Positions 1 through 64,000 of a DNA stretch of 64,000 nt are shown piece by piece. Within the stretch, counting starts at the first letter, position 1; every line of letters starts with the position of its first letter. The notes under the pieces were generated by a model. It saw only the letters and a list, made by a program, of their open reading frames with translations, was not told the origin of the DNA and did not search any database. The position numbers and the translations under genes were made by a program. This DNA comes from Thermoanaerobaculia bacterium (GTDB lineage Bacteria; Acidobacteriota; Thermoanaerobaculia; Gp7-AA8): positions 4,598 through 68,597 of the forward strand of contig DATLEY010000053.1 in assembly GCA_035525215.1 (NCBI GenBank), written 5' to 3'.

Positions 1-481
1 CCTCTTCTTCGACGAGATCCATATCTCACGGAGTCTGAGGCGGACCCGCCGCACGACGCCGTTGCGCGGCAGCATCGACCAGAGCTTCGAGGGGGTGATC
101 CACGCATGCTCCCTTGCGCCGCGCCCCGGGCAGGAAGGAACCTGGATCTTCCCCGAGGTCGTCGACGCATACATTCGTCTGCATGCGATGGGGCGAGCTC
201 ACAGCGCCGAAGTGTGGGACGGAGAAGAGCTGGCGGGAGGGATCTACGGCGTAGACCTGGGGGGAGCGTTCGGCGGGGAGAGCATGTTCTATCACCGCCC
301 CAACGCTTCGAAGATCGCGATCCTCCACCTCATCGAACATCTCGCTTCGCGCGGACTTCACTGGATGGACATCCAGGTGATGACCCCGCACATGGAGGCG
401 ATGGGAGCGCGGGTGATCTCGCGAAACAGGTTTCTCGATCTTCTGGCCGAGACACAGGCGAAGAAGCTGAACCTTTTCTGA
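1..481 (+). CDS. aat: leucyl/phenylalanyl-tRNA--protein transferase, 5' end cut by window edge
   Basis: The frame is open from nt 2 (LFFDEIHISRSLRRTRR...) and continues into the listed ORF 62-481. Length and pattern (GGIYGV..GGAFGGESMF..ASK) are typical of Aat. Confidence 0.85.
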   Translation, partial: LFFDEIHISRSLRRTRRTTPLRGSIDQSFEGVIHACSLAPRPGQEGTWIFPEVVDAYIRLHAMGRAHSAEVWDGEELAGGIYGVDLGGAFGGESMFYHRPNASKIAILHLIEHLASRGLHWMDIQVMTPHMEAMGARVISRNRFLDLLAETQAKKLNLF

Positions 482-499
482 GAGGATCCAGAAAATGTT

Positions 500-3103
500 C
501 TATGAGTCGCCGCTCCCTTTCTGCAGATACTCCCTGACCGCCGCCCCTTCCCGCGCGCGCAGAGCCACGCATTCCTGCACCTGATCCTCGACCCTCTCGA
601 GCCTGCTGAGCAGGGGCGGGGTGCCGCGCGCCGAATCCGCGAAAAACTCCCGCGCTCGCGTCAATCGCTCCTCTTCGCATCCGCCAGCGAAGGAGGCCAG
701 TCCCGGCAAACCGAGAGGTGGAATTCGTGAGCTCACCGTATCCCAGTTCTCGATCAGCCAGCGGTACGACCTCTCGCGCCCTTTCGCCCCTTCCCGGATT
801 CCGTAGGCGATGCTGAGCAGCTCGTTGGCCCGAAGGGGACCGGTCAGGGAGTATGCGAGTGCCTCCTCGACGATCTCCGGACCTTCGAACGCACTGAGCG
901 CGCGGAGAAACCGCTGGCGGTCGGCAGGGTTGTCCGTGGTCTCGAATCGCCCCTTGAACGTTTCAAAGAGCTCCTCGTCTCCGTCGAGTGCCGCGATCAA
1001 CAACGCAGTGCTGGCCAGCGAGGAATCGACCGAAGACGGATCCTTCATGTACGACGCTGCGAGCTCGCGGCCCCATTGTCGGATCTGAGGATCGTTCCCA
1101 TCCGTGGCGAGAATTCCGACGAGCTGCGCGCGAATCGGAGCAATGGCCGGCTCTTCGCCCGGCCGCGCGCTGATTCCGATCCGATCCAGCGCCGGGCGCA
1201 GCGTCCGCCGCACCCAGACGGCGAACGCAGGCTCCAGATCCTCGGTCACGAACGCACTCTCGATCCCGGCGATCTCGGAGACGACGGTTCCGAGAACGAG
1301 AGGCTCCGCGTCGAGAGCGAACTGCTCCAGCGTGCGAAGAAAATCATCCCCCTCGATGACGTCCCCGTCCAGCAGCGCGGCCATGTTCCCGACGAAGGTG
1401 ATCCGCTCCCGTACCGTCAGTGTGCCCTGCGCTCTCTCGGCGAGACTCAGAATTCGATCCGGAGGGAGAGTCCAGCGGTAGTAACCGGTGCCGTCGGCAT
1501 TCGGATAGATCCAGTCGAGCGGAGCGCCGGCCAGCTTCACTCTCTGTTCCCGGCCGGTGAGCAGGACGGTCTTCTCCCCTTCTCTCCCCTCGGAGGCAAA
1601 GCGAATGGCCACGGGAACTTTCCAGAGAGAGTCGGACCCGGGATTACCGGGAAGCGTGAATCGGCTCTGCCGCAGAAGAATCTCACCTTCCGCGACCGGC
1701 GTCACCTCGATCAGCGGAAAGCCCGGCTGCTCGAGAAAGGTCGCCATCGCTTCGGGAAGATCTTTTCTTCCGGTGGCAGCCAGAGCGTTCCAGAGATCAT
1801 TCGAGGTCGCGTTTTTCCAGGCGTTGTCCCGGAGATAGGCGCGCACGCCTTTCTGAAACTCGAACTCTCCGACCCAGCGCTCGAACATCCCGAGCACGGC
1901 CTTCCCCTTGTTGTACGCGAGCCCCACTCGATTCAACACGCTCTCGGGCGCGACGGTCTCGGCGAGGATCGGCTCCGCGGATGGTCGGGCATCGCCGGCC
2001 ATGATGTTCTGAATCGAACCGAGCTCGGAGATGCCAACCTGGTGCTCGGGATGGACGTCCGCGGCGATCTTGTCTCCCAGCCAGTCGGCGAACGATTCGT
2101 TGAGCCAGAGGTCGTCCCACCACTGCATGGTGACGAGATTGCCGAACCATTGGTGGGCGATCTCATGAGAGATGACGTTGCTGAGGGTGCGGCGTTGCCC
2201 GAGCGTGGCCCGCGCTTCATCGAGAAGAAGGATCCGGTCAGCGAAAGTGATCAGACCCGGATGCTCCATCGCTCCCGGCCAGTACTCCGGCACCGCGAGA
2301 AAATCGAGCTTCTCGTAGGGATAGGGCATTCCGAACCATCGCTCGTGCGCCGCGAGCAGTGGAGGAATTTCCCGTGCCGCCAGCCCCGCGAGATTGGCTC
2401 GTCCCCTGACCGCGTAGATGTTGCCGGGAACACCCATCCCTTCGATGGGAACGCGATCGAATTCTCCGACGGCGAGCGCCAGGAGATACGTTGGCAGCGG
2501 TTTGGTCTTCGCGTACCGAACCCGCCTCCAGCCGTCGCGGATCTCGCTCGCTTCCTCCGGCGTATTGGTGATCACGGTCAGCCCTTCCGGCGCTTCGATC
2601 GTCATCTGAAACGGAATCTTGAATTCCGGCTCGTCCCACGACGGAAAGGCCTTTCTCGCGTCGACCGCTTCGAACTGCGTGAAGAGGTAATCCGCCGACG
2701 ACATCTTGTAGAGGCCGACAGCGCGCTTGTCGTACTCGTTGGCGAAGTCGATCTGGAGGGTCGCGGTTCCGGGAGCGAGCGGCTCCGCAGCGATCACCTC
2801 GAGGATGGCTCTCTCGCGCTCTTCGAAAGTCACCGGAATCCCGGTTCCTCCGCGGGTCAGCGTGAGCGCCCGGATGTCCATCTCTTCTGCGTGAAGGCGG
2901 AACGAGCCGACCGTCTCGCTGATGGCGAGCTCGATGCTCGTGGAGCCGGTGTATGACTCGGCGGAAGGGTCGAGCCGCAGCGTGATCTCCTGCATCGTCG
3001 GGGAGACGCGAGGATCGAGCCGCCAGTTGGGGAGAGCGCTGGCCTGTCCGATTCCAGCGACCAGGATCGAGGAAGCAGTGAAAAGGATCAAACGGGCTCG
3101 CAT
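500..3103 (-). CDS. pepN: M1 family aminopeptidase N, secreted
   Basis: GAMEHPG exopeptidase motif and HEIAHQWFGNLVT...NESFA zinc site. N-terminal signal peptide (ILFTASSILVAGIGQASA). The listed start is TTG-ATG, and the ATG at 3103 sits 6 nt after GGAGG. Confidence 0.9.
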   Translation of the reverse strand: MRARLILFTASSILVAGIGQASALPNWRLDPRVSPTMQEITLRLDPSAESYTGSTSIELAISETVGSFRLHAEEMDIRALTLTRGGTGIPVTFEERERAILEVIAAEPLAPGTATLQIDFANEYDKRAVGLYKMSSADYLFTQFEAVDARKAFPSWDEPEFKIPFQMTIEAPEGLTVITNTPEEASEIRDGWRRVRYAKTKPLPTYLLALAVGEFDRVPIEGMGVPGNIYAVRGRANLAGLAAREIPPLLAAHERWFGMPYPYEKLDFLAVPEYWPGAMEHPGLITFADRILLLDEARATLGQRRTLSNVISHEIAHQWFGNLVTMQWWDDLWLNESFADWLGDKIAADVHPEHQVGISELGSIQNIMAGDARPSAEPILAETVAPESVLNRVGLAYNKGKAVLGMFERWVGEFEFQKGVRAYLRDNAWKNATSNDLWNALAATGRKDLPEAMATFLEQPGFPLIEVTPVAEGEILLRQSRFTLPGNPGSDSLWKVPVAIRFASEGREGEKTVLLTGREQRVKLAGAPLDWIYPNADGTGYYRWTLPPDRILSLAERAQGTLTVRERITFVGNMAALLDGDVIEGDDFLRTLEQFALDAEPLVLGTVVSEIAGIESAFVTEDLEPAFAVWVRRTLRPALDRIGISARPGEEPAIAPIRAQLVGILATDGNDPQIRQWGRELAASYMKDPSSVDSSLASTALLIAALDGDEELFETFKGRFETTDNPADRQRFLRALSAFEGPEIVEEALAYSLTGPLRANELLSIAYGIREGAKGRERSYRWLIENWDTVSSRIPPLGLPGLASFAGGCEEERLTRAREFFADSARGTPPLLSRLERVEDQVQECVALRAREGAAVREYLQKGSGDS

Positions 3104-3207
3104 CAAACTCCTCCAGCTCTCAGATCACGAGCGGCGACGTAGATCTCGAAGAAGTCGTCGCTCACCTCGGAGAATCGTGGGCATGGTAAGGGAAAAGGGC
3201 GAAAACC

Positions 3208-3591
3208 GAATGCAGAATGCGGAGACGAGGAGTCGATGACGGCGGCACGCCGCGCGCGCAGCGACGTCATCCTGAGCGTGAGCGAAGGATCTGGGGGGCT
3301 GGGACGCGCGTAACGCGGAAGCAATGCAGGGGGCTGAGGCTTAGGTTCGCTCGACGTTTTTAGGAGAATCCCTTTTCGCTCTCATTGGTGAAAGCGAATA
3401 CCAGACTTCTCGCCCTGCACCGTCACTCGTTACCCGCGTCCCGCCCACCCAGATCCTTCACACCCTCTCAGGATGACGCCGTTCTCTTTCTACATTCGTC
3501 ATTCTGCATTCTGCATTCAGCTTTTGACTCTCGTTCTCTTTCTACATTCGTCATTCTGCATTCTGCATCCTGCATTCTGCTTTTGACTCTC
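3208..3591. repeat. composite intergenic palindromic repeat
   Basis: Outer heptamer arms are gaatgcagaatgc (3208-3220) versus cattctgcattctgcattc (from ~3498). They enclose a ~218-bp inverted repeat (3263-3480, gtcatcctgagcg.gagcgaaggatctgg arms). Two tandem ~52-59-bp units follow (3481-3532, 3533-3591), each ending in cttttgactctc. Confidence 0.8.
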
Positions 3592-3606
3592 GTCCTCTTT
3601 CACCCT

Positions 3607-6540
3607 TCACCCTTCCCTCCCGCTCTCCGGCCCCAGCGTGCCGGTGGCCACACGATTTCTTCCCGCGTGCTTGGCGCGGTAGAGAAGCTCGTCGGCGAGT
3701 GCGACGAGCTGAGAGGGCTCCAGATCGGGGTATGGGCGGACCGACGCCACGCCTGCACTGATCGTGACCACGTCGGCAACGGTCGAGAATTCATGCGGAC
3801 ATGCTTCACGCTCGACACCGGCGCGAATCGCTTCGCCGATCCGCTTCACGTGCGACGGTTCAGCGCCGTAGAGGATGACCGCGAATTCTTCGCCGCCGTA
3901 GCGAGCCACCAGATCTCCGGGCCGGTGGCCCGTGCGCTGAAGCAGGGAAGCGATTTGCCGCAGGCATTCGTCTCCCGGCTGGTGGCCGTAGGCGTCGTTG
4001 TAGGGCTTGAACTGATCGACGTCGATGAGGATGAGCGAGAGCCAGGAGCGGTCGCGAATGGCCCGCCTCCATTCGCGATCGAGAGCCTCGTCGAAGTGCC
4101 GGCGATTCGCCAGTCCGGTCAGCGAATCGACCCGGGTCTGCTCCTCGAGGAGTGCGTTGGCCGCCGCGAGCTCGCTGGTCCGCTGCTCGACGAGTTGGAG
4201 GAGCTCCCGTTCCCGCCGCCGCGTCCTTCGCGCGCGCAACAATACGAAGAGGACGACGGCGCCGATCAGCACCCCCAGGAGCAGCAGCCAGAAACGCCTC
4301 GTCTCCCACTGATGCGGTTCAATGGCGAGCGCAATGGTGCTCCCGGCGTTCCATGGTCCTCCCCGCTGGGCCGCCGCAACTTGAAACTGGTAACGGCCAG
4401 GTGGAAGATTCGTGTACCGGGCGATCCGACTGCTGCCCACCTCGATCCACTCCCGCTCCAGGGGCTCGAGGCGGTAGCGGAAGAGCAGCCGCTCCGGAGC
4501 GGACATCATCAGGCCGGTGTAATGAATCTCGAGGCGCTCGGCTCCCGGGGCGAGGTCGAGGCGGCTGGCCAGCCTCACCGGCTCACCATTGACCACGACT
4601 TCCTCGATTACCGTGCGCGGCGCCACGGTGCTCGATCGAATCTCGTCCGGATCGAGAAGAGCCACCCCCTCGAGAGTCGGAAAGACCAGACGCCCATCCC
4701 GGGTGCGCCAACCGGCCGGCTGGGTCGCGCCGTTGCACTCGGGGCTGCGCATTCCGTCCGATTTTCCGAGTCCCACGGCGGAGACGCGAAGACTCTCCCC
4801 CCGCGCGAACGAGTCGAGCTCATCGCGGGAAGCGGCGAAGATTCCCTTGTTTCCCGACATCCAGAGCCGTCCGTCGTCATCTTCGAGCACCTGATAAACG
4901 ACGTCGTCGACGAGCCCCGCGCGAACGTCGATTGCCGCGAATCGCCCCTCTTCGTAGCGGATCAATCCGCCACCGCCCGAGCCCACCCAGAGAACTCCGC
5001 GATCATCCTCGTGAATGGAGTAGATCTTTGCGGTCGGCAGCCCCGATTCCACGCCGATCCGCGAGACGTTGCCATTCAGAATCCGGATCAGTCCCTCCCC
5101 GTAAGCGACGATCCAGATCGAACCATCACGTGCCTCAATCACGTTGAATACCGCCGCGTCCGTGACACCCTCCGCCGCTCCGAGCCTTTCGATTCTGCCG
5201 TCTTTGAGCCGGGCCAATCCAGCGCGCGTCCCGATCCAGAGCGTGCCCGCGCGGTCGACGTAGAGCGCGCGAATGATCCTGCTCGGCAGACCGTCGGCGG
5301 TCCGGATCACGCGACGCACGCGTCCTCCCGTCATCTCGACCAGACCATCTCTCGTCCCCAGCCAGATGGTTCCAGCGGGATGCTCTGCGATCGCGAGCAC
5401 CACGTCATCGGGAAGTCCATCGTCCATCTGGAACGACCGCGCATCGTTGCCGCGGATGCGGACCGCTCCATTGCCGAACGTGCCGACCCAGAGATCGCCG
5501 CTGCTCGACTCCATCACCGTCCGGGCGATTCCGATCGTTGCCGGCCCCACGTGATTGAGAGACCGGACAGCGGCTCTTCTCATCCTGGACAGTCCGCCGC
5601 CGCCCGTGCCAACCCACAGATTTCCTTCGCGGTCCTCGAAGACCGAGCGGACCGTGTCGATGGGGAGATCACTGTCCGCCGCGCGATAGCTCTCGAACCG
5701 ATCCCCGCTCTTGCGGGTCAGGCCCCCGTAGGTGCCGATCCACAACACCCCCTCACGGTCGACGCGAAGCGCCCGGACGACGTTGCTCGCCAGTCCGTCG
5801 TCGGCGGTGAACGTCGTGAACACGCCGTCCGCAAAGCGTGAAAGGCCATTCTCGGTGCCGATCCAGAGCGCGCCGCTCGGATCGCTGGTCAGCGCGCGGA
5901 TCGGACTGCCCGGCAGCCCTTCGCCGGAATCGAAAAGAGCAACCTCCTCCCCCGCGATGCGGATCAGCTGTCCCGCTTCCGCACCCGCCCAGATCGTTCC
6001 CGCAGCGTCGCGATGAACGGAAAAGATCGGCTCACCCGGAGGAATCAGCGGGGAGGTGAAGGGGTTGATCCTCCCCTCCTCGACCCTGGCGAGCCCTCCC
6101 TGCGTCGCAATCCAGATCGTTCCATCGGATCCCTTGGCGAAGGCCCACACCGAGTCCGAGGGCGAGCCCGGCACCGGCCGGAACGCGCCGTTCTCGAAAA
6201 CGCCGACACCGGCCGACCCCGTCCCGATCCAGACCCGCGACCCTTCGCAGAAGAGCGCTTGAATCAGGTTGTCGCCGAGTACCGGCGTACTGGTCCGGTC
6301 GAAAACCGTGAAGCGGGCCCCATCGAAGCGAGCGAACCCCCCCATCGTCGCGATCCAGAGATATCCATCCTCGCCCTGACCGACCTCTTGAACAGAGCTC
6401 TGAGGCAGCCCGTGGGATTCATCCCACGTCTCGAACGTGAAGGGGGTGACGCCCGAAGGGGGGTCGCCCGCCACCCCCTGCGCAAGCAGGGTGAAGCCGA
6501 TCCACGCCACGATCCAATAAGGCGTACGGCGGTTACACAT
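3607..6540 (-). CDS. sensor diguanylate cyclase: periplasmic two-component-regulator propeller/Y_Y_Y region, TM segment, GGDEF domain
   Basis: The N-terminal ~700 aa are repetitive WIGT/WVGT propeller-type blades. A TM segment (FWLLLLGVLIGAVVLFVLL) and coiled coil follow. The C-terminal GGDEF domain has RYGGEEFAVIL. Confidence 0.85.
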   Translation of the reverse strand: MCNRRTPYWIVAWIGFTLLAQGVAGDPPSGVTPFTFETWDESHGLPQSSVQEVGQGEDGYLWIATMGGFARFDGARFTVFDRTSTPVLGDNLIQALFCEGSRVWIGTGSAGVGVFENGAFRPVPGSPSDSVWAFAKGSDGTIWIATQGGLARVEEGRINPFTSPLIPPGEPIFSVHRDAAGTIWAGAEAGQLIRIAGEEVALFDSGEGLPGSPIRALTSDPSGALWIGTENGLSRFADGVFTTFTADDGLASNVVRALRVDREGVLWIGTYGGLTRKSGDRFESYRAADSDLPIDTVRSVFEDREGNLWVGTGGGGLSRMRRAAVRSLNHVGPATIGIARTVMESSSGDLWVGTFGNGAVRIRGNDARSFQMDDGLPDDVVLAIAEHPAGTIWLGTRDGLVEMTGGRVRRVIRTADGLPSRIIRALYVDRAGTLWIGTRAGLARLKDGRIERLGAAEGVTDAAVFNVIEARDGSIWIVAYGEGLIRILNGNVSRIGVESGLPTAKIYSIHEDDRGVLWVGSGGGGLIRYEEGRFAAIDVRAGLVDDVVYQVLEDDDGRLWMSGNKGIFAASRDELDSFARGESLRVSAVGLGKSDGMRSPECNGATQPAGWRTRDGRLVFPTLEGVALLDPDEIRSSTVAPRTVIEEVVVNGEPVRLASRLDLAPGAERLEIHYTGLMMSAPERLLFRYRLEPLEREWIEVGSSRIARYTNLPPGRYQFQVAAAQRGGPWNAGSTIALAIEPHQWETRRFWLLLLGVLIGAVVLFVLLRARRTRRRERELLQLVEQRTSELAAANALLEEQTRVDSLTGLANRRHFDEALDREWRRAIRDRSWLSLILIDVDQFKPYNDAYGHQPGDECLRQIASLLQRTGHRPGDLVARYGGEEFAVILYGAEPSHVKRIGEAIRAGVEREACPHEFSTVADVVTISAGVASVRPYPDLEPSQLVALADELLYRAKHAGRNRVATGTLGPESGREG

Positions 6541-6640
6541 TGGTGGATGGGACCCCTCTCATTTTCACGATAGTCGAAGCTCGCTCCCGTGCGCAATCAA
6601 AGGACCGACGGTCGTGGCACTCTACGCCGCGGAACGGTGA

Positions 6641-7030
6641 TCATTTCGATCGCAGGGCCCGCAGCTCGGCGAGATACGACTCGCTCAACCCGAGCGATTC
6701 GGCCGCCAGAATGATGTTCTGCAGGTACTCCGGGTCGCTCTCGTTCGCCTCGTTCCGCTCCACACGTCCGGATTCGATGTACACGAGCACGGGCTTCGCT
6801 CCGCTCTCGGTCTCGACGGTGAGCTCCCGCTTCACGTAAAGATCATGGCGGATCTCCTCGAACTCGTCGAGCGCGGTCTCGTCGCTCTCCTGAATCTCCC
6901 AGACGGCACCCTCGACCCGTCCCGCGGACCACGGCTCGATCGATGCGTATCCGCTCTTCGTCAGAATGACGCGCCAGCCCCTGATCCGTCCGGCCCCAAT
7001 GAAGAGCGCCTCGGGAGCTCGAGCCCGCAT
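6641..7030 (-). CDS. gamma-glutamylcyclotransferase (AIG2/GGACT-like) family protein; the true start is probably upstream (see findings)
   Basis: Family-typical layout. The conserved LYFAYGANL motif is encoded in frame immediately upstream of the listed Met (7031-7081). Confidence 0.7.
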
Positions 7031-7231
7031 TGCCTCCCGATCGAGGTTCGCTCCGTAGGCGAAGTAGAGACGCGTGATGATTTCCTCCCGCCGATTTCCT
7101 CAGCCCAGCCCCGATTCCGTGAGGTGATTCTGCAACATCGTCGCGGAGCCGGCGACAGGCCGGTGTCCGAAAGCCTTCAGGGAACGATCCCACGCCGGTC
7201 CCGGTTTTCAGCAGAAGAAAGAGGAAAAACG

Positions 7232-7843
7232 ATGACACGAAGCAAATTGAACCGTCTCGTACCGCTGATCATCGCCTGCGCCGCACTGGGCGCCTGGCTG
7301 CTCATGGGACCGAAGCCCCTGGCGTCGGCAGCGGGCGGGTCCGCGGGCCTGAGTCCCAGGATCGACGGAAAGAAAGGATTTTCGATGAAGGACTTCAAGA
7401 AGCCCGCTGACGCGGAGCTCAAGAAAGCGCTCACCCCGATTCAGTATGACGTGACGCAGCATGAGGGGACCGAGCCGCCCTTCCGGAACGAGTACTGGGA
7501 CAACAAGCAGCCCGGCATCTATGTCGATGTGGTCTCGGGGGAGCCGCTCTTCAGCTCTCTCGACAAGTTCGACTCGGGCACGGGCTGGCCGAGTTTCACC
7601 CGACCGCTCGAGCCCGCGAATGTCGAGACGAGATCCGACCGAAAGCTCTGGATGGTGAGGACGGAGGTCCGATCCAAACACGCGGGCTCGCACCTTGGCC
7701 ATGTGTTCGAAGACGGACCGGCGCCTACGGGATTGCGCTACTGCATGAACTCCGCGGCCATGCGTTTCATCCCCGCCGATCAATTGGAAGCGGAAGGCTA
7801 CGTGCAATATCGCGCTCTCTTCGAGGGGGCCGGCAAGAAATGA
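7232..7843 (+). CDS. msrB: peptide-methionine (R)-S-oxide reductase MsrB with N-terminal signal/anchor
   Basis: GTEPPF...GWPSF...RYCMNSAA motifs. Internal ATG at 7232 follows GAGGAAAAAC. The N-terminus ([18 protein letters not shown]) is hydrophobic. Confidence 0.9.
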
Positions 7844-8331
7844 GCGCCACCGAAATCGCAACGCTGGCCGGCGGCTGTTTCTGGGGAGTGGAGGAGCTGT
7901 TCCGCGAGCTCGACGGAGTCCTCGACACGGAAGTGGGATACACCGGCGGCTCGCTCGACTCACCCCGCTACGAGGATGTGAAGACCGGGCGGACCGGCCA
8001 CGCCGAATCGATTCAGATCACGTTCGATCCATCCCGGATCTCCTATCGCGACATCCTTCTCTTTTTCTTCCGGCTGCACGATCCGACCACGGCGAACCGT
8101 CAGGGCAACGACGTCGGCTCCCAGTATCGCTCCGCGATCTTCACCCACGGCGAGGAGCAACGCCGGGTGGCCGCTGAAGTGCGCGCCGAAGTCGATCAGT
8201 CGGGAAAATGGCCGGGCCCCGTGGTCACCGAGATCGTCGCCGCGTCGACGTTTCATCCCGCGGAAAAGTATCACCAGGATTACCTGCAGAAGAATCCCGG
8301 CGGCTATACCTGCCACTGGCTGAGGGATTGA
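7840..8331 (+). CDS. msrA: peptide-methionine (S)-S-oxide reductase MsrA
   Basis: [11 protein letters not shown] active-site motif. ATGA overlap with the msrB stop. Confidence 0.92.
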
Positions 8332-8457
8332 CGGTTCTGGGCGCTCGGTCTCGGTTTCACCCGTGAGCCCTTGCAAGATGTTCCCCGGCCAATCCTCAAG
8401 CAGCCGGGGTCTTCTTCGGGCGTTCGTCCGATTCCCTCTATACTGCGTCGTCCTCCA

Positions 8458-11139
8458 ATGTCAGCGTCAGCTGGAAGCCGGCTCGGGCCGTACGAGATCG
8501 TTGCGCCGTTGGGTGCAGGCGGGATGGGAGAAGTCTGGCGCGCGAAGGACACGCGGCTCGACCGCGAGGTCGCGATCAAGATTCTCGCCGTCGATTTTGC
8601 CGCGAATCCGCAGTTCAAAGCGCGTCTCGATCGCGAGGCCCGGACGATCTCCCAACTGAATCATCCGAACGTCTGTACGCTCTTCGACGTCGGTCATCAG
8701 GATGGAGTCGATTTCCTCGTCATGGAGCTCATCGACGGAGAATCTCTCGCCGATCGGCTCATGAAAGGGCGCCTCCCGATCGACGAGGTGTTGCGACACG
8801 GCATCGAGATCGCCAGCGCGCTCGACGCAGCGCATCGTCACGGGATCGTTCATCGAGATCTCAAGCCAGGAAACGTGATGATCACGCGCTCGGGGGCGAA
8901 GCTTCTCGACTTCGGTCTCGCCAAGTCCGGGCCGCTGATGACGTCGGCATCTGGCAGTGGACAGTCGGTCGATCTGGCGACCGAACACAAGCCGCTCACC
9001 GAGCAGGGGACGATCCTCGGAACGTTTCAATACATGGCGCCCGAGCAACTCGAGGGGATGGAGGCCGACGCTCGAACTGACATCTTTGCCTTCGGCGCAT
9101 TGCTTTACGAGATGGCAACGGGACGACGTGCGTTCCAGGGAAAGAACAGGACGTCGCTGATCGCTGCGATCGTGTCAGGTACCCCTCAGCCGGTTAGCGA
9201 GCTTGCCCCCCTTACCCCACCCGCACTCGGCCATGTCATTAAAAAATGTCTGGCGAAAGATGCCGACGATCGCTGGCAGAGCGCGCACGACATCGCCGAT
9301 CAGTTGCGATGGATTGCCGAGGCGGGATCGCAGGCGGGAGAAGCGGCCCCGGTGCTTGCCCGGAGGAAGGCACGGTTGCGCGTCGCGTGGGCGCTTCATG
9401 CCGCCACCGCGCTCGTTGCGATCCTTACGACTTTCGCGGTTCTTCATCTGCGCGCAGTCCCGCCGCGCGTCGTGCGCTCCTCGCTCCTCGCTCCCGACAG
9501 GACGCAGTTCGATCCGGACTCGGGCGCCATGGTTCTTTCGCCGGACGGCCGCCGCATGGCGTTCATCGCGCGTAGTCAAGACGGGAGACAGATGTTGTGG
9601 GTGAGGCCACTCGATGCGGTGACGGCGCAGCCTCTCGCCGGCACCGAGGATGCGAAGTTCCCTTTCTGGTCGCCCGACAGCCGTTTCATCGGATTTTTCT
9701 CAGCTGGAAAACTGCGCAGGATCGATGCGAACGGCGGTCCCTCGCAGGCCTTGTGTGATGCCTCAGACGGGCGCGGCGGCAGCTGGAGCGAGACCGGAAC
9801 GATCCTCTTCACTCCTTCTCAGACGGATGGACTTTTGCGGGTTTCGTCCGCCGGAGGGACGCCCATTGCCGTGACGGATCTGAATACGACGAATGGAGAG
9901 TCATCGCATCGGTTTCCGCAGTTCCTTCCCGACGGCATCCATTTCCTCTACCTCGTCGAAGGACGTCCGGAAGCCGAGGGGACCGAGGGAGGGTTCGCGC
10001 TCTACGCCGGTTCGACCGAATCGAAGAAACGCGTGCGGCTGATCGCGACGAACTCGTCGGCACGGTATGCGAGATCGGGTCACCTTCTCTTCCTCCGTGA
10101 CCGTACGCTGGTAGCTCAGCGATTCGACGCCAAGAAACTCGCGCTTCTCGGCGAGGCCTTCCCGGTGGCCGAGAACATGACCCGCACGGCAAGGTTCGAG
10201 TCGATGTTCAGCGTGTCGGACGAAGGTCTCCTCGCGTTTCGCGCTGGAGTCGGCTCGAATCTCTCGAGTCTCGTCTGGGTCGATCGGGAGGGCCGCGACC
10301 TCGGACCCGTCGGTAAACCGGCCGATTATCGGAGCATCGCGCTTTCCCATGATGGCAGGCGCGTCGCGGCGGCCATCCTCGGCGACAAGAGTCAGGATAC
10401 GGACATCTGGGTGCTCGACCTCGAGCGGGGCACATCGACACGTCTGACCTTCAATTCAGCGGACGACTACGTCCCGATCTGGTCGGCCGATGACAAGCGG
10501 ATCTTCTTCACCTCGAATCGACAGGGACGAGGCGACGTGTTCTGGAAAGCCAGTGACGGGACGGGCGTCGACACCGTCGCGATCGCGGATCCGGAGTGGA
10601 GCATGCTGCGGAGCCTTTCGGCTGACGGCCGCATCGGAGGCCTGAACACCAACAACGTCAAGAAAAAGAACGGCTGGGACATCTCGCTTGTGGACTTTCC
10701 AGAGGGCAAGGTGCGGGTGCTTCTGGAGACTCCATTTCATGAACTCAATCCGATGCTCTCTCCAGACGGCCTCTGGATGACTTACCAGTCGAATGAATCG
10801 GGGCGGAGTGAAATCTATGTGCAGTCACTGCAGGACGAAGGTGGGAAGTGGCAGATTTCCACCGATGGTGGCGGGCAGCCGATGTGGAGCCGCGGGGACA
10901 GCGAGATCGTGTTTCTTTCACCCGAGCGGATGTTGATGGCCGTTGATGTGAAGCTGGCGCCACAGTTCACCGCGTCCGTTCCACGCCTCCTCGCTGACCC
11001 GAAGATCCGGCCGATCGTGGCGATGCAGTACGCGATCTCCCGCGACGGAAACCGCTTCCTGATCAACCGCGCAATGGAGCGTGGCGACGGAACGCCGGTA
11101 ACGCTCGTGCACAACTGGACCTCAGCAATCGGCAAGTAG
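8458..11139 (+). CDS. Ser/Thr protein kinase fused to a TolB-like (PD40/WD40-like) beta-propeller
   Basis: GAGGMGEVW P-loop, AIK, HRDLKPGN, DFGLA and APE motifs. A TM segment follows (ATALVAILTTFAVL). The C-terminal ~550 aa carry repeated SPDG../WSPD propeller motifs. I chose the start at MSASAGSRLGPYEI. Confidence 0.85.
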   Translation: MSASAGSRLGPYEIVAPLGAGGMGEVWRAKDTRLDREVAIKILAVDFAANPQFKARLDREARTISQLNHPNVCTLFDVGHQDGVDFLVMELIDGESLADRLMKGRLPIDEVLRHGIEIASALDAAHRHGIVHRDLKPGNVMITRSGAKLLDFGLAKSGPLMTSASGSGQSVDLATEHKPLTEQGTILGTFQYMAPEQLEGMEADARTDIFAFGALLYEMATGRRAFQGKNRTSLIAAIVSGTPQPVSELAPLTPPALGHVIKKCLAKDADDRWQSAHDIADQLRWIAEAGSQAGEAAPVLARRKARLRVAWALHAATALVAILTTFAVLHLRAVPPRVVRSSLLAPDRTQFDPDSGAMVLSPDGRRMAFIARSQDGRQMLWVRPLDAVTAQPLAGTEDAKFPFWSPDSRFIGFFSAGKLRRIDANGGPSQALCDASDGRGGSWSETGTILFTPSQTDGLLRVSSAGGTPIAVTDLNTTNGESSHRFPQFLPDGIHFLYLVEGRPEAEGTEGGFALYAGSTESKKRVRLIATNSSARYARSGHLLFLRDRTLVAQRFDAKKLALLGEAFPVAENMTRTARFESMFSVSDEGLLAFRAGVGSNLSSLVWVDREGRDLGPVGKPADYRSIALSHDGRRVAAAILGDKSQDTDIWVLDLERGTSTRLTFNSADDYVPIWSADDKRIFFTSNRQGRGDVFWKASDGTGVDTVAIADPEWSMLRSLSADGRIGGLNTNNVKKKNGWDISLVDFPEGKVRVLLETPFHELNPMLSPDGLWMTYQSNESGRSEIYVQSLQDEGGKWQISTDGGGQPMWSRGDSEIVFLSPERMLMAVDVKLAPQFTASVPRLLADPKIRPIVAMQYAISRDGNRFLINRAMERGDGTPVTLVHNWTSAIGK

Positions 11140-11210
11140 CGACATATGACCTGCGGGGGCCGGGCTCCTCGCTAGTCTCAAAAGGACATCCCGGACTTCA
11201 TTACGGCTCT

Positions 11211-11253
11211 CGCTCGCGACGTTCCCCCACTTTGAATGACCTGCCCTTCCCGC
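11211..11253. repeat. solo copy of an element end (cgctcgcgacgttcccccacttTgaatgacc tgcccttcccgc)
   Basis: Near-identical to 30391-30428. The terminal ctgaatgacc is shared with the TIR of the 230-bp element. Confidence 0.5.
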
Positions 11254-11283
11254 GCGCATCCGCTGCCGGCGTAAAAGCCGCGC

Positions 11284-12102
11284 TCACGGCTTCGACGAAC
11301 CGGATGCAAACTGCGGCAGCAGCTCCTCCGATTCGTGCTCGAGCATGTCGAGGGCCATCTGCCGGCTGATCCCTCCCGCTTCGAGAGCGAGGCGCAGCGC
11401 CGCGAGGGCACGAGTAATCGCGCGCTGCAGCTGTTGTCTGGTGATTCCGAGGCGGCGCGCCGCTTCGACTGCATTCACGCCATCGCGGTAGCGCAGCTCG
11501 AGAATCTGACGATCCCGGGGCGAGAGCGTGAGGAGCCCCTTGGCGATTGCGATCGAGGTAAACCCAGCGACCTCGGCGCGCTCGCGCCGCATGGCCGCGC
11601 GCTCGATTTCCATTCCGTCGGTCGTCGCATCGGTATCGCGCGGCATCCCGAGCAGGACCGGACGCCCGGCCCGTTGCGGCAGGCGGACGCGCACCCAATG
11701 AAGCTCGCCCACAGAGACCGCGTGCTTCTCATTCAGCATCAGGATTCCGCAGGCCTCGTCGAACGTGTGTCCGTCGCGGATGATCAGCTCCTCGAGGCGA
11801 ACCGCGACTTCACCCATGCGGCGAGCCTCCGTCGAAGAGCGCCAGCGGCCGATCTCGCGTTGCTTGTGGTCGAGAAACAACCGCTGAATGACGACGGTCA
11901 GCCATGTCGAGATGTGACTGCGGCCGTGAAACTTCTTGAGAATGGCGTACTCGTTCTCGATGAGCTTCAGGCGGGTGATCGAGAGAAAGTCCTCCGAGTC
12001 GGCTCCGGTCACGCCGTTCCTGCGCGCGACCGCCGCGGCGATCCTCTCGATCAGCGGAAGCTCGGCCAGATAGAGAGACCGCGCCTGTTCGGTCGTTCGC
12101 AT
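11284..12102 (-). CDS. sigma-70 family RNA polymerase sigma factor (ECF-like regions 2 and 4 with a long insertion between them)
   Basis: Region-2-like segment (HISTWLTVVIQRLFLDHKQRE). Region 4 HTH (LSPRDRQILELRYRDGVNAVEAARRLGITRQQLQRAITRAL). Confidence 0.8.
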   Translation of the reverse strand: MRTTEQARSLYLAELPLIERIAAAVARRNGVTGADSEDFLSITRLKLIENEYAILKKFHGRSHISTWLTVVIQRLFLDHKQREIGRWRSSTEARRMGEVAVRLEELIIRDGHTFDEACGILMLNEKHAVSVGELHWVRVRLPQRAGRPVLLGMPRDTDATTDGMEIERAAMRRERAEVAGFTSIAIAKGLLTLSPRDRQILELRYRDGVNAVEAARRLGITRQQLQRAITRALAALRLALEAGGISRQMALDMLEHESEELLPQFASGSSKP

Positions 12103-12176
12103 TCTGAGGAGGTGTAACCTGAGGAGGGGGTTTTCCTACCCCCGAGCTGGTCGGAATTTCGCAATCGCACACCTCC

Positions 12177-12863
12177 GTGACCCGCTGCGCCCTCGTTCTG
12201 GCCCTCGTTTCGATCCTTTTTGCTCCCTCAGCAGAGGCGGGCTGGACCGTTGGCGCCGAGGGGGGAGAGCACCGCGGATACGCCTTTCTCACCTACTCCA
12301 GGCCGCTCTCGGCCTGGGGCGGTGGCGGACTCGACCTCTGGGGAACCGCCAGCTACCAGTATTACCGGGTGGTCCAGGCTACTGGCTCGACCGATGTCAC
12401 AGCCCCCGGAATCGGCGCGGGCGTGACGTACCACCGCCGGGTCAGCGAACGATTCTGGTTCGCTGCCGGGCCGGGATACGAGTATCGGTGGATCCGAAGA
12501 AGGCTTCCCACAGGTGGAGAGCTCGACGAGGACCAGGGCGGGGTGGTGTTTCAGGGCGCAGCGGAATACCGGATTGCTGAGCGGACGCGTCTGGCAGGGA
12601 CGGCGGGACTTTACGGAGCGACCGACTGGACCTGGTTCCGTGGCTCGCTACGTCAGGAAATCACACCGACATTGCGGGCAGGTCCGGAGATCGGCTTTCA
12701 GGGAAATGCTGAGGTGCGGGTCCGGGAGATCGGGGGCGTAGTCGAGATCCCCTACGGCCGGAACTGGCTCTTCCTCCGGGCCGGGCAGGCGACGGACGAA
12801 TACCAGGGTGGCCTTGAAGAAACCAGGCCGTACTTCAGCGTCGGCGTGACGCGCAGTTTCTGA
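12177..12863 (+). CDS. hypothetical outer-membrane beta-barrel-like protein
   Basis: Signal peptide (LVLALVSILFAPSAEA), alternating Y/G/R-rich strand pattern and a C-terminal aromatic residue (..VTRSF). Confidence 0.5.
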   Translation: MTRCALVLALVSILFAPSAEAGWTVGAEGGEHRGYAFLTYSRPLSAWGGGGLDLWGTASYQYYRVVQATGSTDVTAPGIGAGVTYHRRVSERFWFAAGPGYEYRWIRRRLPTGGELDEDQGGVVFQGAAEYRIAERTRLAGTAGLYGATDWTWFRGSLRQEITPTLRAGPEIGFQGNAEVRVREIGGVVEIPYGRNWLFLRAGQATDEYQGGLEETRPYFSVGVTRSF

Positions 12864-12924
12864 CCCGGTCGTTTGTAACAAACTCCCGGCAGCTGGGCGC
12901 GTATAGCATTGGAGGAGGCACCTC

Positions 12925-13647
12925 ATGTCCCCTCGCCAACTGACACCCAAGATCATCCTGGCAGCATCGGGAGCGGTGATTCTCGCCGCCGTCGTATTCG
13001 CTGGAACTCTCGCACCGTCGCCCCCGACACCACTCCCGCCGGTTTCCGTATCCGTCCCCGCTCCACCGGTCCCCCCGACTCCCGCGGTCAAAGGGGTTCG
13101 AGCCGTGCCGGCCCCCCCCGCGGTTCCTCGCATCCCTCCTTCACGTCGTGATCTCGAGGCCCGGATCTCCGGCGAGACGATCACGGTGAGAGAGGATGGC
13201 GAGAACTGGATCATCGACGACGCCGAGATTCGCGCCAGGATCGAAGCGATCGTTTCTCGCCATCAAGCCAGTGCCCGACGCGCGCTGGAGGATTTCGAGA
13301 GAGCGTGTCCTGCCATCGAAAGAGCGCAGGCCATGGCGCGGCAGATCGAGATCAGCTTCGACGAAGCAGGCTTCGAAAAAATGGCTCTCGACATCGCCAG
13401 ACAAGTCGAACGGGCGACCCGGGAGGCCGAGATCCAGATGCGAGCCCATGAAGAGAGCATGCGGAGCCTCGAGGTGGAGATGGAGAAGCTCGAGACCCAC
13501 ATGGAAAAATTCGAGGCCGAGATGGAGCGCTTCGAAGACGAAATGGAAGAGCTCGAGGAGATGGAGTGGGATGAGGATGCCGACGCGAACCTCGGTCGAA
13601 TCATCCGCGACGCCATCCGCAGCGGAAAGGCCAGCCGAGTCAACTGA
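12925..13647 (+). CDS. hypothetical single-pass membrane protein with Pro-rich linker and acidic coiled coil
   Basis: N-terminal TM segment (IILAASGAVILAAVVFAG), a PxP-rich tract, then a heptad-like E/M/K-rich C-terminus. A strong terminator follows. Confidence 0.5.
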   Translation: MSPRQLTPKIILAASGAVILAAVVFAGTLAPSPPTPLPPVSVSVPAPPVPPTPAVKGVRAVPAPPAVPRIPPSRRDLEARISGETITVREDGENWIIDDAEIRARIEAIVSRHQASARRALEDFERACPAIERAQAMARQIEISFDEAGFEKMALDIARQVERATREAEIQMRAHEESMRSLEVEMEKLETHMEKFEAEMERFEDEMEELEEMEWDEDADANLGRIIRDAIRSGKASRVN

Positions 13648-13665
13648 TCAATTTCCAGTGACATG

Positions 13666-13700
13666 AAAAAAGCCGCGACTCTGTCGCGGCTTTTTATTTT
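13666..13700 (+). terminator. rho-independent terminator
   Basis: aaaaaa GCCGCGAC tctg TCGCGGC TTTTTATTTT, located 19 nt after the stop at 13647. Confidence 0.7.
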
Positions 13701-13734
13701 GGGGCCGTACCGAATCAGCCTAAAATTCGCGCGC

Positions 13735-14193
13735 ATGAAACTCTGGATCGCGCGACACGGAGAAGCCGACGCCGCCGGCTCCGACGATCTTCGCGCGCTG
13801 ACTCGGAACGGCAGTGAAGCCATCGGCGAACTGGCCCGCGCGGCCGCCGCCCGCGGATGGCGGCCCGCCATCATCCGTCACAGCGGAAAGAAGAGAGCGT
13901 TGGAGACCGCGCGCATCCTGCAGAAGCAGACCGGCGGCTCGCTCGTGGCTGAGCCCCTCAAACTGCTGCTCCCCGAAAGCGATCCGGAGGCCCTGCTCCG
14001 CTGGATCGACGAACAGAATCAGGACCTGCTGCTGGTGAGTCATCTCCCACTGGTCGCCGGAATTGCCGAGGCGCTCGAGGCCGGTCTGCCGGGCGGACGC
14101 TTCGCTCCCGGAACCATCCTCGCGTTCGAACGAGGGAACGGCCGCTGGCTCAATACCGGCCGACTCGCATCGGACGAGCTTCAGCGGGACTGA
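13735..14193 (+). CDS. sixA: phosphohistidine phosphatase SixA
   Basis: MKLWIARHGEA... (RHG histidine-phosphatase motif), ~150 aa, ...LLVSHLP. The start at 13735 was chosen because the upstream part of the ORF overlaps the terminator. Confidence 0.75.
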   Translation: MKLWIARHGEADAAGSDDLRALTRNGSEAIGELARAAAARGWRPAIIRHSGKKRALETARILQKQTGGSLVAEPLKLLLPESDPEALLRWIDEQNQDLLLVSHLPLVAGIAEALEAGLPGGRFAPGTILAFERGNGRWLNTGRLASDELQRD

Positions 14194-15464
14194 AGCAGAA
14201 AGTCCACCGCGAGAGACGCGAGAGCTCTCACTCCGAGCGGGAGGCTTGCCTCGTCCACGAAGAAGCGCGGCGAATGATTCGGGGCTGCCTCCTCGACACT
14301 CTGCCCCGCCGGGGTGCAGCCGAGAAAGAAGAACATCCCCGGCACCCGCTCCTGGAACGCCGAGAAGTCCTCGGCCACGACCGTCGGATTGATCGTCTGG
14401 ACCTTACCACTCCCGGCGACGCGCTCCAGAGTCGGAGCCATCGCCGCGGTCAGCTCCGGATCGTTGTACGTGACGCCAGTTCCATCGGGATCGATCGTCA
14501 CTTCAGCGACGGCTCCGGCGCTCTCAGCGATGTTGATCGCGGTCCGCTTGATCTTCTCGTGAATCGCCGTGCGCATTCCGGAGTCGAGCGCGCGCACCGT
14601 CCCGACCATCTTCACTTCTTCCGGAATGATGTTGTAGCGCAGTCCACCCTGAAAGCTGCCGATGGTGACGATGGAGGGAGCAAGCGTGGAATCGAGCTGT
14701 CTGCTCGGTATCGTCTGCAGCGCCATCACGATCTGAGAGCCGATCACGATGGGGTCGATGCCGCGCCAGGGATAAGCGCCATGGGTCTGCTTGCCGCGTA
14801 CCAGGATCTCGAACCGGTCCGAGGACGCCATGAGGCTTCCAGCGCGGTAGTCGATCTCCCCCGTATTCGCGGATGACATCACGTGAAGCCCGAAGATCGC
14901 GTCCGGCTTCGGATTCTCGAGAGCGCCGTCTTCGATCATGGCGACCGCGCCCCCTTCCCCTTCTTCCGCCGGCTGGAAGATGAACTTCACGCTCCCCGCG
15001 ATCTGCTCCTTCATCCCCGCCAGAACCTCGGCGACGCCCATGAGGATGGCGACATGGGCGTCGTGTCCGCAGGCATGCATGACTCCCACTTCGTCCCCAC
15101 CGTACATGGTTTTCACGGTCGACTTGAACGGGAGATCGACTTCCTCGACCACTGGAAGGGCATCCATGTCCGCGCGTAGAGCCACCACCGGTCCCGGCTT
15201 CCCTCCGCGGAGGAGACCGACCACCCCAGTTCCGCCGACACCCTCGCGTACCTCCATCCCCAGAGAGCGGAGATGATCGGCGGCGAGCTTCGCCGTCCGG
15301 ACCTCATGCCGGCTCAGCTCGGGGTGTCGATGAATGTCGCGTCGCCACGCCACGACCTTCTCCTCCACCGCGCGTGCCCGCCGGTCGATCTCGGCTTGAA
15401 GCTCCTGAGCAGTCAGTGAAGTCGCACTCATGAGAATGAGAACAAGAGCAGCGGCGCGCCTCAT
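14181..15464 (-). CDS. M20 family amidohydrolase (M20D, aminoacylase/hippurate hydrolase-like), secreted
   Basis: Signal peptide, HACGHDAH metal site and M20D-type layout. Confidence 0.85.
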   Translation of the reverse strand: MRRAAALVLILMSATSLTAQELQAEIDRRARAVEEKVVAWRRDIHRHPELSRHEVRTAKLAADHLRSLGMEVREGVGGTGVVGLLRGGKPGPVVALRADMDALPVVEEVDLPFKSTVKTMYGGDEVGVMHACGHDAHVAILMGVAEVLAGMKEQIAGSVKFIFQPAEEGEGGAVAMIEDGALENPKPDAIFGLHVMSSANTGEIDYRAGSLMASSDRFEILVRGKQTHGAYPWRGIDPIVIGSQIVMALQTIPSRQLDSTLAPSIVTIGSFQGGLRYNIIPEEVKMVGTVRALDSGMRTAIHEKIKRTAINIAESAGAVAEVTIDPDGTGVTYNDPELTAAMAPTLERVAGSGKVQTINPTVVAEDFSAFQERVPGMFFFLGCTPAGQSVEEAAPNHSPRFFVDEASLPLGVRALASLAVDFLLQSR

Positions 15465-15548
15465 CAGCTTACCTCCATGCGAAGTCGGCGGTCATTGGCG
15501 GGTCATTCTAATCCGACCCGCTTGCTCCTCGAGGGCGAAAACACGGCC

Positions 15549-15869
15549 TCAATGCGCTGATTCAGAGGAAGCCTCGTACAGGAGATGCTCGGAAGTCGAA
15601 TCTCCCTCGGCGGCCTCATAGAACCACTCGTTCTGCTCAGGGAAGCCGGGGAGCACCTCGGGGAGCATTCCGACGAGGTGAGTGAACCCAGTCATCCCCT
15701 CGCTGACCTCGACAGACTGGCCATCGCGGAGTTGAAGACGGAGGGTCAATGCCTCCGCGTCGCCGTCCGCGCGCCGCATGGCGGAGACGGCCACTACGTC
15801 CGTCCAGAGGAGAGAGGGGGCGCCCGGCATGCTCATCCCCACGGCTGTGAACGTCATCGCTTCCATCAC
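15549..15869 (-). CDS. hypothetical protein
   Basis: Only the ORF and its co-orientation with neighbours support this. No motif recognised. Confidence 0.35.
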   Translation of the reverse strand: MMEAMTFTAVGMSMPGAPSLLWTDVVAVSAMRRADGDAEALTLRLQLRDGQSVEVSEGMTGFTHLVGMLPEVLPGFPEQNEWFYEAAEGDSTSEHLLYEASSESAH

Positions 15870-15881
15870 TCGCCTCCCTGA

Positions 15882-16868
15882 TCATTTTTTCGGCGGGCTC
15901 GCCAGCATGAGCGGCTGGATCCAGGCGGCGCGGCCATTCGAGTCGGTCACCTTCGCCCGCACGTATCCTTCATCTCCGCGGATCTCGTAGAACGCCGGAT
16001 TGGTCGTCGTCTCCGCCAGCACCATTCCGCCCCGCCCGACGAACTGCGTCGTGTAGCGAGCGCCGCCCGACTCCCGGATCTCGATGCGAAAGGTGCGCCG
16101 GTTCCGATCGACCGCGTTCAGCGCCACGCCCGTCGAGGCATAAAACTCGCCGTTTTCCAGAGCGGTCAGAAGCTCAGCGGTGGCCAGCTTCGAGGCCCTC
16201 ACCGCCACCCACCCCTGTCCCGGACGCGCCGCGTCGCGGTCCCAGGGGCGCTTGAAGTGGTGGGCGTCGTCGACCGCGATCCCGTAGAGCAGCTTTCCGC
16301 TCGTCAGGATCTCGTCCCACATTTCTTCCAGGCTCCGGGCCGCGCCTCCGCCGTGGTTGTTGACGAATGGGTGGCCGTTGAAAATCTCGAAAAGACGATC
16401 ATTGCGTACCTTTTTCAAATCATCCGCGGTGATGGCCCAGCCGAAATTCGGGTGATTGATGTGCGGGACGCCTTTGGCTGCCCGGATGACATCGACGTTC
16501 CGCTGGATGGTGTCGGCCACGGAGCTGCCGCCCTGAGGATCGAGCTGCTTCGCGAGGTCGAGTCCATTGACGTGAATCGGTTTCCCTTCGAATCCGTCGG
16601 TGAGCTCTTCTCCACGGATGACCAGAAACTTCCCCTCCGCCCCGTAGAGACCCTGGAGCGAGTCGACGGAGGTGAGGAAGTTGTGGTCCGTGATCACCAC
16701 GAAGTCGTACCCGTGCTCGCGATACCAGCGGACCACTTCGTCGGGAGTCGAGTCACCGTCGCTGTTGAGCGTGTGTGTGTGGGTGTTTCCCTTGAACCAG
16801 CGGAGCGCCGGCTCGGCGGCGGAGAGCTCGAGCGCGAGAAGAGTGATGAGGGCCAAAGAAAGTCGCAT
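15882..16868 (-). CDS. PHP-domain (CehA/McbA-like) metallohydrolase, secreted
   Basis: GNTHTHTLNSDGD...VVITDHN PHP motifs. ATG at 16868 follows CAGGAGAACC. Signal peptide (LSLALITLLALELSAA). Confidence 0.7.
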   Translation of the reverse strand: MRLSLALITLLALELSAAEPALRWFKGNTHTHTLNSDGDSTPDEVVRWYREHGYDFVVITDHNFLTSVDSLQGLYGAEGKFLVIRGEELTDGFEGKPIHVNGLDLAKQLDPQGGSSVADTIQRNVDVIRAAKGVPHINHPNFGWAITADDLKKVRNDRLFEIFNGHPFVNNHGGGAARSLEEMWDEILTSGKLLYGIAVDDAHHFKRPWDRDAARPGQGWVAVRASKLATAELLTALENGEFYASTGVALNAVDRNRRTFRIEIRESGGARYTTQFVGRGGMVLAETTTNPAFYEIRGDEGYVRAKVTDSNGRAAWIQPLMLASPPKK

Positions 16869-16903
16869 GAGGTTCTCCTGTAGGTTCCGACTCCTACCGA
16901 AGT

Positions 16904-17950
16904 TCAACCACGCTGGCCTCCGCCGATCCACCCGAGGCGGCGGAAGAGCAGAAGGAGTGCGACCGCGATCCCCACCATACCCGAGAGGACTCCGAAGTAG
17001 CCAAAACGCCAGCGCAGCTCCGGCATATAGGCGAAATTCATGCCGTAGACCCCGGCGATCAGCGTCAGAGGAAGAACGATCGTGGAGACGACGGTCAGCA
17101 CCTTCGCGATGTCGCTGGTGCGGTTCGCCGCGACGGCCTGCAGCCTTCGAACGATGCCATCGAGGAGATCCCGCGACGAGTCCACGGCGGCGCGGATGGC
17201 CACGGCGTTCTGCTGCATCTCCGAGAAGGAAAATCGCGCCTCGCCGCTGATGAAGGGGCTGTGCTTCATGACCATCTGCATGAGAACGATGTGGACGCTC
17301 GCGACCAGCTTCTTCAGCGTCAGGATGTTCGAGCTTGCCACCGCGATCTTCGGAGCGATGTCTTCGTGGCTCTCGGTGAGCACGCCCTGCTCCAAACTGT
17401 CCAGAAAGTTGTCATTGGCCAGATTCAGATGCGCGTAGTCGTAGAGGCAGCGCTGCAGGAAGAGGAAGGCGATGAAGCCGGGCGTCTTGCCGGCGAGGCG
17501 GAAATTCTCCTCCGCCACTTCCTTGACGTAGTCGACCGCGGCGACGCCGCCTCGGTGATAGGTGATCACGTAATCGATCCCGATGATCAGAATCATGCGC
17601 GCGAAATCGATCGGGGTGATCTCACGGCGCGTGTCGAGGTGCTTTTCGGGATTGACGATCTCGTAGAGATAGAAGGCGAGGCAGTCGTGACGCTCGACGA
17701 TCCGCGGGAGGACTTCCGGCTCGTCGAAGTGGCTGGTCAGCACGAGGTCCATTCCGATCGCGCTGAGGATCTCGTTGAGAGGCTCGATGGTCTGAGCCTC
17801 GATGTCGATCCAGGAAAAGACTTCCTCCCGTTCGAGCTCCGCTGCGAACTCTTCCCGGGCGAACCGCCGCACCGACCGGTCGCGGCGATCGAAGCTGACC
17901 CCGTGGAAAAGGCCCGTGCCGGCGGAGGCCGGCGGAACCGCAGCGGTCAT
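16904..17950 (-). CDS. corA: CorA family magnesium/cobalt transporter
   Basis: GVYGMNFAYMPEL (GMN motif) followed by the second C-terminal TM segment. Confidence 0.85.
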   Translation of the reverse strand: MTAAVPPASAGTGLFHGVSFDRRDRSVRRFAREEFAAELEREEVFSWIDIEAQTIEPLNEILSAIGMDLVLTSHFDEPEVLPRIVERHDCLAFYLYEIVNPEKHLDTRREITPIDFARMILIIGIDYVITYHRGGVAAVDYVKEVAEENFRLAGKTPGFIAFLFLQRCLYDYAHLNLANDNFLDSLEQGVLTESHEDIAPKIAVASSNILTLKKLVASVHIVLMQMVMKHSPFISGEARFSFSEMQQNAVAIRAAVDSSRDLLDGIVRRLQAVAANRTSDIAKVLTVVSTIVLPLTLIAGVYGMNFAYMPELRWRFGYFGVLSGMVGIAVALLLLFRRLGWIGGGQRG

Positions 17951-17992
17951 GGCAATGCGACATTCTATGCTTCTGCGAGCTATTCAGAAAAA

Positions 17993-18154
17993 AACGAACG
18001 CAGAACGATGAACGATGAATTTAGAAGAGAGTCAAAAGCAGCCGTTCAGCGCGAGCGAAGCCTGGACAGAACATCAAGAAACGAGCAGAACGGGTCCGCC
18101 GTTTCTAAATTCATCGTTCTGCGTTCTGCGTTCTGCGTTCGCCTTTGACTCTCT
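17993..18154. repeat. heptamer-arm palindromic repeat (TTCTGCG family), locus B
   Basis: Left arm: aacgaacgcagaacgatgaacgatgaatttagaa + gagagtcaaaag. Right arm: ttctaaattcatcgttctgcgttctgcgttctgcgttcg + cctttgactctct. Confidence 0.8.
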
Positions 18155-18184
18155 CCGGTCCCAGCCACCTGCCGACGCTCTCAC

Positions 18185-19027
18185 TCAAGCCGGCTTCGAC
18201 ACGCTCCGCTCCCAGGCCATCGAAGCGATCTTCCACCCCTTTTCCGTCCGGACCAGCTGGACGCTATTCGTTCCCCGCCCGACGATCTCCTCCCCATGGC
18301 GGGCGATGTAGTCGCTCGCGACGTGAGCCACGACCCCGAGCTCCTCGATCCGGCAAGAAACCTCTTCTTCCGTGAAGCTCGACCACCCGGTTTGCTGCAT
18401 CAGGGATTCGTAGGAACTACGGAAGGCCTCCAGATCCATCACCTGCACTCCCTCGCTGGAAACCCGGATCAACCGCGCGTCCGGAAGAAATGCCTCGGCG
18501 TCGGCGATCCAGTCGGGCTCTTCTCCCTCTCGGAAGGAGATCGACGCGTAGCTTGCGCGGACCACGCTGCCGATGTCGTTCGAATCGAAGTGGACCCGCC
18601 GTTTCCCTTTCGGGTCGAGGGCATGCCGGATCTCGCTCTCGGCGCCGGCGTCCCTGCCACACGCGGCCGCTCCCGCCCACCCTTCAGCGGAGAAGATGAA
18701 TGGTCCCAGTTTCGGCTCGCTCGCCTTCTTCGGCAGCAGATGAATGTGAAAATGACGGTCGACATCGCCGACCGCCGCGAGATAGAACTTTTCGAGATCG
18801 AGAATCGGCGCTGCGGCGGCGGCGAGGCGTCGCGCCATCGCAATGACGCCGCGCGCTTCATCATCCGTCACATCAGAGAACGTGGGGCGATGCTCGCGCA
18901 CGGCCACGACGAGATGGCCCTTCCTGATGGAATCACGCGCGAAGAACGCAATCGCCGAATCGTTCGCCGCGATGATCTCTCTCTCCGTGAGCGCGCAGAT
19001 ACTGCAGACCGCATTGCCTGTCGTCAT
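18185..19027 (-). CDS. HIT family hydrolase fused to an NTF2/SnoaL-like C-terminal domain
   Basis: Histidine triad (HFHIHLLP) at ~aa 100. The C-terminal ~130 aa has an alpha+beta cone-like pattern ending WKIASMAW. The NTF2-like assignment is tentative. Confidence 0.7.
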   Translation of the reverse strand: MTTGNAVCSICALTEREIIAANDSAIAFFARDSIRKGHLVVAVREHRPTFSDVTDDEARGVIAMARRLAAAAAPILDLEKFYLAAVGDVDRHFHIHLLPKKASEPKLGPFIFSAEGWAGAAACGRDAGAESEIRHALDPKGKRRVHFDSNDIGSVVRASYASISFREGEEPDWIADAEAFLPDARLIRVSSEGVQVMDLEAFRSSYESLMQQTGWSSFTEEEVSCRIEELGVVAHVASDYIARHGEEIVGRGTNSVQLVRTEKGWKIASMAWERSVSKPA

Positions 19028-19146
19028 CGCTTCCTCTTTGCCGCTCTCGCTCGATGGACCGGATGAGCCGGCATTCGCACGCCGTCCTCATGCTAAAATC
19101 TTCACATTCGATCCGCAGAGTAACCCGGGTGGAACAGGAGGGTGTG

Positions 19147-19665
19147 ATGGGAGAGGGCGTGCTGTTCCAGATCTGCCACGAGGGCGACCTCACCGTCGAA
19201 GTCTCCGATGCGCTGCGACGGATCGGCGCCGAGCCGAATTTCGATCAGAGCTGGAAACTGCAGCTCGACCAGTCCCGCCCGGCCGGCGTCCTCGTTCGAT
19301 ATCTCCGGATGATGATCGGACCGCATGCGCGACTTCTCGCCGCGCCGCTTCAGCGAACCCGCCGCCGCGACCTGATCCTGGTCAGGCACAGCATGACCTC
19401 GGGAGCCGATTATCGCGAGCTTCACGACGCGCTCGAGCGGCTGGGATGGGTGCTGGAGCTTCCGTTCGAATCGACCTTCATCGTGGAAAGCGACGAATGG
19501 ACGGACGCGCGACGGCTGGGAGAGGCTCTCGTCGAGCTCTGCCCGGATGAGTCTCTGATGGTGACCGGGATCGGGGGCGACTTCGCCTGGTGCGTCGGAT
19601 CGGTCGGCCCGATGATGCTCACCGGCGACGCCGTCGCCGGCCTCTCCCGCGTCCGCACGTTTTAA
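19147..19665 (+). CDS. hypothetical protein
   Basis: ATG at 19147 lies 6 nt after AGGAGG. No motif recognised. Confidence 0.45.
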   Translation: MGEGVLFQICHEGDLTVEVSDALRRIGAEPNFDQSWKLQLDQSRPAGVLVRYLRMMIGPHARLLAAPLQRTRRRDLILVRHSMTSGADYRELHDALERLGWVLELPFESTFIVESDEWTDARRLGEALVELCPDESLMVTGIGGDFAWCVGSVGPMMLTGDAVAGLSRVRTF

Positions 19666-19891
19666 AAGACGAACGCAGAACGATGAACGATGAATTTAGA
19701 AACGGGGACCGCGGTCTGCTCGTCTTTGAAGTTGTTGCTTTTGACTCTCTTCTAAATTCATCGTTCTGCGTTCTGCGTTCTGCGTTCGTCTTTTGCTTTC
19801 CCCCCAGATAGTCGCTGATCTTCATCAACGTGCCTCTGACTCTCTTCTAAATTCATCGTTCTGCGTTCTGCGTTCTGCGTTCGTCTTTGAC
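19664..19891. repeat. heptamer-arm repeat (TTCTGCG family), locus C
   Basis: One inverted arm (19664-19702) is near-identical to 17993-18026. Two direct units follow: ttgactctcttctaaattcatcgttctgcgttctgcgttctgcgttcgtct at 19738-19796 and 19834-19891. Confidence 0.85.
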
Positions 19892-19924
19892 TTCCCTCGC
19901 TCGTCCACCCTCTTCCCTTCTAGA

Positions 19925-20653
19925 ATGACCCCCGTGATTCTCAGGATCGGCACGAGCGGATTCAGTTACAAGGAATGGAAGGGCTCCTTCTACCCGGAGG
20001 ATTTGCCGCAGTCGAAGATGCTCTCGTATTACGGGGAGCGATTTTCCACGGTCGAGATCAACAACACCTTTTATCGGATGCCGACCGAAAAGTCGTTGAG
20101 CGCGTGGACTCACGAAGTCCCTCCGTCGTTCCGATTCGCGCTCAAGGCGCCTCAGCGAATCACGCATCAGAAAAAACTGGCGGACGCCGGGGAAGACGCG
20201 GCGTTTCTATTCAAGGCAGCCGGCGCGCTCGGCGAGCGCCTCGGCCCGGTCCTCTTTCAGCTCCCCCCATATCTGAAAGCCGATCAGGACCGCCTGAGCG
20301 GGTTTCTCGCGTCGATGCCGCGCGATCCGCTGATCGCATTCGAGTTCCGGCATGCAAGCTGGGATGATTCGGGGACCACCGACATCCTCACTGATCACGA
20401 AGTGGCTCACTGCATCGCGGACACGGATGAGAAGCCCATCGAGTCGATGCCGAGGGCGACCGCGCCATGGGGTTACCTCCGGTTGCGCCGTGTCGAGTAT
20501 GGCGACGACGAGCTCGCCCGGTGGGTCCGGCGAATCGCGGATCAGCCGTGGCGCGAGGCCTACGTCTTCTTCAAGCACGAGGACGAGGGGAAGGGGCCGG
20601 CCTTCGCCGCCCGATTCAGCGAGTTGGCCGCGCAGGCGGGACTCGAGGTCTGA
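19925..20653 (+). CDS. DUF72 domain-containing protein
   Basis: IGTSGFSYKEWKGSFYP...FSTVEINNTFY...FEFRH.SW is a typical DUF72 pattern. The start at 19925 excludes the repeat-derived N-terminal extension. Confidence 0.85.
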   Translation: MTPVILRIGTSGFSYKEWKGSFYPEDLPQSKMLSYYGERFSTVEINNTFYRMPTEKSLSAWTHEVPPSFRFALKAPQRITHQKKLADAGEDAAFLFKAAGALGERLGPVLFQLPPYLKADQDRLSGFLASMPRDPLIAFEFRHASWDDSGTTDILTDHEVAHCIADTDEKPIESMPRATAPWGYLRLRRVEYGDDELARWVRRIADQPWREAYVFFKHEDEGKGPAFAARFSELAAQAGLEV

Positions 20654-20843
20654 TCCTCGACGCTTGGCGGCCGATCCCTGATCATCATCATGCTGAGGCC
20701 GGGCAATATCACGAGTAACTCATTTGAGCCCAATGACTTAAACGAGTAATTCCAAATGGTGTCGACTCCTCACAGAGAGGAAGACAGCCATTCACGGCTC
20801 TGTTATAAGTCCCCGCGTACCCACAAATGGAGGTTTCCCCCTG

Positions 20844-21434
20844 ATGAAGTCTTTGCTCAAACGAACTGCAGTCCCGTTTCTTCTGGTCCTCATGGCAGTG
20901 ATGCCAGCCGCCGCGACCACCGTCGAAGAAGAGAGCTTCCGCATCGAGCTTCCCGAAGGATTCGAGAAATTCACCCGGCAGGCGCAGACGGTCAAATCGG
21001 AGAACGGCGACATCGAACAGGTGACCTACATCTCCAAGGATGACGAAGGCGACATCGTGATCGTCACCTATGGGCAGATGCCGGGTGTCATTCTCGATCC
21101 CGAAGCGACCATGAACAGCGGCCGCGAGTCTCTGGTGAAGAGTCTCAATGCGACGCTGGCCGGACAGCGTAAAATCGAGATCGACGGCAAGCCCGGAATC
21201 AGCTTCGAGTACTCTGCGGAGAAGCCGCGCATGATTTTCGCCCGCACCGACCTCGTGGTTGCGGGTCCGCGCCTCTATCAGGTCATTTACCTGACGCAGA
21301 CCGTGGAGTCCCTCCGGGAGGACGAGACCGAAGAGATCTTCACGAGCTTCGATCTGAACGATCAGGTGATCGAGCTGGCCACGGCCGAAGTGACCCGACG
21401 CGCGCAGGCCAAAGCGTCGTCAAACCGACAGTAA
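20844..21434 (+). CDS. hypothetical secreted protein
   Basis: GGAGG SD and signal peptide (VPFLLVLMAVMPAAA). No catalytic motif. Confidence 0.55.
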   Translation: MKSLLKRTAVPFLLVLMAVMPAAATTVEEESFRIELPEGFEKFTRQAQTVKSENGDIEQVTYISKDDEGDIVIVTYGQMPGVILDPEATMNSGRESLVKSLNATLAGQRKIEIDGKPGISFEYSAEKPRMIFARTDLVVAGPRLYQVIYLTQTVESLREDETEEIFTSFDLNDQVIELATAEVTRRAQAKASSNRQ

Positions 21435-21442
21435 GCTCCAGA

Positions 21443-21464
21443 GGGCGGCGGACTTTCGCCGCCC
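21443..21464 (+). terminator. GC hairpin after the 20844-21434 gene (possible terminator, no T-tract)
   Basis: GGGCGGCG gacttt CGCCGCCC, 8 nt after the stop. The same 8-bp stem is used by the repeat at 46768-46947. Confidence 0.35.
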
Positions 21465-21480
21465 TCACGAGTCCACTAGC

Positions 21481-21509
21481 TTGACGGAGACCCCGGAAAG
21501 ACCTAGTGT
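21481..21509 (+). promoter_or_regulatory. candidate sigma-70 promoter for the RNase E gene
   Basis: TTGACG, 17-nt spacer, TAGTGT. It would give a ~140-nt GC-rich leader before the GTG at 21652. Confidence 0.3.
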
Positions 21510-21651
21510 CCCTTCCGGCCGAGTGCTCCGCCACCAGACCGCCCTCACCTCACGGTCGGTGGTCCCGCCCCCGCCACTCCAGATGGCTCGCGGGGGATCG
21601 TTGCCCCGCCCCGACGCTGAAGCGTGCGGCAGAAGTCCCCAGGAGAAATTC

Positions 21652-23763
21652 GTGACACGCAAAATGCTGATCAATGCGCAGCGGCCCGAAGAGCTGCGCA
21701 TTGCGATCCTCGACGGCAGCACGCTGGAGAATTACCAGGTCGAAGCTTCCGAGGCGAGCCAGAGCCGCGGCAACATCTACCGCGGGGTCGTTGCCTCGTT
21801 GCAGCCCAGCCTCAACGCCGCGTTCATCGACTACGGCGCGCCGAAGCACGGCTTCCTGTCGCTCGACAACCTCGTTCCGGAAGCCGCGCATCATCAACCG
21901 AAGGGAGGGAAGCGTCGCCGGATCGAAGAGATGCTCGATCGCGGCAAGCCTCTTCTCGTCCAAATCGCCCGCGATGCGGAGGGACAGAAGGGCTCGGCGT
22001 TGACCACCAACGTCTCGCTGGCCGGCCGCTATCTGGTCTTCACCCCATGGGACGACACTCGGGGCGTCTCCCGCAAGGTCGAGGACGAAGAGCTTCGCCA
22101 GCAGCTCCGTGACCTCACCTCCTCGCTGCGCGTCCCCGACGGAAGCGGAGTGATCATCCGGACGAATGCGGTCGGGCAGAACAAGACCGCGATCAGCAAG
22201 GATCTTCAGGCGCTGCTCCGGCTCTGGAAACAGATCCAGGCGGACTCGAAACAGGGGAACGGACCGAAGCTGCTGCAGAGCGATCAGGATCTGATTCTCA
22301 GGGCGCTCCGCGACTATCTCGACGCCGGCATGGACGAGATCGTGATCGACGACGAAGGTGCCTTCGAGAAGGCTCGCGAGTATGTCCGCGCCTTTCTCCC
22401 GCGCAGCCGCACCGTCCTCACCCGCTACGCGGAACGGGCTCCGCTGTTCGCCCGCTACGACCTCGAGCCTCAGATCGACCGGATCTACGAGAGAAGAGTC
22501 GAGCTTCCGGCCGGCGGCTCGATCGTCATCGACCGCACCGAGGCGCTGGTCGCGATCGACGTGAACTCCGGACGCTCGCGCGCCGGCGGATCCCACGAGG
22601 AAACCGTCGTCAATACCAATCTCGAAGCAGCTCGCGAGATCTCGCGCCAGCTCCAGCTCCGCGACATCGGAGGATTGATCGTCGTCGATTTCATCGACAT
22701 GAAGAATCCCAAGAACAGGCGGAGGGTGGAGACCGCGGTGCGCGATTCACTCAAGAGCGACAAGGCCCGCACTTCGGTCGGGAAAATCAGCGCCAACGGT
22801 CTCCTCGAGATCAACCGCCAGAAAATCCGCCAGGCTCTCCACCTCCGGACCCATCGCGCCTGCCCCACCTGCGTGGGAACGGGACGCATCGCCAGCCCCG
22901 AAATGGTCAGCCTCAACCTTCTTCGCCGCATTGAGGCTCGCGCGACCACATCCTCGCTGAGTGCAGTCCGGATCTCGCTTCACCCCGAGCTCGCTGACTC
23001 CTTTCAGAATACCCGCCGCCGCGAGATCGCTGCGCTCGAGCAGGAGTTCAAGCTCACCATCGAAATCATTGCCGCGAGTCATCTTCATCGCCCCGAACAG
23101 GAGCTGGAATGGATCGACGCGGAAGCGTCGCACGAGGATGACGCTCCAGCACCGAGGGCCGCATCGCCGAAGGGCGCGCCGCGCCCGGCTCAAAGCGAAA
23201 GCTCTGAACCCGACGGCGTGAAGAAGCGGCGCAGACGGCGCCGGCGCCGCGGTCATCAGGAAGAGAGCGAAGTGCATCTGCAGGATCCCGAACCGGACGA
23301 TGGGCAGGAACCCGAGGAAGAATCCGAAGCCTCGATGGAAGTGGCGAGCGCTCCGGCGATGACGTCTTCGGTTCCCGGAGAGCCGGCAGGAAGCGAAGGC
23401 GGAGGACGGAAGCGGCGACGCCGCCGCCGTCGCCACCGCGGAAGCGGCACGAGTGCAACCGAGACCAGCGAGTCGGCCGTGGATCTGCCGATCTACCGCG
23501 CTCCGTCCAGCGATGATCTCCCTCCCCCCGAACCACCGGCATCCGACGCAGCTCCCCCCCGCCCCCGCCCCGCGCGCAAACGTCGGCGGCGCGCCGCAAA
23601 ACCGCCGGCCGGGACGCCGGTCATCGAAGCCGCTGGCGAAGTCGCTTCCTCCTTCTGGGAAGAGGGAGAGACTTCCTCCCCTCCTCCCCGTCGGAGTCGC
23701 AGACGCCCCGGGAAGACAAAAACGGAAGGCGAGACCCCCGAAGCGCTGCCGAACGGGGAGTAG
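21652..23763 (+). CDS. rne: ribonuclease E/G family endoribonuclease with Arg-rich C-terminal extension
   Basis: MLINAQRPEELRIAILDG...S1 domain...GNIYRG..., with VIDRTEALVAIDVNSG and GGLIVVDFIDM catalytic-core motifs. The C-terminus has four poly-Arg tracts. GTG at 21652 lies 5 nt after AGGAGA. Confidence 0.85.
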   Translation: MTRKMLINAQRPEELRIAILDGSTLENYQVEASEASQSRGNIYRGVVASLQPSLNAAFIDYGAPKHGFLSLDNLVPEAAHHQPKGGKRRRIEEMLDRGKPLLVQIARDAEGQKGSALTTNVSLAGRYLVFTPWDDTRGVSRKVEDEELRQQLRDLTSSLRVPDGSGVIIRTNAVGQNKTAISKDLQALLRLWKQIQADSKQGNGPKLLQSDQDLILRALRDYLDAGMDEIVIDDEGAFEKAREYVRAFLPRSRTVLTRYAERAPLFARYDLEPQIDRIYERRVELPAGGSIVIDRTEALVAIDVNSGRSRAGGSHEETVVNTNLEAAREISRQLQLRDIGGLIVVDFIDMKNPKNRRRVETAVRDSLKSDKARTSVGKISANGLLEINRQKIRQALHLRTHRACPTCVGTGRIASPEMVSLNLLRRIEARATTSSLSAVRISLHPELADSFQNTRRREIAALEQEFKLTIEIIAASHLHRPEQELEWIDAEASHEDDAPAPRAASPKGAPRPAQSESSEPDGVKKRRRRRRRRGHQEESEVHLQDPEPDDGQEPEEESEASMEVASAPAMTSSVPGEPAGSEGGGRKRRRRRRRHRGSGTSATETSESAVDLPIYRAPSSDDLPPPEPPASDAAPPRPRPARKRRRRAAKPPAGTPVIEAAGEVASSFWEEGETSSPPPRRSRRRPGKTKTEGETPEALPNGE

Positions 23764-23911
23764 GCGCAAACCGCGACCTGGCGAGAGCGATCGCAACGTC
23801 AAAAGCGTGGGATCTGATCCCGCGAGCCGTGGGGCATGGTCGCAAGCCGGCTCGCGGCCTATATTGAGAGTATCCCCGCCCATCTTCCTGACGAACTTGC
23901 GGAGGGATCTC

Positions 23912-24193
23912 ATGACTGAGCCTCAACCTTCCATACGCATCGAGCGCCTTTCTCCCGAACAGCAGACTCTCGCGAAGAAACGTGATGGGATCCTGCTCTC
24001 CCGGAAGCGGGTCCTGGCCGATCTCGAGACGAGCAAGAGCCCCCTCTTCCGGCGCAACCTTGAGTTCGGACTGGAGTTTCTCGATCGCCAGATCGCCGAG
24101 CTCGACCGCGCTCTGGTTCTCGCTGGCGAGCAAGCCGCCCCGACTGCGCAGAGACTCCCGGTGCGCAGGGGATCGCGGAAGTCGCCAGGCTAG
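23912..24193 (+). CDS. hypothetical small coiled-coil protein
   Basis: ATG preceded by GGAGGGA. No motif recognised. Confidence 0.45.
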   Translation: MTEPQPSIRIERLSPEQQTLAKKRDGILLSRKRVLADLETSKSPLFRRNLEFGLEFLDRQIAELDRALVLAGEQAAPTAQRLPVRRGSRKSPG

Positions 24194-24223
24194 CTGGACT
24201 GTAACGGTTGATTCAGCCACAGT

Positions 24224-24751
24224 TCATGAGTCGATTCCCGCGGCCAGTCGCCGGTCCACGACCGGCCACGCCGCCTCGCGCCACCGCGGCACTCCCTCAC
24301 CCATGAGCAGCCCCGCGGTCGCGAGATAGAGAAGGATGTCACGCGGGGGGAACTCGCCCTTCGCGACATCAACCGCCGCATCGATCTCCTCTTCTGCGGG
24401 AACGCGATACTCTTCAGCCTCGATCAGACCATGATCGTGCGGGACGCTCCAACGGTCGAGAAGGACCGCCATGAGATCGCGAGCTTTCGACGTGTGATAA
24501 GTCATCAGAGCCTGCTCCAGAGCTTCGTCCAGCTCTGGAACGCCGATCCGGCTCGCCAGCAGCTCAGCCTTTCGGGCTGCGGGAGCCTGGCGAAGCGTCT
24601 GCTCCCGAAAGCGAAGCGCCTTCGCCAGATGAGCGAGGGCCAGATGGCGCGATTGCTCCTCCCCTTCCCTCCAGAACACCTCGAGGATCTCCCGCCTGCG
24701 CTCCGGATCCGCAATCTCCTTCAGAATTCTCCGCGCCGTCCATTCGCTCAT
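24224..24751 (-). CDS. hypothetical protein
   Basis: ORF with GGAGA 9 nt upstream of the ATG at 24751. No motif recognised. Confidence 0.45.
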   Translation of the reverse strand: MSEWTARRILKEIADPERRREILEVFWREGEEQSRHLALAHLAKALRFREQTLRQAPAARKAELLASRIGVPELDEALEQALMTYHTSKARDLMAVLLDRWSVPHDHGLIEAEEYRVPAEEEIDAAVDVAKGEFPPRDILLYLATAGLLMGEGVPRWREAAWPVVDRRLAAGIDS

Positions 24752-24912
24752 GCGAGGCATTCTCCACGGTTTGCGGAGGCATTCCAACGGCATCCTTTCC
24801 TCCGGCGACTGCCGGCGTCCCCGCATCCTCTCCCTCCGGTCAGGTCCCGGGTCCCGCGTTTCCGGTCCATCACAACCTTTCGGGGCGCTCTCCCGTAGAA
24901 TCCAGCAACACC

Positions 24913-26526
24913 ATGAGATCTCCCCGGTCGCAGTCGATCGCCATTCTCCTCATCCTCCTCACCGCCTCTCTGGGAGGCGGATGGCTCGGCGGAAGGCTGC
25001 TGGCCCAGCAGAAGCAACCATCCCTCGATCAGCAGATGCGCGAGTACGCGGACGTGCTCGGGGCGCTCGAGGAATGGGCGCCGCACGAAGTCGGAACGGG
25101 CGACCTGATCTACGGCTCGATCCATGGGCTGGTGCGAGCGCTCGATCCTCATTCTCAGTTCTTCGCCCCGCGTGACTACACGGAGGTCCGGGACAAGCAC
25201 GCCGGCAGTTATTACGGCGTGGGGCTTCTCGTCTCTCAGCGGGAGAACCGAGTGGTCGTGATCACTCCGATGGAGGGAGGCCCGGCGGGCCGCCTCGGCG
25301 TGAGGCCGGGCGACGTCATCGTCGAGGTCGACGCCGTTTCCACGGAAAACATCACCTACGACAAAGTGACCGACATGCTGAGAGGACCCAAAGGGACTCC
25401 GGTCGAGGTCAAGATACGCCGCGAGGGTTTCGTCGAGCCTCTCCATTTCACCATTCGCCGTGAAGCGATCACCACGAAGGCCGTGAACGCCGCCTTTCTC
25501 ATCGAGCCCGGTGTGGCCTACATCCGCGTCAACGATTTCACGAATACGACCGAGCGGGAGTTCGACGCCGCAATCGACCGACTGAGCGAAACCGAGCTGC
25601 GCGGAATCATCATCGACCTCCGGGGAAATGGCGGCGGCGTCCTCGATGCAGCGATCGCCATCGCCGATCGCTTCCTGGAAAAAGGGCAGATGGTCGCGTA
25701 CACCCAGGGGAATGCTCCGGGATCGAACGAACAGTATCTCGCTCCCGGAACGAAAGCCCGGCTCGAGACTCCGCTCGTGGTTCTCGTGAATCAGGGAAGC
25801 GCCTCGGCCTCGGAGATCGTGGCCGGAGCGGTTCAGGATCATGACCGCGGCCTCGTAGTCGGCGAGATCACCTGGGGAAAAGGGCTGGTCCAGAGTGTCT
25901 ACAACCTAGGTCACGGAGCGGGCATCGCGCTGACGACCGCTCGGTACTACACACCGAGCGGCAGGAACATTCAGCGCGACTACTCCTCGCTCTACGACTA
26001 CTACACGCACGAGATGCCGGGAGAGGCGCCTGCGGACATGATGTTCACGACCGCTACCGGCAGAACCGTTTATGGCGGGGGCGGCATCCGCCCCGACATC
26101 CGGGTCGCGCTGGAACAGAAGCCGCGAGTCGTCCAGGTCATCGAAGCGAGGGCGATCGCCTTCGACCTTGCGGTGAAAGCGCACTCGCGCGATCCGCTTC
26201 TCTTCGATCGTCCCATCGAGTCCCACCTACTCGCCGAGTTCGAGCAGGCCGTTCTGCAGCGTTCCATTCTCCCCGAGGAGCGGGTCCGCGCGGCCTTCGC
26301 CGATGCCGAGGTCCGTCCCCATTTCGAACGACTGTTGAAGTCCGAGCTGGTGGCGGTGGCCCAGGGATACGAAAACTCCTATCCGTTCAGGCTTCGAGGC
26401 GACTCGCAGATCGAGCACGCGATCGCTGCGCTGCCCGATGCGCGGAAACTGGCGGCACGCGCATTCGAGAAACGTCAGGACGAGCTGGCTCGCTCCGACG
26501 AAAAGCGGTCTCAGTCCCCTTCGTGA
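24913..26526 (+). CDS. ctpA: S41 family carboxyl-terminal processing peptidase with PDZ domain
   Basis: PDZ segment (GGPAGRLGVRPGDVIVEVD). S41 core (DLRGNGGG...NQGSASASEI...GEITWGKG). Confidence 0.85.
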   Translation: MRSPRSQSIAILLILLTASLGGGWLGGRLLAQQKQPSLDQQMREYADVLGALEEWAPHEVGTGDLIYGSIHGLVRALDPHSQFFAPRDYTEVRDKHAGSYYGVGLLVSQRENRVVVITPMEGGPAGRLGVRPGDVIVEVDAVSTENITYDKVTDMLRGPKGTPVEVKIRREGFVEPLHFTIRREAITTKAVNAAFLIEPGVAYIRVNDFTNTTEREFDAAIDRLSETELRGIIIDLRGNGGGVLDAAIAIADRFLEKGQMVAYTQGNAPGSNEQYLAPGTKARLETPLVVLVNQGSASASEIVAGAVQDHDRGLVVGEITWGKGLVQSVYNLGHGAGIALTTARYYTPSGRNIQRDYSSLYDYYTHEMPGEAPADMMFTTATGRTVYGGGGIRPDIRVALEQKPRVVQVIEARAIAFDLAVKAHSRDPLLFDRPIESHLLAEFEQAVLQRSILPEERVRAAFADAEVRPHFERLLKSELVAVAQGYENSYPFRLRGDSQIEHAIAALPDARKLAARAFEKRQDELARSDEKRSQSPS

Positions 26527-26539
26527 CTGGCCACGCGTC

Positions 26540-26585
26540 GGCGCCACAGAAGCCAAAGTGGCGGGCGGCGTCTCGCCACCCAGCC
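26540..26585. repeat. GC-hairpin repeat, single copy
   Basis: ggcgccacagaagccaaagtGGCGGGCGGCGtctCGCCaCCCagcc matches the units at 46768-46947. Confidence 0.55.
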
Positions 26586-26694
26586 CTGACGACGATGATC
26601 GCTCTTAGAATCAGCGCGCTGCGCGCGCCAACCGGGTGGGGATGAACCGCTCCCGGCGATCCATTCGCATCGATTTTGCTTTATCCTCGCGGCG

Positions 26695-27120
26695 ATGATG
26701 AAGTGTCCTCGCGACGCCCGCCCTCTCTCCCCCCGTTCTTTCCATGACGTGGAAGTCGACATGTGCGAAGACTGCGGAGGCATGTTCGTGGACAAGGGAG
26801 AGCTGAACAAGCTCGCCGATCCGACCGCCGGAGACCTGGAGTTCTCGACTCTCCGCGGAGACACGCATCAACACTCCGACGAGTGGGGGGTCACTCTCTG
26901 CCCTCGCGACGACGTCCCCATGGAGAAAGTGGAGTTCAACGTAGGGACGAACATCATTCTCGATCACTGTTCCACCTGCCACGGCTTCTGGCTCGACGGC
27001 CGCGAGCTGGCCAGGATCAACGAGACCGTCCTCGATCTCAATGAGGCGGCGCGAAGCATGCCTGATCCGCCCTTCGTCCGTCTGTCGCAATTCATCTGGG
27101 CCCTGCCGTTTCCGAAGTAG
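26695..27120 (+). CDS. zf-TFIIB-type zinc-ribbon protein (two ribbons)
   Basis: CPRD...CEDCGGMFVDKGELNKL and CPRD...CSTCHGFWLDGRELARI. Confidence 0.7.
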   Translation: MMKCPRDARPLSPRSFHDVEVDMCEDCGGMFVDKGELNKLADPTAGDLEFSTLRGDTHQHSDEWGVTLCPRDDVPMEKVEFNVGTNIILDHCSTCHGFWLDGRELARINETVLDLNEAARSMPDPPFVRLSQFIWALPFPK

Positions 27121-27129
27121 CGTCGTCTG

Positions 27130-27726
27130 ATGCTCGACGCCGGAACGCTCGCTGACTCCTCTTCCCAGATCAACATCTGGCTTCTGACGCCGCTGCTGAT
27201 CTTCCTCGCCCGGATCTGCGACGTGGCCATTGGAACGTTCCGCATCATCTCGCTTTCGCGGGGGCGCCGATACCTCGCCCCCTTCCTCGGATTTTTCGAG
27301 ATTCTCATCTGGCTGTTTGCGATCAGGCAGATCTTTCAGAACGTCGACCACATCGCCGCGTTCATTGCATATGCGGCCGGCTTCGCCGCCGGTAATCTCG
27401 TGGGTGTCATGATCGAGGAAAAGGTCGCTCTTGGGCATCTCGCCATCCGCGTCATCACGCCGGAGGACTCGAGCGCGCTGCTGGCCAACCTGCGCGAGGC
27501 ACGCTATGGGGTCACCAGCGTCGCGGCGAAAGGTCAGAAGGGTGACGTGCAGCTGATCTTCATGGTCATCGAGCGGAAGGAGTATGACCGAGTCATCGAG
27601 ATGATCCGGCGCGCGCACCAGAGCGCTTTCATCTCAGTCTCCGACGTGCGTGAAGCCAGCGAAGGCATTTTCCCGGTTCCGGAGTACCGCACTTCCCTCC
27701 GCTTTCCGTGGCGCAAGAGCCGCTGA
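27130..27726 (+). CDS. UPF0316/DUF2179 family membrane protein
   Basis: Three N-terminal TM segments plus a C-terminal DUF2179-like domain (GVTSVAAKGQKG..IFMVIERKEY). Pattern matches the UPF0316 family. Confidence 0.7.
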   Translation: MLDAGTLADSSSQINIWLLTPLLIFLARICDVAIGTFRIISLSRGRRYLAPFLGFFEILIWLFAIRQIFQNVDHIAAFIAYAAGFAAGNLVGVMIEEKVALGHLAIRVITPEDSSALLANLREARYGVTSVAAKGQKGDVQLIFMVIERKEYDRVIEMIRRAHQSAFISVSDVREASEGIFPVPEYRTSLRFPWRKSR

Positions 27727-27772
27727 GCGGCCCGGGCTGGCTCGGAGGGACGGCTCGACGTAGGATGCGGCG

Positions 27773-28492
27773 ATGGATCACGATCATTCACCGGCAGCCA
27801 TCCGGGAGCGTCTCGACGAGGGTCCGCGTCTCAGCTACCTCCGAGACTTCGTCTACGGCGGCATCGATGGCGCCGTGACGACCTTCGCCATCGTCTCCGG
27901 CGTCGTCGGAGCCCAGCTCTCTGCTTCCATCGTTCTGATACTCGGAGTCGCGAATCTACTGGCCGACGGATTTTCGATGGCCGCCTCGAATTTTTCCGGC
28001 ACCCGCGCCGAGCACGATGAGCGGGAGAGAGTGCGGGAGATGGAGCACCGACACATCAGGCTCTACCCCGACGGAGAGCGGGAGGAGATCCGGCAGATCT
28101 TCGCGCGCAAGGGGTTCGAGGGGGAAGAGCTCGACATGATCGTCGAGCGAATCACCAGCGACGACGATCTCTGGGTGAATACGATGATTCAGGAAGAGTA
28201 CGGACTGCCGATGGAGATTCGATCTCCTTGGGTCGCCGCCGGCTCGACGATGCTCGCCTTCGTGATTTGCGGCGCGGTTCCCCTCCTCCCCTTCTTTGCC
28301 GACTCCGAGAACGCTCCGGCCTGGTCCCTCGCGGCAACCCTTTTCGTCTTCTTCGGCATCGGCTCGGCCAAAAGCCGCTGGTCGGTCATTCCCTGGTGGC
28401 GCTCGGGACTGGAGACGCTCTCCATCGGGGCGGTCGCCGCGGGGATCGCCTATGGCGTCGGAGTGCTGCTCCGCGGTCTGGCCGCGGCATGA
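27773..28492 (+). CDS. VIT1/CCC1 family iron/manganese transporter
   Basis: VYGGIDGAVTTFAIVSGVVGA, an acidic cytoplasmic segment and C-terminal TM segments. Confidence 0.8.
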   Translation: MDHDHSPAAIRERLDEGPRLSYLRDFVYGGIDGAVTTFAIVSGVVGAQLSASIVLILGVANLLADGFSMAASNFSGTRAEHDERERVREMEHRHIRLYPDGEREEIRQIFARKGFEGEELDMIVERITSDDDLWVNTMIQEEYGLPMEIRSPWVAAGSTMLAFVICGAVPLLPFFADSENAPAWSLAATLFVFFGIGSAKSRWSVIPWWRSGLETLSIGAVAAGIAYGVGVLLRGLAAA

Positions 28493-28717
28493 TTTCCCGC
28501 GGCGAATCGTAAGTCGAGAATTGCGAAGATGTTGAACTGACCTTCGGCGCCGAAAAACGAAGATATGACCCCGCCCGTTACAGGATCGCAAAGAAGCCCG
28601 GAACCATGCCGGCGGCGGATACGTCTTCGGTAAGATGCAGCGCACCGCCGGTGAGCCTTCCTTCCGGGAAGTGCGGGCGACGCGTCATCCGATCCCCGAT
28701 TCGCGACGGAGGAACCC

Positions 28718-29485
28718 ATGCCCCAGCGCCGACGCTTCATCGCCGAAATCGCAGCCCTCGTGGCTGCCTCCGCGCTCTGCGCGACGATTGCGAACGCCGT
28801 CGCGGCCAAAGAACGGAAACTGGCGTGGGTCGGAGACTACCCGAATGCCCTGACCGTTCCTCCGCTGCGAACCGAGCCGGCGGCCCGGACGCCGCCGGCG
28901 ATTTCCATGATTCCTTCCGAGACTGGCGGCAGCCAGGAGCTTCCCGCGGCATCCCCGATCGCGGAGGACGACGCGGTCGTAACGACGACCATGGCAACTC
29001 GGACCTCGATTCCACCCGCGAAAACCGGAGAGGCATCACCCGGGCCGGCTCCCGCTTCAGCGAAAGCGCCGGATCAACCTCCAGCGGCCGCGATTCGCCA
29101 ATGGACACTCGCTGACTTTCCGGCTCGCCCCGACGTTTCCGCAATCGACATCAGCACCGAACAGGCGAAGGCTCTGTTCGATCTCCGCGTCCCCTTCATC
29201 GACGCGCGCCGCAGCAACGTCTACGAGGCGGGGCACATCGCCGGCGCCATCAGCATGCCGGTGTGGGAATCCGACATCGACCACCGCGTCGCTCGCTTTT
29301 ATGAGGCGGGACGTCCCGGTGATGCTCCGCTCGTCATCTACTGCAGCGGGGGCAACTGCGAAGACTCGCACATGCTCGCGCAGAAACTCTGGGGAATCGG
29401 CTACGACAACATCCTCGTCTACCTCGGAGGGTGGCCCGACTGGCAGAAGCATGGTTATTCCGCCGAACGAGGCCCGGCGCGGTGA
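28718..29485 (+). CDS. rhodanese-like domain protein, membrane-anchored with a long Pro/Ala linker
   Basis: Rhodanese fold at the C-terminus with the active-site loop (VIYCSGGNCEDS). Confidence 0.75.
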   Translation: MPQRRRFIAEIAALVAASALCATIANAVAAKERKLAWVGDYPNALTVPPLRTEPAARTPPAISMIPSETGGSQELPAASPIAEDDAVVTTTMATRTSIPPAKTGEASPGPAPASAKAPDQPPAAAIRQWTLADFPARPDVSAIDISTEQAKALFDLRVPFIDARRSNVYEAGHIAGAISMPVWESDIDHRVARFYEAGRPGDAPLVIYCSGGNCEDSHMLAQKLWGIGYDNILVYLGGWPDWQKHGYSAERGPAR

Positions 29486-29997
29486 GACGGACGCGCGAGA
29501 TCCTGCTCGGCCGGTGGCTGACCATTCGCGTCCAGATCGCGCTCGGCGCGATCTTCGTGGCGGCCGCTCTGCCGAAGATCATCGATCCTCCCGGCTTCGC
29601 GCAGATGATCTACAACTATCGTCTCGTACCGGGCGCGTTCATCAATGCGCTCACCCACATGCTGCCGTGGCTGGAGCTGTTCTGCGGGATGGCTCTTCTT
29701 CTCGGGATCTGGCGACGGACCGCCGCCCTGATCATCGGTGCGATGCTGGTTTCCTTCATTCTCGCCCTCGGCATCAATCTCGGGAGAAGCCATGCGGTGA
29801 ACTGCGGCTGTTTCGAGATCGATGCTGCGGTCAAGTCGCGCGAACAGCTCTTCAGTGAGATGCGATGGGTCATCATTCGTGACGTCGGCATGCTGCTGAT
29901 GGTCGGGCAGCTCGTGACCGCGCTGTCCGCGCGAGCACGCCGGAGCGAGGAGGAGCTCGAGGGCGTGGTGGATGCGGAACCCGCGCAAAGCTCGTAG
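29482..29997 (+). CDS. MauE/DoxX family membrane protein
   Basis: GTGA overlap with the rhodanese stop. Four TM segments. The AALPKIIDPPGF..I.NY and CGCF motifs are typical of MauE. Confidence 0.7.
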   Translation: MRRTREILLGRWLTIRVQIALGAIFVAAALPKIIDPPGFAQMIYNYRLVPGAFINALTHMLPWLELFCGMALLLGIWRRTAALIIGAMLVSFILALGINLGRSHAVNCGCFEIDAAVKSREQLFSEMRWVIIRDVGMLLMVGQLVTALSARARRSEEELEGVVDAEPAQSS

Positions 29998-30051
29998 CGG
30001 CGCACAAGGGTGCAGCGACACTCCCGTTTGGCGCAACCGCGTGCGGGTGGT

Positions 30052-30111
30052 GGTCATTCAGAGGCCGTATGCGCCGGCCGAGCAGAGTATGAAAGTCAGC
30101 GGGAAGGGCGG
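30052..30111. repeat. extra TIR-like end upstream of copy A
   Basis: ggtcattcagaggccg is repeated at 30052. The segment ends gcgggaagggcgg, which matches the reverse complement of 11241-11253. Confidence 0.5.
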
Positions 30112-30341
30112 GGTCATTCAGAGGCCGCACGGGAGGACGAGGTTGAGAGACGATTGGTCTCGCGGCCGAAGAATCTCCGAATGCGAAGGCCGTCATCGGG
30201 TTCTTATGCCGGTGCAATCGCATCCTACGAACGCGCCTGGACGTGCATGAGAACCCGACAGCGATCCTCGCGGCTGAGATTCTTCGGCCGCGTCACCACT
30301 TCGCATTCTGCCCGGCTGGCGCGTGCGGCCTCTGAATGACC
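30112..30341. mobile_element. ~230-bp MITE-like palindromic element, copy A
   Basis: Perfect 20-bp TIRs (ggtcattcagaggccgcacg / cgtgcggcctctgaatgacc). The interior is nested inverted repeats (cgcggccgaagaatctc / gagattcttcggccgcg; cgggttcttatgc / gcatgagaacccg). A second copy lies at 37291-37521. Confidence 0.65.
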
Positions 30342-30390
30342 CCAGTGCCGCTGCGAGTTTCGTGCTCGACGGTCATCTCCGCTCCACCGA

Positions 30391-30428
30391 CGCTCGCGAC
30401 GTTCCCCCACTCTGAATGACCCGCCCTT
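30391..30428. repeat. solo element end (cgctcgcgacgttcccccactctgaatgacc)
   Basis: Near-identical to 11211-11253. With 30052 it forms an outer inverted pair around copy A. Confidence 0.5.
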
Positions 30429-30451
30429 TCTCTCCACCAGCAGGGCCGCCG

Positions 30452-31828
30452 TCAGCTGCCCCAGGGCTCGAAGTTCGCCGTGAAGTGGCGAAGAACTTTC
30501 GGCGCTTTCGTGATCCGGTAGCGGGGGATCGCTTCTTTCTCTTTCGCGACGCCAATCACCGCTTCGGCCACGTAATCGATGTGCGATTGCGTGTAGAGAC
30601 GCCGCGGGATGGCCAGGCGAACCAGCTCCATGGGTGCGGGCTTCTCGGTTCCGTCCGGCTGCATGCCGAACATCACGCTTCCGATCTCCACTCCCCGGAT
30701 CCCGGCCTCGACGTAGAGCGCATTGCAAAGGGCGATTCCCGGATATTCGAGCGGGCCGATGTGCGGCAGGAGGGCGCGCGCATCGATGTAGACGGCGTGA
30801 CCACCGGGCGGTCGGACGATGGGGATGTCCGCGGCGATCAGCTTCTCGGCGAGATACTCGATCGAGCGGATCCGATACCGGAGATAGGGCTCCTGCACGA
30901 CTTCTTCGAGTCCCTGCGCGATCGCTTCCAGATCGTAGCCCGCGAGACCGCCATACGTAGGAAACCCCTCGGTGAGGATCAGAAGATTCCGGCAGCGCTC
31001 GGCCAGAGCATCGTCGTTCATCGCCAGAAAGCCGCCTATGTTGGCGAGCCCGTCCTTCTTCGCCGACATGGTGCAGCCGTCGGCAAGGGAGAACATCTCC
31101 TGCGCGATCGCCAGCGGCGTCCTCCCGCTCTGACCTTCCTCGCGAAGCTTGATGAAAAATGCGTTCTCCGCGAAACGACATGCGTCGAGAAAAAAGGGCT
31201 TCCCGTGCCGGTGAGCGATGTCCCGGACAGCCCGGAGATTCTCGAGGGAGACCGGCTGGCCGCCGCCGGAGTTGTTGGTCACGGTGGTCATCACGAGCCG
31301 GATTCGGTCGCCCTCGCGCGAAAGCGCCCGGTCGAGCTCTTCCAGATCGACGTTCCCCTTGAAGGGATGAATCGTGGCAGGCTGTCGTCCCTCGGCGATC
31401 ACGATGTCACGGGCCTCGGCCTGTTCGTACTCGATATTCGCTCGAGTGGTATCGAAGTGCGTATTGTTGAGGACGATATCCCCTGTTTCGAGGATCGAAT
31501 GAAAAAGAATCCGCTCCGCCGCCCGTCCCTGGTGCGTCGGGATGATGTGGCGGTAGCCGGTCAGATTCGAGACCGCATCCCGGAATCGAAAAAACGAGCG
31601 GCTGCCGGCGTAGGATTCATCGCCGCGCATCACCGCGCTCCATTGGGATGCGGACATCGCGCCGGTCCCCGAGTCGGTGAGGAGATCGATGAGCACGTCC
31701 TCGGCGGCGAGAAGAAAGACGTTGAAGCCTGCTTCCCGCAGTGCCGACTCCCGCTCCTCCCGCGTCGTAAACTTGATCTCCTCGACGGATTTGATGCGGA
31801 AGGGCTCGATGATCGTGTTGAAATTCAT
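30452..31828 (-). CDS. tnaA: tryptophanase (beta-eliminating PLP lyase family; tyrosine phenol-lyase not excluded)
   Basis: EPFRIKSVE..., DLLTDSGTGAMS, CTMSAKKDGL (PLP Lys), FPTYGGLAG and KVLRHFTA. By recall it aligns closer to TnaA than to TPL. The start at MNFNTIIEPF is 31828. Confidence 0.75.
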   Translation of the reverse strand: MNFNTIIEPFRIKSVEEIKFTTREERESALREAGFNVFLLAAEDVLIDLLTDSGTGAMSASQWSAVMRGDESYAGSRSFFRFRDAVSNLTGYRHIIPTHQGRAAERILFHSILETGDIVLNNTHFDTTRANIEYEQAEARDIVIAEGRQPATIHPFKGNVDLEELDRALSREGDRIRLVMTTVTNNSGGGQPVSLENLRAVRDIAHRHGKPFFLDACRFAENAFFIKLREEGQSGRTPLAIAQEMFSLADGCTMSAKKDGLANIGGFLAMNDDALAERCRNLLILTEGFPTYGGLAGYDLEAIAQGLEEVVQEPYLRYRIRSIEYLAEKLIAADIPIVRPPGGHAVYIDARALLPHIGPLEYPGIALCNALYVEAGIRGVEIGSVMFGMQPDGTEKPAPMELVRLAIPRRLYTQSHIDYVAEAVIGVAKEKEAIPRYRITKAPKVLRHFTANFEPWGS

Positions 31829-32011
31829 TCGCGCGTCATTATCACAGAGGCCCGATCGCTTCTGCCGCAACGCACATGAAAAACTATCGGGTTCGGCCCG
31901 CTCCCACCCGGTTTCGGGCACAATCGCAGTGCGATTCGGAGTCCAACGGGCTGTAGAAGGTCCGGATCCCGGCCGTCCGTCAATCCGAGCATTCCCGGAG
32001 GTTTCTCAACG

Positions 32012-32620
32012 ATGAACCATCAGGCAACCAGCAGGCACCGGATCGGGGCCGGCGCGTCAGCCCTCCTCGCGGCGCTTCTCCTCGTCGGCTGCTCGGCAGA
32101 AGGAGGGGAACAGGCGCGAGCGAGAGGCGAGAGCTCCGAGGGTGCGACGAAAACCTCCGTGGCCGCGCTTTCCCCGGAGTCTTCCGCGGAAGCTCCCGAG
32201 CCCGGGCAGAGCTCGAGCGCCCCCTCCCCGCCGGTTCCGGCCGTGTCGCCAAAAAAAGCAGCGGCGGCCCCTCCGATGCCGGGAGCCCCTGTCGAGCCAC
32301 GCAAGATCACGCCGCAGGAGCTGCACGAGCGAATGCAACGTGAAGAGGTGGTCATCGTCGATGTGAGAAATGCCGAGCAATACGAGGCCTCGCGAATCGA
32401 AGGGGCCATCCACATTCCCTTCACGGAGATGTTCGCGCGAGGCGACGAGCTCCCCAGAGAAAAACTGATCGCGCTCTATTGCAGCTGTCCGAATGAAGAA
32501 TCGAGCGGATCCGCAGCGCTCGATCTGGAAGCCATGGGACTCGAAAGAACAGTGGCCATCCTCGGCGGGCTGGAAGCCTGGCGGCTCGCCGGTTTTCCGG
32601 TCACTTCGGACACGCGATGA
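32012..32620 (+). CDS. rhodanese-like lipoprotein
   Basis: Lipobox (LLLVGC), a Ser/Pro/Ala-rich linker and a rhodanese domain with the LYCSCPNEESS loop. ATGA overlap with ccmA. Confidence 0.7.
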   Translation: MNHQATSRHRIGAGASALLAALLLVGCSAEGGEQARARGESSEGATKTSVAALSPESSAEAPEPGQSSSAPSPPVPAVSPKKAAAAPPMPGAPVEPRKITPQELHERMQREEVVIVDVRNAEQYEASRIEGAIHIPFTEMFARGDELPREKLIALYCSCPNEESSGSAALDLEAMGLERTVAILGGLEAWRLAGFPVTSDTR

Positions 32621-33363
32621 GCGAGGAACGGGGGGCGGACGGACAGTGGGCGATCGAGGCGACGAACCTCTCGCGCCGCTACGGGCGCCGCTGGGCGCTC
32701 GCATCGGTCTCCCTGCGCATCCCCTCCGGCGCGACGCTCCTGCTGGCCGGTAACAACGGATCGGGCAAGTCGACGCTTCTTCGCGCCCTGGCCACCGCGA
32801 TCCGCATCGATCGAGGCGAGGTCTTCATCGAGGGAATGGACATCCGGCGCGACCGCGATGCGATCCGGCGGAAGACCGTCCTGCTCGATCATCACGCCTA
32901 TACCTACGAAGCCCTGACCGCCATCCAGAATCTGAGCGTCACCGCTTCGATCCTCGGGATACCCCACGGACGAAGAGCCCTCATGCCCGTCCTCGCAGAG
33001 GCCGGTCTCGGCGATCGCGCGGATGACGAGGTCGCGGGCTTTTCGGCCGGGATGCGCAAACGTCTCTCCATCGCCCGCCTTCTTCTGCGGCTCCCCAGGA
33101 GTGGCGGCGGCGCCAGACCGAGCGTGGTTCTTCTCGATGAGCCATACAACCAGCTCGATCCGGAGGGCTTCCGCCTCGTGGATCAGCTTCTCGAAAGGCT
33201 GAAGAACGATGGCGCGACGGTCGTCATGGCGACACACCTCGTCGATCGGGGAGCCCCTCTCTGCGATCTCGGCCTCCTCCTCGAACAGGGGCAGGTCGCC
33301 TGGTCGGGGAGCGCGGGGGATCTTCCACGCCACTCGGGGATCAGTCAGGAGCGGCTGTTTTGA
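32617..33363 (+). CDS. ccmA: heme ABC exporter ATP-binding protein CcmA
   Basis: Walker A (GNNGSGKST), signature (FSAGMRKRLS) and Walker B (LLDEP). Position upstream of ccmB. Confidence 0.8.
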   Translation: MSEERGADGQWAIEATNLSRRYGRRWALASVSLRIPSGATLLLAGNNGSGKSTLLRALATAIRIDRGEVFIEGMDIRRDRDAIRRKTVLLDHHAYTYEALTAIQNLSVTASILGIPHGRRALMPVLAEAGLGDRADDEVAGFSAGMRKRLSIARLLLRLPRSGGGARPSVVLLDEPYNQLDPEGFRLVDQLLERLKNDGATVVMATHLVDRGAPLCDLGLLLEQGQVAWSGSAGDLPRHSGISQERLF

Positions 33364-34025
33364 GCCGGCTGGCCGCGTCGCTGCGGAAGGAAATGCTGCT
33401 CCAGTGGCGGACGCGGAGCCAGGTGATCGCGGTTTTCGTCTTCGGCGCGACCTGCCTCCTGCTGTTCAGCTTCGCCATCGGACCGAATGCCGCGGCTCTT
33501 CGGGCTCTGGCCCCCGGTTTTCTCTGGCTCGCACTTCTCCTTTCCTCGACCCTGACGCTCGCGGAGAGCTTTCATCTCGAAATGGAAGAGCGGGCCATCG
33601 AAGGACTTCTTCTCCTTCCCGCGGGCGACGGGGCCGTCTACTACGCCAAGGCGATCGCGAACGCGATTCAGCTCTCGCTCCTGGGCGTCGCTCTCATTCC
33701 CGTGATGGTGGTGCTCTACGATGCCGGCACGACACGGATTCCGGCGCTGGCGGGAGTGATCGTGCTGGGAGCGGCGGGACTCTCCGCGCCCGGAACTCTC
33801 TACACGGCGATGACCTCGCGCCTCCGCGCGCGGCAGACCCTGCTTCCCCTCCTGCTTTTCCCGCTGATCGTGCCGGTGCTCCTCGCAGCGGTGAAGGCCA
33901 CTTCGCTCTTCATACTCGGCGATCCGATGGAGCAGGCTCGATCGTGGATCATTCTGCTGGTGGCGTTCAACGCGATTTACTGGTCACTCTGCGGACTTTT
34001 TTTCGGCCGGGTCATGGAAGAGTGA
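33360..34025 (+). CDS. ccmB: heme exporter protein CcmB
   Basis: ~220-aa six-TM protein with a CcmB-like pattern. TTGA overlap with ccmA. Confidence 0.75.
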   Translation: MSRLAASLRKEMLLQWRTRSQVIAVFVFGATCLLLFSFAIGPNAAALRALAPGFLWLALLLSSTLTLAESFHLEMEERAIEGLLLLPAGDGAVYYAKAIANAIQLSLLGVALIPVMVVLYDAGTTRIPALAGVIVLGAAGLSAPGTLYTAMTSRLRARQTLLPLLLFPLIVPVLLAAVKATSLFILGDPMEQARSWIILLVAFNAIYWSLCGLFFGRVMEE

Positions 34026-34085
34026 CAGGATGACGGCCATGCTCCGGGGAATCGAAGCAACATCAAGTACTGTCTTTAGAACCGA

Positions 34086-36113
34086 ATGACCCCTCTTCTC
34101 GGAAGAACCCTCATTCTGCTCTCGCTTCTCGCGGCCTCGAGCGGAGCCGTCGTCGCCTTCGCCGCGGCGAGCCGCCCGCGGCTTCTGGAGTGGGCTCGAC
34201 GCTTCGCTTTCGGATACGCCGCGCTGATCATCGCCGCGAACGTGGTGATGGTCGCAGCGCTCGTCGGTCACGATTTTTCGGTCAGCTACGTGGCACGGGT
34301 GGGCTCGCGCTCGACGCCGCTGTGGGTCACGATCGTCAGCCTCTGGTCCTCGCTTGAAGGATCGATTCTCTTCTGGGGCATGGTGCTGGGGCTGTTCATC
34401 GGCGGCGCGACCTTCGCGACGCGCAGACGGCATGAGGAGTACATGCCGTATGCCATCGGCACCTGGCTGGCCGTGGCGGCCTTCTTCAGCTTTCTCATCG
34501 CGGGGCCCGCTCAGCCGTTCAATACCGTCGTCAATCCTCCTGCCGATGGGCCGGGACCGAATCCCCTTCTCCAGAATCACATTCTGATGGCCGTCCACCC
34601 GCCGTTCCTTTACTTCGGATTCGTCGGCATGACCATTCCCTTCGGCTTCGCCTCTGCCGCTCTGATGCTGCGGCGTCTCGGCGATGATTTCCTGCAACCG
34701 CTGCGCACATCGCTGCTGGTCGCCTGGACGTTTCTCTCCGTCGCCATCGTCCTGGGGGGATGGTGGGCCTACGAGGTATTGGGGTGGGGCGGTTACTGGG
34801 CCTGGGACCCGGTCGAGAACGCGTCGTTTCTTCCCTGGCTCGTCGCGACCGCGGCTCTACACTCCGCGATCGTCGTCGAGCGGAAAGGAACGCTCAAGGG
34901 GTGGACGCTCACGCTCGTCATGTCTTCGTTCCTCCTGGTCATTCTCGGAACGTTCATGACTCGCTCGGGCGTCTTCAATTCCGTTCACTCATTCACCCAG
35001 AGCGAGATCGGACCGACGATTCTCGGCTTTCTGGCGGTCGCGCTTCTCTGGTCGGTCGCGCTTCTGGCCGGGAACATGGATCGAATCGAAGGAGAGGCGG
35101 TGCGGATCGAGGGGGCGAGCCGTGAAGGAATGTTCCTGATCAACAACCTCCTCTTCGTCCTCTTCACGCTCACCGTGCTGATCGGCACGGTCTTTCCGCT
35201 GCTGGTCGAAGCGGTCCAGGACCGGCAGATCAGCGTGGGACGCCCCTACTTCGACAAGATGGCGGTACCGATCGGGGCTGCACTTCTTTTCCTCATGGGA
35301 ATCGGGCCGGCGCTCCCCTGGGGGCGCGCGACCCGGCAGCAGGTCGAGCGCGCCCTGCTCCCCCCACTCCTGACCGCCGGCGCCGTTCTGGTCCTCGGAG
35401 CGCTTCTCGGAGCGACGAATCCCTGGACTCTCCTCACTCTTTTTTTCGGCGGCTACGCGATTCACGTCACCATGCGGGAGATGCTCCTTCCGGTGGCGAA
35501 GAGGGTTCGCGGGGGGGACTCGCCGGGGCGCGCGTTCGTCGAGGCCCAGCTCGTCCGCGGACGCCGCCGCTTCGGCTCGTACATCGTGCACGGCTCCGTC
35601 ATTCTGATCATGGCCGCGATCGCCGTGAGCAGCACGATGAAGGTCTCGGCGGAGCAACAGCTGCGGCAGGGCGAAACGATGGCGATCGGCGACTACACCC
35701 TCCGTTTCTTCGGCGCTGAAACGAGGCAGGAGCCCCACCGGCTCGCCACCATCGCTCACATCGGCGTCTATCGCGGCGAAAAGCTGATCCGCAACATGCA
35801 ACCGCGGATGAACCAGTATCTGACGCAGCGCGAACCGATCGGAACCCCCGATGTCTACACGCGTTTCCGCGGAGACCTCTATCTCTCGGTCATGAACATC
35901 GACCCGCGCGCCCAGACCGTCGGGCTTCACGCGATCATCAATCCGATGGTCGGATGGATCTGGATCGCTACCGGGACGCTGGCCCTTGGCGCGATCGTTC
36001 TTCTCATCCCGCGCCGAAAGAGCGCAGCTGGGGAGTCCGTGGCCCTCGAGGCTTCTTCGCATCCATCGCCGCGGACGCGATCTCGGGAGCCCCTCCCGGG
36101 AGATGCAGGATGA
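34086..36113 (+). CDS. ccmF: cytochrome c-type biogenesis heme lyase CcmF
   Basis: WGGYWAWDPVENASFLPW tryptophan-rich motif. ~675-aa polytopic protein. Confidence 0.85.
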   Translation: MTPLLGRTLILLSLLAASSGAVVAFAAASRPRLLEWARRFAFGYAALIIAANVVMVAALVGHDFSVSYVARVGSRSTPLWVTIVSLWSSLEGSILFWGMVLGLFIGGATFATRRRHEEYMPYAIGTWLAVAAFFSFLIAGPAQPFNTVVNPPADGPGPNPLLQNHILMAVHPPFLYFGFVGMTIPFGFASAALMLRRLGDDFLQPLRTSLLVAWTFLSVAIVLGGWWAYEVLGWGGYWAWDPVENASFLPWLVATAALHSAIVVERKGTLKGWTLTLVMSSFLLVILGTFMTRSGVFNSVHSFTQSEIGPTILGFLAVALLWSVALLAGNMDRIEGEAVRIEGASREGMFLINNLLFVLFTLTVLIGTVFPLLVEAVQDRQISVGRPYFDKMAVPIGAALLFLMGIGPALPWGRATRQQVERALLPPLLTAGAVLVLGALLGATNPWTLLTLFFGGYAIHVTMREMLLPVAKRVRGGDSPGRAFVEAQLVRGRRRFGSYIVHGSVILIMAAIAVSSTMKVSAEQQLRQGETMAIGDYTLRFFGAETRQEPHRLATIAHIGVYRGEKLIRNMQPRMNQYLTQREPIGTPDVYTRFRGDLYLSVMNIDPRAQTVGLHAIINPMVGWIWIATGTLALGAIVLLIPRRKSAAGESVALEASSHPSPRTRSREPLPGDAG

Positions 36114-36637
36114 ATCGGAAAGTCCTTCTCATCGGACTGGCCGTCGTCGTTCCGATGATCGCGGTGCTCGCCCTGAGCCTGGGGCGCGATCCTTACTCCG
36201 TGCGCTCGCCTCTGGTGGGCCGTCCCGCGATCGGCTTCACGCTGCAGGAGGTCGGGACCGGCACGCCGCTCGCCCTTGCGGATCTCGAAGGAAAGCCGGT
36301 GGTGATCAACTTCTGGGCGACGTGGTGCGTCCCCTGTTATGCGGAGCATGAAGTTCTCACTCGCGTTGCCCGGATGACGCAATCCCAGGTTCAGTTCATC
36401 GGCGTGGTTTATGACGACGATCCCCGGAAGATCCTCCAGTTTCTTTCCGAGCGTGGAAGCGCTTATCCGACCGTCGTCGATCAGGGAGGCAAGGTTGCCA
36501 TCGCCTATGGTGTCTATGGAGTCCCTGAGACCTTTTTCGTCGACCGTCGGGGAACCATCGTCGCCAAGCACGAAGGCGCGCTCGATGAGGCGAGCCTGAT
36601 CAATTACATCGGAACGATTCTCGGGGACGCTCGATGA
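36110..36637 (+). CDS. ccmG: thiol:disulfide interchange protein CcmG/DsbE (TlpA family)
   Basis: N-terminal anchor, VINFWATWCVPC and GVYGVPETF. ATGA overlap with ccmF. Confidence 0.8.
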   Translation: MNRKVLLIGLAVVVPMIAVLALSLGRDPYSVRSPLVGRPAIGFTLQEVGTGTPLALADLEGKPVVINFWATWCVPCYAEHEVLTRVARMTQSQVQFIGVVYDDDPRKILQFLSERGSAYPTVVDQGGKVAIAYGVYGVPETFFVDRRGTIVAKHEGALDEASLINYIGTILGDAR

Positions 36638-37266
36638 AGCGGGGGCTGATCGCTCTTCTCCTGATCGCGAGCGCGGTCGTGGCACAGGAGGTCACCCTCC
36701 CAAGCCCCCATGAGATCGTCGGACCTCCGCGCGGCTCCGTTCTTTCCGGAGCCGAGCTCGATGCGAAGACGAAGGATGTCGCATCTCTCCTCCGCTGTCC
36801 GACCTGTCAGGGCCTTTCTATTTACGACTCACCCGCCGCCATGGCGATCAACATGCGCGAGCAGGTGCGGGACCTCCTCACAGCCGGATATCAGGAAGAC
36901 CAGATCCTCGCCTATTTCGAAGCCTCCTATGGCGAGTTCGTCCGGCTCGAGCCCTCGCTGAGTGGGGCGAACTGGCTGGTCTGGACCGCCCCCATCCTCC
37001 TCGCTCTGCTCGGAGCGTGGTTCGTGGTCTCCGTCCTCCGTAAACGAGAGCCCGCACCGGTTGCGGTTTCGGAGAGGAATCCGGACAACGACCCCGATCT
37101 GGAACCCTACATCCTCAAAGTACGCGAGCTCGCCTGGGGATCGCCGGGCCGCATCGCTCCCCTGGATTCGAAGAGCGTGGAGACCGCGACGGGCAGGGAG
37201 GCCGTGCCCACGGGACCGCCTGAGAACGAGCCGAGGAGCGAATCAAACGAAGGGGTCGGCCGGTAA
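36634..37266 (+). CDS. ccmH: cytochrome c-type biogenesis protein CcmH/NrfF
   Basis: LRCPTCQGLSIYDSPAAMA motif and a TM segment. ATGA overlap with ccmG. An 8-bp GC hairpin (37268-37286) follows the stop. Confidence 0.8.
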   Translation: MKRGLIALLLIASAVVAQEVTLPSPHEIVGPPRGSVLSGAELDAKTKDVASLLRCPTCQGLSIYDSPAAMAINMREQVRDLLTAGYQEDQILAYFEASYGEFVRLEPSLSGANWLVWTAPILLALLGAWFVVSVLRKREPAPVAVSERNPDNDPDLEPYILKVRELAWGSPGRIAPLDSKSVETATGREAVPTGPPENEPRSESNEGVGR

Positions 37267-37290
37267 TCCCGCCCCCGCGGGGCGGGCGGG

Positions 37291-37521
37291 GGTCATTCAG
37301 AGTGGCGCACGGGAGGACGAGGTTGAGAGACGATTGGTCTCGCGGCCGAAGAATCTCAGAATGCGCAGGCCGTCATCGGGTTCTTGTGCCGGTGCACTCG
37401 CATCGTACGAACGCGTCTGGACGTGTATAAGAACCCGACAGTGATCACCGCGGCTGAGATCCTTCGGCCGCGACGCCAGCTCATCTTCTGCCCGGCTGGC
37501 GCTTGCGGCCTCTGAATGACC
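37291..37521. mobile_element. ~230-bp MITE-like palindromic element, copy B
   Basis: Same orientation as copy A and roughly nine-tenths identical by eye over the full length. Ends ggtcattcagag...cggcctctgaatgacc. Confidence 0.65.
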
Positions 37522-37636
37522 ACCTCCCTCTGCCTTCCGCCTCCGAATCACCTCCCCCCACCGCCCGGAGGCCGGCGGAACCCCACTCCCGGTTCGTGGA
37601 AATTCGGATCCCTCCCCTCGCCGTTTCGGAGGCTTC

Positions 37637-38620
37637 ATGAAAGCTCTCGCGCCGCTTCTCCTTCTGCTCTCCCTTCCCCTCACAGCCGCGGACCCCGGGG
37701 TCGTTGCGACGTTCGGTGATGTGAAGATCACCGAGACCGACATCAGGGGGCCGATCGAGAATCAGCTTCGCCAACTTCGGGACGCGGAATACAACCTGAA
37801 GCGGCAAGCGATCGAGCAGCACGTTTTCCAGCTCATTCGCGCACGGATGGCTGCGAAGGACCAGATCACCGACGAGGCGCTCTGGAAACGCGAGGTCGAA
37901 GGAAAAATCGTGGCACCGGCCGCCGCGGAAGTCGATGCGCTGGTGCAGCAGTACCGCAACCGCCTTCCTGCGGACGAAGCGCAGGCTAAGAAAGTGATCT
38001 TCGATGCGATACGACAGCAGCGGATTCAGGAGCGGGAGCGCGTCTGGCGGAGCGAGCTGCTTGCAGCCGCTGATTTCGATCTCCTGCTCGAACCGGTGCG
38101 TTACTCGATCCCGACGCTGCCGGGCGATGCAGCGACAGGCCCGGCCGGTGCGCCGGTGACCATCGTAGAGTTTTCCGATTTCCAATGCCCTTACTGCGCT
38201 CAGAGTCAGACTCTGATGGAACAGATCAAAAAACAGTACGGGGATCGCGTGCGGTTCGTCTTCAAGCAGCTCCCGCTGGACATTCATGCGGAGGCCCGAT
38301 TCGCCGCCGAAGCCTCCCTCTGCGCGCGCGATCAGGAAAAATTCACGGAGCTGCACGACTGGCTTTTTGCCAATCCGAGCAGGATCAACATCGAGACCCT
38401 GAAGGAAGTGACGCCGGAAATGGGGCTCGATGTCTCCGCCTTCGAGAAATGTCTCGTCGAGAAGCGGCACGCGGCCGCCGTCGAGGAACAGATCGCTTCG
38501 GCGACGGCGATGGGAATCGGCAGCACTCCGACTTTCTTCATCAACGGACGCAAGGTTGGCGAGCGGAGCCTGGAATCATTCGCGCGGATGATCGACGAAG
38601 AGCTCCCCCGGGTGAAGTAG
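37637..38620 (+). CDS. secreted DsbA-family thioredoxin-fold protein with N-terminal SurA-like helical region
   Basis: Signal peptide, FSDFQCPYCAQS and GIGSTPTFFING. Confidence 0.75.
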   Translation: MKALAPLLLLLSLPLTAADPGVVATFGDVKITETDIRGPIENQLRQLRDAEYNLKRQAIEQHVFQLIRARMAAKDQITDEALWKREVEGKIVAPAAAEVDALVQQYRNRLPADEAQAKKVIFDAIRQQRIQERERVWRSELLAAADFDLLLEPVRYSIPTLPGDAATGPAGAPVTIVEFSDFQCPYCAQSQTLMEQIKKQYGDRVRFVFKQLPLDIHAEARFAAEASLCARDQEKFTELHDWLFANPSRINIETLKEVTPEMGLDVSAFEKCLVEKRHAAAVEEQIASATAMGIGSTPTFFINGRKVGERSLESFARMIDEELPRVK

Positions 38621-38648
38621 GGATTTTCCAAACTTGCCCCTTGCGAGC

Positions 38649-38690
38649 AAACGAACGATCGTACTATTTTAATCGCACGACCGTTCGATT
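38649..38690. promoter_or_regulatory. candidate TetR operator palindrome overlapping a candidate promoter
   Basis: AACGAACGATCGT - 14 nt - ACGACCGTTCGATT (imperfect inverted repeat). TTGCGA at 38641, an 18-nt spacer, then TATTTT. The site lies upstream of the thioesterase-tetR pair. Confidence 0.35.
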
Positions 38691-38704
38691 CACTGGGAGA
38701 TTCC

Positions 38705-39175
38705 ATGACCGCGACCGCCCTCGATTTCAGCTTCGAGCTCAATCCGAAGTTCCGCTACACCAGCCGGGTCCACTGGGACGAGCTGGATCCCCTCCAGATG
38801 CTTCATAACTCACGATTCGCCGCTCATGTCGAGCGGGCCGTCATCGCTTTTTACGAGAGCGCCGGGTACCGGTGGACGATGACGGTCTCGGAGAATCCGG
38901 ACCAGTTTCACGTCGTGCGCGACTTTCACATCGAGTTCCTGGCTCCGGTGGCGCGGCCGGGCGATCTCCACGTCGAGATCTGGGTCGAACACCTCGGAAC
39001 GACCAGTTGCATCTATGGCTTCCGTTGTACGAGTCAGGATGGGGCGATCACTCACGCCCGCGGAAACCGGACCATCATCAAGCTCGATCCCGAGACGAAA
39101 CGCCCCGCCGCATGGACCGACTCCTTCCAGCGCGTGCATCGCGAGATTCGCAAAGATCTCCCGGCGGCCCCATGA
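38705..39175 (+). CDS. hotdog-fold acyl-CoA thioesterase (4HBT/YbgC-like)
   Basis: Length ~155 aa. RVHWDELDPLQMLHNSRF is typical of 4HBT. Confidence 0.7.
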   Translation: MTATALDFSFELNPKFRYTSRVHWDELDPLQMLHNSRFAAHVERAVIAFYESAGYRWTMTVSENPDQFHVVRDFHIEFLAPVARPGDLHVEIWVEHLGTTSCIYGFRCTSQDGAITHARGNRTIIKLDPETKRPAAWTDSFQRVHREIRKDLPAAP

Positions 39176-39804
39176 TGACTCCGGTCATCGCAGAAACAGC
39201 AGCGCCGAAAGGGGAGCGCACGCGTCGCGCGATTCTCGAAACCGCGGTCGACATGGCCTCCGCCGAAGGACTGGAAGGGCTGACCATCGGGCGCCTCGCT
39301 TCCGGGCTCGAGATGAGCAAGAGCGGTCTATTCGCGCATTTCGGCTCCAAAGAAGAGCTGCAGCTCGCGTGCGTGGAAGCCGCGCGCGAGATCTTTCTCA
39401 GCGAGGTGATTCGTCCGGCGCTCCGTGCTCCCCGCGGGATCGCCCGGCTTCGAGCCCTGTGCGAGCAATGGATCTCCTATGCCGAGCGGAAGGTGTTCCG
39501 GGGTGGATGCTTTTTCGACGCTGCCGCCGCCGAATTCGACAGCCGTCCGGGAGAGGTCCGCGACCGCGTCGCCGCGACCTGGCGCGACTGGCTCGCCATG
39601 CTCGAGTCGGCCGCGCGCAAAGCTCAGGAAGTCGGCGAGCTCGATCCCGAGATCGACCCGAGCCAGGTCGCCTATGAGCTGAACGCGCTGGTGACCGCGG
39701 CCAACCGAAGCTCGCAGCTTCTCGAGGACGAGGCGGCCTGGAACCGGGCGCGGTCGGCGGCGCGGCGGCTGATCGATTCCCTCGCTGTGGCCCGGCAATC
39801 GTAG
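39172..39804 (+). CDS. TetR/AcrR family transcriptional regulator
   Basis: N-terminal HTH (RRAILETAVDMASAEGLEGLTIGRLASGLEMSKSGLFAHFGSKEELQ). ATGA overlap with the thioesterase. Confidence 0.85.
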   Translation: MMTPVIAETAAPKGERTRRAILETAVDMASAEGLEGLTIGRLASGLEMSKSGLFAHFGSKEELQLACVEAAREIFLSEVIRPALRAPRGIARLRALCEQWISYAERKVFRGGCFFDAAAAEFDSRPGEVRDRVAATWRDWLAMLESAARKAQEVGELDPEIDPSQVAYELNALVTAANRSSQLLEDEAAWNRARSAARRLIDSLAVARQS

Positions 39805-39905
39805 GCTCAGGCTCTCCATCGTCCGCCGTTCCGGCATCCAGCGCGCCGGGTACTCTCCGCGATGCGGGTAGAATCGCGCCATCCTGGGTCCGAAGGAGTT
39901 TCGAA

Positions 39906-42146
39906 ATGCGCCGTCTCCTCGTCCTGATCCTCATCGCAGCCGCCTCTCTGGCCGCGACTCCCCCTTCCGGCATGCTCGGATTTTCACCCGCTCGCGCCGA
40001 GTCTCAGAGAGATCTCGAGGAGCAGTTCGACGCGCTTCTCAATCGCGAGAATCTGGACCAGTGGCTCAAAGAGCTTTCCGCGCAGCCGCATCACGCGGGA
40101 TCTCCCGGAAGCAAGGCCGTCGCCGAGTCGATCGCCCAGAAGTTCCGCTCGTGGGGATTCGACACCGAGATCGATACGTACCACGTTCTTCTGCCGACGC
40201 CGCGCACCCGCAAGCTCGAGCTCATCGCTCCGACCCGCTACGAAGCGAAGCTGGAGGAACCCGCGCTCGAAGGGGACGCGACCTCCTCGATCCGCGAGGG
40301 ATCTCTTCCTCCCTATCATGCTTACTCGATCGACGGCGACGTGACGGGCGAGCTCGTTTACGTGAATTACGGGATCCCCGGCGACTATGAGACCCTCGAG
40401 TCCCTCGGAATCAGCGTCGCGGGAAAAATCGTGATCGCCCGATATGGTGGATCGTGGCGGGGAATCAAGCCGAAAGTCGCCGCCGAGCATGGAGCGATCG
40501 GCTGCATCATCTACTCCGATCCCCGCGACGACGGCTACTTCCAGGGCGACGTCTATCCGGAGGGAGCTTTCAAGAATGAATGGGGTGTGCAGCGGGGGTC
40601 GGTCATGGACATGCCGCTCCATCCGGGCGATCCCCTCACACCCGGCGTGGGATCGACACGTGACGCGAAACGTCTTCCCATCGAGGAAGCGAAGACGCTG
40701 ACGCGCATCCCCGTTCTCCCGATTTCCTACGGCGACGCCCTGCCGCTCCTTCGGGCGATCGGCGGACCGGTGGCGCCGCTGGCCTGGCGTGGCGCGTTGC
40801 CGATCACCTATCACGTCGGGCCCGGGCCGGCGCGCGTGCGCCTTGCGCTCGAGTTCAACTGGAACACGGTGCCGGCTCATAACGTGATCGCCAGACTGCG
40901 CGGCGCCGAGAGGCCCGACGAGTGGGTCATCCGCGGCAACCATCACGACGGCTGGAACTTCGGCGCGAACGACCCGCTCAGCGGAATGGTGGCCCTGATG
41001 GAGGAAGCGCGGGCAGTCGGCCAGCTCGCAAGAAACGGGTGGAAGCCGAAGCGGACCATGGTGTACGCAGGGTGGGACGCCGAGGAGCAGGGCCTTCTCG
41101 GCTCCACCGAATGGGCCGAGCATCATGCCAGTGAGCTGAAGCGGAAGGCGGTCATCTACATCAACACCGACTCGAACGGCCGGGGCTTTCTCTACGCGGG
41201 CGCTTCGCATTCGCTCGAGCGTCTGATCAACGAAGCCGCTCGCGAGGTGACCGACCCGCAGCGGAAGATGTCAGTCTGGCAGCGAATGAGAGCAGGGATC
41301 ATCGCCGGAGGCGGCGAGGACGCGGCCGCGGCCCGGGACGCCGTCGACCTGCCCGTCTCGGCTCTCGGCTCGGGATCCGACTACACCCCCTTCCTGCAGC
41401 ATCTCGGCATCGCCTCGGTGCACGTCGGTTTCGGTGGCGAGAATGCCGGCGGCTCCTATCACTCGATTTACGACTCGTACGATCACTATTCACGCTTCGG
41501 CGATCCTGGCTTCCATTACGGAATCGCACTGGCCCGCGTGGCCGGCCGGCTGGCTCTCCGTTTCGCGGAAGCGGACATCCTCCCCTTCCGCTTCACCAAC
41601 TTCGCGACCACCGTCGAGGAGTACGTCGGCGAGGTCGAAAAGCTGACCGATACGATGCGGAAGGAAACCGAGGAGAGGAACTGGAAGATCCGGGAAGGGA
41701 TCTTCGAAGCAGCGGCGGATCCAACGAAGCCCTTCATTGCGCTCGTGCCGAAAGATCCGGTCCCGCATCTCGAGCTTGCCGTGCTGCGGAACGCAGCGGG
41801 GCGCGTGAAGGAAAGCGCCGCTCGTTACGATGCGGCCGCTCAGAAGAGCCTCGCGGAAGGTACGCTGACATCGAGCCAACGCGGCCGGCTCAATCAGCTC
41901 CTGGCCGGCGCGGAGCGAATGCTCACCAACGAAGCCGGACTCCCGGGCCGTCCCTGGTTCAAGCATCAGGTCTATGCCCCCGGTTTCTATACGGGGTATG
42001 GCGTGAAAACGCTCCCCGGAGTTCGCGAGGCCATCGAACAGCGCGAGTGGAGTCAGGCGGAGGAGCAGGCGAAGGTGATCGCGGCCGTGCTCGACCGGTT
42101 CGCCTCGCACCTGGATCAGGCGACCGCGGCCCTGGGATCGAATTGA
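39906..42146 (+). CDS. M28 family peptidase with PA and transferrin-receptor-like dimerisation domains (glutamate carboxypeptidase II-like)
   Basis: Signal peptide. PA-domain insertion (GKIVIARYG). Metal-site context (RGNHHDGW, WDAEEQGLLGSTEW). C-terminal helical dimerisation domain. Confidence 0.8.
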   Translation: MRRLLVLILIAAASLAATPPSGMLGFSPARAESQRDLEEQFDALLNRENLDQWLKELSAQPHHAGSPGSKAVAESIAQKFRSWGFDTEIDTYHVLLPTPRTRKLELIAPTRYEAKLEEPALEGDATSSIREGSLPPYHAYSIDGDVTGELVYVNYGIPGDYETLESLGISVAGKIVIARYGGSWRGIKPKVAAEHGAIGCIIYSDPRDDGYFQGDVYPEGAFKNEWGVQRGSVMDMPLHPGDPLTPGVGSTRDAKRLPIEEAKTLTRIPVLPISYGDALPLLRAIGGPVAPLAWRGALPITYHVGPGPARVRLALEFNWNTVPAHNVIARLRGAERPDEWVIRGNHHDGWNFGANDPLSGMVALMEEARAVGQLARNGWKPKRTMVYAGWDAEEQGLLGSTEWAEHHASELKRKAVIYINTDSNGRGFLYAGASHSLERLINEAAREVTDPQRKMSVWQRMRAGIIAGGGEDAAAARDAVDLPVSALGSGSDYTPFLQHLGIASVHVGFGGENAGGSYHSIYDSYDHYSRFGDPGFHYGIALARVAGRLALRFAEADILPFRFTNFATTVEEYVGEVEKLTDTMRKETEERNWKIREGIFEAAADPTKPFIALVPKDPVPHLELAVLRNAAGRVKESAARYDAAAQKSLAEGTLTSSQRGRLNQLLAGAERMLTNEAGLPGRPWFKHQVYAPGFYTGYGVKTLPGVREAIEQREWSQAEEQAKVIAAVLDRFASHLDQATAALGSN

Positions 42147-42220
42147 CGCGCGCCTTGCGGCTGGCCGGCGTGAGCCGGCTGGTTCTCGGTCGAGGATAGG
42201 AAACACGCGCTTCGCGCGCT

Positions 42221-42243
42221 TACCGGCCGGAGGCCGGCGGTAC
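42221..42243. repeat. dispersed REP hairpin (TTAC subtype)
   Basis: taCCGGCCggaGGCCGGcggtac lies between convergent genes, preceded by gcgcttcgcgcgct as at 49405. Confidence 0.6.
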
Positions 42244-42249
42244 AGTGGC

Positions 42250-43968
42250 TCAGTTCTCTCCAGCTCCGACGAAGACAGGGGTCAGATCGATGGGAATGTC
42301 GCTCAGCCGCGCGATGACTCCGTCGATCTCTGCGTTTTTCACTCCGTACCGGTCGAGAAGCCGTTTCGCCCGGTCGTAATCCCCGAGAGCTTCGATCATG
42401 AGAAGTTCATGGGCCAGCGAGCGGATCGCCTCATCCATCTTCACCATGTCGACCCGGAACCGCCCGTCCCCTGCGGAAACGATCGCCCCCTTCTCCCGGA
42501 ACCAGTTCCACTGAATGGCATTGCCGCGCCCGTGAGCCGAGTCGATGCCGAAGCGCATGCTGCGGAACGCGAGGCCGACCATCGTTCCGTAGAACTGCTC
42601 CTTCGTGAACCCGGTGAGCCACCCATGATCCATGGCGTAAAGAGCAGTCCAGGCTCCGGCCACGTCAGCCTTCGCCTCTTCGATCGTCGAATAGACCTCC
42701 TTCAGGAGAAGCCGCGTGTCGACGCGCTCGCCGGAGGCGGTGGTGATGATTCCGGGCCCGAGGCCATGGGTGAGCTCGTGGAAGAGCACGTAGTTGAAGT
42801 AGGCATCGAAGTCGATGAGAGAAACCTGATCCTGCGCCAGAACGCGCAGGCCGATCGGCTTTCCGCTGATGTCGAACTTCGCCTGCATCACGTTCTTCAG
42901 AAGGACTTTCTTCGATCCCTTCGCTTCGCGTACGCGCTCATCGTTCGGAAGATTGAAGGCCGCGGTCTGAACGCCGGACCGGGCATCTCCTGCCGTGTAA
43001 ATCTCCTGCACCACGCTGATCGGAGATTCGCTTCCACGGTTCGGATTCTCGTGCTCGTCGGGAATCGGAAGGTTCCTCTCCATGTCCGGGAGATGCCGCG
43101 CATAAATCGACAACTTCTCCGACTCGGGGCGGTCGACCACGGTGATGAACGCTTCGAACGCCGCCTTGTAGTTGAAGAGATTGTCTTCGTAGACCTCGTA
43201 GGGGCCGATGACGACTTCGAGCGGTCCGTCGAGATCCATCCAGGCCAGGTCACTCTCGAAGTAGTCGTCGGTCGAGAACGCGAGGGCGCGTTTCTGGAGG
43301 TAATCCTTCAGTGATGCGTTCTTCGTGAGAGCAGCTGCCTCGCGCATTCGCGCCGCCGCGGTTGCGAGAAGATCCTTGTAGTAGACGGAGTAAGGGACCG
43401 CGTAAAGCCGGTCCCCGTCGCGGCGGATCACCGTATGGAGACTGCGGAAGGCCGCGGCGTCTTCCGGATGCGCGGCAATCCACCGCTCCAGCTCTTCCTT
43501 GGTCATGTCAGGCGGATAAAAACCGGCTCCCGGCGGTTTCGCGCCGGCAGCGGGAACGAACGGCTGATCTTCAGCCAGCCTGTCCCACGGTCCCTTCATC
43601 GCGACGAAATAGCGATAGGCTGCTGCGTGATCCTGTGATCCGGTCGCCGCAGCGCTGGCCAGCACCCGGTTCCATTCGTGATTTTTCTCGGAGACCTGAA
43701 GCCAGAAAATCTGATCCATGACTTTCGCCGCTTCGATCAGCTTTTCGACGACCATCCTTTCATTCGAATCGAGAAGACTCCGGTCGTAGTCGATCGGCGT
43801 CGGCGGCAGCTGCGCCGTGCGCTCATCGATGTCGCTCACGACCGCAGGAAGATTCGCAGCGCGCGGCTGCGGGGCGGGAAGGGGGGCCGGCATATCCGCC
43901 GGCGGCGGAGTCGTCGAGCAGGCAGTCAAGGCGATGATGAAGCCGGCAATCAGAAAAGCTCGTCTCAA
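42250..43968 (-). CDS. dipeptidyl-peptidase 3 (M49)-like zinc hydrolase, lipoprotein
   Basis: FHELTHGLGPG and EEAKADVAGAW resemble the NUDT3/DPP3-family metal sites (from memory). TTG start at 43968 lies 8 nt after AAGGAG and gives the lipobox (IIALTAC). Confidence 0.6.
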   Translation of the reverse strand: MRRAFLIAGFIIALTACSTTPPPADMPAPLPAPQPRAANLPAVVSDIDERTAQLPPTPIDYDRSLLDSNERMVVEKLIEAAKVMDQIFWLQVSEKNHEWNRVLASAAATGSQDHAAAYRYFVAMKGPWDRLAEDQPFVPAAGAKPPGAGFYPPDMTKEELERWIAAHPEDAAAFRSLHTVIRRDGDRLYAVPYSVYYKDLLATAAARMREAAALTKNASLKDYLQKRALAFSTDDYFESDLAWMDLDGPLEVVIGPYEVYEDNLFNYKAAFEAFITVVDRPESEKLSIYARHLPDMERNLPIPDEHENPNRGSESPISVVQEIYTAGDARSGVQTAAFNLPNDERVREAKGSKKVLLKNVMQAKFDISGKPIGLRVLAQDQVSLIDFDAYFNYVLFHELTHGLGPGIITTASGERVDTRLLLKEVYSTIEEAKADVAGAWTALYAMDHGWLTGFTKEQFYGTMVGLAFRSMRFGIDSAHGRGNAIQWNWFREKGAIVSAGDGRFRVDMVKMDEAIRSLAHELLMIEALGDYDRAKRLLDRYGVKNAEIDGVIARLSDIPIDLTPVFVGAGEN

Positions 43969-43973
43969 GGCTC

Positions 43974-44759
43974 TTACTCCTTTTCTCGAAGAACGGACGT
44001 CCTGTTTTCGTTTCGCGAGCGGCTGGCCATGTCGAGCATCGCTCGTGCCGCGGCGGCCGCACCAAAGCCATTGTCGATATTTACGACCGTAATCCCCGGG
44101 GCGCAGGCATTCAACATCGAGAGCAGGGCGGCGAGGCCCTGAAAGCTGGCGCCGTAGCCGACCGACGTCGGCACCGCGATCAGCGGATGACGGAAAAGCC
44201 CGCCCACCACCGACGGCAGCGCTCCCTCCATCCCGGCGACGACGATCAGCACGTCCGCCGCGGCGATCATTCCGGTGGAAGCGAGGAGTCTGTGAATCCC
44301 GGCGACGCCGCAATCGTAGGACCGCTCGGTCTCGATGCCGAAGAATCCGAGCGTCCCCGCGGCCTCCTCGGCGACGGCGACGTCCGACGATCCGGCGGCA
44401 AGTACCGCAACCCGGCCCATGGAGGGGCGCGACGAACGCCCGCGCATCAGCAGCGCGCCTTCCTCGTGATATTCGACGTCCGCGAACTGGGCTGCGATCC
44501 GTTTCCCCTTCTCGGGCGAGACCTTCGTCGCCAGCACGGGAAGATCGCGCGACACGAACCAGCCGAAGATCTCCTCGAGCTGCGCGATGCTTTTCGAAAG
44601 GCCGAACACGACTTCCGGCAAAGCGGTTCGCTCCTGCCTTCCGAGATCGAGCTTGTGATGCCCGACCTGAACGAATCCCCATTCCGTCAGCTCCGCATGA
44701 GCTTCCTCGCTGGAAAGATCTCCCGCGGCGACCCGCTCGAGAATCCGGTCGAGACTCAT
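43974..44759 (-). CDS. larB: nickel-pincer cofactor biosynthesis protein LarB (PurE-like carboxylase/hydrolase)
   Basis: VAVLAAGSSDVAVAEEA..., VVAGMEGALPSVVGGL, IAVPTSVGYGASF.G.AALLSMLN.CAPG..VVNIDNGFGAA. ATGA overlap with larE. Confidence 0.8.
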   Translation of the reverse strand: MSLDRILERVAAGDLSSEEAHAELTEWGFVQVGHHKLDLGRQERTALPEVVFGLSKSIAQLEEIFGWFVSRDLPVLATKVSPEKGKRIAAQFADVEYHEEGALLMRGRSSRPSMGRVAVLAAGSSDVAVAEEAAGTLGFFGIETERSYDCGVAGIHRLLASTGMIAAADVLIVVAGMEGALPSVVGGLFRHPLIAVPTSVGYGASFQGLAALLSMLNACAPGITVVNIDNGFGAAAAARAMLDMASRSRNENRTSVLREKE

Positions 44760-45595
44760 TGCAGCGTGCTCCGGTTCAGTTTTCCCGACTCGAAACCTTC
44801 GAGATCGAGAGAGACGAGCGCGGCGCCAGCCTGCCTCGCTTCCTCCAGGAGAATGGCGCGCATCCCGGGCTCCACGGCGCGGGGGATATCGGCCTGCTGC
44901 AACTCGATCCGCATCTGACGCCCGTCGAATCGCGCGCGGCAGACCTCGAAGCCGAGATCGTGCAGTCGCGCTTCCATCCGCTCCACGGCGCTCAGCTTTT
45001 CGATGGTCACTTCCGAACCATAGGGGATTCGAGAGGAGAGACAGGGAGCGGCCGGCTTGTCCCAAAGCTCGAGTCCGAGCTCTCTCGCGATGGCCCGGAT
45101 GCGCTCTTTCCCGAGGCCGCTGTCGCGGAGAGGCGCGTGAACGCCGAACTGCGAGGCGGCCCTGTGACCGGGGCGATGATCGCCGACGTCATCGAGCGTG
45201 AAGCCGTAGGCGATCGCATCCCATCCTTCCGCCGCGGCGATTGCGGCGCAGGTTTCAAAGAGGGTCTGCTTGCAGAAGAAACAGCGATCGCGATCGTTCT
45301 TGACGTAATCGGGGCGGCTCATCTCGTCGGTGGCGACGACGCGGTGCTCGACCCCGAGCGAACGGGCGAAGTCGATGGCCCCGGCGAGCTCCCGGCGAGG
45401 CATTGAGGGAGAGTCCGCCGTCAAAGCAACGACATCGGATCCCAGCACCCGCGCAGCCGCGGCGAGCAGCACGCCGGAATCAACGCCGCCGGAAAAGGCG
45501 ACGATGAGGCGTCCGAGGGGACGGATTTCTCCCTCGAGACGCTCGAGGTCGGCTGAAACGGTTGCCGGGTCGGGGAATTCGTTCGGAACAGTCAT
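44756..45595 (-). CDS. larE: ATP-dependent sacrificial sulfur transferase LarE (PP-loop ATPase)
   Basis: PP-loop (AFSGGVDS), DRCFFCK, and PCLSSR resembling the LarE sacrificial-Cys loop. Confidence 0.8.
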   Translation of the reverse strand: MTVPNEFPDPATVSADLERLEGEIRPLGRLIVAFSGGVDSGVLLAAAARVLGSDVVALTADSPSMPRRELAGAIDFARSLGVEHRVVATDEMSRPDYVKNDRDRCFFCKQTLFETCAAIAAAEGWDAIAYGFTLDDVGDHRPGHRAASQFGVHAPLRDSGLGKERIRAIARELGLELWDKPAAPCLSSRIPYGSEVTIEKLSAVERMEARLHDLGFEVCRARFDGRQMRIELQQADIPRAVEPGMRAILLEEARQAGAALVSLDLEGFESGKLNRSTLQ

Positions 45596-45742
45596 CCGGA
45601 GTCGGAACGCGCTCGGACAGCGCCGGAACTGCATCGATGCAGAACGGCGGCCACCGCGGCGGCGCTCGTCATAAGTCCAACGTGTCATTGAACATTTCAG
45701 TTCGCTTTGTTATCGTCCCGGCAGAGTGTCAGGGCCAGCGCG

Positions 45743-46333
45743 TTGATCATCGAATGCTCACACTGTCACGCGCGGTATGAGTACGACTCCGCGCGGTTCG
45801 CCGGGAAGCCCTCCCGGAAAATCCGCTGCGCCCGCTGCTCCGAGATTTTCGAGATCCTGAATCCCGAACAGGCATCAGCGGGCACCCCCGCGAACAAGGA
45901 AGCCGCCGACAACACGATGGTCCGCGGACGCCGCAGTTATGCCGGAACTTCACGAGACGCGATTCCCGAGATCGAGGATGAAGAGCCGGAAAGCTCGGCG
46001 GACTACGCAGCTCCACTGGAGCTTCCGAAGGACAAACGGTTCTCTCTGGCGATCACGGACGGAGCGGACGCGGCCAGGGTTTTTCGCATCGACCGTGCGC
46101 GCGTCACCCTCGGCCGCTCCGGCGCGGACATCACACTGAATGACGTGGAGACCTCCCGCGAGCACGCGGCGATCGAGGTTCGGGGCGGAGTCGTCTACCT
46201 CGAGGATCTCGGATCGACGAACGGCACGTTCGCCGGCGGCTCACGGATCACACAACCGGTCGAGATCCACAACCATCAGGAGTTCATCGTCGGTACCACG
46301 ACGCTCATGCTCATCGTCACGGCGCTGGAGTGA
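45743..46333 (+). CDS. FHA-domain protein with N-terminal MJ0042-type zinc ribbon
   Basis: (M)IIECSHCHARY...IRCARCSEIF zinc ribbon. FHA core (TLGRSGADITLND..TSREHAAI......LEDLGSTNGTF). The TTG at 45743 is preferred, and the ATG at 45707 is an alternative. Confidence 0.75.
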   Translation: MIIECSHCHARYEYDSARFAGKPSRKIRCARCSEIFEILNPEQASAGTPANKEAADNTMVRGRRSYAGTSRDAIPEIEDEEPESSADYAAPLELPKDKRFSLAITDGADAARVFRIDRARVTLGRSGADITLNDVETSREHAAIEVRGGVVYLEDLGSTNGTFAGGSRITQPVEIHNHQEFIVGTTTLMLIVTALE

Positions 46334-46354
46334 GAAGAAACGAAAGGGAGCTCA

Positions 46355-46768
46355 ATGTCGAGGACCTTCACCATCATCAAGCCCGACTCGGTCGAGAAGG
46401 GTAACTTCGGAAAAATCATCTCCCGGCTCGAAGAGGCCGGTTTCAGAATCGTCGGAATCAAGAAGCTCCATCTCTCGAAGACGCAGGCCGAGGCGTTTTA
46501 CGGCGTTCATCGCGAGCGCCCCTTCTTCGGAGACCTGGTGCGCTACATGACCTCCGGGCCGGTCTACGTCGCTGCTCTCGAGGGAGGCGATGCGGTCGCC
46601 CAGCTCCGGAAGCTCATGGGAGCGACCGATCCAGGGAAGGCGGACGCTGGAACGATCCGGAAAGATTTCGGCGAATCGATCGAGCGGAATGCGATTCATG
46701 GCTCCGATTCCGACGAGAACGCCGCGATCGAGATCGGCTTTTTCTTCGCGCAGTCCGAGCTGGTCTGA
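46355..46768 (+). CDS. ndk: nucleoside-diphosphate kinase
   Basis: RTFTIIKPD...NAIHGSDS (active-site His). Confidence 0.95.
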
Positions 46769-46947
46769 CAGAGTGGCGGGCGTCGTCTCGCCGCCCAGCC
46801 CGTTTCAACGAAAATCTTTGCGGGACCGGCTGCAAGCCGGCGCCACAGAGAGAAAAGTGGCGGGCGGCGTCTCGCCGCCCAGCCGTTTTCATAAGATCTT
46901 CGCTGCGCGCTACCCGCGCCAGCCGGCTGCAAGCCAGCGCCACAGAG
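46768..46947. repeat. two tandem ~85-95-bp GC-hairpin units between convergent ndk and rlpA
   Basis: Each unit reads acagag..tGGCGGGCGgCGtctCGCCGCCCagcc ... CCGGCtgcaaGCCGGcgcc. A third acagagg start follows. A related copy lies at 26540-26585. Confidence 0.7.
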
Positions 46948-46948
46948 G

Positions 46949-47854
46949 CTAAGAGTCGGGCAGGACGATTCCCGGATACCCCGCGGCGGCCAGGCGGCTT
47001 GCCGCTTCATCAGCGGCTTCGCGAGTCGGAAAAGGTCCGACCCTGACGCGGTGCAGCTCGCCTCGAAGCTGGAGGTAAACCCGCGGCTCGATTGCGGCCA
47101 CGCGCACTCGCAGGACATCGGCATTCGCCTCGACCTGGAAAGCGCCGAGCTGCACGACGAATCGCGAGGGAACCGGCGTCTCTTCCGGCACCGGCTGCGA
47201 TGATCGGGGAGGCGCCGCAGGCGGAGTGCGCGTTTCGACGATTCTTCCATCCTCGGTCACCGTCTGGATCGTGACCCCGTCCGCTCCAACCTGCCGTCTC
47301 ACCGGTTCCCCGGCGCGTTCCTCGATCACGACCACGTTGTCGACGACGGCACCGGAATCCGCGGAAGATCCGCCCGGAAGGGGAAAGGCTACGGAGGGAG
47401 CTCTCTCGGGAGCGCTGATGATTTCGTCCGGCGGAGTGATCTTCACGACGTAAGGGCGCGGCGGTTCTCTCTCACCCCTGCCGATCGCCACGATCCGCGC
47501 CTGAACCTGTCCGATGCCAGGCTCGACCAGCCCGATCTCACGTGCCGCGCCGTAGGAAAGATCGAGGATCCGGTTTCCGACGAAGGGCCCCCGATCGTTG
47601 ATCCGTACCGTGACCTTTCGTCCGTTCGACAGATAAGTCACATCGAGGATCGTTCCGAAGGGGAGCGTCTGATGTGCAGCGGTCAGCTTCATCGGATCGA
47701 AAATCTCGCCGTTGGCCGTGGTCCGGCCCGCGAATTCCTCGCCGTACCAGCTGGCCATTCCGGTCAGCTCATCGGATTGCTGCGGGATTCTGGTTGCGAC
47801 ACACGCGGGAAGAAGCACCGCGACGAAAAAAAGAAGGACGAACGTCTTTCTCAT
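46949..47854 (-). CDS. rlpA: septal ring lytic transglycosylase RlpA family lipoprotein with C-terminal SPOR domain
   Basis: Lipobox (LLPAC). DPBB motif (ASWYGEEFAGRTTANGE.FD....AAH.TLPFGT...V......GR.V.VRINDRGPF). C-terminal SPOR-like segment (FVVQLGAF). Confidence 0.85.
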   Translation of the reverse strand: MRKTFVLLFFVAVLLPACVATRIPQQSDELTGMASWYGEEFAGRTTANGEIFDPMKLTAAHQTLPFGTILDVTYLSNGRKVTVRINDRGPFVGNRILDLSYGAAREIGLVEPGIGQVQARIVAIGRGEREPPRPYVVKITPPDEIISAPERAPSVAFPLPGGSSADSGAVVDNVVVIEERAGEPVRRQVGADGVTIQTVTEDGRIVETRTPPAAPPRSSQPVPEETPVPSRFVVQLGAFQVEANADVLRVRVAAIEPRVYLQLRGELHRVRVGPFPTREAADEAASRLAAAGYPGIVLPDS

Positions 47855-49287
47855 ACCCGCACCTCTCCGACTGCCGGACTGAGAAGGGCGCGGTCCTCCT
47901 CCATGATCGGCTCGACGAACTCGGCCAGCAGGCGCTCGACCTGGCGAGGAGCCAGGCCGACATAGGCTCGCGGGTCGGCCAGCGAGTCGATGGCGTCCGA
48001 CTCCAGAGGGATCAGCGGATCCTCGGATAACCTGCGGAAGAGGTCATTCTCCCTCGCCCCCTCCTTCAACGCGCCCGCGGCTGCGATCGAATGAATGCGG
48101 ACTCGCTCGTGGAGGACCTGACGGTCGCCTCCCCTTCGCACGCCTTCCATCATCAGATTCTCGGTGGCGATGAACGGAAGCTCCCGCGCCACGTTCGCCG
48201 CGATCACGGCTTCGTGCACGACGATTCCTCCGAGGATGTTGTCCCAGAGAAGGGCGATGGCGTCGGCCGCCAGAAAAGCTTCCGAGATTGCAATCCGGCG
48301 GTTCGAGGAGTCATCGAGAGTCCTCTCGAACCACTGAGTGGCAGCCGTGTGCGCAGGATTCTGCGCATTGATGATGAGGTGGCGCGCAAGCCCTCCGATC
48401 CTCTCGGCGCGCATCGGATTTCGCTTGTAAGCCATCGCGGACGATCCGACCTGCTCTTCCTCGAACGGCTCCTCGATCTCATGAAGATGTTGAAGGAGGC
48501 GGAGGTCGTAGCCGAACTTGGATGCCGATTGCGCGAAGCCGGCCAGGGCGGATACGACCTGAGCATCGACTTTCCGGCTGTAGGTCTGACCCGACACCGG
48601 AACCGTCCATTGAAAGCCCATTTTCGAGGCGATCAAATTGTCGAGCTGGAGCACCTTCGCTTCATCGCCCTCGAACAGCTTCAGGAACGACGCCTGGGTG
48701 CCCGTCGCCCCTTTCGCTCCCAGAAGCGCGAGCGACTCCATCCGCGCTTTGACCTCCTGCCAGTCCAGGAGGAGGTCATGCAGCCAGAGCGAGGCCCGTT
48801 TCCCCACCGTCGTGAGCTGCGCGGGCTGGAAGTGGGTGAAGGCGACGGTCGGAACCGATTTCCAGCGCTCCGCGAAAGAGCTCAGCTTCGCGATCAGATT
48901 CACGATCCGCCGGCGGACGACTCGCAGCCCTTCCAGCATCTGAATGATCTCGCCGTTGTCGGTGACGTAAGCCGAGGTCGCTCCGAGGTGAATGATCGGC
49001 TTGGCGAGGGGCGCCTGAAGGGCGAGAGCGTAGATGTGCGACATCACGTCGTGCCGGATCTCGAGCTCGCGCCGCTCGGCATCCTCGTAATTGATGTTCT
49101 CGAGGTTGGCGCGCAGCTCGGCCAGCTGCTCGTCGGTGATGGGGAGTCCCAACTCCTGCTGCGCTTCGGCCAGGGCCAGCCAGAGGCGGCGCCACGTCCG
49201 GAACTTGAAATCGGGAGAGAAGAGATACGACATCTCCGCCGATGCATAGCGATCGGTCAGCGGATTCGAGGCCGTCCTGCGGTTCAC
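47851..49287 (-). CDS. purB: adenylosuccinate lyase
   Basis: LTDRYASAEMS N-terminus and the fumarate-lyase signature (GSSAMAYKRNPM). The GTG at 49287 is chosen because further upstream is repeat sequence. ATGA overlap with rlpA. Confidence 0.85.
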   Translation of the reverse strand: MNRRTASNPLTDRYASAEMSYLFSPDFKFRTWRRLWLALAEAQQELGLPITDEQLAELRANLENINYEDAERRELEIRHDVMSHIYALALQAPLAKPIIHLGATSAYVTDNGEIIQMLEGLRVVRRRIVNLIAKLSSFAERWKSVPTVAFTHFQPAQLTTVGKRASLWLHDLLLDWQEVKARMESLALLGAKGATGTQASFLKLFEGDEAKVLQLDNLIASKMGFQWTVPVSGQTYSRKVDAQVVSALAGFAQSASKFGYDLRLLQHLHEIEEPFEEEQVGSSAMAYKRNPMRAERIGGLARHLIINAQNPAHTAATQWFERTLDDSSNRRIAISEAFLAADAIALLWDNILGGIVVHEAVIAANVARELPFIATENLMMEGVRRGGDRQVLHERVRIHSIAAAGALKEGARENDLFRRLSEDPLIPLESDAIDSLADPRAYVGLAPRQVERLLAEFVEPIMEEDRALLSPAVGEVRV

Positions 49288-49302
49288 TGATGAATTATAC
49301 CC

Positions 49303-49534
49303 GGGGGGAGGGAGGAGGGTAGACGAGCGAAAGAGGCAGGGATCAGGGTAGACGAGCGAGGGAAGAGGGAGAAGCACGGCTGCGGATTGATTCTTCGGTT
49401 CTCCAGCGCTTCGCGCCTTACCGGCCAGAGCCCGGCGGTACAGTGCATCCCGCCGAGATCTGCTTCTCCCTGAATCCCTCGCTCTTCTACCCTCTTCCCT
49501 GGTTTTGTTGCTCCTCTACCCTCCTCCCTGCCCC
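49303..49534. repeat. ~74-bp imperfect inverted arms enclosing a REP hairpin
   Basis: Left arm 49303-49377 (gggaggagggtagacgag...agggtagacgagcgagggaagagggagaagcac) matches the reverse complement of 49461-49534 at about four-fifths by eye. The loop contains taccggccagagcccggcggtac (49419-49441). Confidence 0.65.
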
Positions 49535-49580
49535 ACCCCCTTGCATCCTGCCGCGTGAATCCACAGACTCCGCGAAACAG

Positions 49581-50378
49581 ATGACCACCACTTTCCGCGA
49601 CCTCTTCCGCTACCGGCAGCTCATTGCGGTCCTCACCGCGCGAGACCTCAAAGCGCGCTACCGCGGATCGGTCCTCGGATTTTTCTGGTCGCTCGCGAAT
49701 CCCCTGCTACTTCTCGGCGTCTACACCCTGGTGTTCACACGCTTCTTTCCGAGACCGGGCGTCGACGCTTATCCGCTCTTTCTCTTCGCAGGCATTCTTC
49801 CGTGGACATTCTTCGCGGGATCGGTTCTCGAATCGACGAGCGCGATCTCGAGCAACGCCGGGCTGGTGAAGAAAGTGATGTTCCCGGCCGAGGCGCTGCC
49901 GCTGGTGGTCGTCGCATCCCATCTGGTTCATTTCGCCCTGGCCCTGCCGATCCTCCTCCTCGCGCTGGGCGTTACCGTGGCGGTCGGAAAGGCCGTCATC
50001 TCGCCGGTCATCCTCCTCGCACCGGTCTACATGCTGGTGCAGACCGTCTTCGTCGCCGGCATCGCCCTGATGATCTCCTCGGCGGCCGTCCTCTTTCGCG
50101 ATCTGCGCGACCTGGTCGCGAATCTCGTCCAGCTCGGGTTCTTTCTGACGCCCGTGCTCTACCCGCTGCACAGTGACTTCATCCCCGCCTGGGGGCGCGT
50201 CCTTCTCAGGCTCAACCCGATGACCCCGTTCGTCGTCTCTTACCAGAGCCTCTTCGTCTTCGGGAAAGTTCCCGATACTCTCGATGTCCTGCTGATGCTT
50301 CTCTACGCCACGATCTCGATCATGCTGGGTTTCTGGGTGTTCGACAGACTGAGAGACACTCTCGCGGAGGTCATTTGA
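49581..50378 (+). CDS. ABC-2 type polysaccharide/O-antigen exporter permease (Wzm/TagG-like)
   Basis: LIAVLTARDLKARYRGSVLGFFWSLANPLL signature start and six TM segments. Confidence 0.8.
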   Translation: MTTTFRDLFRYRQLIAVLTARDLKARYRGSVLGFFWSLANPLLLLGVYTLVFTRFFPRPGVDAYPLFLFAGILPWTFFAGSVLESTSAISSNAGLVKKVMFPAEALPLVVVASHLVHFALALPILLLALGVTVAVGKAVISPVILLAPVYMLVQTVFVAGIALMISSAAVLFRDLRDLVANLVQLGFFLTPVLYPLHSDFIPAWGRVLLRLNPMTPFVVSYQSLFVFGKVPDTLDVLLMLLYATISIMLGFWVFDRLRDTLAEVI

Positions 50379-51754
50379 GCCGCGAGCCCGCAATCTCGGT
50401 GAGCGAAGTCTCGAAGACGTACCGGCTCTTCGGGCGCGGCTCGCAGTTTCAGACGCTCAAGAGCGCGCTGCTTCGGCGGAAGCTCGTCCACACGCCCGAT
50501 ACGTCCATCGAAGCACTGAGCGACCTGAGCTTCGAGGTGAACCGAGGAGAAGCGTTCGGCGTGATCGGCCGCAACGGATCAGGGAAGTCGACGCTCCTGA
50601 AGCTCATCTCCGGGATCCTCAAGCCCACCAGCGGTACGCTCGCAGTCGATGGCCGGATCTCCGCGCTCATCGAGCTCGGCGCGGGGTTTCATCCCGAGAT
50701 CAGCGGGCGGGAGAACATCTACATCAACGGAATCATGCTCGGTCTCTCGCGGCGGGAGATCGACGAACGGTTCGACCGGATCGTGGAGTTCGCCGGCATC
50801 GGTCCCTTCCTCGATGAGCCGGTGAAGACTTACTCGTCGGGAATGTACGTCCGGCTCGGCTTTGCCGTCGCCGTCCACGTCGATCCGGACATCCTGCTGA
50901 TCGATGAAGTCCTCGCGGTCGGCGACGAGGAGTTCTCGCAGCAGTGCGTCGCGAAGATTCAGGAGATGAAGTACCGCGGCGTGACTCTGCTGGTCGTCAC
51001 TCACCAGCTCGATCTGGTTCGCAATCTCTGCGACCGCGCGCTCTGGCTGGAAAAGGGAGAGATGGCGGGCCTCGGAGATCCGGTGAGGGTCGTCGACGAG
51101 TACCTGCAGAGCGTGGCTGGATCACGGCTGCGGGATCCGGGCCCGATTGCAGAGGAGCCCGAAGACGAGGGTGAAGCCGAAGACGAAGAATCCGATCGGT
51201 CCGAGGAGGAACGCTGGGGATCGGGAGAGCTTCTTCTCACGCGCGTCGCCCTCTGCGATCAGAAGGGACGCGATCTGGTCGCCATCGGCGCGGGGACTCC
51301 GGTCACCATCGAGATGGAAGTCGACGTTCGAGAGCCGCAGAACGATTTCGTCTTCGGTGTCGGCATCTTCCACACCGACGGGACCTGCGTCTACGGGACC
51401 AACACCGACATCGAAGGGTTCCTCTCGACGCGCATCGAGTCCCCCTCCCGCGTTCGGTTCGTCATCTCCTCTCTCGATCTGATCGCCGGCAACTACCGGA
51501 TCGATGCCGCGGTGCACACGCGGAACGGGAGGGCATTCGATTATCGACGCGGCGCCATCCGATTCGTGGTCGGCTCGCGAGTCCACGACACGGGCCTCTA
51601 CCGTCCCCAACATGAATGGGTCTTCGAAGGAGGGATGGAGCTGCGCCGCCTCGATGACATTCACCGCAACGTCCCGTCGCCCCTCGCCGTGACGATGCGC
51701 GACCTCGACGCCGAGGCGATGAAGAAATCGCGGCGAAAACCGCGGAAGCCCTAG
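50375..51754 (+). CDS. ABC transporter ATP-binding protein (Wzt/TagH-like) with C-terminal Wzt_C-like beta-sandwich
   Basis: Walker A (GRNGSGKST), signature (YSSGMYVRLGF) and Walker B (ILLIDEV). A ~170-aa C-terminal extension. Confidence 0.85.
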   Translation: MSREPAISVSEVSKTYRLFGRGSQFQTLKSALLRRKLVHTPDTSIEALSDLSFEVNRGEAFGVIGRNGSGKSTLLKLISGILKPTSGTLAVDGRISALIELGAGFHPEISGRENIYINGIMLGLSRREIDERFDRIVEFAGIGPFLDEPVKTYSSGMYVRLGFAVAVHVDPDILLIDEVLAVGDEEFSQQCVAKIQEMKYRGVTLLVVTHQLDLVRNLCDRALWLEKGEMAGLGDPVRVVDEYLQSVAGSRLRDPGPIAEEPEDEGEAEDEESDRSEEERWGSGELLLTRVALCDQKGRDLVAIGAGTPVTIEMEVDVREPQNDFVFGVGIFHTDGTCVYGTNTDIEGFLSTRIESPSRVRFVISSLDLIAGNYRIDAAVHTRNGRAFDYRRGAIRFVVGSRVHDTGLYRPQHEWVFEGGMELRRLDDIHRNVPSPLAVTMRDLDAEAMKKSRRKPRKP

Positions 51755-51760
51755 CGTCGT

Positions 51761-54001
51761 TCAGGGAAGCTGGACTCTGCCTGCTTCATCGGGAGCCGCC
51801 GCCGGCAATGTCCTCACCCACTCCGGCATCAGGAAAATATCGCCAGGCCGGAGTCCCGGCGGGGAAACGGCCGGTCCCCGGTGAACGAGCACCGGAGCGG
51901 TCGGAAGAATGTCCGGGACCAACAGCGGCGCGTCTCCGGCATAGGGGAGGTGCCCCCGAAAGTTCTGATGGCGGTCGAACGCACTCTTCGGGACCAGACG
52001 CCCGCCGATGCTCAACGTGAGGGGACCCGGAGTGGTCGAAGAGACGTGCAGCGTTCGAGAAGGAATTGCTGGAAACGGGATTTCGAGATTTGCGTAGTCC
52101 GCAGGAATGAACACGAAAAGAGGGTGCGTCGCTGAGAAGAAAACGGCATAGTCTGTCGGTTCGGGTGTTCGTCTCAGTACGAAAGAACCGTCCGCCTCGA
52201 CTCCTGAGTGTCCCGTTAACATGGCGACCCCGGGCGAGACGAGGAAGAGCCCGCCCGCTTTCACAGGCACGGATGTCATGATCCGTCCACGAACGCTCGG
52301 CAGCCGTTTCATCGCGATCGATACGGCTCTGTCGCCGGGGCCTACTTCCGAGCAGGCGCGATCGAATTCCGGATGAGTCGCGCAGATCTCTGAATCGTCG
52401 GGTGGCTGGATGTTTTCGAAGACCGCGATGCCTTTGTCGTCCGTCGTCGGCCCGTCCTTGTCGTATCTTGCTCTTGGTCGTTCGGGATCCCCGATCGGAC
52501 CAAGCATCCGTGTCCTGGCGCCCGCCACGGGCTCATCATTCGAAGCATCCGTGACATCGACGTGGATAGCGCTATCGGACAAATCGAGATTGAGCCACCG
52601 GGCCTCCAGATCGTCGTCGTCGGGGAAAAGGACATAGTCCTCGTCTTCGTCACAGCGGTGCACCTCGACGGGAGCCAGGGCGAATTTCTCGTAGGAATTG
52701 AGCGTCGCTGTAAAGATTCCGGAGTGATCGCTCAGCGCGACGCCACCGGGAAACTCGACCCGTGCGACGACCGGAATGCCGTCGCGAATGACCATTCCCC
52801 GCATCGTGGGAAGGGTCGCCACGAGTTGGGAAACTGTGATCTCGCCAGCCTTGACGACGACTCGTTCGGTCCAGGGGCGAAGACGGTATGGAAGAGTGAC
52901 GTTCAACGTCCACTCCCCTTCAGGAATCGTCAGCGACGTCGTCGGCGCCTGCAACGGAACGCCTGCCACGACGGTACACTCCCCTGAAGGTGGGCAGGAG
53001 AGAACCGCGGCGAGCGCATCATCCGTCATGGTGCGGGAAGACCCTGCGATGGATACTTTCCTGTTGGGCGGCCCCTGCAGACACTCCTCGGGTGCGACCG
53101 CGCGCAGCAGGATGTGATCAGGAACTTCGATTCGGAGCTCCCCCACGGTCGTGCTCCGCCCCGGCCAGACGAACAGGTCGCCGGCCGGAACCTGGAAGCG
53201 GATGGGCTCCGAGGTCCAGCCCGCGGGTGCAACCTCCACTTCGTATGTACCTTTGCGGCGCGGCACGTTTTTGAAAATCACGAGATCGGGAGGAAGAGTG
53301 TGAAGCGGCTGGCGGACCGGCGCCACTCGCGTTCCATCAGGCATGAGCAGATGGACGACCGGTGGGTCCGAAACACCTTTTCTGAGGTCGAGCGCGACGA
53401 GCACGTCGAAGAGTCCAGTCCGACCCTCAGCTCGAACGCGGTGGGGCGTGCGCTCACTCAACCAGACGGGACCGCCCACCGACAGCCTGACTAGATACCA
53501 GTCCGCACCGGCCGGGACCTTGATTTCTTCACTTCCTGGAAGGACCGGCCGGCCATAGGACGGCGTCTCCTCCGTGTGAGGAAAGAAGACCACCAGACGC
53601 TCACCCGCCTTCAGTTCCGCTCCTGGGATTCCGGATCGCTTCACGGTTTCAGCGGGAAAGAGAGGAACATCGACTCGTTGAACGGCGTCGCGCGAATCAA
53701 CTGTGGTGACGTGGCCTGGCGCGTTGCTGATCAGCCCTTTTTCGTGCCGCGCGAAAAACGTCCACCCGCCGGATGGCAGCTCGATGACCTGATCTGCGGC
53801 CAGACATCTGACATCGCCCGATGAAAAGTCCCTGAGCAACTGATTGGTGGAGATCCCCGGAAAAAAACAAACTTCGCTTCCCTGGATACGCTCGCCTTCC
53901 ACCTTCGTGACGAATTCGACGCGAGAGCCGAAAGCGCTGGTTGCAAGGATCGCCAGGAAAAGAAAAACAGTCTTCCGCGACACGAGGGGTCTTTGGTTCA
54001 T
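51761..54001 (-). CDS. large hypothetical secreted protein (746 aa)
   Basis: Signal peptide (VFLFLAILATSAFG). Long uninterrupted ORF. No catalytic motif recognised. Possibly repeated beta-sandwich modules. Confidence 0.6.
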   Translation of the reverse strand: MNQRPLVSRKTVFLFLAILATSAFGSRVEFVTKVEGERIQGSEVCFFPGISTNQLLRDFSSGDVRCLAADQVIELPSGGWTFFARHEKGLISNAPGHVTTVDSRDAVQRVDVPLFPAETVKRSGIPGAELKAGERLVVFFPHTEETPSYGRPVLPGSEEIKVPAGADWYLVRLSVGGPVWLSERTPHRVRAEGRTGLFDVLVALDLRKGVSDPPVVHLLMPDGTRVAPVRQPLHTLPPDLVIFKNVPRRKGTYEVEVAPAGWTSEPIRFQVPAGDLFVWPGRSTTVGELRIEVPDHILLRAVAPEECLQGPPNRKVSIAGSSRTMTDDALAAVLSCPPSGECTVVAGVPLQAPTTSLTIPEGEWTLNVTLPYRLRPWTERVVVKAGEITVSQLVATLPTMRGMVIRDGIPVVARVEFPGGVALSDHSGIFTATLNSYEKFALAPVEVHRCDEDEDYVLFPDDDDLEARWLNLDLSDSAIHVDVTDASNDEPVAGARTRMLGPIGDPERPRARYDKDGPTTDDKGIAVFENIQPPDDSEICATHPEFDRACSEVGPGDRAVSIAMKRLPSVRGRIMTSVPVKAGGLFLVSPGVAMLTGHSGVEADGSFVLRRTPEPTDYAVFFSATHPLFVFIPADYANLEIPFPAIPSRTLHVSSTTPGPLTLSIGGRLVPKSAFDRHQNFRGHLPYAGDAPLLVPDILPTAPVLVHRGPAVSPPGLRPGDIFLMPEWVRTLPAAAPDEAGRVQLP

Positions 54002-54244
54002 ATGAGCGAAACTCCTACTGAGTTGGGTCGGCTATTTGTGTATCGGTGTACTGGTAGACCGATACAATAGGCTGACCTTCTTCTGTCGTCAAGAGGAGGG
54101 AACCAGAAATCCGTCAGGAAGCTCACACTCAACGGGTCGCCGATTTTAATCGTGCGGGATTGATCCCTGCCCAGGCAGCCGCCGCGCATCTGACCGGCTC
54201 CGCTTTCTTGACTTGGGCGTCGCCCCCGCCGAAACTGATTTGCG

Positions 54245-54583
54245 ATGGCGTCGTTCGCATCCGCGCGGAATCCGAAGCAGGCGACCCGGGTCACGATCCG
54301 GGCGGTGGTGCTCCTCTCCGGAGTCCTGACCATCGTCTTCCTGGTTTCCTTCGCCTTCTCCGAGGAGGGAATCACCGAGCTGCGCAATGCTCAGATGCGC
54401 GTGGACGCCCTTCGGAACGAGATCGCGGTTCTCGAGGCGGAGAACGCGAAGCTCCAGGCCGAGATCGAGAGCCTGCAGAAGTCGAGCTTCGCCGTCGAGC
54501 GGATCGCCCGCGAAGACCTCGGGATGTCGAAACCGGGCGAGATCGTCTACATGCTCCCGAAGAAGAGCGAGCCGGGAGTCTAG
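54245..54583 (+). CDS. ftsB: cell division protein FtsB/DivIC family (septum formation initiator)
   Basis: TM segment plus leucine-zipper coiled coil (LRNEIAVLEAENAKLQAEIESL), then ERIAREDLGM.KPGE. Confidence 0.75.
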   Translation: MASFASARNPKQATRVTIRAVVLLSGVLTIVFLVSFAFSEEGITELRNAQMRVDALRNEIAVLEAENAKLQAEIESLQKSSFAVERIAREDLGMSKPGEIVYMLPKKSEPGV

Positions 54584-54590
54584 AGACCCT

Positions 54591-55271
54591 TCACGCAGCG
54601 GGTCGTCGCACCACGGCAACCTGGCCATTTCCGAGGATCGTGCCGGTGCGGTCGGGAGCAATGGCCACGGCGGTGGAGACCGGAATGCCGAGACCGATCG
54701 TCACTCGTGGCGCGGACATCATCCGTTTGAGAGTCTCGCTCGCATCCGGCCGATAGTTCGTCTCGACCGCAGCGCCCGGAACCCATCCGAAGCCGGGCAC
54801 CACATTCCCCTGGCGCTGAGCGTCCGCTGCGTACTCGCCGAATGCCGCCGCGCCGGCCCCGATTCCCGCGACGACCGCCCCGCCGGCGCTCGCTTCACGG
54901 ATTGCTTCCTCCGTGGCGGTCCCGCGAAGCGTATCCGCGACGAGGTTCGTGATTCCGCCACCGAGGTAAACCATCCCGGCGCTGCGGATCGCTTCGAGAT
55001 TTCTGCCCCGTCTCAGGTCTCTCGATCGGTAGACCGGAACGTTGGCCACTTCCAGCTCAGGATCGAGCTTCCGGAAGTACTCACCAAGATGGCGCGCGTA
55101 ATCAGGAGAGCCGGACGCCGTCGGAATGAACGCGATCCGGCGATTACCCGCGGGCATTTTCTCGAGAAGGAAGCGATCGATCTCGTCGGTGTCGCCGAAG
55201 GAGAACTCTCCTCCCCCAATCAGCACGAGCCAGCCGGAGCCCGGCTCTCCTGGAAGAACGAGCGTCTTCAT
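54591..55271 (-). CDS. S51 peptidase / cyanophycinase-like (type 1 glutamine amidotransferase-like) protein
   Basis: LVLIGGGEF....IAFIPTAS...MVYLGGG.T pattern. The start at 55271 (MKTLVLPG) excludes the repeat-derived extension. Confidence 0.65.
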   Translation of the reverse strand: MKTLVLPGEPGSGWLVLIGGGEFSFGDTDEIDRFLLEKMPAGNRRIAFIPTASGSPDYARHLGEYFRKLDPELEVANVPVYRSRDLRRGRNLEAIRSAGMVYLGGGITNLVADTLRGTATEEAIREASAGGAVVAGIGAGAAAFGEYAADAQRQGNVVPGFGWVPGAAVETNYRPDASETLKRMMSAPRVTIGLGIPVSTAVAIAPDRTGTILGNGQVAVVRRPAA

Positions 55272-55283
55272 GCGGTGGGGAGT

Positions 55284-55810
55284 GTACCGAAGTCCACTCT
55301 CCGGCCTGGCCACCGTACCGCCGGCGTCCCGCCGGTCGCCACGACTGCGCGGGCTCACGCGGATCCACTGTACCGCCGGCGTCCCGCCGGTCGCCATGAC
55401 CGCGCAGGCTCACGCGGATTCACTGTACCGCCGGCGTCCCGCCGGTCGCCATGACCCCGCAGGCTCACGCGGATTCACTGTACCGCCGGCGTCCCGCCGG
55501 TCGCCATGACTACGCGGGCTCACGCGGATCCACTGTACCGCCGGCGTCCCGCCGGTCGCCACGACTGCGCAGGCTCACGCGGATCCACTGTACCGCCGGC
55601 GTCCCGCCGGTCGCCACGACTGCGCGGGCTCACGCGGATTCACCGTACCGCCGGCGTCCCGCCGGTCGCCACGACCGCGCAGGCTCACGCGGATCCACCG
55701 TACCGCCGGCGTCCCGCCGGTCGCCACGACTACGCGGGCTCACGCGGATTCACCGTACCGCCGGCGTCCCGCCGGTCGCCACGACTGCGCGGGCTCACGC
55801 GGATTCACTC
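55284..55810. repeat. tandem array of nine 55-bp REP-type units plus one degenerate leading copy
   Basis: gtaccgCCGGCGtccCGCCGGtcgcc recurs at 55315, 55370, 55425, 55480, 55535, 55590, 55645, 55700 and 55755 (exact 55-nt period). Units are near-identical across their whole length, differing at only ~6 positions. Confidence 0.95.
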
Positions 55811-56447
55811 ACCTGTTCTTGCCGCGCAGAGCGATCACCGCAGACTCCCACTCCGGATCGAACGATACGAACGGCCAGTCGATCAGGCCGCCTTTTCTAG
55901 GATTGTTCCGGATGTACCGAATCACATGCTCGAGCTGCACCGGCGTGCGGATGACCCGGTCGAAGTAATCGCGCTGCCAGAAGCGCCCGTGGACGCCGAG
56001 CAGCCTGTTGCATTCTTTGGCGGTGTACGACTTCCAGCTGTGCACGAGATGCTCCAGATCATCGCCTCGCTCGAGGTAGAACAAGGCATGAACGTGATTG
56101 GGCATGACACACCAGCTGATCATGACGTGTCCGTTCCCGTTGAAAAATCGAAGGGCATCGAAAACCACGCCTGCAAGCCGTGGATCGCGGAGACTGCAGC
56201 GCCCGCGATGGCGGTCCAGCTCGATCTCACATTCCCGAACGAAGCGTCGCCGATAGTCTTCGGCCGAACTCGCATCCTTCCTGAGGCGACGTTCGATGTC
56301 TTCGATCAACCCGAACGGCAGCGAATCGAATTCACAAAAGGTGACGAAATAGATTCCCTGGTCGACGATGAAGTGAGGTTTGTTGTGGCGGATTCGGATG
56401 CGGCAATTGGATGGAGTGAAAAAACTGAGAGGTTCGTCTCGGCGCAT
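55809..56447 (-). CDS. REP-associated tyrosine transposase (RAYT; IS200/IS605-like Y1 HUH transposase)
   Basis: 212 aa from MRRDEPLSFF. HUH motif (VMPNHVHALF). Catalytic Tyr motif (VIRYIRNNP). Flanked by inverted REP arrays. Confidence 0.85.
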   Translation of the reverse strand: MRRDEPLSFFTPSNCRIRIRHNKPHFIVDQGIYFVTFCEFDSLPFGLIEDIERRLRKDASSAEDYRRRFVRECEIELDRHRGRCSLRDPRLAGVVFDALRFFNGNGHVMISWCVMPNHVHALFYLERGDDLEHLVHSWKSYTAKECNRLLGVHGRFWQRDYFDRVIRTPVQLEHVIRYIRNNPRKGGLIDWPFVSFDPEWESAVIALRGKNR

Positions 56448-56530
56448 GATGATCGGGGCCGAAACGAAGAGACAGGAGGGTTGGCGGGTGGGCAGGAAAA
56501 GGGTACCTCGGCGATGAAGAGGCGACAAGA

Positions 56531-56630
56531 GCGACCGGCCGGAGGCCGGCGGTACTCTGGTCTCGCGTGAGCCTGCTCGTTCCCCGCGACCGGCCGGAGG
56601 CCGGCGGTACTCTGGTCTCGCGTCAGCCTG
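56531..56630. repeat. two 55-bp REP units, inverted relative to the 55315-55810 array
   Basis: gcgaCCGGCCggaGGCCGGcggtac tctggtctcgcgtgagcc... starts at 56531 and 56586. The units abut the sucD stop codon (56633). Confidence 0.9.
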
Positions 56631-56632
56631 GG

Positions 56633-57532
56633 TTATCGCTTCTTCCAGACCTGCTCGAGCCGGGAGGCCATGTCCGCGGGAGAAACGACGACGTGGATGC
56701 CCGCTTCTTCGAGCGCGTCCATCTTCTCTTTCGCCGTGCCCTTGCCGCCGCTGATGATCGCTCCGGCGTGTCCCATCCGACGTCCGGGAGGGGCGGTCTG
56801 ACCCGCGATGAACGCAACCACCGGTTTCTTCACGTTCGCTTTCACGAATGTGGCGGCATCTTCCTCGGCCGTACCGCCGATCTCGCCGATCATGATCATC
56901 GCCTCGGTCGCCGGATCGGCTTCGAACGCTTCGAGACAATCGACGAAGTTGGTCCCGGGAAGAGGATCTCCGCCGATTCCGACCGCGGTCGACTGGCCGA
57001 TTCCTCGCTTCGACAGCTGCCCGACCGCTTCGTAGGTCAGCGTGCCGGAGCGCGACACGATGCCGATCAGACCTTCCCGATGGATGTGCCCCGGCATGAT
57101 CCCGATCTTCGCCTTTCCGGGCGTCATGATCCCCGGGCAGTTGGGACCGATCAGACGGGAGCGTTTCGCTTTCTCCCGTCCGGCGTTCGCTTTCGCCAGC
57201 AGGTCATGCGCCTTCAGCATGTCGTTGACCGGGATTCCCTCGGTGATGCAGACAATCAGCTCGATCCCGGCGTCGGCCGCCTCCATGATCGCGTCCGCGG
57301 CAAACGGCGGAGGGACGAAGATCAGCGCGCAGTTCGCTCCTTCCTTCTCACGCGCCTCGCTCACCGTATTGAAGACGGCGAAACCTTCGTGAGTCGTGCC
57401 GCCCTTGCCGGGTGTCACGCCGCCGACCACTTTCGTTCCGTACTCGCGGCACTGAATCGCGTGGAAGGTTCCTTCGCGGCCGGTAATCCCCGACACGATG
57501 ACTTTCGTTTTCTCGTCAGCCCAGATCGCCAT
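56633..57532 (-). CDS. sucD: succinate--CoA ligase subunit alpha
   Basis: [14 protein letters not shown]..., MGHAGAII (active His) and full-length pattern. Confidence 0.95.
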
Positions 57533-57557
57533 TGAATCTCTCCGTCCCTGACCCTCG

Positions 57558-58730
57558 TCATGAAGCGCGCGAGCGTTTCGCCGCGGCGACGACTTTCTCG
57601 GCGGCGTCGCTCATCCCGTCCGCGGTGATCAGGTCGAGTCCCGATTTCTGCAGGATCTCTTTCCCCAGCTCCACGTTCGTTCCTTCCAGCCGGACGACCA
57701 CGGGCACAGGAAGACCGACCTCCCGCGAAGCCTGAACCACTCCTTCCGCGATGCGGTCGCAGCGCATGATCCCGCCGAAGATGTTGATCAGAATCGCTTC
57801 CACATGCTCGTCGCTGAGGATGATGCGGAAGGCATTCTTGACCTGCTCGGCACTCGCGCCGCCCCCGACGTCGAGGAAGTTCGCGGGCTCGCCGCCCGCG
57901 TGCTTGATGATGTCCATGGTCGCCATCGCCAGACCGGCGCCGTTGACCATGCAGCCGACGTTTCCGTCCAGCTTGATGTAGTTGAGTCCGAACTTCGACG
58001 CCTCGACCTCCAGCGGATCTTCCTCGGCGAGATCGCGCATCTCGAGGACATCTTTGTGGCGGAACATCGCGTTGTCGTCGAAGGTCATCTTCGCGTCGAG
58101 CGCCAGGACGTTCTCTTCCTTCGTGATGAGCAGCGGGTTGATCTCGGCCAGTGAAGCATCCGTCTCGATGTAGGCGCGGACCAGCTTCTGAATGAAGTCG
58201 ACGGCGCGCTTGAATGCGGCGCCCTCAAGGCCGAGGGCGTAGGCGATCTGGCGCGCCTGGAACGGCTGGATTCCGAGGACCCCGTCGATCGGCTCCCTAT
58301 GAATTGCGTCGGGATCGCGCTCGGCGACTTCCTCGATCTCCATTCCTCCCTGCGACGAGGCCATGACCACGGGTTTGCCGAGGCGCCGGTCGAGGGTGAT
58401 GCCGAGGTAGAGCTCCTTGTCGATGTTCAGCGCTTCCTCGATGAGGACTTTTCCGACCACCCGACCTTCAGGACCGGTCTGATGGGTGATGAGGGTCATC
58501 CCGATGATCTTCGACGCGAGCTCCGCGGCTTCGTCGGGATTGGAAGCCAGTTTGACTCCGCCCCCCTTGCCGCGACCTCCGGCGTGAATCTGAGCCTTGA
58601 CCACGACCCGGCCACCCAGCGCTTTCGCCGCTTCGCGCGCCTGCCGCGGCGTGTCGACAACCTCTCCTCGGGGCACGGCAACGCCATATTTCCGGAGAAT
58701 CTCTTTGCCCTGATACTCGTGAACTTTCAT
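57558..58730 (-). CDS. sucC: ADP-forming succinate--CoA ligase subunit beta
   Basis: [17 protein letters not shown]..., [18 protein letters not shown] and [10 protein letters not shown]. Confidence 0.95.
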
Positions 58731-58872
58731 CAGCGGTTTTCCTGTCGCGGCGCGGGCCGGAGGGATTGGAGGTCCGGATCGACGGACCTCGCCGCGATGC
58801 GGGAGGCATTCCGGAGCGTTCCGGCGCGCGACCTTATCGCGGGGACCGGCCGTTTCGCAAGGGCGCGCTGGG

Positions 58873-59113
58873 GAGTTCCCAGTTCTGAGTTCTCAGTTCT
58901 CAGTTGCCGGCGGTTGTCGTAGTGCGACCGGCCGGAGGCCGGCGGTACTTTGGTTTCTCGTGAGCCTGGGCGTTCCTGGCGACCGGCCGGAGGCCGGCGG
59001 TACTTTGGCTTCGAGCCTGCTTGTTCTTGGCGACCGGCCGGAGGCCGGCGGTACTTTGGTTTCGGTCAGCGGTAAATGACAACTCGGAACTCGGAACTCG
59101 GAACTGGGAACTC
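58873..59113. repeat. heptamer inverted arms enclosing three REP units
   Basis: Left arm: gagttcccagttctgagttctcagttctcagttg (58873-58906). Right arm: caactcggaactcggaactcggaactgggaactc (59080-59113). REP units start at 58924, 58979 and 59030. Confidence 0.85.
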
Positions 59114-59138
59114 GCAACTCTTCCTGTACTCTGCGCGA

Positions 59139-60323
59139 ATGACGCAGCCGGGAGATCTGGTCGAGCTGAGCCCCGACCGGCTGGTCGCGGGCGGCGATGC
59201 GATGGCCCGCCTCGACGGAATGCCGGTCTTCATCCGTGGGGCCTATCCTGGCGACCGGATCCGCGGACGGATCACCGAGGTCAAAAAGGGGTTTCTGCGG
59301 GCAGAAGTCGAGCAGCTTCTTCAGGAATCGCGGGAGAGGCGCTTCCTCCCCTGTCCGATCGCGGCCGAGTGCGGAGGATGTGACTGGACCGAGCTCCGGC
59401 TCGATCGGCAGATTCACTGGAAGCGCGAGATCCTGAGCGACGCGCTACGCAGAATCGGCAAGTTCGATCTCACAAATCTGCCTCCCATCACCATTCACGT
59501 CTCACCTTTGAATTACCGACTCCGCAGCCGGATCCATGTCGACGAGGAGAGCGGAGCGATCGGCTTCTTCGCCATGCGCTCCACTCGAGTGATTCCTCTG
59601 GTGGAGGAGTGCGAAGTCGTCGGCCCGGCCGTCATCGCCGCACTGGTTCCGATCCGGGCGGCCGCGGCAGAGCAGAGGCCGGAATCCGTCGAGACGCTCG
59701 AGAACGGGCGCGAGCTCCTGGTGAATCTCAGGCCGGTCGGAGCGAAGGCCAGTGGAGAGATCCAGCTCGACGTCGGCGGGCATTCCTACCGCTTTTCGAC
59801 GCGCTCATTCTTTCAAGTCAACCGGCATCTTCTTCAGACCCTTCACGACCTGATCTCACGGAGCGCCACGCAGTCGCCGCGCAGAAAGCTGGCGTGGGAT
59901 CTCTACGGCGGGGTCGGTTTCTTCGCCCTCCCCCTGGGAAAGATTTTCGAGCGCGTCGAGTCGGTCGAAAGCGATGGAGAATCGGCGCAGTGGGGTCGCG
60001 CGAACACCTCTGGCATTCCGAACGTCCGGATGATCACCGCGGACGTGGAGCATTTTCTCGGCCGGAAGAATGCGCCCCCGGACTTCGTGGCCGTCGACCC
60101 GCCGCGCGCGGGGCTGGCGCCTGAAGTACTCCAGGGAGTCGCGCAGATCAAAGCGGCCAGAATTTGTTATCTCTCGTGCGATCCGGTAACCTTTTCCCGT
60201 GACGCGGCCCGGCTGGCTCGTCACGGCTGGGCCCTCACCTCGATCGACCTGATCGATCTCTTCCCCAACACGCATCACATCGAGACTCTCGGCTCCTTCG
60301 TTCATGAGGAAGGATCGGGATGA
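59139..60323 (+). CDS. TRAM-domain class I SAM-dependent RNA (uracil-5) methyltransferase, RumA/RlmD-like
   Basis: N-terminal TRAM-like barrel. Fe-S Cys cluster (CPIAAECGGCDW). DPPRAGL and the catalytic-Cys context (YLSCDPVTFSRD). Confidence 0.8.
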   Translation: MTQPGDLVELSPDRLVAGGDAMARLDGMPVFIRGAYPGDRIRGRITEVKKGFLRAEVEQLLQESRERRFLPCPIAAECGGCDWTELRLDRQIHWKREILSDALRRIGKFDLTNLPPITIHVSPLNYRLRSRIHVDEESGAIGFFAMRSTRVIPLVEECEVVGPAVIAALVPIRAAAAEQRPESVETLENGRELLVNLRPVGAKASGEIQLDVGGHSYRFSTRSFFQVNRHLLQTLHDLISRSATQSPRRKLAWDLYGGVGFFALPLGKIFERVESVESDGESAQWGRANTSGIPNVRMITADVEHFLGRKNAPPDFVAVDPPRAGLAPEVLQGVAQIKAARICYLSCDPVTFSRDAARLARHGWALTSIDLIDLFPNTHHIETLGSFVHEEGSG

Positions 60324-62595
60324 GCTTCTTCCCGCCGCATATCCAGCACTCGGATTCGCGCTCGGCCTGGCCACCGCAGACGTCATCACCGCGCCGTTCA
60401 TCGCCGCGGCCGGCCTGGCGGCGATCGCCCTCCTCTCGGCTTTTCTGACCGGGCGGACGACGTCCATCCCTCTGCTGTTCGCCGCCGCGGGATTCTATTC
60501 GGCGGCCTCCTGGCAGGACGCCCGCGCCGTAGAGCGAGCGTGGCTCGACTCGCTTCCTGCCGACCGTTTCGTCGTCGCGATCGTCCCTGTCGAAGGGGCG
60601 TGGGAAGCGCGCGGGGAGGGATTCACGCTGCGATCGCGAAGCTTCCGGGTGGAGGGACGCGGCGATCGGATCGAGCTTCCTCTCCGCCTGACCCTCTGGG
60701 CCGGTCATCCTCTCGACGATCCTCGGATTTTTTCGCTGAGGGCGGAAGGACATCTGCGGTGCGGCGAGGAGATCTGCTCGATGAACGTAAAGAGCGCCGA
60801 GCTTCTCTCCGCACACTCCTTCTCGAACCGCGCCGATCCCGGATGGTGGAACCGGGCCGCGAATCACCGCCTTTTGTCTCTCACCTCGTCTTCTCCCATG
60901 GCGGCTCGGGGTGCCCCGCAGGCAGCCGCGCTGGCGCTGGGGCGGGGCGAAGCGCTGCAATACGAAGTGCGCGAAGCGTACAGGCGCGGAGGTACTTATC
61001 ATCTTCTCGTCTTCTCCGGGATGCAGATCGCTTTTGCGGCCGGCATGATCTCCGCCGTGTTCCGACGACTGGGACGTCCGCGTTACGGCGACTGGATTCT
61101 TCTCGGAATGGCGCTCCTCGCTCCGCAATTCGCGGGAAAAGATGCCTCGGTCACGCGCTCCGCTCTCATGATCGGCGTCTACGCCCTCAGCCGGATTCTC
61201 GGAAGGCCCACGCCGCTCGCCAATCTTCTCTTCGTCGCCATCCTCGCGCGGCTGATCACGTCTCCCGCGGACCTGACTGATCCCGGGTTTGCGCTCACGT
61301 TCGGCGCGACAGGAGGACTCATTCTCATCGGCCGCGCGTTCTCGGAGTTGGTTCCCCGATTCCTGCGGCCAGTCGCCTGGGGCGCCGGCGCGGAGATCGG
61401 GACGGCCTCCCTCACCGCGCTCTTTTTTCACCAGGTCGTCATTGCCGGTTCACTCGTCACTCTCGCGATCTCGCCGCTGCTCACCCTGATGCTGGCGCTC
61501 TCTGCGATCGCATCGATGCTGGTCTTCGTGAGTCGCGACCTGGCCATGCCACTGGTCGAATTGATCGGAACCCTCGACACGGTTGCCGTCGGCGTGAACC
61601 AGTTCGTCGCCGACCTCGGGGCGGCCACTGTGGTCGCGGCTCCCCATCCGCTTCTGGTCGGCCTCGCGTTCGCGATCGCGGTTGCGGTTCTGACTTTGCG
61701 CCGGTCACCAGCCGCCGGGCTCGCGGCATCGATCATCCTGCTCGTGCCTCTCCTCGCGGGACTCGTCGCCGCCGCTTCTCGATCGTCGGTGGAGGCGGTG
61801 ACGTTCGAGTTCCTCGACGTGGGACAGGGAGATGCGATTCTGGTGAGAGAGGGCAAAACCGCTCTTCTGGTCGACGGAGGCGGCCGGCCTCACGATCCAG
61901 ACTTCGCCCGCTCGGTCCTCCTTCCGCTGCTTCTCGACCGCGGAGTGCGGAAACTCGATGCCGTCGTGCTCAGTCACCCCGATCCCGATCACTGCGGCGG
62001 GCTTCCACCACTGGTCGATCTCCTCGATGTCCGGGAGGTCTGGATGTCGAGCCGTCACCTGCGATTTCCGTGCGGCGGGGATCTCTTCGATGCGGCCCGA
62101 AGAAAAGGAAGTGATCTCGTCCTGGCCGACCGGCAGGCCGGCCGCGCGGCTGGCTCGCTCTTCTTCCGATTCCACGCGGCGGATCCGCCGTTCAAGCAGT
62201 CCTTCTCGAACAACACATCCCTTCTCCTTCGCTGGAGTCGCGGCAGGCGGAGCGTTCTCCTCATGGGCGACATCGAGCGTGCCGCCGAGTTCAAATTGCT
62301 GGAAAACGATCCCTCGTTCGCATCGGCGGAGGTGCTCAAGGTTGCGCATCACGGCAGCAGCTCATCGACAAGCTTTCCATTTCTAGCCGTTAGTGAACCG
62401 AGAATTGCGATCATCTCCGCGGGGAGACGGAATCCGTACAGCCATCCTTCGCCTGAGGTCGAGAAGCGGGTTCGGGAGGCCGGGGCCAGGATTCTGCGGA
62501 CTGACCGGAATGGATCAATCCGGTTGCACATCACGGAAAGAGCGGTTTTTGTGAGCGTTGAAATTGACAAGGCCGCGCCCGCTGGTAGTCTGTAA
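60304..62595 (+). CDS. comEC: DNA internalization-related competence protein ComEC/Rec2
   Basis: Polytopic competence domain (YHLLVFSGMQI). C-terminal metallo-beta-lactamase domain (FLDVGQGDAILV, SHPDPDHCGG, KVAHHGS). Confidence 0.85.
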   Translation: MRKDRDELLPAAYPALGFALGLATADVITAPFIAAAGLAAIALLSAFLTGRTTSIPLLFAAAGFYSAASWQDARAVERAWLDSLPADRFVVAIVPVEGAWEARGEGFTLRSRSFRVEGRGDRIELPLRLTLWAGHPLDDPRIFSLRAEGHLRCGEEICSMNVKSAELLSAHSFSNRADPGWWNRAANHRLLSLTSSSPMAARGAPQAAALALGRGEALQYEVREAYRRGGTYHLLVFSGMQIAFAAGMISAVFRRLGRPRYGDWILLGMALLAPQFAGKDASVTRSALMIGVYALSRILGRPTPLANLLFVAILARLITSPADLTDPGFALTFGATGGLILIGRAFSELVPRFLRPVAWGAGAEIGTASLTALFFHQVVIAGSLVTLAISPLLTLMLALSAIASMLVFVSRDLAMPLVELIGTLDTVAVGVNQFVADLGAATVVAAPHPLLVGLAFAIAVAVLTLRRSPAAGLAASIILLVPLLAGLVAAASRSSVEAVTFEFLDVGQGDAILVREGKTALLVDGGGRPHDPDFARSVLLPLLLDRGVRKLDAVVLSHPDPDHCGGLPPLVDLLDVREVWMSSRHLRFPCGGDLFDAARRKGSDLVLADRQAGRAAGSLFFRFHAADPPFKQSFSNNTSLLLRWSRGRRSVLLMGDIERAAEFKLLENDPSFASAEVLKVAHHGSSSSTSFPFLAVSEPRIAIISAGRRNPYSHPSPEVEKRVREAGARILRTDRNGSIRLHITERAVFVSVEIDKAAPAGSL

Positions 62596-62599
62596 ACCG

Positions 62600-62926
62600 A
62601 TGTCCGCGATCCTCATCCGTTTCGGCCTTTACACGATTCTCCTTCTGCTCGCGGTTTTCGTCCTGCGCGAGCAGGTGAACCTGCCGAAGGAGGAGTTGCT
62701 CACCGACGCATTGCTCGTGCAGGCAGCGATCGCAGCGGTGGTGATGCTCATCGCTGGATTCGTGATGAAACTCTTCGAAAAGGCCGCCACCAAGCTGCCG
62801 AAAGGTCGCTGCATCATCTGCAAGCGAAAGGTCCTCAGCGGTCAGACCTACTGCCGCGATCACCTGCGCGAGCTCGTCGGTGAAGAGAGGGAACGAGGGC
62901 GGCACGAGCCCCTGCCCAGAGGGTGA
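62600..62926 (+). CDS. hypothetical membrane protein with C-terminal zinc-ribbon-like CxxC...C..H
   Basis: Two TM segments, then CIICKRKVLSGQTYCRDH. ATG at 62600. Confidence 0.45.
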   Translation: MSAILIRFGLYTILLLLAVFVLREQVNLPKEELLTDALLVQAAIAAVVMLIAGFVMKLFEKAATKLPKGRCIICKRKVLSGQTYCRDHLRELVGEERERGRHEPLPRG

Positions 62927-63861
62927 GGGCTTCACCGGTGGTCATCGCCGGCCCCACCGGCTCGGGCAAATCGGAGCTGGCTCTCCTTCTCGCGGAGCGC
63001 ATTGGCGGCGAGATCGTCAATTACGACTCGGTTCAGCTCTATCGCGACTTCGATATCGGATCCGCCAAGCCTCCCCTCGCAGCGCGCTCGAGGGTTCCTC
63101 ATCACCTGTACGACGTGATCGATCCGCGGGAGCCGTGGAACGCCGCCGATTACGCCAGGGTCGCCGGACCGATCTGCGCAGAAATCGAGAACCGGGGCAA
63201 GCGAGTCCTTCTGGTCGGAGGAACCGGCTTTTACCTTCGCGCTCTGCTTTCGGGCCTGCCGGAGATGCCAGGCAGAGATGATGCGATCCGCGAGAGGCTG
63301 CGACGGCTCATGCGAACCGACCGAGGTCAGGCGAGGCTCCACCGCTGGCTCGGAAGAGTCGATCCGGCGGCGGCGTCGAAAATCGCGCCCGCGGATCGCA
63401 ACCGGCTCGAGAGGGCTCTGGAGATCTGGATTCTCACCGCGAAGCCCATCACGAGCTGGACGCCGCCAGCCGCCAGTGCCCCGGCGAGGGTTGTCACGAA
63501 GCTGGCCCTTCGAATGCCGCGACCGCTCCTGAACGAACGCATCGATCAGCGCGTGGCGTCGATGTACGAGGCCGGCCTGGTCGAAGAGACGCGGGAGCTG
63601 CTCTCGCGCTATCCAGACTCGGCGCGCGCTTTCGGATCGATCGGCTATGCCGAGGCTGTTCGCGTGGTGCGCGGCGAGCTCGATGAGGATGCTGCCATGG
63701 CCGAGACCCGGCGCCGCACCCGTGCCTACGCCAAGCGACAGATGACGTGGCTGCGTGGGGAACGCGACGTGCATTGGATCGAAGCCGCGGACGGCCCTGA
63801 ATTCATGCTCGAGCAGGCACTGGCGGTTCTCGATCAGACGGTCGCTCCCGACAAACCATGA
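62923..63861 (+). CDS. miaA: tRNA dimethylallyltransferase
   Basis: VVIAGPTGSGKSELAL, DSVQLYRDFDIGSAKP and LVGGTGFYLRAL. GTGA overlap with the upstream gene. Confidence 0.9.
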   Translation: MRASPVVIAGPTGSGKSELALLLAERIGGEIVNYDSVQLYRDFDIGSAKPPLAARSRVPHHLYDVIDPREPWNAADYARVAGPICAEIENRGKRVLLVGGTGFYLRALLSGLPEMPGRDDAIRERLRRLMRTDRGQARLHRWLGRVDPAAASKIAPADRNRLERALEIWILTAKPITSWTPPAASAPARVVTKLALRMPRPLLNERIDQRVASMYEAGLVEETRELLSRYPDSARAFGSIGYAEAVRVVRGELDEDAAMAETRRRTRAYAKRQMTWLRGERDVHWIEAADGPEFMLEQALAVLDQTVAPDKP

Positions 63862-64000
63862 AAACTCAGCATCTCTCCCTTCTTCTGACGATCGTCGTGA
63901 TGATGGCAGCCTGCGCCACGGCTCCGCCGCCGCTGCCCGTCTCGACGGGTGCGATCGCGGACCTCCTGGTCGATCCCCGCCTCGGGTTTCAAGGCTCGGA
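63858..64000 (+). CDS. hypothetical lipoprotein, 3' end cut by window edge
   Basis: ATGA overlap with the miaA stop. MKTQHLSLLLTIVVMMAAC lipobox. Frame open to the window end. Confidence 0.4.
   Translation, partial: MKTQHLSLLLTIVVMMAACATAPPPLPVSTGAIADLLVDPRLGFQGS

Follow-up and report, generated by a model that had tools for sequence, protein, structure and literature searches.

A small gene bracketed by copies of the same 55-nt unit, nine downstream in one orientation and two upstream in the other, raises two questions: whether the gene and its flanks constitute a RAYT with its cognate REPs (a REPtron), and how one flank came to hold so many units. The window analyzed here is the whole 64-kb stretch of Thermoanaerobaculia DNA in which this locus lies. 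Our preferred reading, to which we assign a probability of roughly 70%, is a REPtron composed of a single-copy, intact RAYT gene and inverted cognate GTAC REPs, in which the array derives from one founder and the RAYT is the most likely catalyst of its growth.

Identity of the RAYT gene

55809..56447, minus strand: RAYT (TnpA-REP) gene, 212 aa plus TGA stop

The ORF runs from 56447 to 55812, with its stop at 55809-55811, and its 212-aa product contains the MPNHVHAL and RYIRNNP motifs from which a preliminary description of this DNA, made from the sequence alone, had recognized the HUH and catalytic-Tyr signatures of a RAYT. This identification holds: Pfam Y1_Tnp matches at 37.3 bits (cutoff 23), and the top PDB sequence match is E. 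coli TnpA-REP (4er8; E 2.8e-7), with the H-V-H of the ORF aligned to H-M-H and the Tyr of RYIRNNP aligned to Y115. The accompanying expectation that profile searches would place the ORF in this family was borne out by Y1_Tnp and by the ranking of models, the NCBIfam REP_Tyr_transpos model (NF047646) at 75.7 bits being far ahead of the IS200 model NF033573 at only 21 bits (cutoff 55); it was not borne out at the level of the REP equivalog, whose cutoff of 80 is narrowly missed. An AF2 model of the protein (pLDDT 88.5) has 4er8_A as its first Foldseek match (E 3.4e-8), followed by the ISDra2, IS608, and IS200 transposases.

The ORF keeps the residue of each of the 24 columns that are invariant in an alignment of 18 clade sequences, among them MPNHVH and Y179. 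The Tyr motif has the form YxxxNP, that of class 2 rather than class 1, and the wider signature is NHVH / WQ / YIRNNP, with D and R where E. coli has E100 and H101; these motifs, by which alone the assignment is made, resemble subclass 2.7 of Quentin and colleagues. By sequence and model, the gene is an intact class 2 RAYT/TnpA-REP, a Y1 HUH endonuclease with predicted activity on single-stranded DNA. No paralogue was detected elsewhere in the 64-kb window, and the nearest homologue among 5.8 billion proteins is 47% identical. Exact-protein look-ups with RAYT and SucD returned no match, and no second assembly of the locus was found.

The REP unit and its copies in the window

55310..55809, minus strand: head-to-tail REP array of type A, 9 REP hairpins, 8 complete 55-nt units
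55315-55337, 55370-55392, 55425-55447, 55480-55502, 55535-55557, minus strand: exact array cores 1-5
55590-55612, 55645-55667, 55700-55722, 55755-55777, minus strand: exact array cores 6-9
56531..56630, plus strand: upstream REP pair of type B (CCGGCC-GGA-GGCCGG), two head-to-tail 55-nt units
56533-56555, 56588-56610, plus strand: exact cores of the upstream pair
58924..59063, plus strand: third array, type B, three units spaced by 55 and 51 nt, cores at 58926, 58981, and 59032
42221..42243, plus strand: singleton REP, type-B hairpin, tail GGTACAGTG
49419..49441, plus strand: singleton REP, 3 mismatches, left context as in the copy at 42221
37559..37581, plus strand: degenerate REP-like copy and weak member, 3 mismatches, tail GGAAC

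With up to 3 mismatches allowed, the 23-nt core GACCGGCSGGASGCCGGCGGTAC is matched 17 times in the window, as compared with 0 in 100 dinucleotide shuffles, and these 17 REP copies occupy six intergenic loci alongside the one RAYT gene. Dispersal of the unit beyond the array and upstream pair, which the preliminary description had proposed to check genome-wide, is shown within these 64 kb by the copies at 58924-59063, 42221, and 49419 and by the degenerate copy at 37559, and further by a second genome (L004), all outside the interval first described. Throughout the window the REP travels with a conserved 30-nt tail as a 55-nt unit, present as singletons or short head-to-tail arrays. Two other organizations were considered and rejected: units are direct within each array, with no alternating orientation of the BIME or REPIN kind, and the tail scores below the shuffle mean against an inverted REP, as opposed to the score expected of a decayed REP/iREP doublet.

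Each REP is a hairpin with a 6-bp GC stem and a 3-nt GGA/TCC loop, followed by CGGTAC, matching the hairpin and adjacent GGTAC of the preliminary description; the stem reaches 8 bp if one bulged A is allowed, and in energy the hairpins surpass GC-matched shuffles by only about 1.7-2 sd. Read on the complementary strand, a 5'-GTAC tag stands at the hairpin foot. This tag is GTAC in 14/14 exact copies, at the canonical tag position, canonical REPs being defined by GT[AG]G. In other genomes an identical hairpin is followed by CGGTAC or CGCTAC, and some sister copies read GTAG there; with both tags borne by one hairpin at one site, GTAC is best taken as a variant of canonical GTAG, as the earlier analogy with that tetranucleotide had it. 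Two hairpin types are distinguished: the type A stem, CCGGCG...CGCCGG, in 9/9 array units, and the type B stem, CCGGCC...GGCCGG, in 7/7 well-preserved other window copies and in the L004 copies. The two differ by a compensatory double change, a flip of the loop-closing pair.

The upstream pair has the orientation opposite to that of the array and is placed in the gap separating the RAYT start from the sucD stop (56633-56635). Its last recognizable base, 56630, is 2 nt short of that stop, consistent with the statement that the upstream copies abut it. Seven inverted-repeat pairs (I1-I7) join this pair to the array, with 76-79% complementarity over about 100 nt. Counting exact cores, nine on the minus strand lie downstream of the gene and two on the plus strand lie upstream, so that the reported bracketing in opposite orientations and its 9-versus-2 asymmetry are both real. 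The Y1_Tnp score above cutoff, the agreement of sequence and fold on 4er8 as best match, the aligned catalytic residues, and the inverted flanking REPs together identify the locus as a RAYT/REP REPtron.

The same evidence bears on whether the gene could instead be an autonomous IS200/IS605-type insertion sequence whose hairpins are its left and right ends. The Y1 HUH fold and the next-best structural matches (ISDra2, IS608, and IS200 transposases) are what such an element would show; however, the ORF reaches only 21 of the 55 bits needed for the IS200 model and 75.7 bits with the REP model, its flanking hairpins face in opposite orientations instead of sharing a strand, hairpin units also turn up on their own, away from the gene, the window holds no second gene copy, and the Tyr motif is of class 2 rather than class 1. 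We regard this possibility as extremely improbable.

The third array sits in the divergent intergenic region upstream of sucC; TRF assigns it a period of 51 and 2.6 copies, and it is 85% identical to the RAYT-upstream pair over 103 nt. The singleton at 42221 is preceded by a small GCGC-TTC-GCGC hairpin and located between convergent long ORFs, and that at 49419 forms the center of a long purine/pyrimidine inverted repeat (I18). As a separate observation, all five non-array loci are plus-oriented (p about 0.06), the array being opposite to every other window copy, and GC skew on the plus strand is uniformly negative, but weak. The plus orientation is suggestive of strand-specific insertion, which is retained here as a lead only.

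Structure and variation of the nine-unit array

The type A unit consists of GCGACCGGCGGGACGCCGGCGGTAC followed by the 30-nt tail. TRF delimits the array at 55310-55809, with period 55, 9.1 copies, 94% matches, and 0% indels, and the nine exact minus-strand cores are spaced by exactly 55 nt throughout. The earlier count of nine 55-nt copies is thus correct for hairpins and for spacing and too high for complete units, which number eight. As claimed, the array overlaps the RAYT stop codon: its final aligned base, 55809, is where the complement of that codon begins. At the other end, the proposed start at 55284 could not be substantiated, the stretch 55284-55309 containing no statistically supported REP remnant; more generally, degenerate extra REPs in 55272-55316 and 56448-56532 were not significant (p 0.09 to 0.83).

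All eight complete units are distinct, differing pairwise by 1-5 substitutions. The six variable columns fall exclusively in the 30-nt tail and none in the 25-nt REP (hypergeometric p about 0.02), and the hairpin with its GTAC tag (25 nt) is invariant in all nine units. No higher-order period of 110 or 165 nt was apparent, identity being 92-95% at every offset. Variants are shared blockwise by neighboring units (GGTAC-G by units 1-3, GTCATG by units 5-7), and all four allele combinations are present at pairs of variable sites, which indicates recombination within the array. A CRISPR array was rejected as an annotation: the 30-nt segments between hairpins are one sequence varying by 1-5 nt rather than unique spacers.

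Related loci in other genomes

Another Thermoanaerobaculia genome (L004) contains tandem copies of this 55-nt unit, in which the tail module CGCGTGAGCCTGCGCG and the unit junction are both present; no RAYT lies within 8 kb of them. Scans of genome and metagenome collections with the REP core otherwise returned only single matches in other taxa. A scan with a longer REP-plus-tail pattern recovered L004 again, together with two candidates (L087, L088) rejected as chance matches inside coding sequence. The nearest relative (L005), with SucD 82% identical, has no RAYT or REP after sucD.

GC hairpins with 3-nt loops occur within 400 nt of the gene at 63 of 80 homologous RAYT loci, with loops that are overwhelmingly GGA/AGA or their complements; these show an orientation bias, pyrimidine loops upstream (62:30) and purine loops downstream (62:34), that is the same in this locus. 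At two loci (L089, L092), 2+2 direct hairpins flank the gene, those of one side being inverted with respect to those of the other. Within 800 nt, 17/80 loci have tandem arrays of 2.5 copies or more, 13 of the 17 being one-sided; these arrays reach 7.9 single-hairpin units or 11.5 doublet units, as in the following examples:

L162: 27 nt x 7.9 and x 4.0
L161: 48 nt x 5.2, identical hairpin
L130: 59 nt x 11.5

Head-to-tail arrays are, then, a recurrent layout in this RAYT clade, which spans Acidobacteriota, Planctomycetota, Verrucomicrobiota, and others and is poorly studied. The preliminary description had considered a long direct array unusual; the frequency of arrays at homologous loci contradicts this, as do published evenly spaced tandem REP arrays and REP/REPIN clusters beside RAYT genes in P. 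fluorescens SBW25 (PMC3116915) and published singletons reiterated in tandem (PMC3733652).

These comparisons also bear on the possibility that an assembly artefact accounts for some or all of the array, with another true copy number or with strain variants joined by a short-read metagenome assembler. The lineage is apparently uncultured, its nearest relative being a MAG with 82% SucD identity; a 500-nt array of 55-nt period is difficult for short reads; and neither the exact-protein look-ups nor the REP-core scans gave a second assembly of the locus. However, all eight full units are distinct, so that long k-mers have unique paths through the array; two further loci of the window, and also a genome independent of it, show the same period and unit junction; and arrays of similar length lie beside homologous genes in long-read assemblies with multi-megabase contigs (e.g., L166, a 4.8-Mb chromosome). 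An artefact seems quite unlikely.

Origin of the array

A compensatory flip of the loop-closing pair is common to the nine array units and private to them, and the array therefore grew locally from one founder, in keeping with the one-sided local amplification first suggested. By what means it grew is less certain. Under the preferred reading, amplification would have proceeded unit by unit from a single founder unit downstream of RAYT, after which the tails would have diverged as hairpin and tag stayed invariant. The most likely catalyst would be RAYT itself, working in cis with DNA in single-stranded form: if it cleaved two neighboring REPs at equivalent positions, strand transfer could then yield gain or loss of exactly one 55-nt period, a scheme modeled on those published for BIME amplification. 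Cleavage and strand transfer by TnpA-REP can assemble tandem copies (PMC3333891), and a circular basic-module model has been put forward (PMC2817692).

Alternatively, the REPtron may be the same but its array may have grown without RAYT, by replication slippage or unequal homologous recombination between pre-existing head-to-tail units, RAYT having supplied only the first one or two copies. Exact 55-nt multiples without indels are the expected product of slippage or unequal crossover, and this account is further favored by the block-shared variants of neighboring units, the presence of all four allele combinations, the existence of short arrays far from any RAYT, and the orientation of the array opposite to all other window copies. 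On the other hand, no other array in the window is as large as that touching the RAYT stop codon; around the 80 homologous RAYT genes, arrays are about fivefold denser in the inner 800 nt than at 800-2000 nt, a difference confounded by the intergenic fraction of each zone; and slippage alone does not account for an invariant hairpin and tag beside drifting tails. Growth without RAYT is a serious contender, with a probability somewhat short of even.

Several observations sit uneasily with the preferred reading. The sequence does not separate RAYT-catalyzed growth from slippage or unequal recombination, and arrays of 2-3 units also occur away from RAYT (upstream of sucC and in L004). The REP equivalog score remains below its cutoff (75.7 versus 80), and the tag is GTAC rather than GT[AG]G. 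Additionally, supposing that 5'-GTAC marks the active strand and that the lagging-strand template is the G-rich minus strand, the array orientation is expected to be less accessible to the enzyme.

A further and rather doubtful extension is that the replicative unit in this RAYT clade might be a single GTAC/GTAG-tagged hairpin with a defined tail, as opposed to an inverted REPIN doublet, spreading and amplifying head to tail via a one-period single-strand intermediate. If so, the nine-unit array, with its clade-typical hairpin, would be the enzyme's cis "nursery", and the hairpin of the dispersed copies would be a derived one with a compensatory change.

Flanking genes and possible host function

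54591..55271, minus strand: S51-family peptidase gene (cyanophycinase-like), Pfam Peptidase_S51 65.5 bits
56633-57532, minus strand: sucD
57558-58730, minus strand: sucC (Pfam matches of sucC and sucD: ATP-grasp_2, Ligase_CoA, CoA_binding)

Pfam matches uphold the earlier naming of the S51 peptidase and sucD as neighbors; TIGR02069 matches the peptidase at 51 bits, below cutoff. The sucC-sucD pair is bracketed by type-B REP arrays in one orientation. The S51 start codon lies 38 nt past the array end and 43 nt past the last REP core, and the promoter scan found no sigma-70-like promoter for this gene downstream of the array; read-through into it is therefore probably needed. No terminator-like sites were found in 55272-55808 or 56448-56632, array hairpins being followed by CGGTAC without a T-run, and an Rfam scan of the array gave no match.

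These results weigh on the proposal that the array is kept mainly for a host function, as a multi-hairpin terminator or insulator or as a 3'-exonuclease barrier between the RAYT and S51 genes. Its position between two co-oriented genes, ending about 40 nt before the S51 start, and the invariance of the hairpin across all nine units would suit such a role, and for E. coli REPs, effects on mRNA decay, termination, and supercoiling have been reported (as cited in PMC3333891 and PMC3733652). Yet the terminator reading suggested in the preliminary description finds no support in the array, which lacks T-runs, terminator-like sites, and Rfam matches; an S51 gene with no sigma-70-like promoter of its own past the array probably requires read-through; one hairpin would be enough for a barrier; and the widely varying size and usual one-sidedness of arrays at homologous loci better fit amplification dynamics. 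Maintenance mainly for the host is, in our estimation, unlikely.

Comparison with known REP systems

The locus is an ordinary REPtron built around a domesticated transposase gene, with one flank grown to nine units, and such arrays beside RAYT genes have been published. The E. coli K-12 REPtron (yafM/TnpA-REP with flanking BIMEs; 4er8; PMC3333891, PMC3479197, PMC8266576) likewise has a Y1 HUH enzyme, a single gene bracketed by inverted cognate hairpin repeats, a 5' tetranucleotide tag at the foot of an imperfect (bulged) palindrome, and tandem local amplification, with variable copy number in E. coli. However, the RAYT here is only about 18-25% identical to E. coli TnpA-REP, is enlarged by a helical insert of ~50 aa, shows a conserved R..LPHW motif in its N-terminal part, and is accompanied by the tag GTAC rather than GTAG and by single head-to-tail REPs with a conserved 30-nt tail rather than REP/iREP doublets.

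Among TnpA-Y1 subclasses (Quentin et al., 2018, PMC6006769), comparison was made with 2.7 and also with 2.4. Subclass 2.7 shares the signature [ND]HVH, WQ, YI[LR][NQ]NP, and its mean length of 213 aa, longer variable N-terminus, and E100->D and H101->R substitutions agree with the RAYT described here, as do its patchy distribution across phyla and its REP-flanked genes. Its REPs, by contrast, are long canonical ones with 5' GT[AG]G, mostly from Cyanobacteria, whereas here the tag is GTAC and the host belongs to Acidobacteriota.

In P. fluorescens SBW25 (Bertels & Rainey, 2011, PMC3116915), higher-order REP/REPIN clusters adjoin each RAYT gene, "evenly spaced" arrays of one REP type are present, arrays can hold up to 12 REPs, and the arrays are ordered tandem repeats that include flanking sequence, features comparable with those of the locus here. 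The predominant and presumed replicative unit there is the inverted doublet (REPIN), unlike here: no inverted doublet of the GTAC family was found at the six window loci or in L004. The head-to-tail layout in this clade contrasts with doublet-centered enterobacterial and pseudomonad models. Also comparable are the clustered GTAG-1 REPs of Thauera sp. MZ1T and other "reiterated singleton" clusters, in which short tagged GC hairpins are repeated in tandem with adjoining sequence and arrays flank operons, as here (Di Nocera et al., 2013, PMC3733652). That GTAG superfamily accepts degenerate tag variants, though GTAC is not listed among them and the phyla are other than that represented here.

The locus adds a clean, well-delimited REPtron from Thermoanaerobaculia, a lineage with REP/RAYT systems hardly described, and its natural variants (GTAC versus GTAG, type A versus type B hairpin, invariant core versus drifting tails) could serve as substrates for RAYT recognition. 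For annotation, such arrays are to be treated as repeat elements, not as CRISPRs, terminators, or coding repeats. IS200/IS605 elements (IS608, ISDra2) share with the RAYT here the catalytic fold and a predicted single-strand hairpin recognition, and their peel-and-paste logic inspired the one-period circle model above; the gene here differs in that it does not move together with its ends as one unit, in the inverted orientation of those ends, and in a score below the IS200 cutoff.

The transposase gene and its flanking repeats

All genes in this region lie on the minus strand, in the order sucC, sucD, RAYT and an S51 (cyanophycinase-like) peptidase gene. The RAYT ORF and the repeats in the window are as follows:

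56447 to 55812, stop codon 55809-55811, minus strand: RAYT ORF, 212 aa, with MPNHVHAL and RYIRNNP
55315 to 55777, minus strand: array cores, nine exact copies at 55-nt spacing
56533 and 56588, plus strand: upstream-pair cores, two exact copies
58924-59063: three further units upstream of sucC, spacing 55 and 51
42221 and 49419: singleton REPs
37559: degenerate REP copy

Profile and structure searches bear out the recognition of this locus, in the preliminary description, as a REPtron. The ORF matches Pfam Y1_Tnp at 37.3 bits (cutoff 23), scores slightly below the cutoff of the NCBIfam REP-associated tyrosine transposase equivalog (75.7 vs. 80 bits), and reaches just 21 bits against a cutoff of 55 for the IS200 equivalog. 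Among PDB sequences only 4er8, the REP-hairpin complex of E. coli TnpA-REP, gives a significant match (E 2.8e-7); the alignment places H-V-H opposite H-M-H and the RYIRNNP tyrosine opposite Y115, in agreement with the HUH and catalytic motifs first read from the sequence. Foldseek with an AlphaFold2 model (18-sequence alignment; pLDDT 88.5, pTM 0.77) also returns 4er8_A first (E 3.4e-8), with the transposases of ISDra2, IS200, and IS608 next. More than 1000 homologues were found, the closest 47% identical and many annotated as RayT; there is no paralogue elsewhere in the 64-kb window. Aligned with 17 homologues, the protein shares with all of them the HUH block, W158-Q, D164, R168, Y179, and N183-P184, and the presence of every clade-invariant residue shows an intact enzyme. 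In its motif signature (NHVH / WQ / YIRNNP), its length, and the D/R residues aligned with E. coli E100/H101, the protein fits subclass 2.7 as defined by Quentin et al. (2018; PMC6006769), with 2.4 as the alternative, an assignment made by motif and not by phylogeny.

Structure and variation of the array

With ≤3 mismatches allowed, the 23-nt core GACCGGCSGGASGCCGGCGGTAC is matched 17 times in the 64-kb window and not once in 100 dinucleotide-preserving shuffles. Tandem Repeats Finder recovers an array at 55310-55809 (period 55, 9.1 copies, 94% matches, zero indels); with the nine and two exact cores, this upholds the described perfectly phased, 9-versus-2 arrangement, with the longer run past the RAYT 3' end. 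Its final aligned base is the first base of the RAYT stop codon's complement, and the upstream pair stops 2 nt short of the sucD stop, so that the reported overlap and abutment both stand.

Read with its tag 5', the REP is 5'-GTAC-CG-CCGGCG-TCC-CGCCGG-(T)-CG, with a 3-nt loop and a stem of 6 perfect bp, or 8 bp with a single bulged base. Other genomes carry the identical hairpin followed by CGGTAC or CGCTAC, i.e., 5'-GTAC or 5'-GTAG; this makes the tag, GTAC, a variant of canonical GTAG, and the positional analogy previously drawn for GGTAC is correct. Hairpin energies are ~1.7-2 sd better than those of GC-matched shuffles, no more, and the predicted structure rests on conservation and compensation rather than on energy. 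A 30-nt tail containing CGCGTGAGCCYGC follows each REP. The tail was tested as a decayed inverted REP and rejected as such; the units are thus true head-to-tail singletons, not BIME/REPIN doublets.

The stem reads CCGGCG/CGCCGG throughout the nine-unit array, whereas all other well-preserved copies, both those in the window and those of L004, a related Thermoanaerobaculia MAG, read CCGGCC/GGCCGG; the two differ by a compensatory flip at the loop-closing pair. Because this flip is private to all nine units, it argues for one founder and not for nine insertions, and for local amplification, which had been suggested for the asymmetric array; the array is of single-founder origin and was amplified in exact unit steps. 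Its hairpin version is the clade-typical one (e.g., comparison loci L089, L092, L109, L161, L166, and L173). The eight complete units are all distinct, 1-5 substitutions apart, and all six variable columns fall within the tail, the 25-nt REP having none (p ~0.02); constraint, or homogenisation, acts on hairpin and tag. Neighbouring units share variants block-wise and site pairs show all four allele combinations, a pattern that indicates exchange between units within the array, where no higher-order period was found. The eight distinct units and independent occurrences of the 55-nt period argue against a gross assembly artefact.

Tandem arrays across the RAYT clade

GC hairpins with a 3-nt loop occur ≤400 nt away at 63 of 80 surveyed genomic loci encoding RAYT homologues, the loops being almost exclusively GGA/AGA or their complements. 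On the upstream side most loops are pyrimidine (62:30) and on the downstream side most are purine (62:34), as in the window locus. This clade-wide association shows the repeats to be of the RAYT's cognate type. Comparison of sequences across genomes indicates that the hairpin type is common to several phyla, together with the RAYT clade. Exact copies of the 15-nt hairpin CCGGCG-GGA-CGCCGG, followed by CGGTAC or CGCTAC, occur as singletons and inverted doublets on Planctomycetota and other metagenomic contigs (L001 3159-3218; L085 3190-3253; L086, several positions).

Tandem arrays of at least 2.5 copies lie within 800 nt at 17/80 loci and are one-sided in 13 of these.

Examples of tandem arrays at comparison loci
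L162: single-hairpin, head-to-tail, 27 nt x 7.9 downstream and x 4.0 upstream
L161: single-hairpin, head-to-tail, 48 nt x 5.2, array cut by contig end, hairpin identical
L124: single-hairpin, head-to-tail, 30 nt x 4.8
L173: single-hairpin, head-to-tail, 42 nt x 4.4
L166: single-hairpin, head-to-tail, 31 nt x 3.9 and x 3.0
L130: doublet unit, 59 nt x 11.5

The nine-unit array is near the top of the clade range, and its unit is the longest of the single-hairpin kind. Di Nocera et al. (2013; PMC3733652) describe singletons that are tandemly reiterated, and note that in most genomes head-to-tail dimers are under-represented. In SBW25, one REP type can recur in tandem at even spacing, some arrays contain 12 REPs, and each RAYT gene is adjoined by higher-order clusters (Bertels & Rainey, 2011; PMC3116915), and tandem amplification with copy number varying by locus and strain is documented (Ton-Hoang et al., PMC3333891). 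The array is a member of a recurrent pattern in the RAYT clade and in published REP biology; the view that a long direct array is unusual holds only against the E. coli/Pseudomonas textbook picture. In an Acidobacteriota MAG (L119, 879-3587), Tandem Repeats Finder reports a 15-copy array of 179-nt period that runs across the match to the RAYT homologue; this locus may be repeat-invaded or mis-assembled.

Growth of the array

TnpA-REP strand transfer is able to assemble tandem copies (Ton-Hoang et al., PMC3333891). On a model drawn from PMC2817692 and PMC3333891, RAYT would work preferentially in cis on single-stranded DNA, cutting neighbouring units at equivalent positions and then joining the ends, and each such event would gain or lose one 55-nt period. 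Replication slippage or unequal recombination, which would yield identical phasing, is only slightly less likely than this RAYT-catalysed route. GC skew on the plus strand is negative in all 15 intervals, and at all five non-array loci the 5'-GTAC strand is the G-rich minus strand, presumably the lagging-strand template; only the nine-unit array is oriented the other way. This bias is suggestive and not significant (p ~0.06), and the skew and the array's lone orientation count against a simple RAYT-driven picture.

Dispersed copies and transcription

The 55-nt unit extends beyond the RAYT neighbourhood, to the sucC-upstream trio, 42221, 49419, and 37559. L004 has three head-to-tail 55-nt units with the same tail module and unit junction, which makes the unit a family property and not a local accident; no RAYT lies within 8 kb of them.

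Of the five dispersed REP loci, two lie in loops of larger palindromes, which could reflect insertion into single-stranded loops. The sucC-upstream trio is exactly central in an inverted repeat of complementary heptamer tandems (58874-58905, AGTTCTC x 4.6; 59081-59120, AACTCGG x 5.7) and thus occupies the apical loop of a large potential cruciform. The REP at 49419 is central in a long purine-rich/pyrimidine-rich inverted repeat (49304-49377 and 49461-49534; arms 60-75 nt, 83% complementary). A 54-nt inverted repeat at 3262-3315 / 3428-3481, also 83% complementary, has a loop of 112 nt, equal in size to that of the palindrome around 49419, with no recognised REP in it.

No T-run, terminator-like site, sigma-70-like promoter, or Rfam family was found in or around the array, and the proposed multi-hairpin terminator is accordingly not supported. 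A role in mRNA stability or topology has been proposed for E. coli REPs. The S51 gene starts ~40 nt beyond the array (43 nt past the last hairpin core); no promoter of its own was detected, so read-through from upstream is likely. RAYT is probably expressed via read-through from sucCD across both upstream hairpins, an arrangement proposed for REPtrons in general (PMC3733652).

Other repeats in the window

A second REP-like family (46772-46952 and 26522-26592) alternates two hairpin types in opposite orientation, 5'-GTGG-CGGGCGGCG-TCT-CGCCGCCC and ACCGGCTGCAAGCCGG-CGCCAC, the latter GTGG-tagged on the opposite strand. It forms a BIME-like cluster of four hairpins, with a related copy 20 kb off and no cognate RAYT in the window. 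An AT-richer family (3474-3615, 17989-18154, 19664-19896) combines heptamer runs of TTCTGCA, CGTTCTG, and GAACGAT with the motif TTCTAAATTCATCG; its inverted copies (45 nt, 96% complementary) enclose 1.7 kb of sequence with a HIT-motif ORF (18185-19027, minus strand) and one more ORF. Further repeats comprise a dispersed direct pair 7.2 kb apart (30126-30341 / 37306-37521; 216 nt, 91% identity), a dispersed 38-nt pair (11211-11248 / 30391-30428; 95%), and an inverted 48-nt pair (30045-30092 / 37481-37528).
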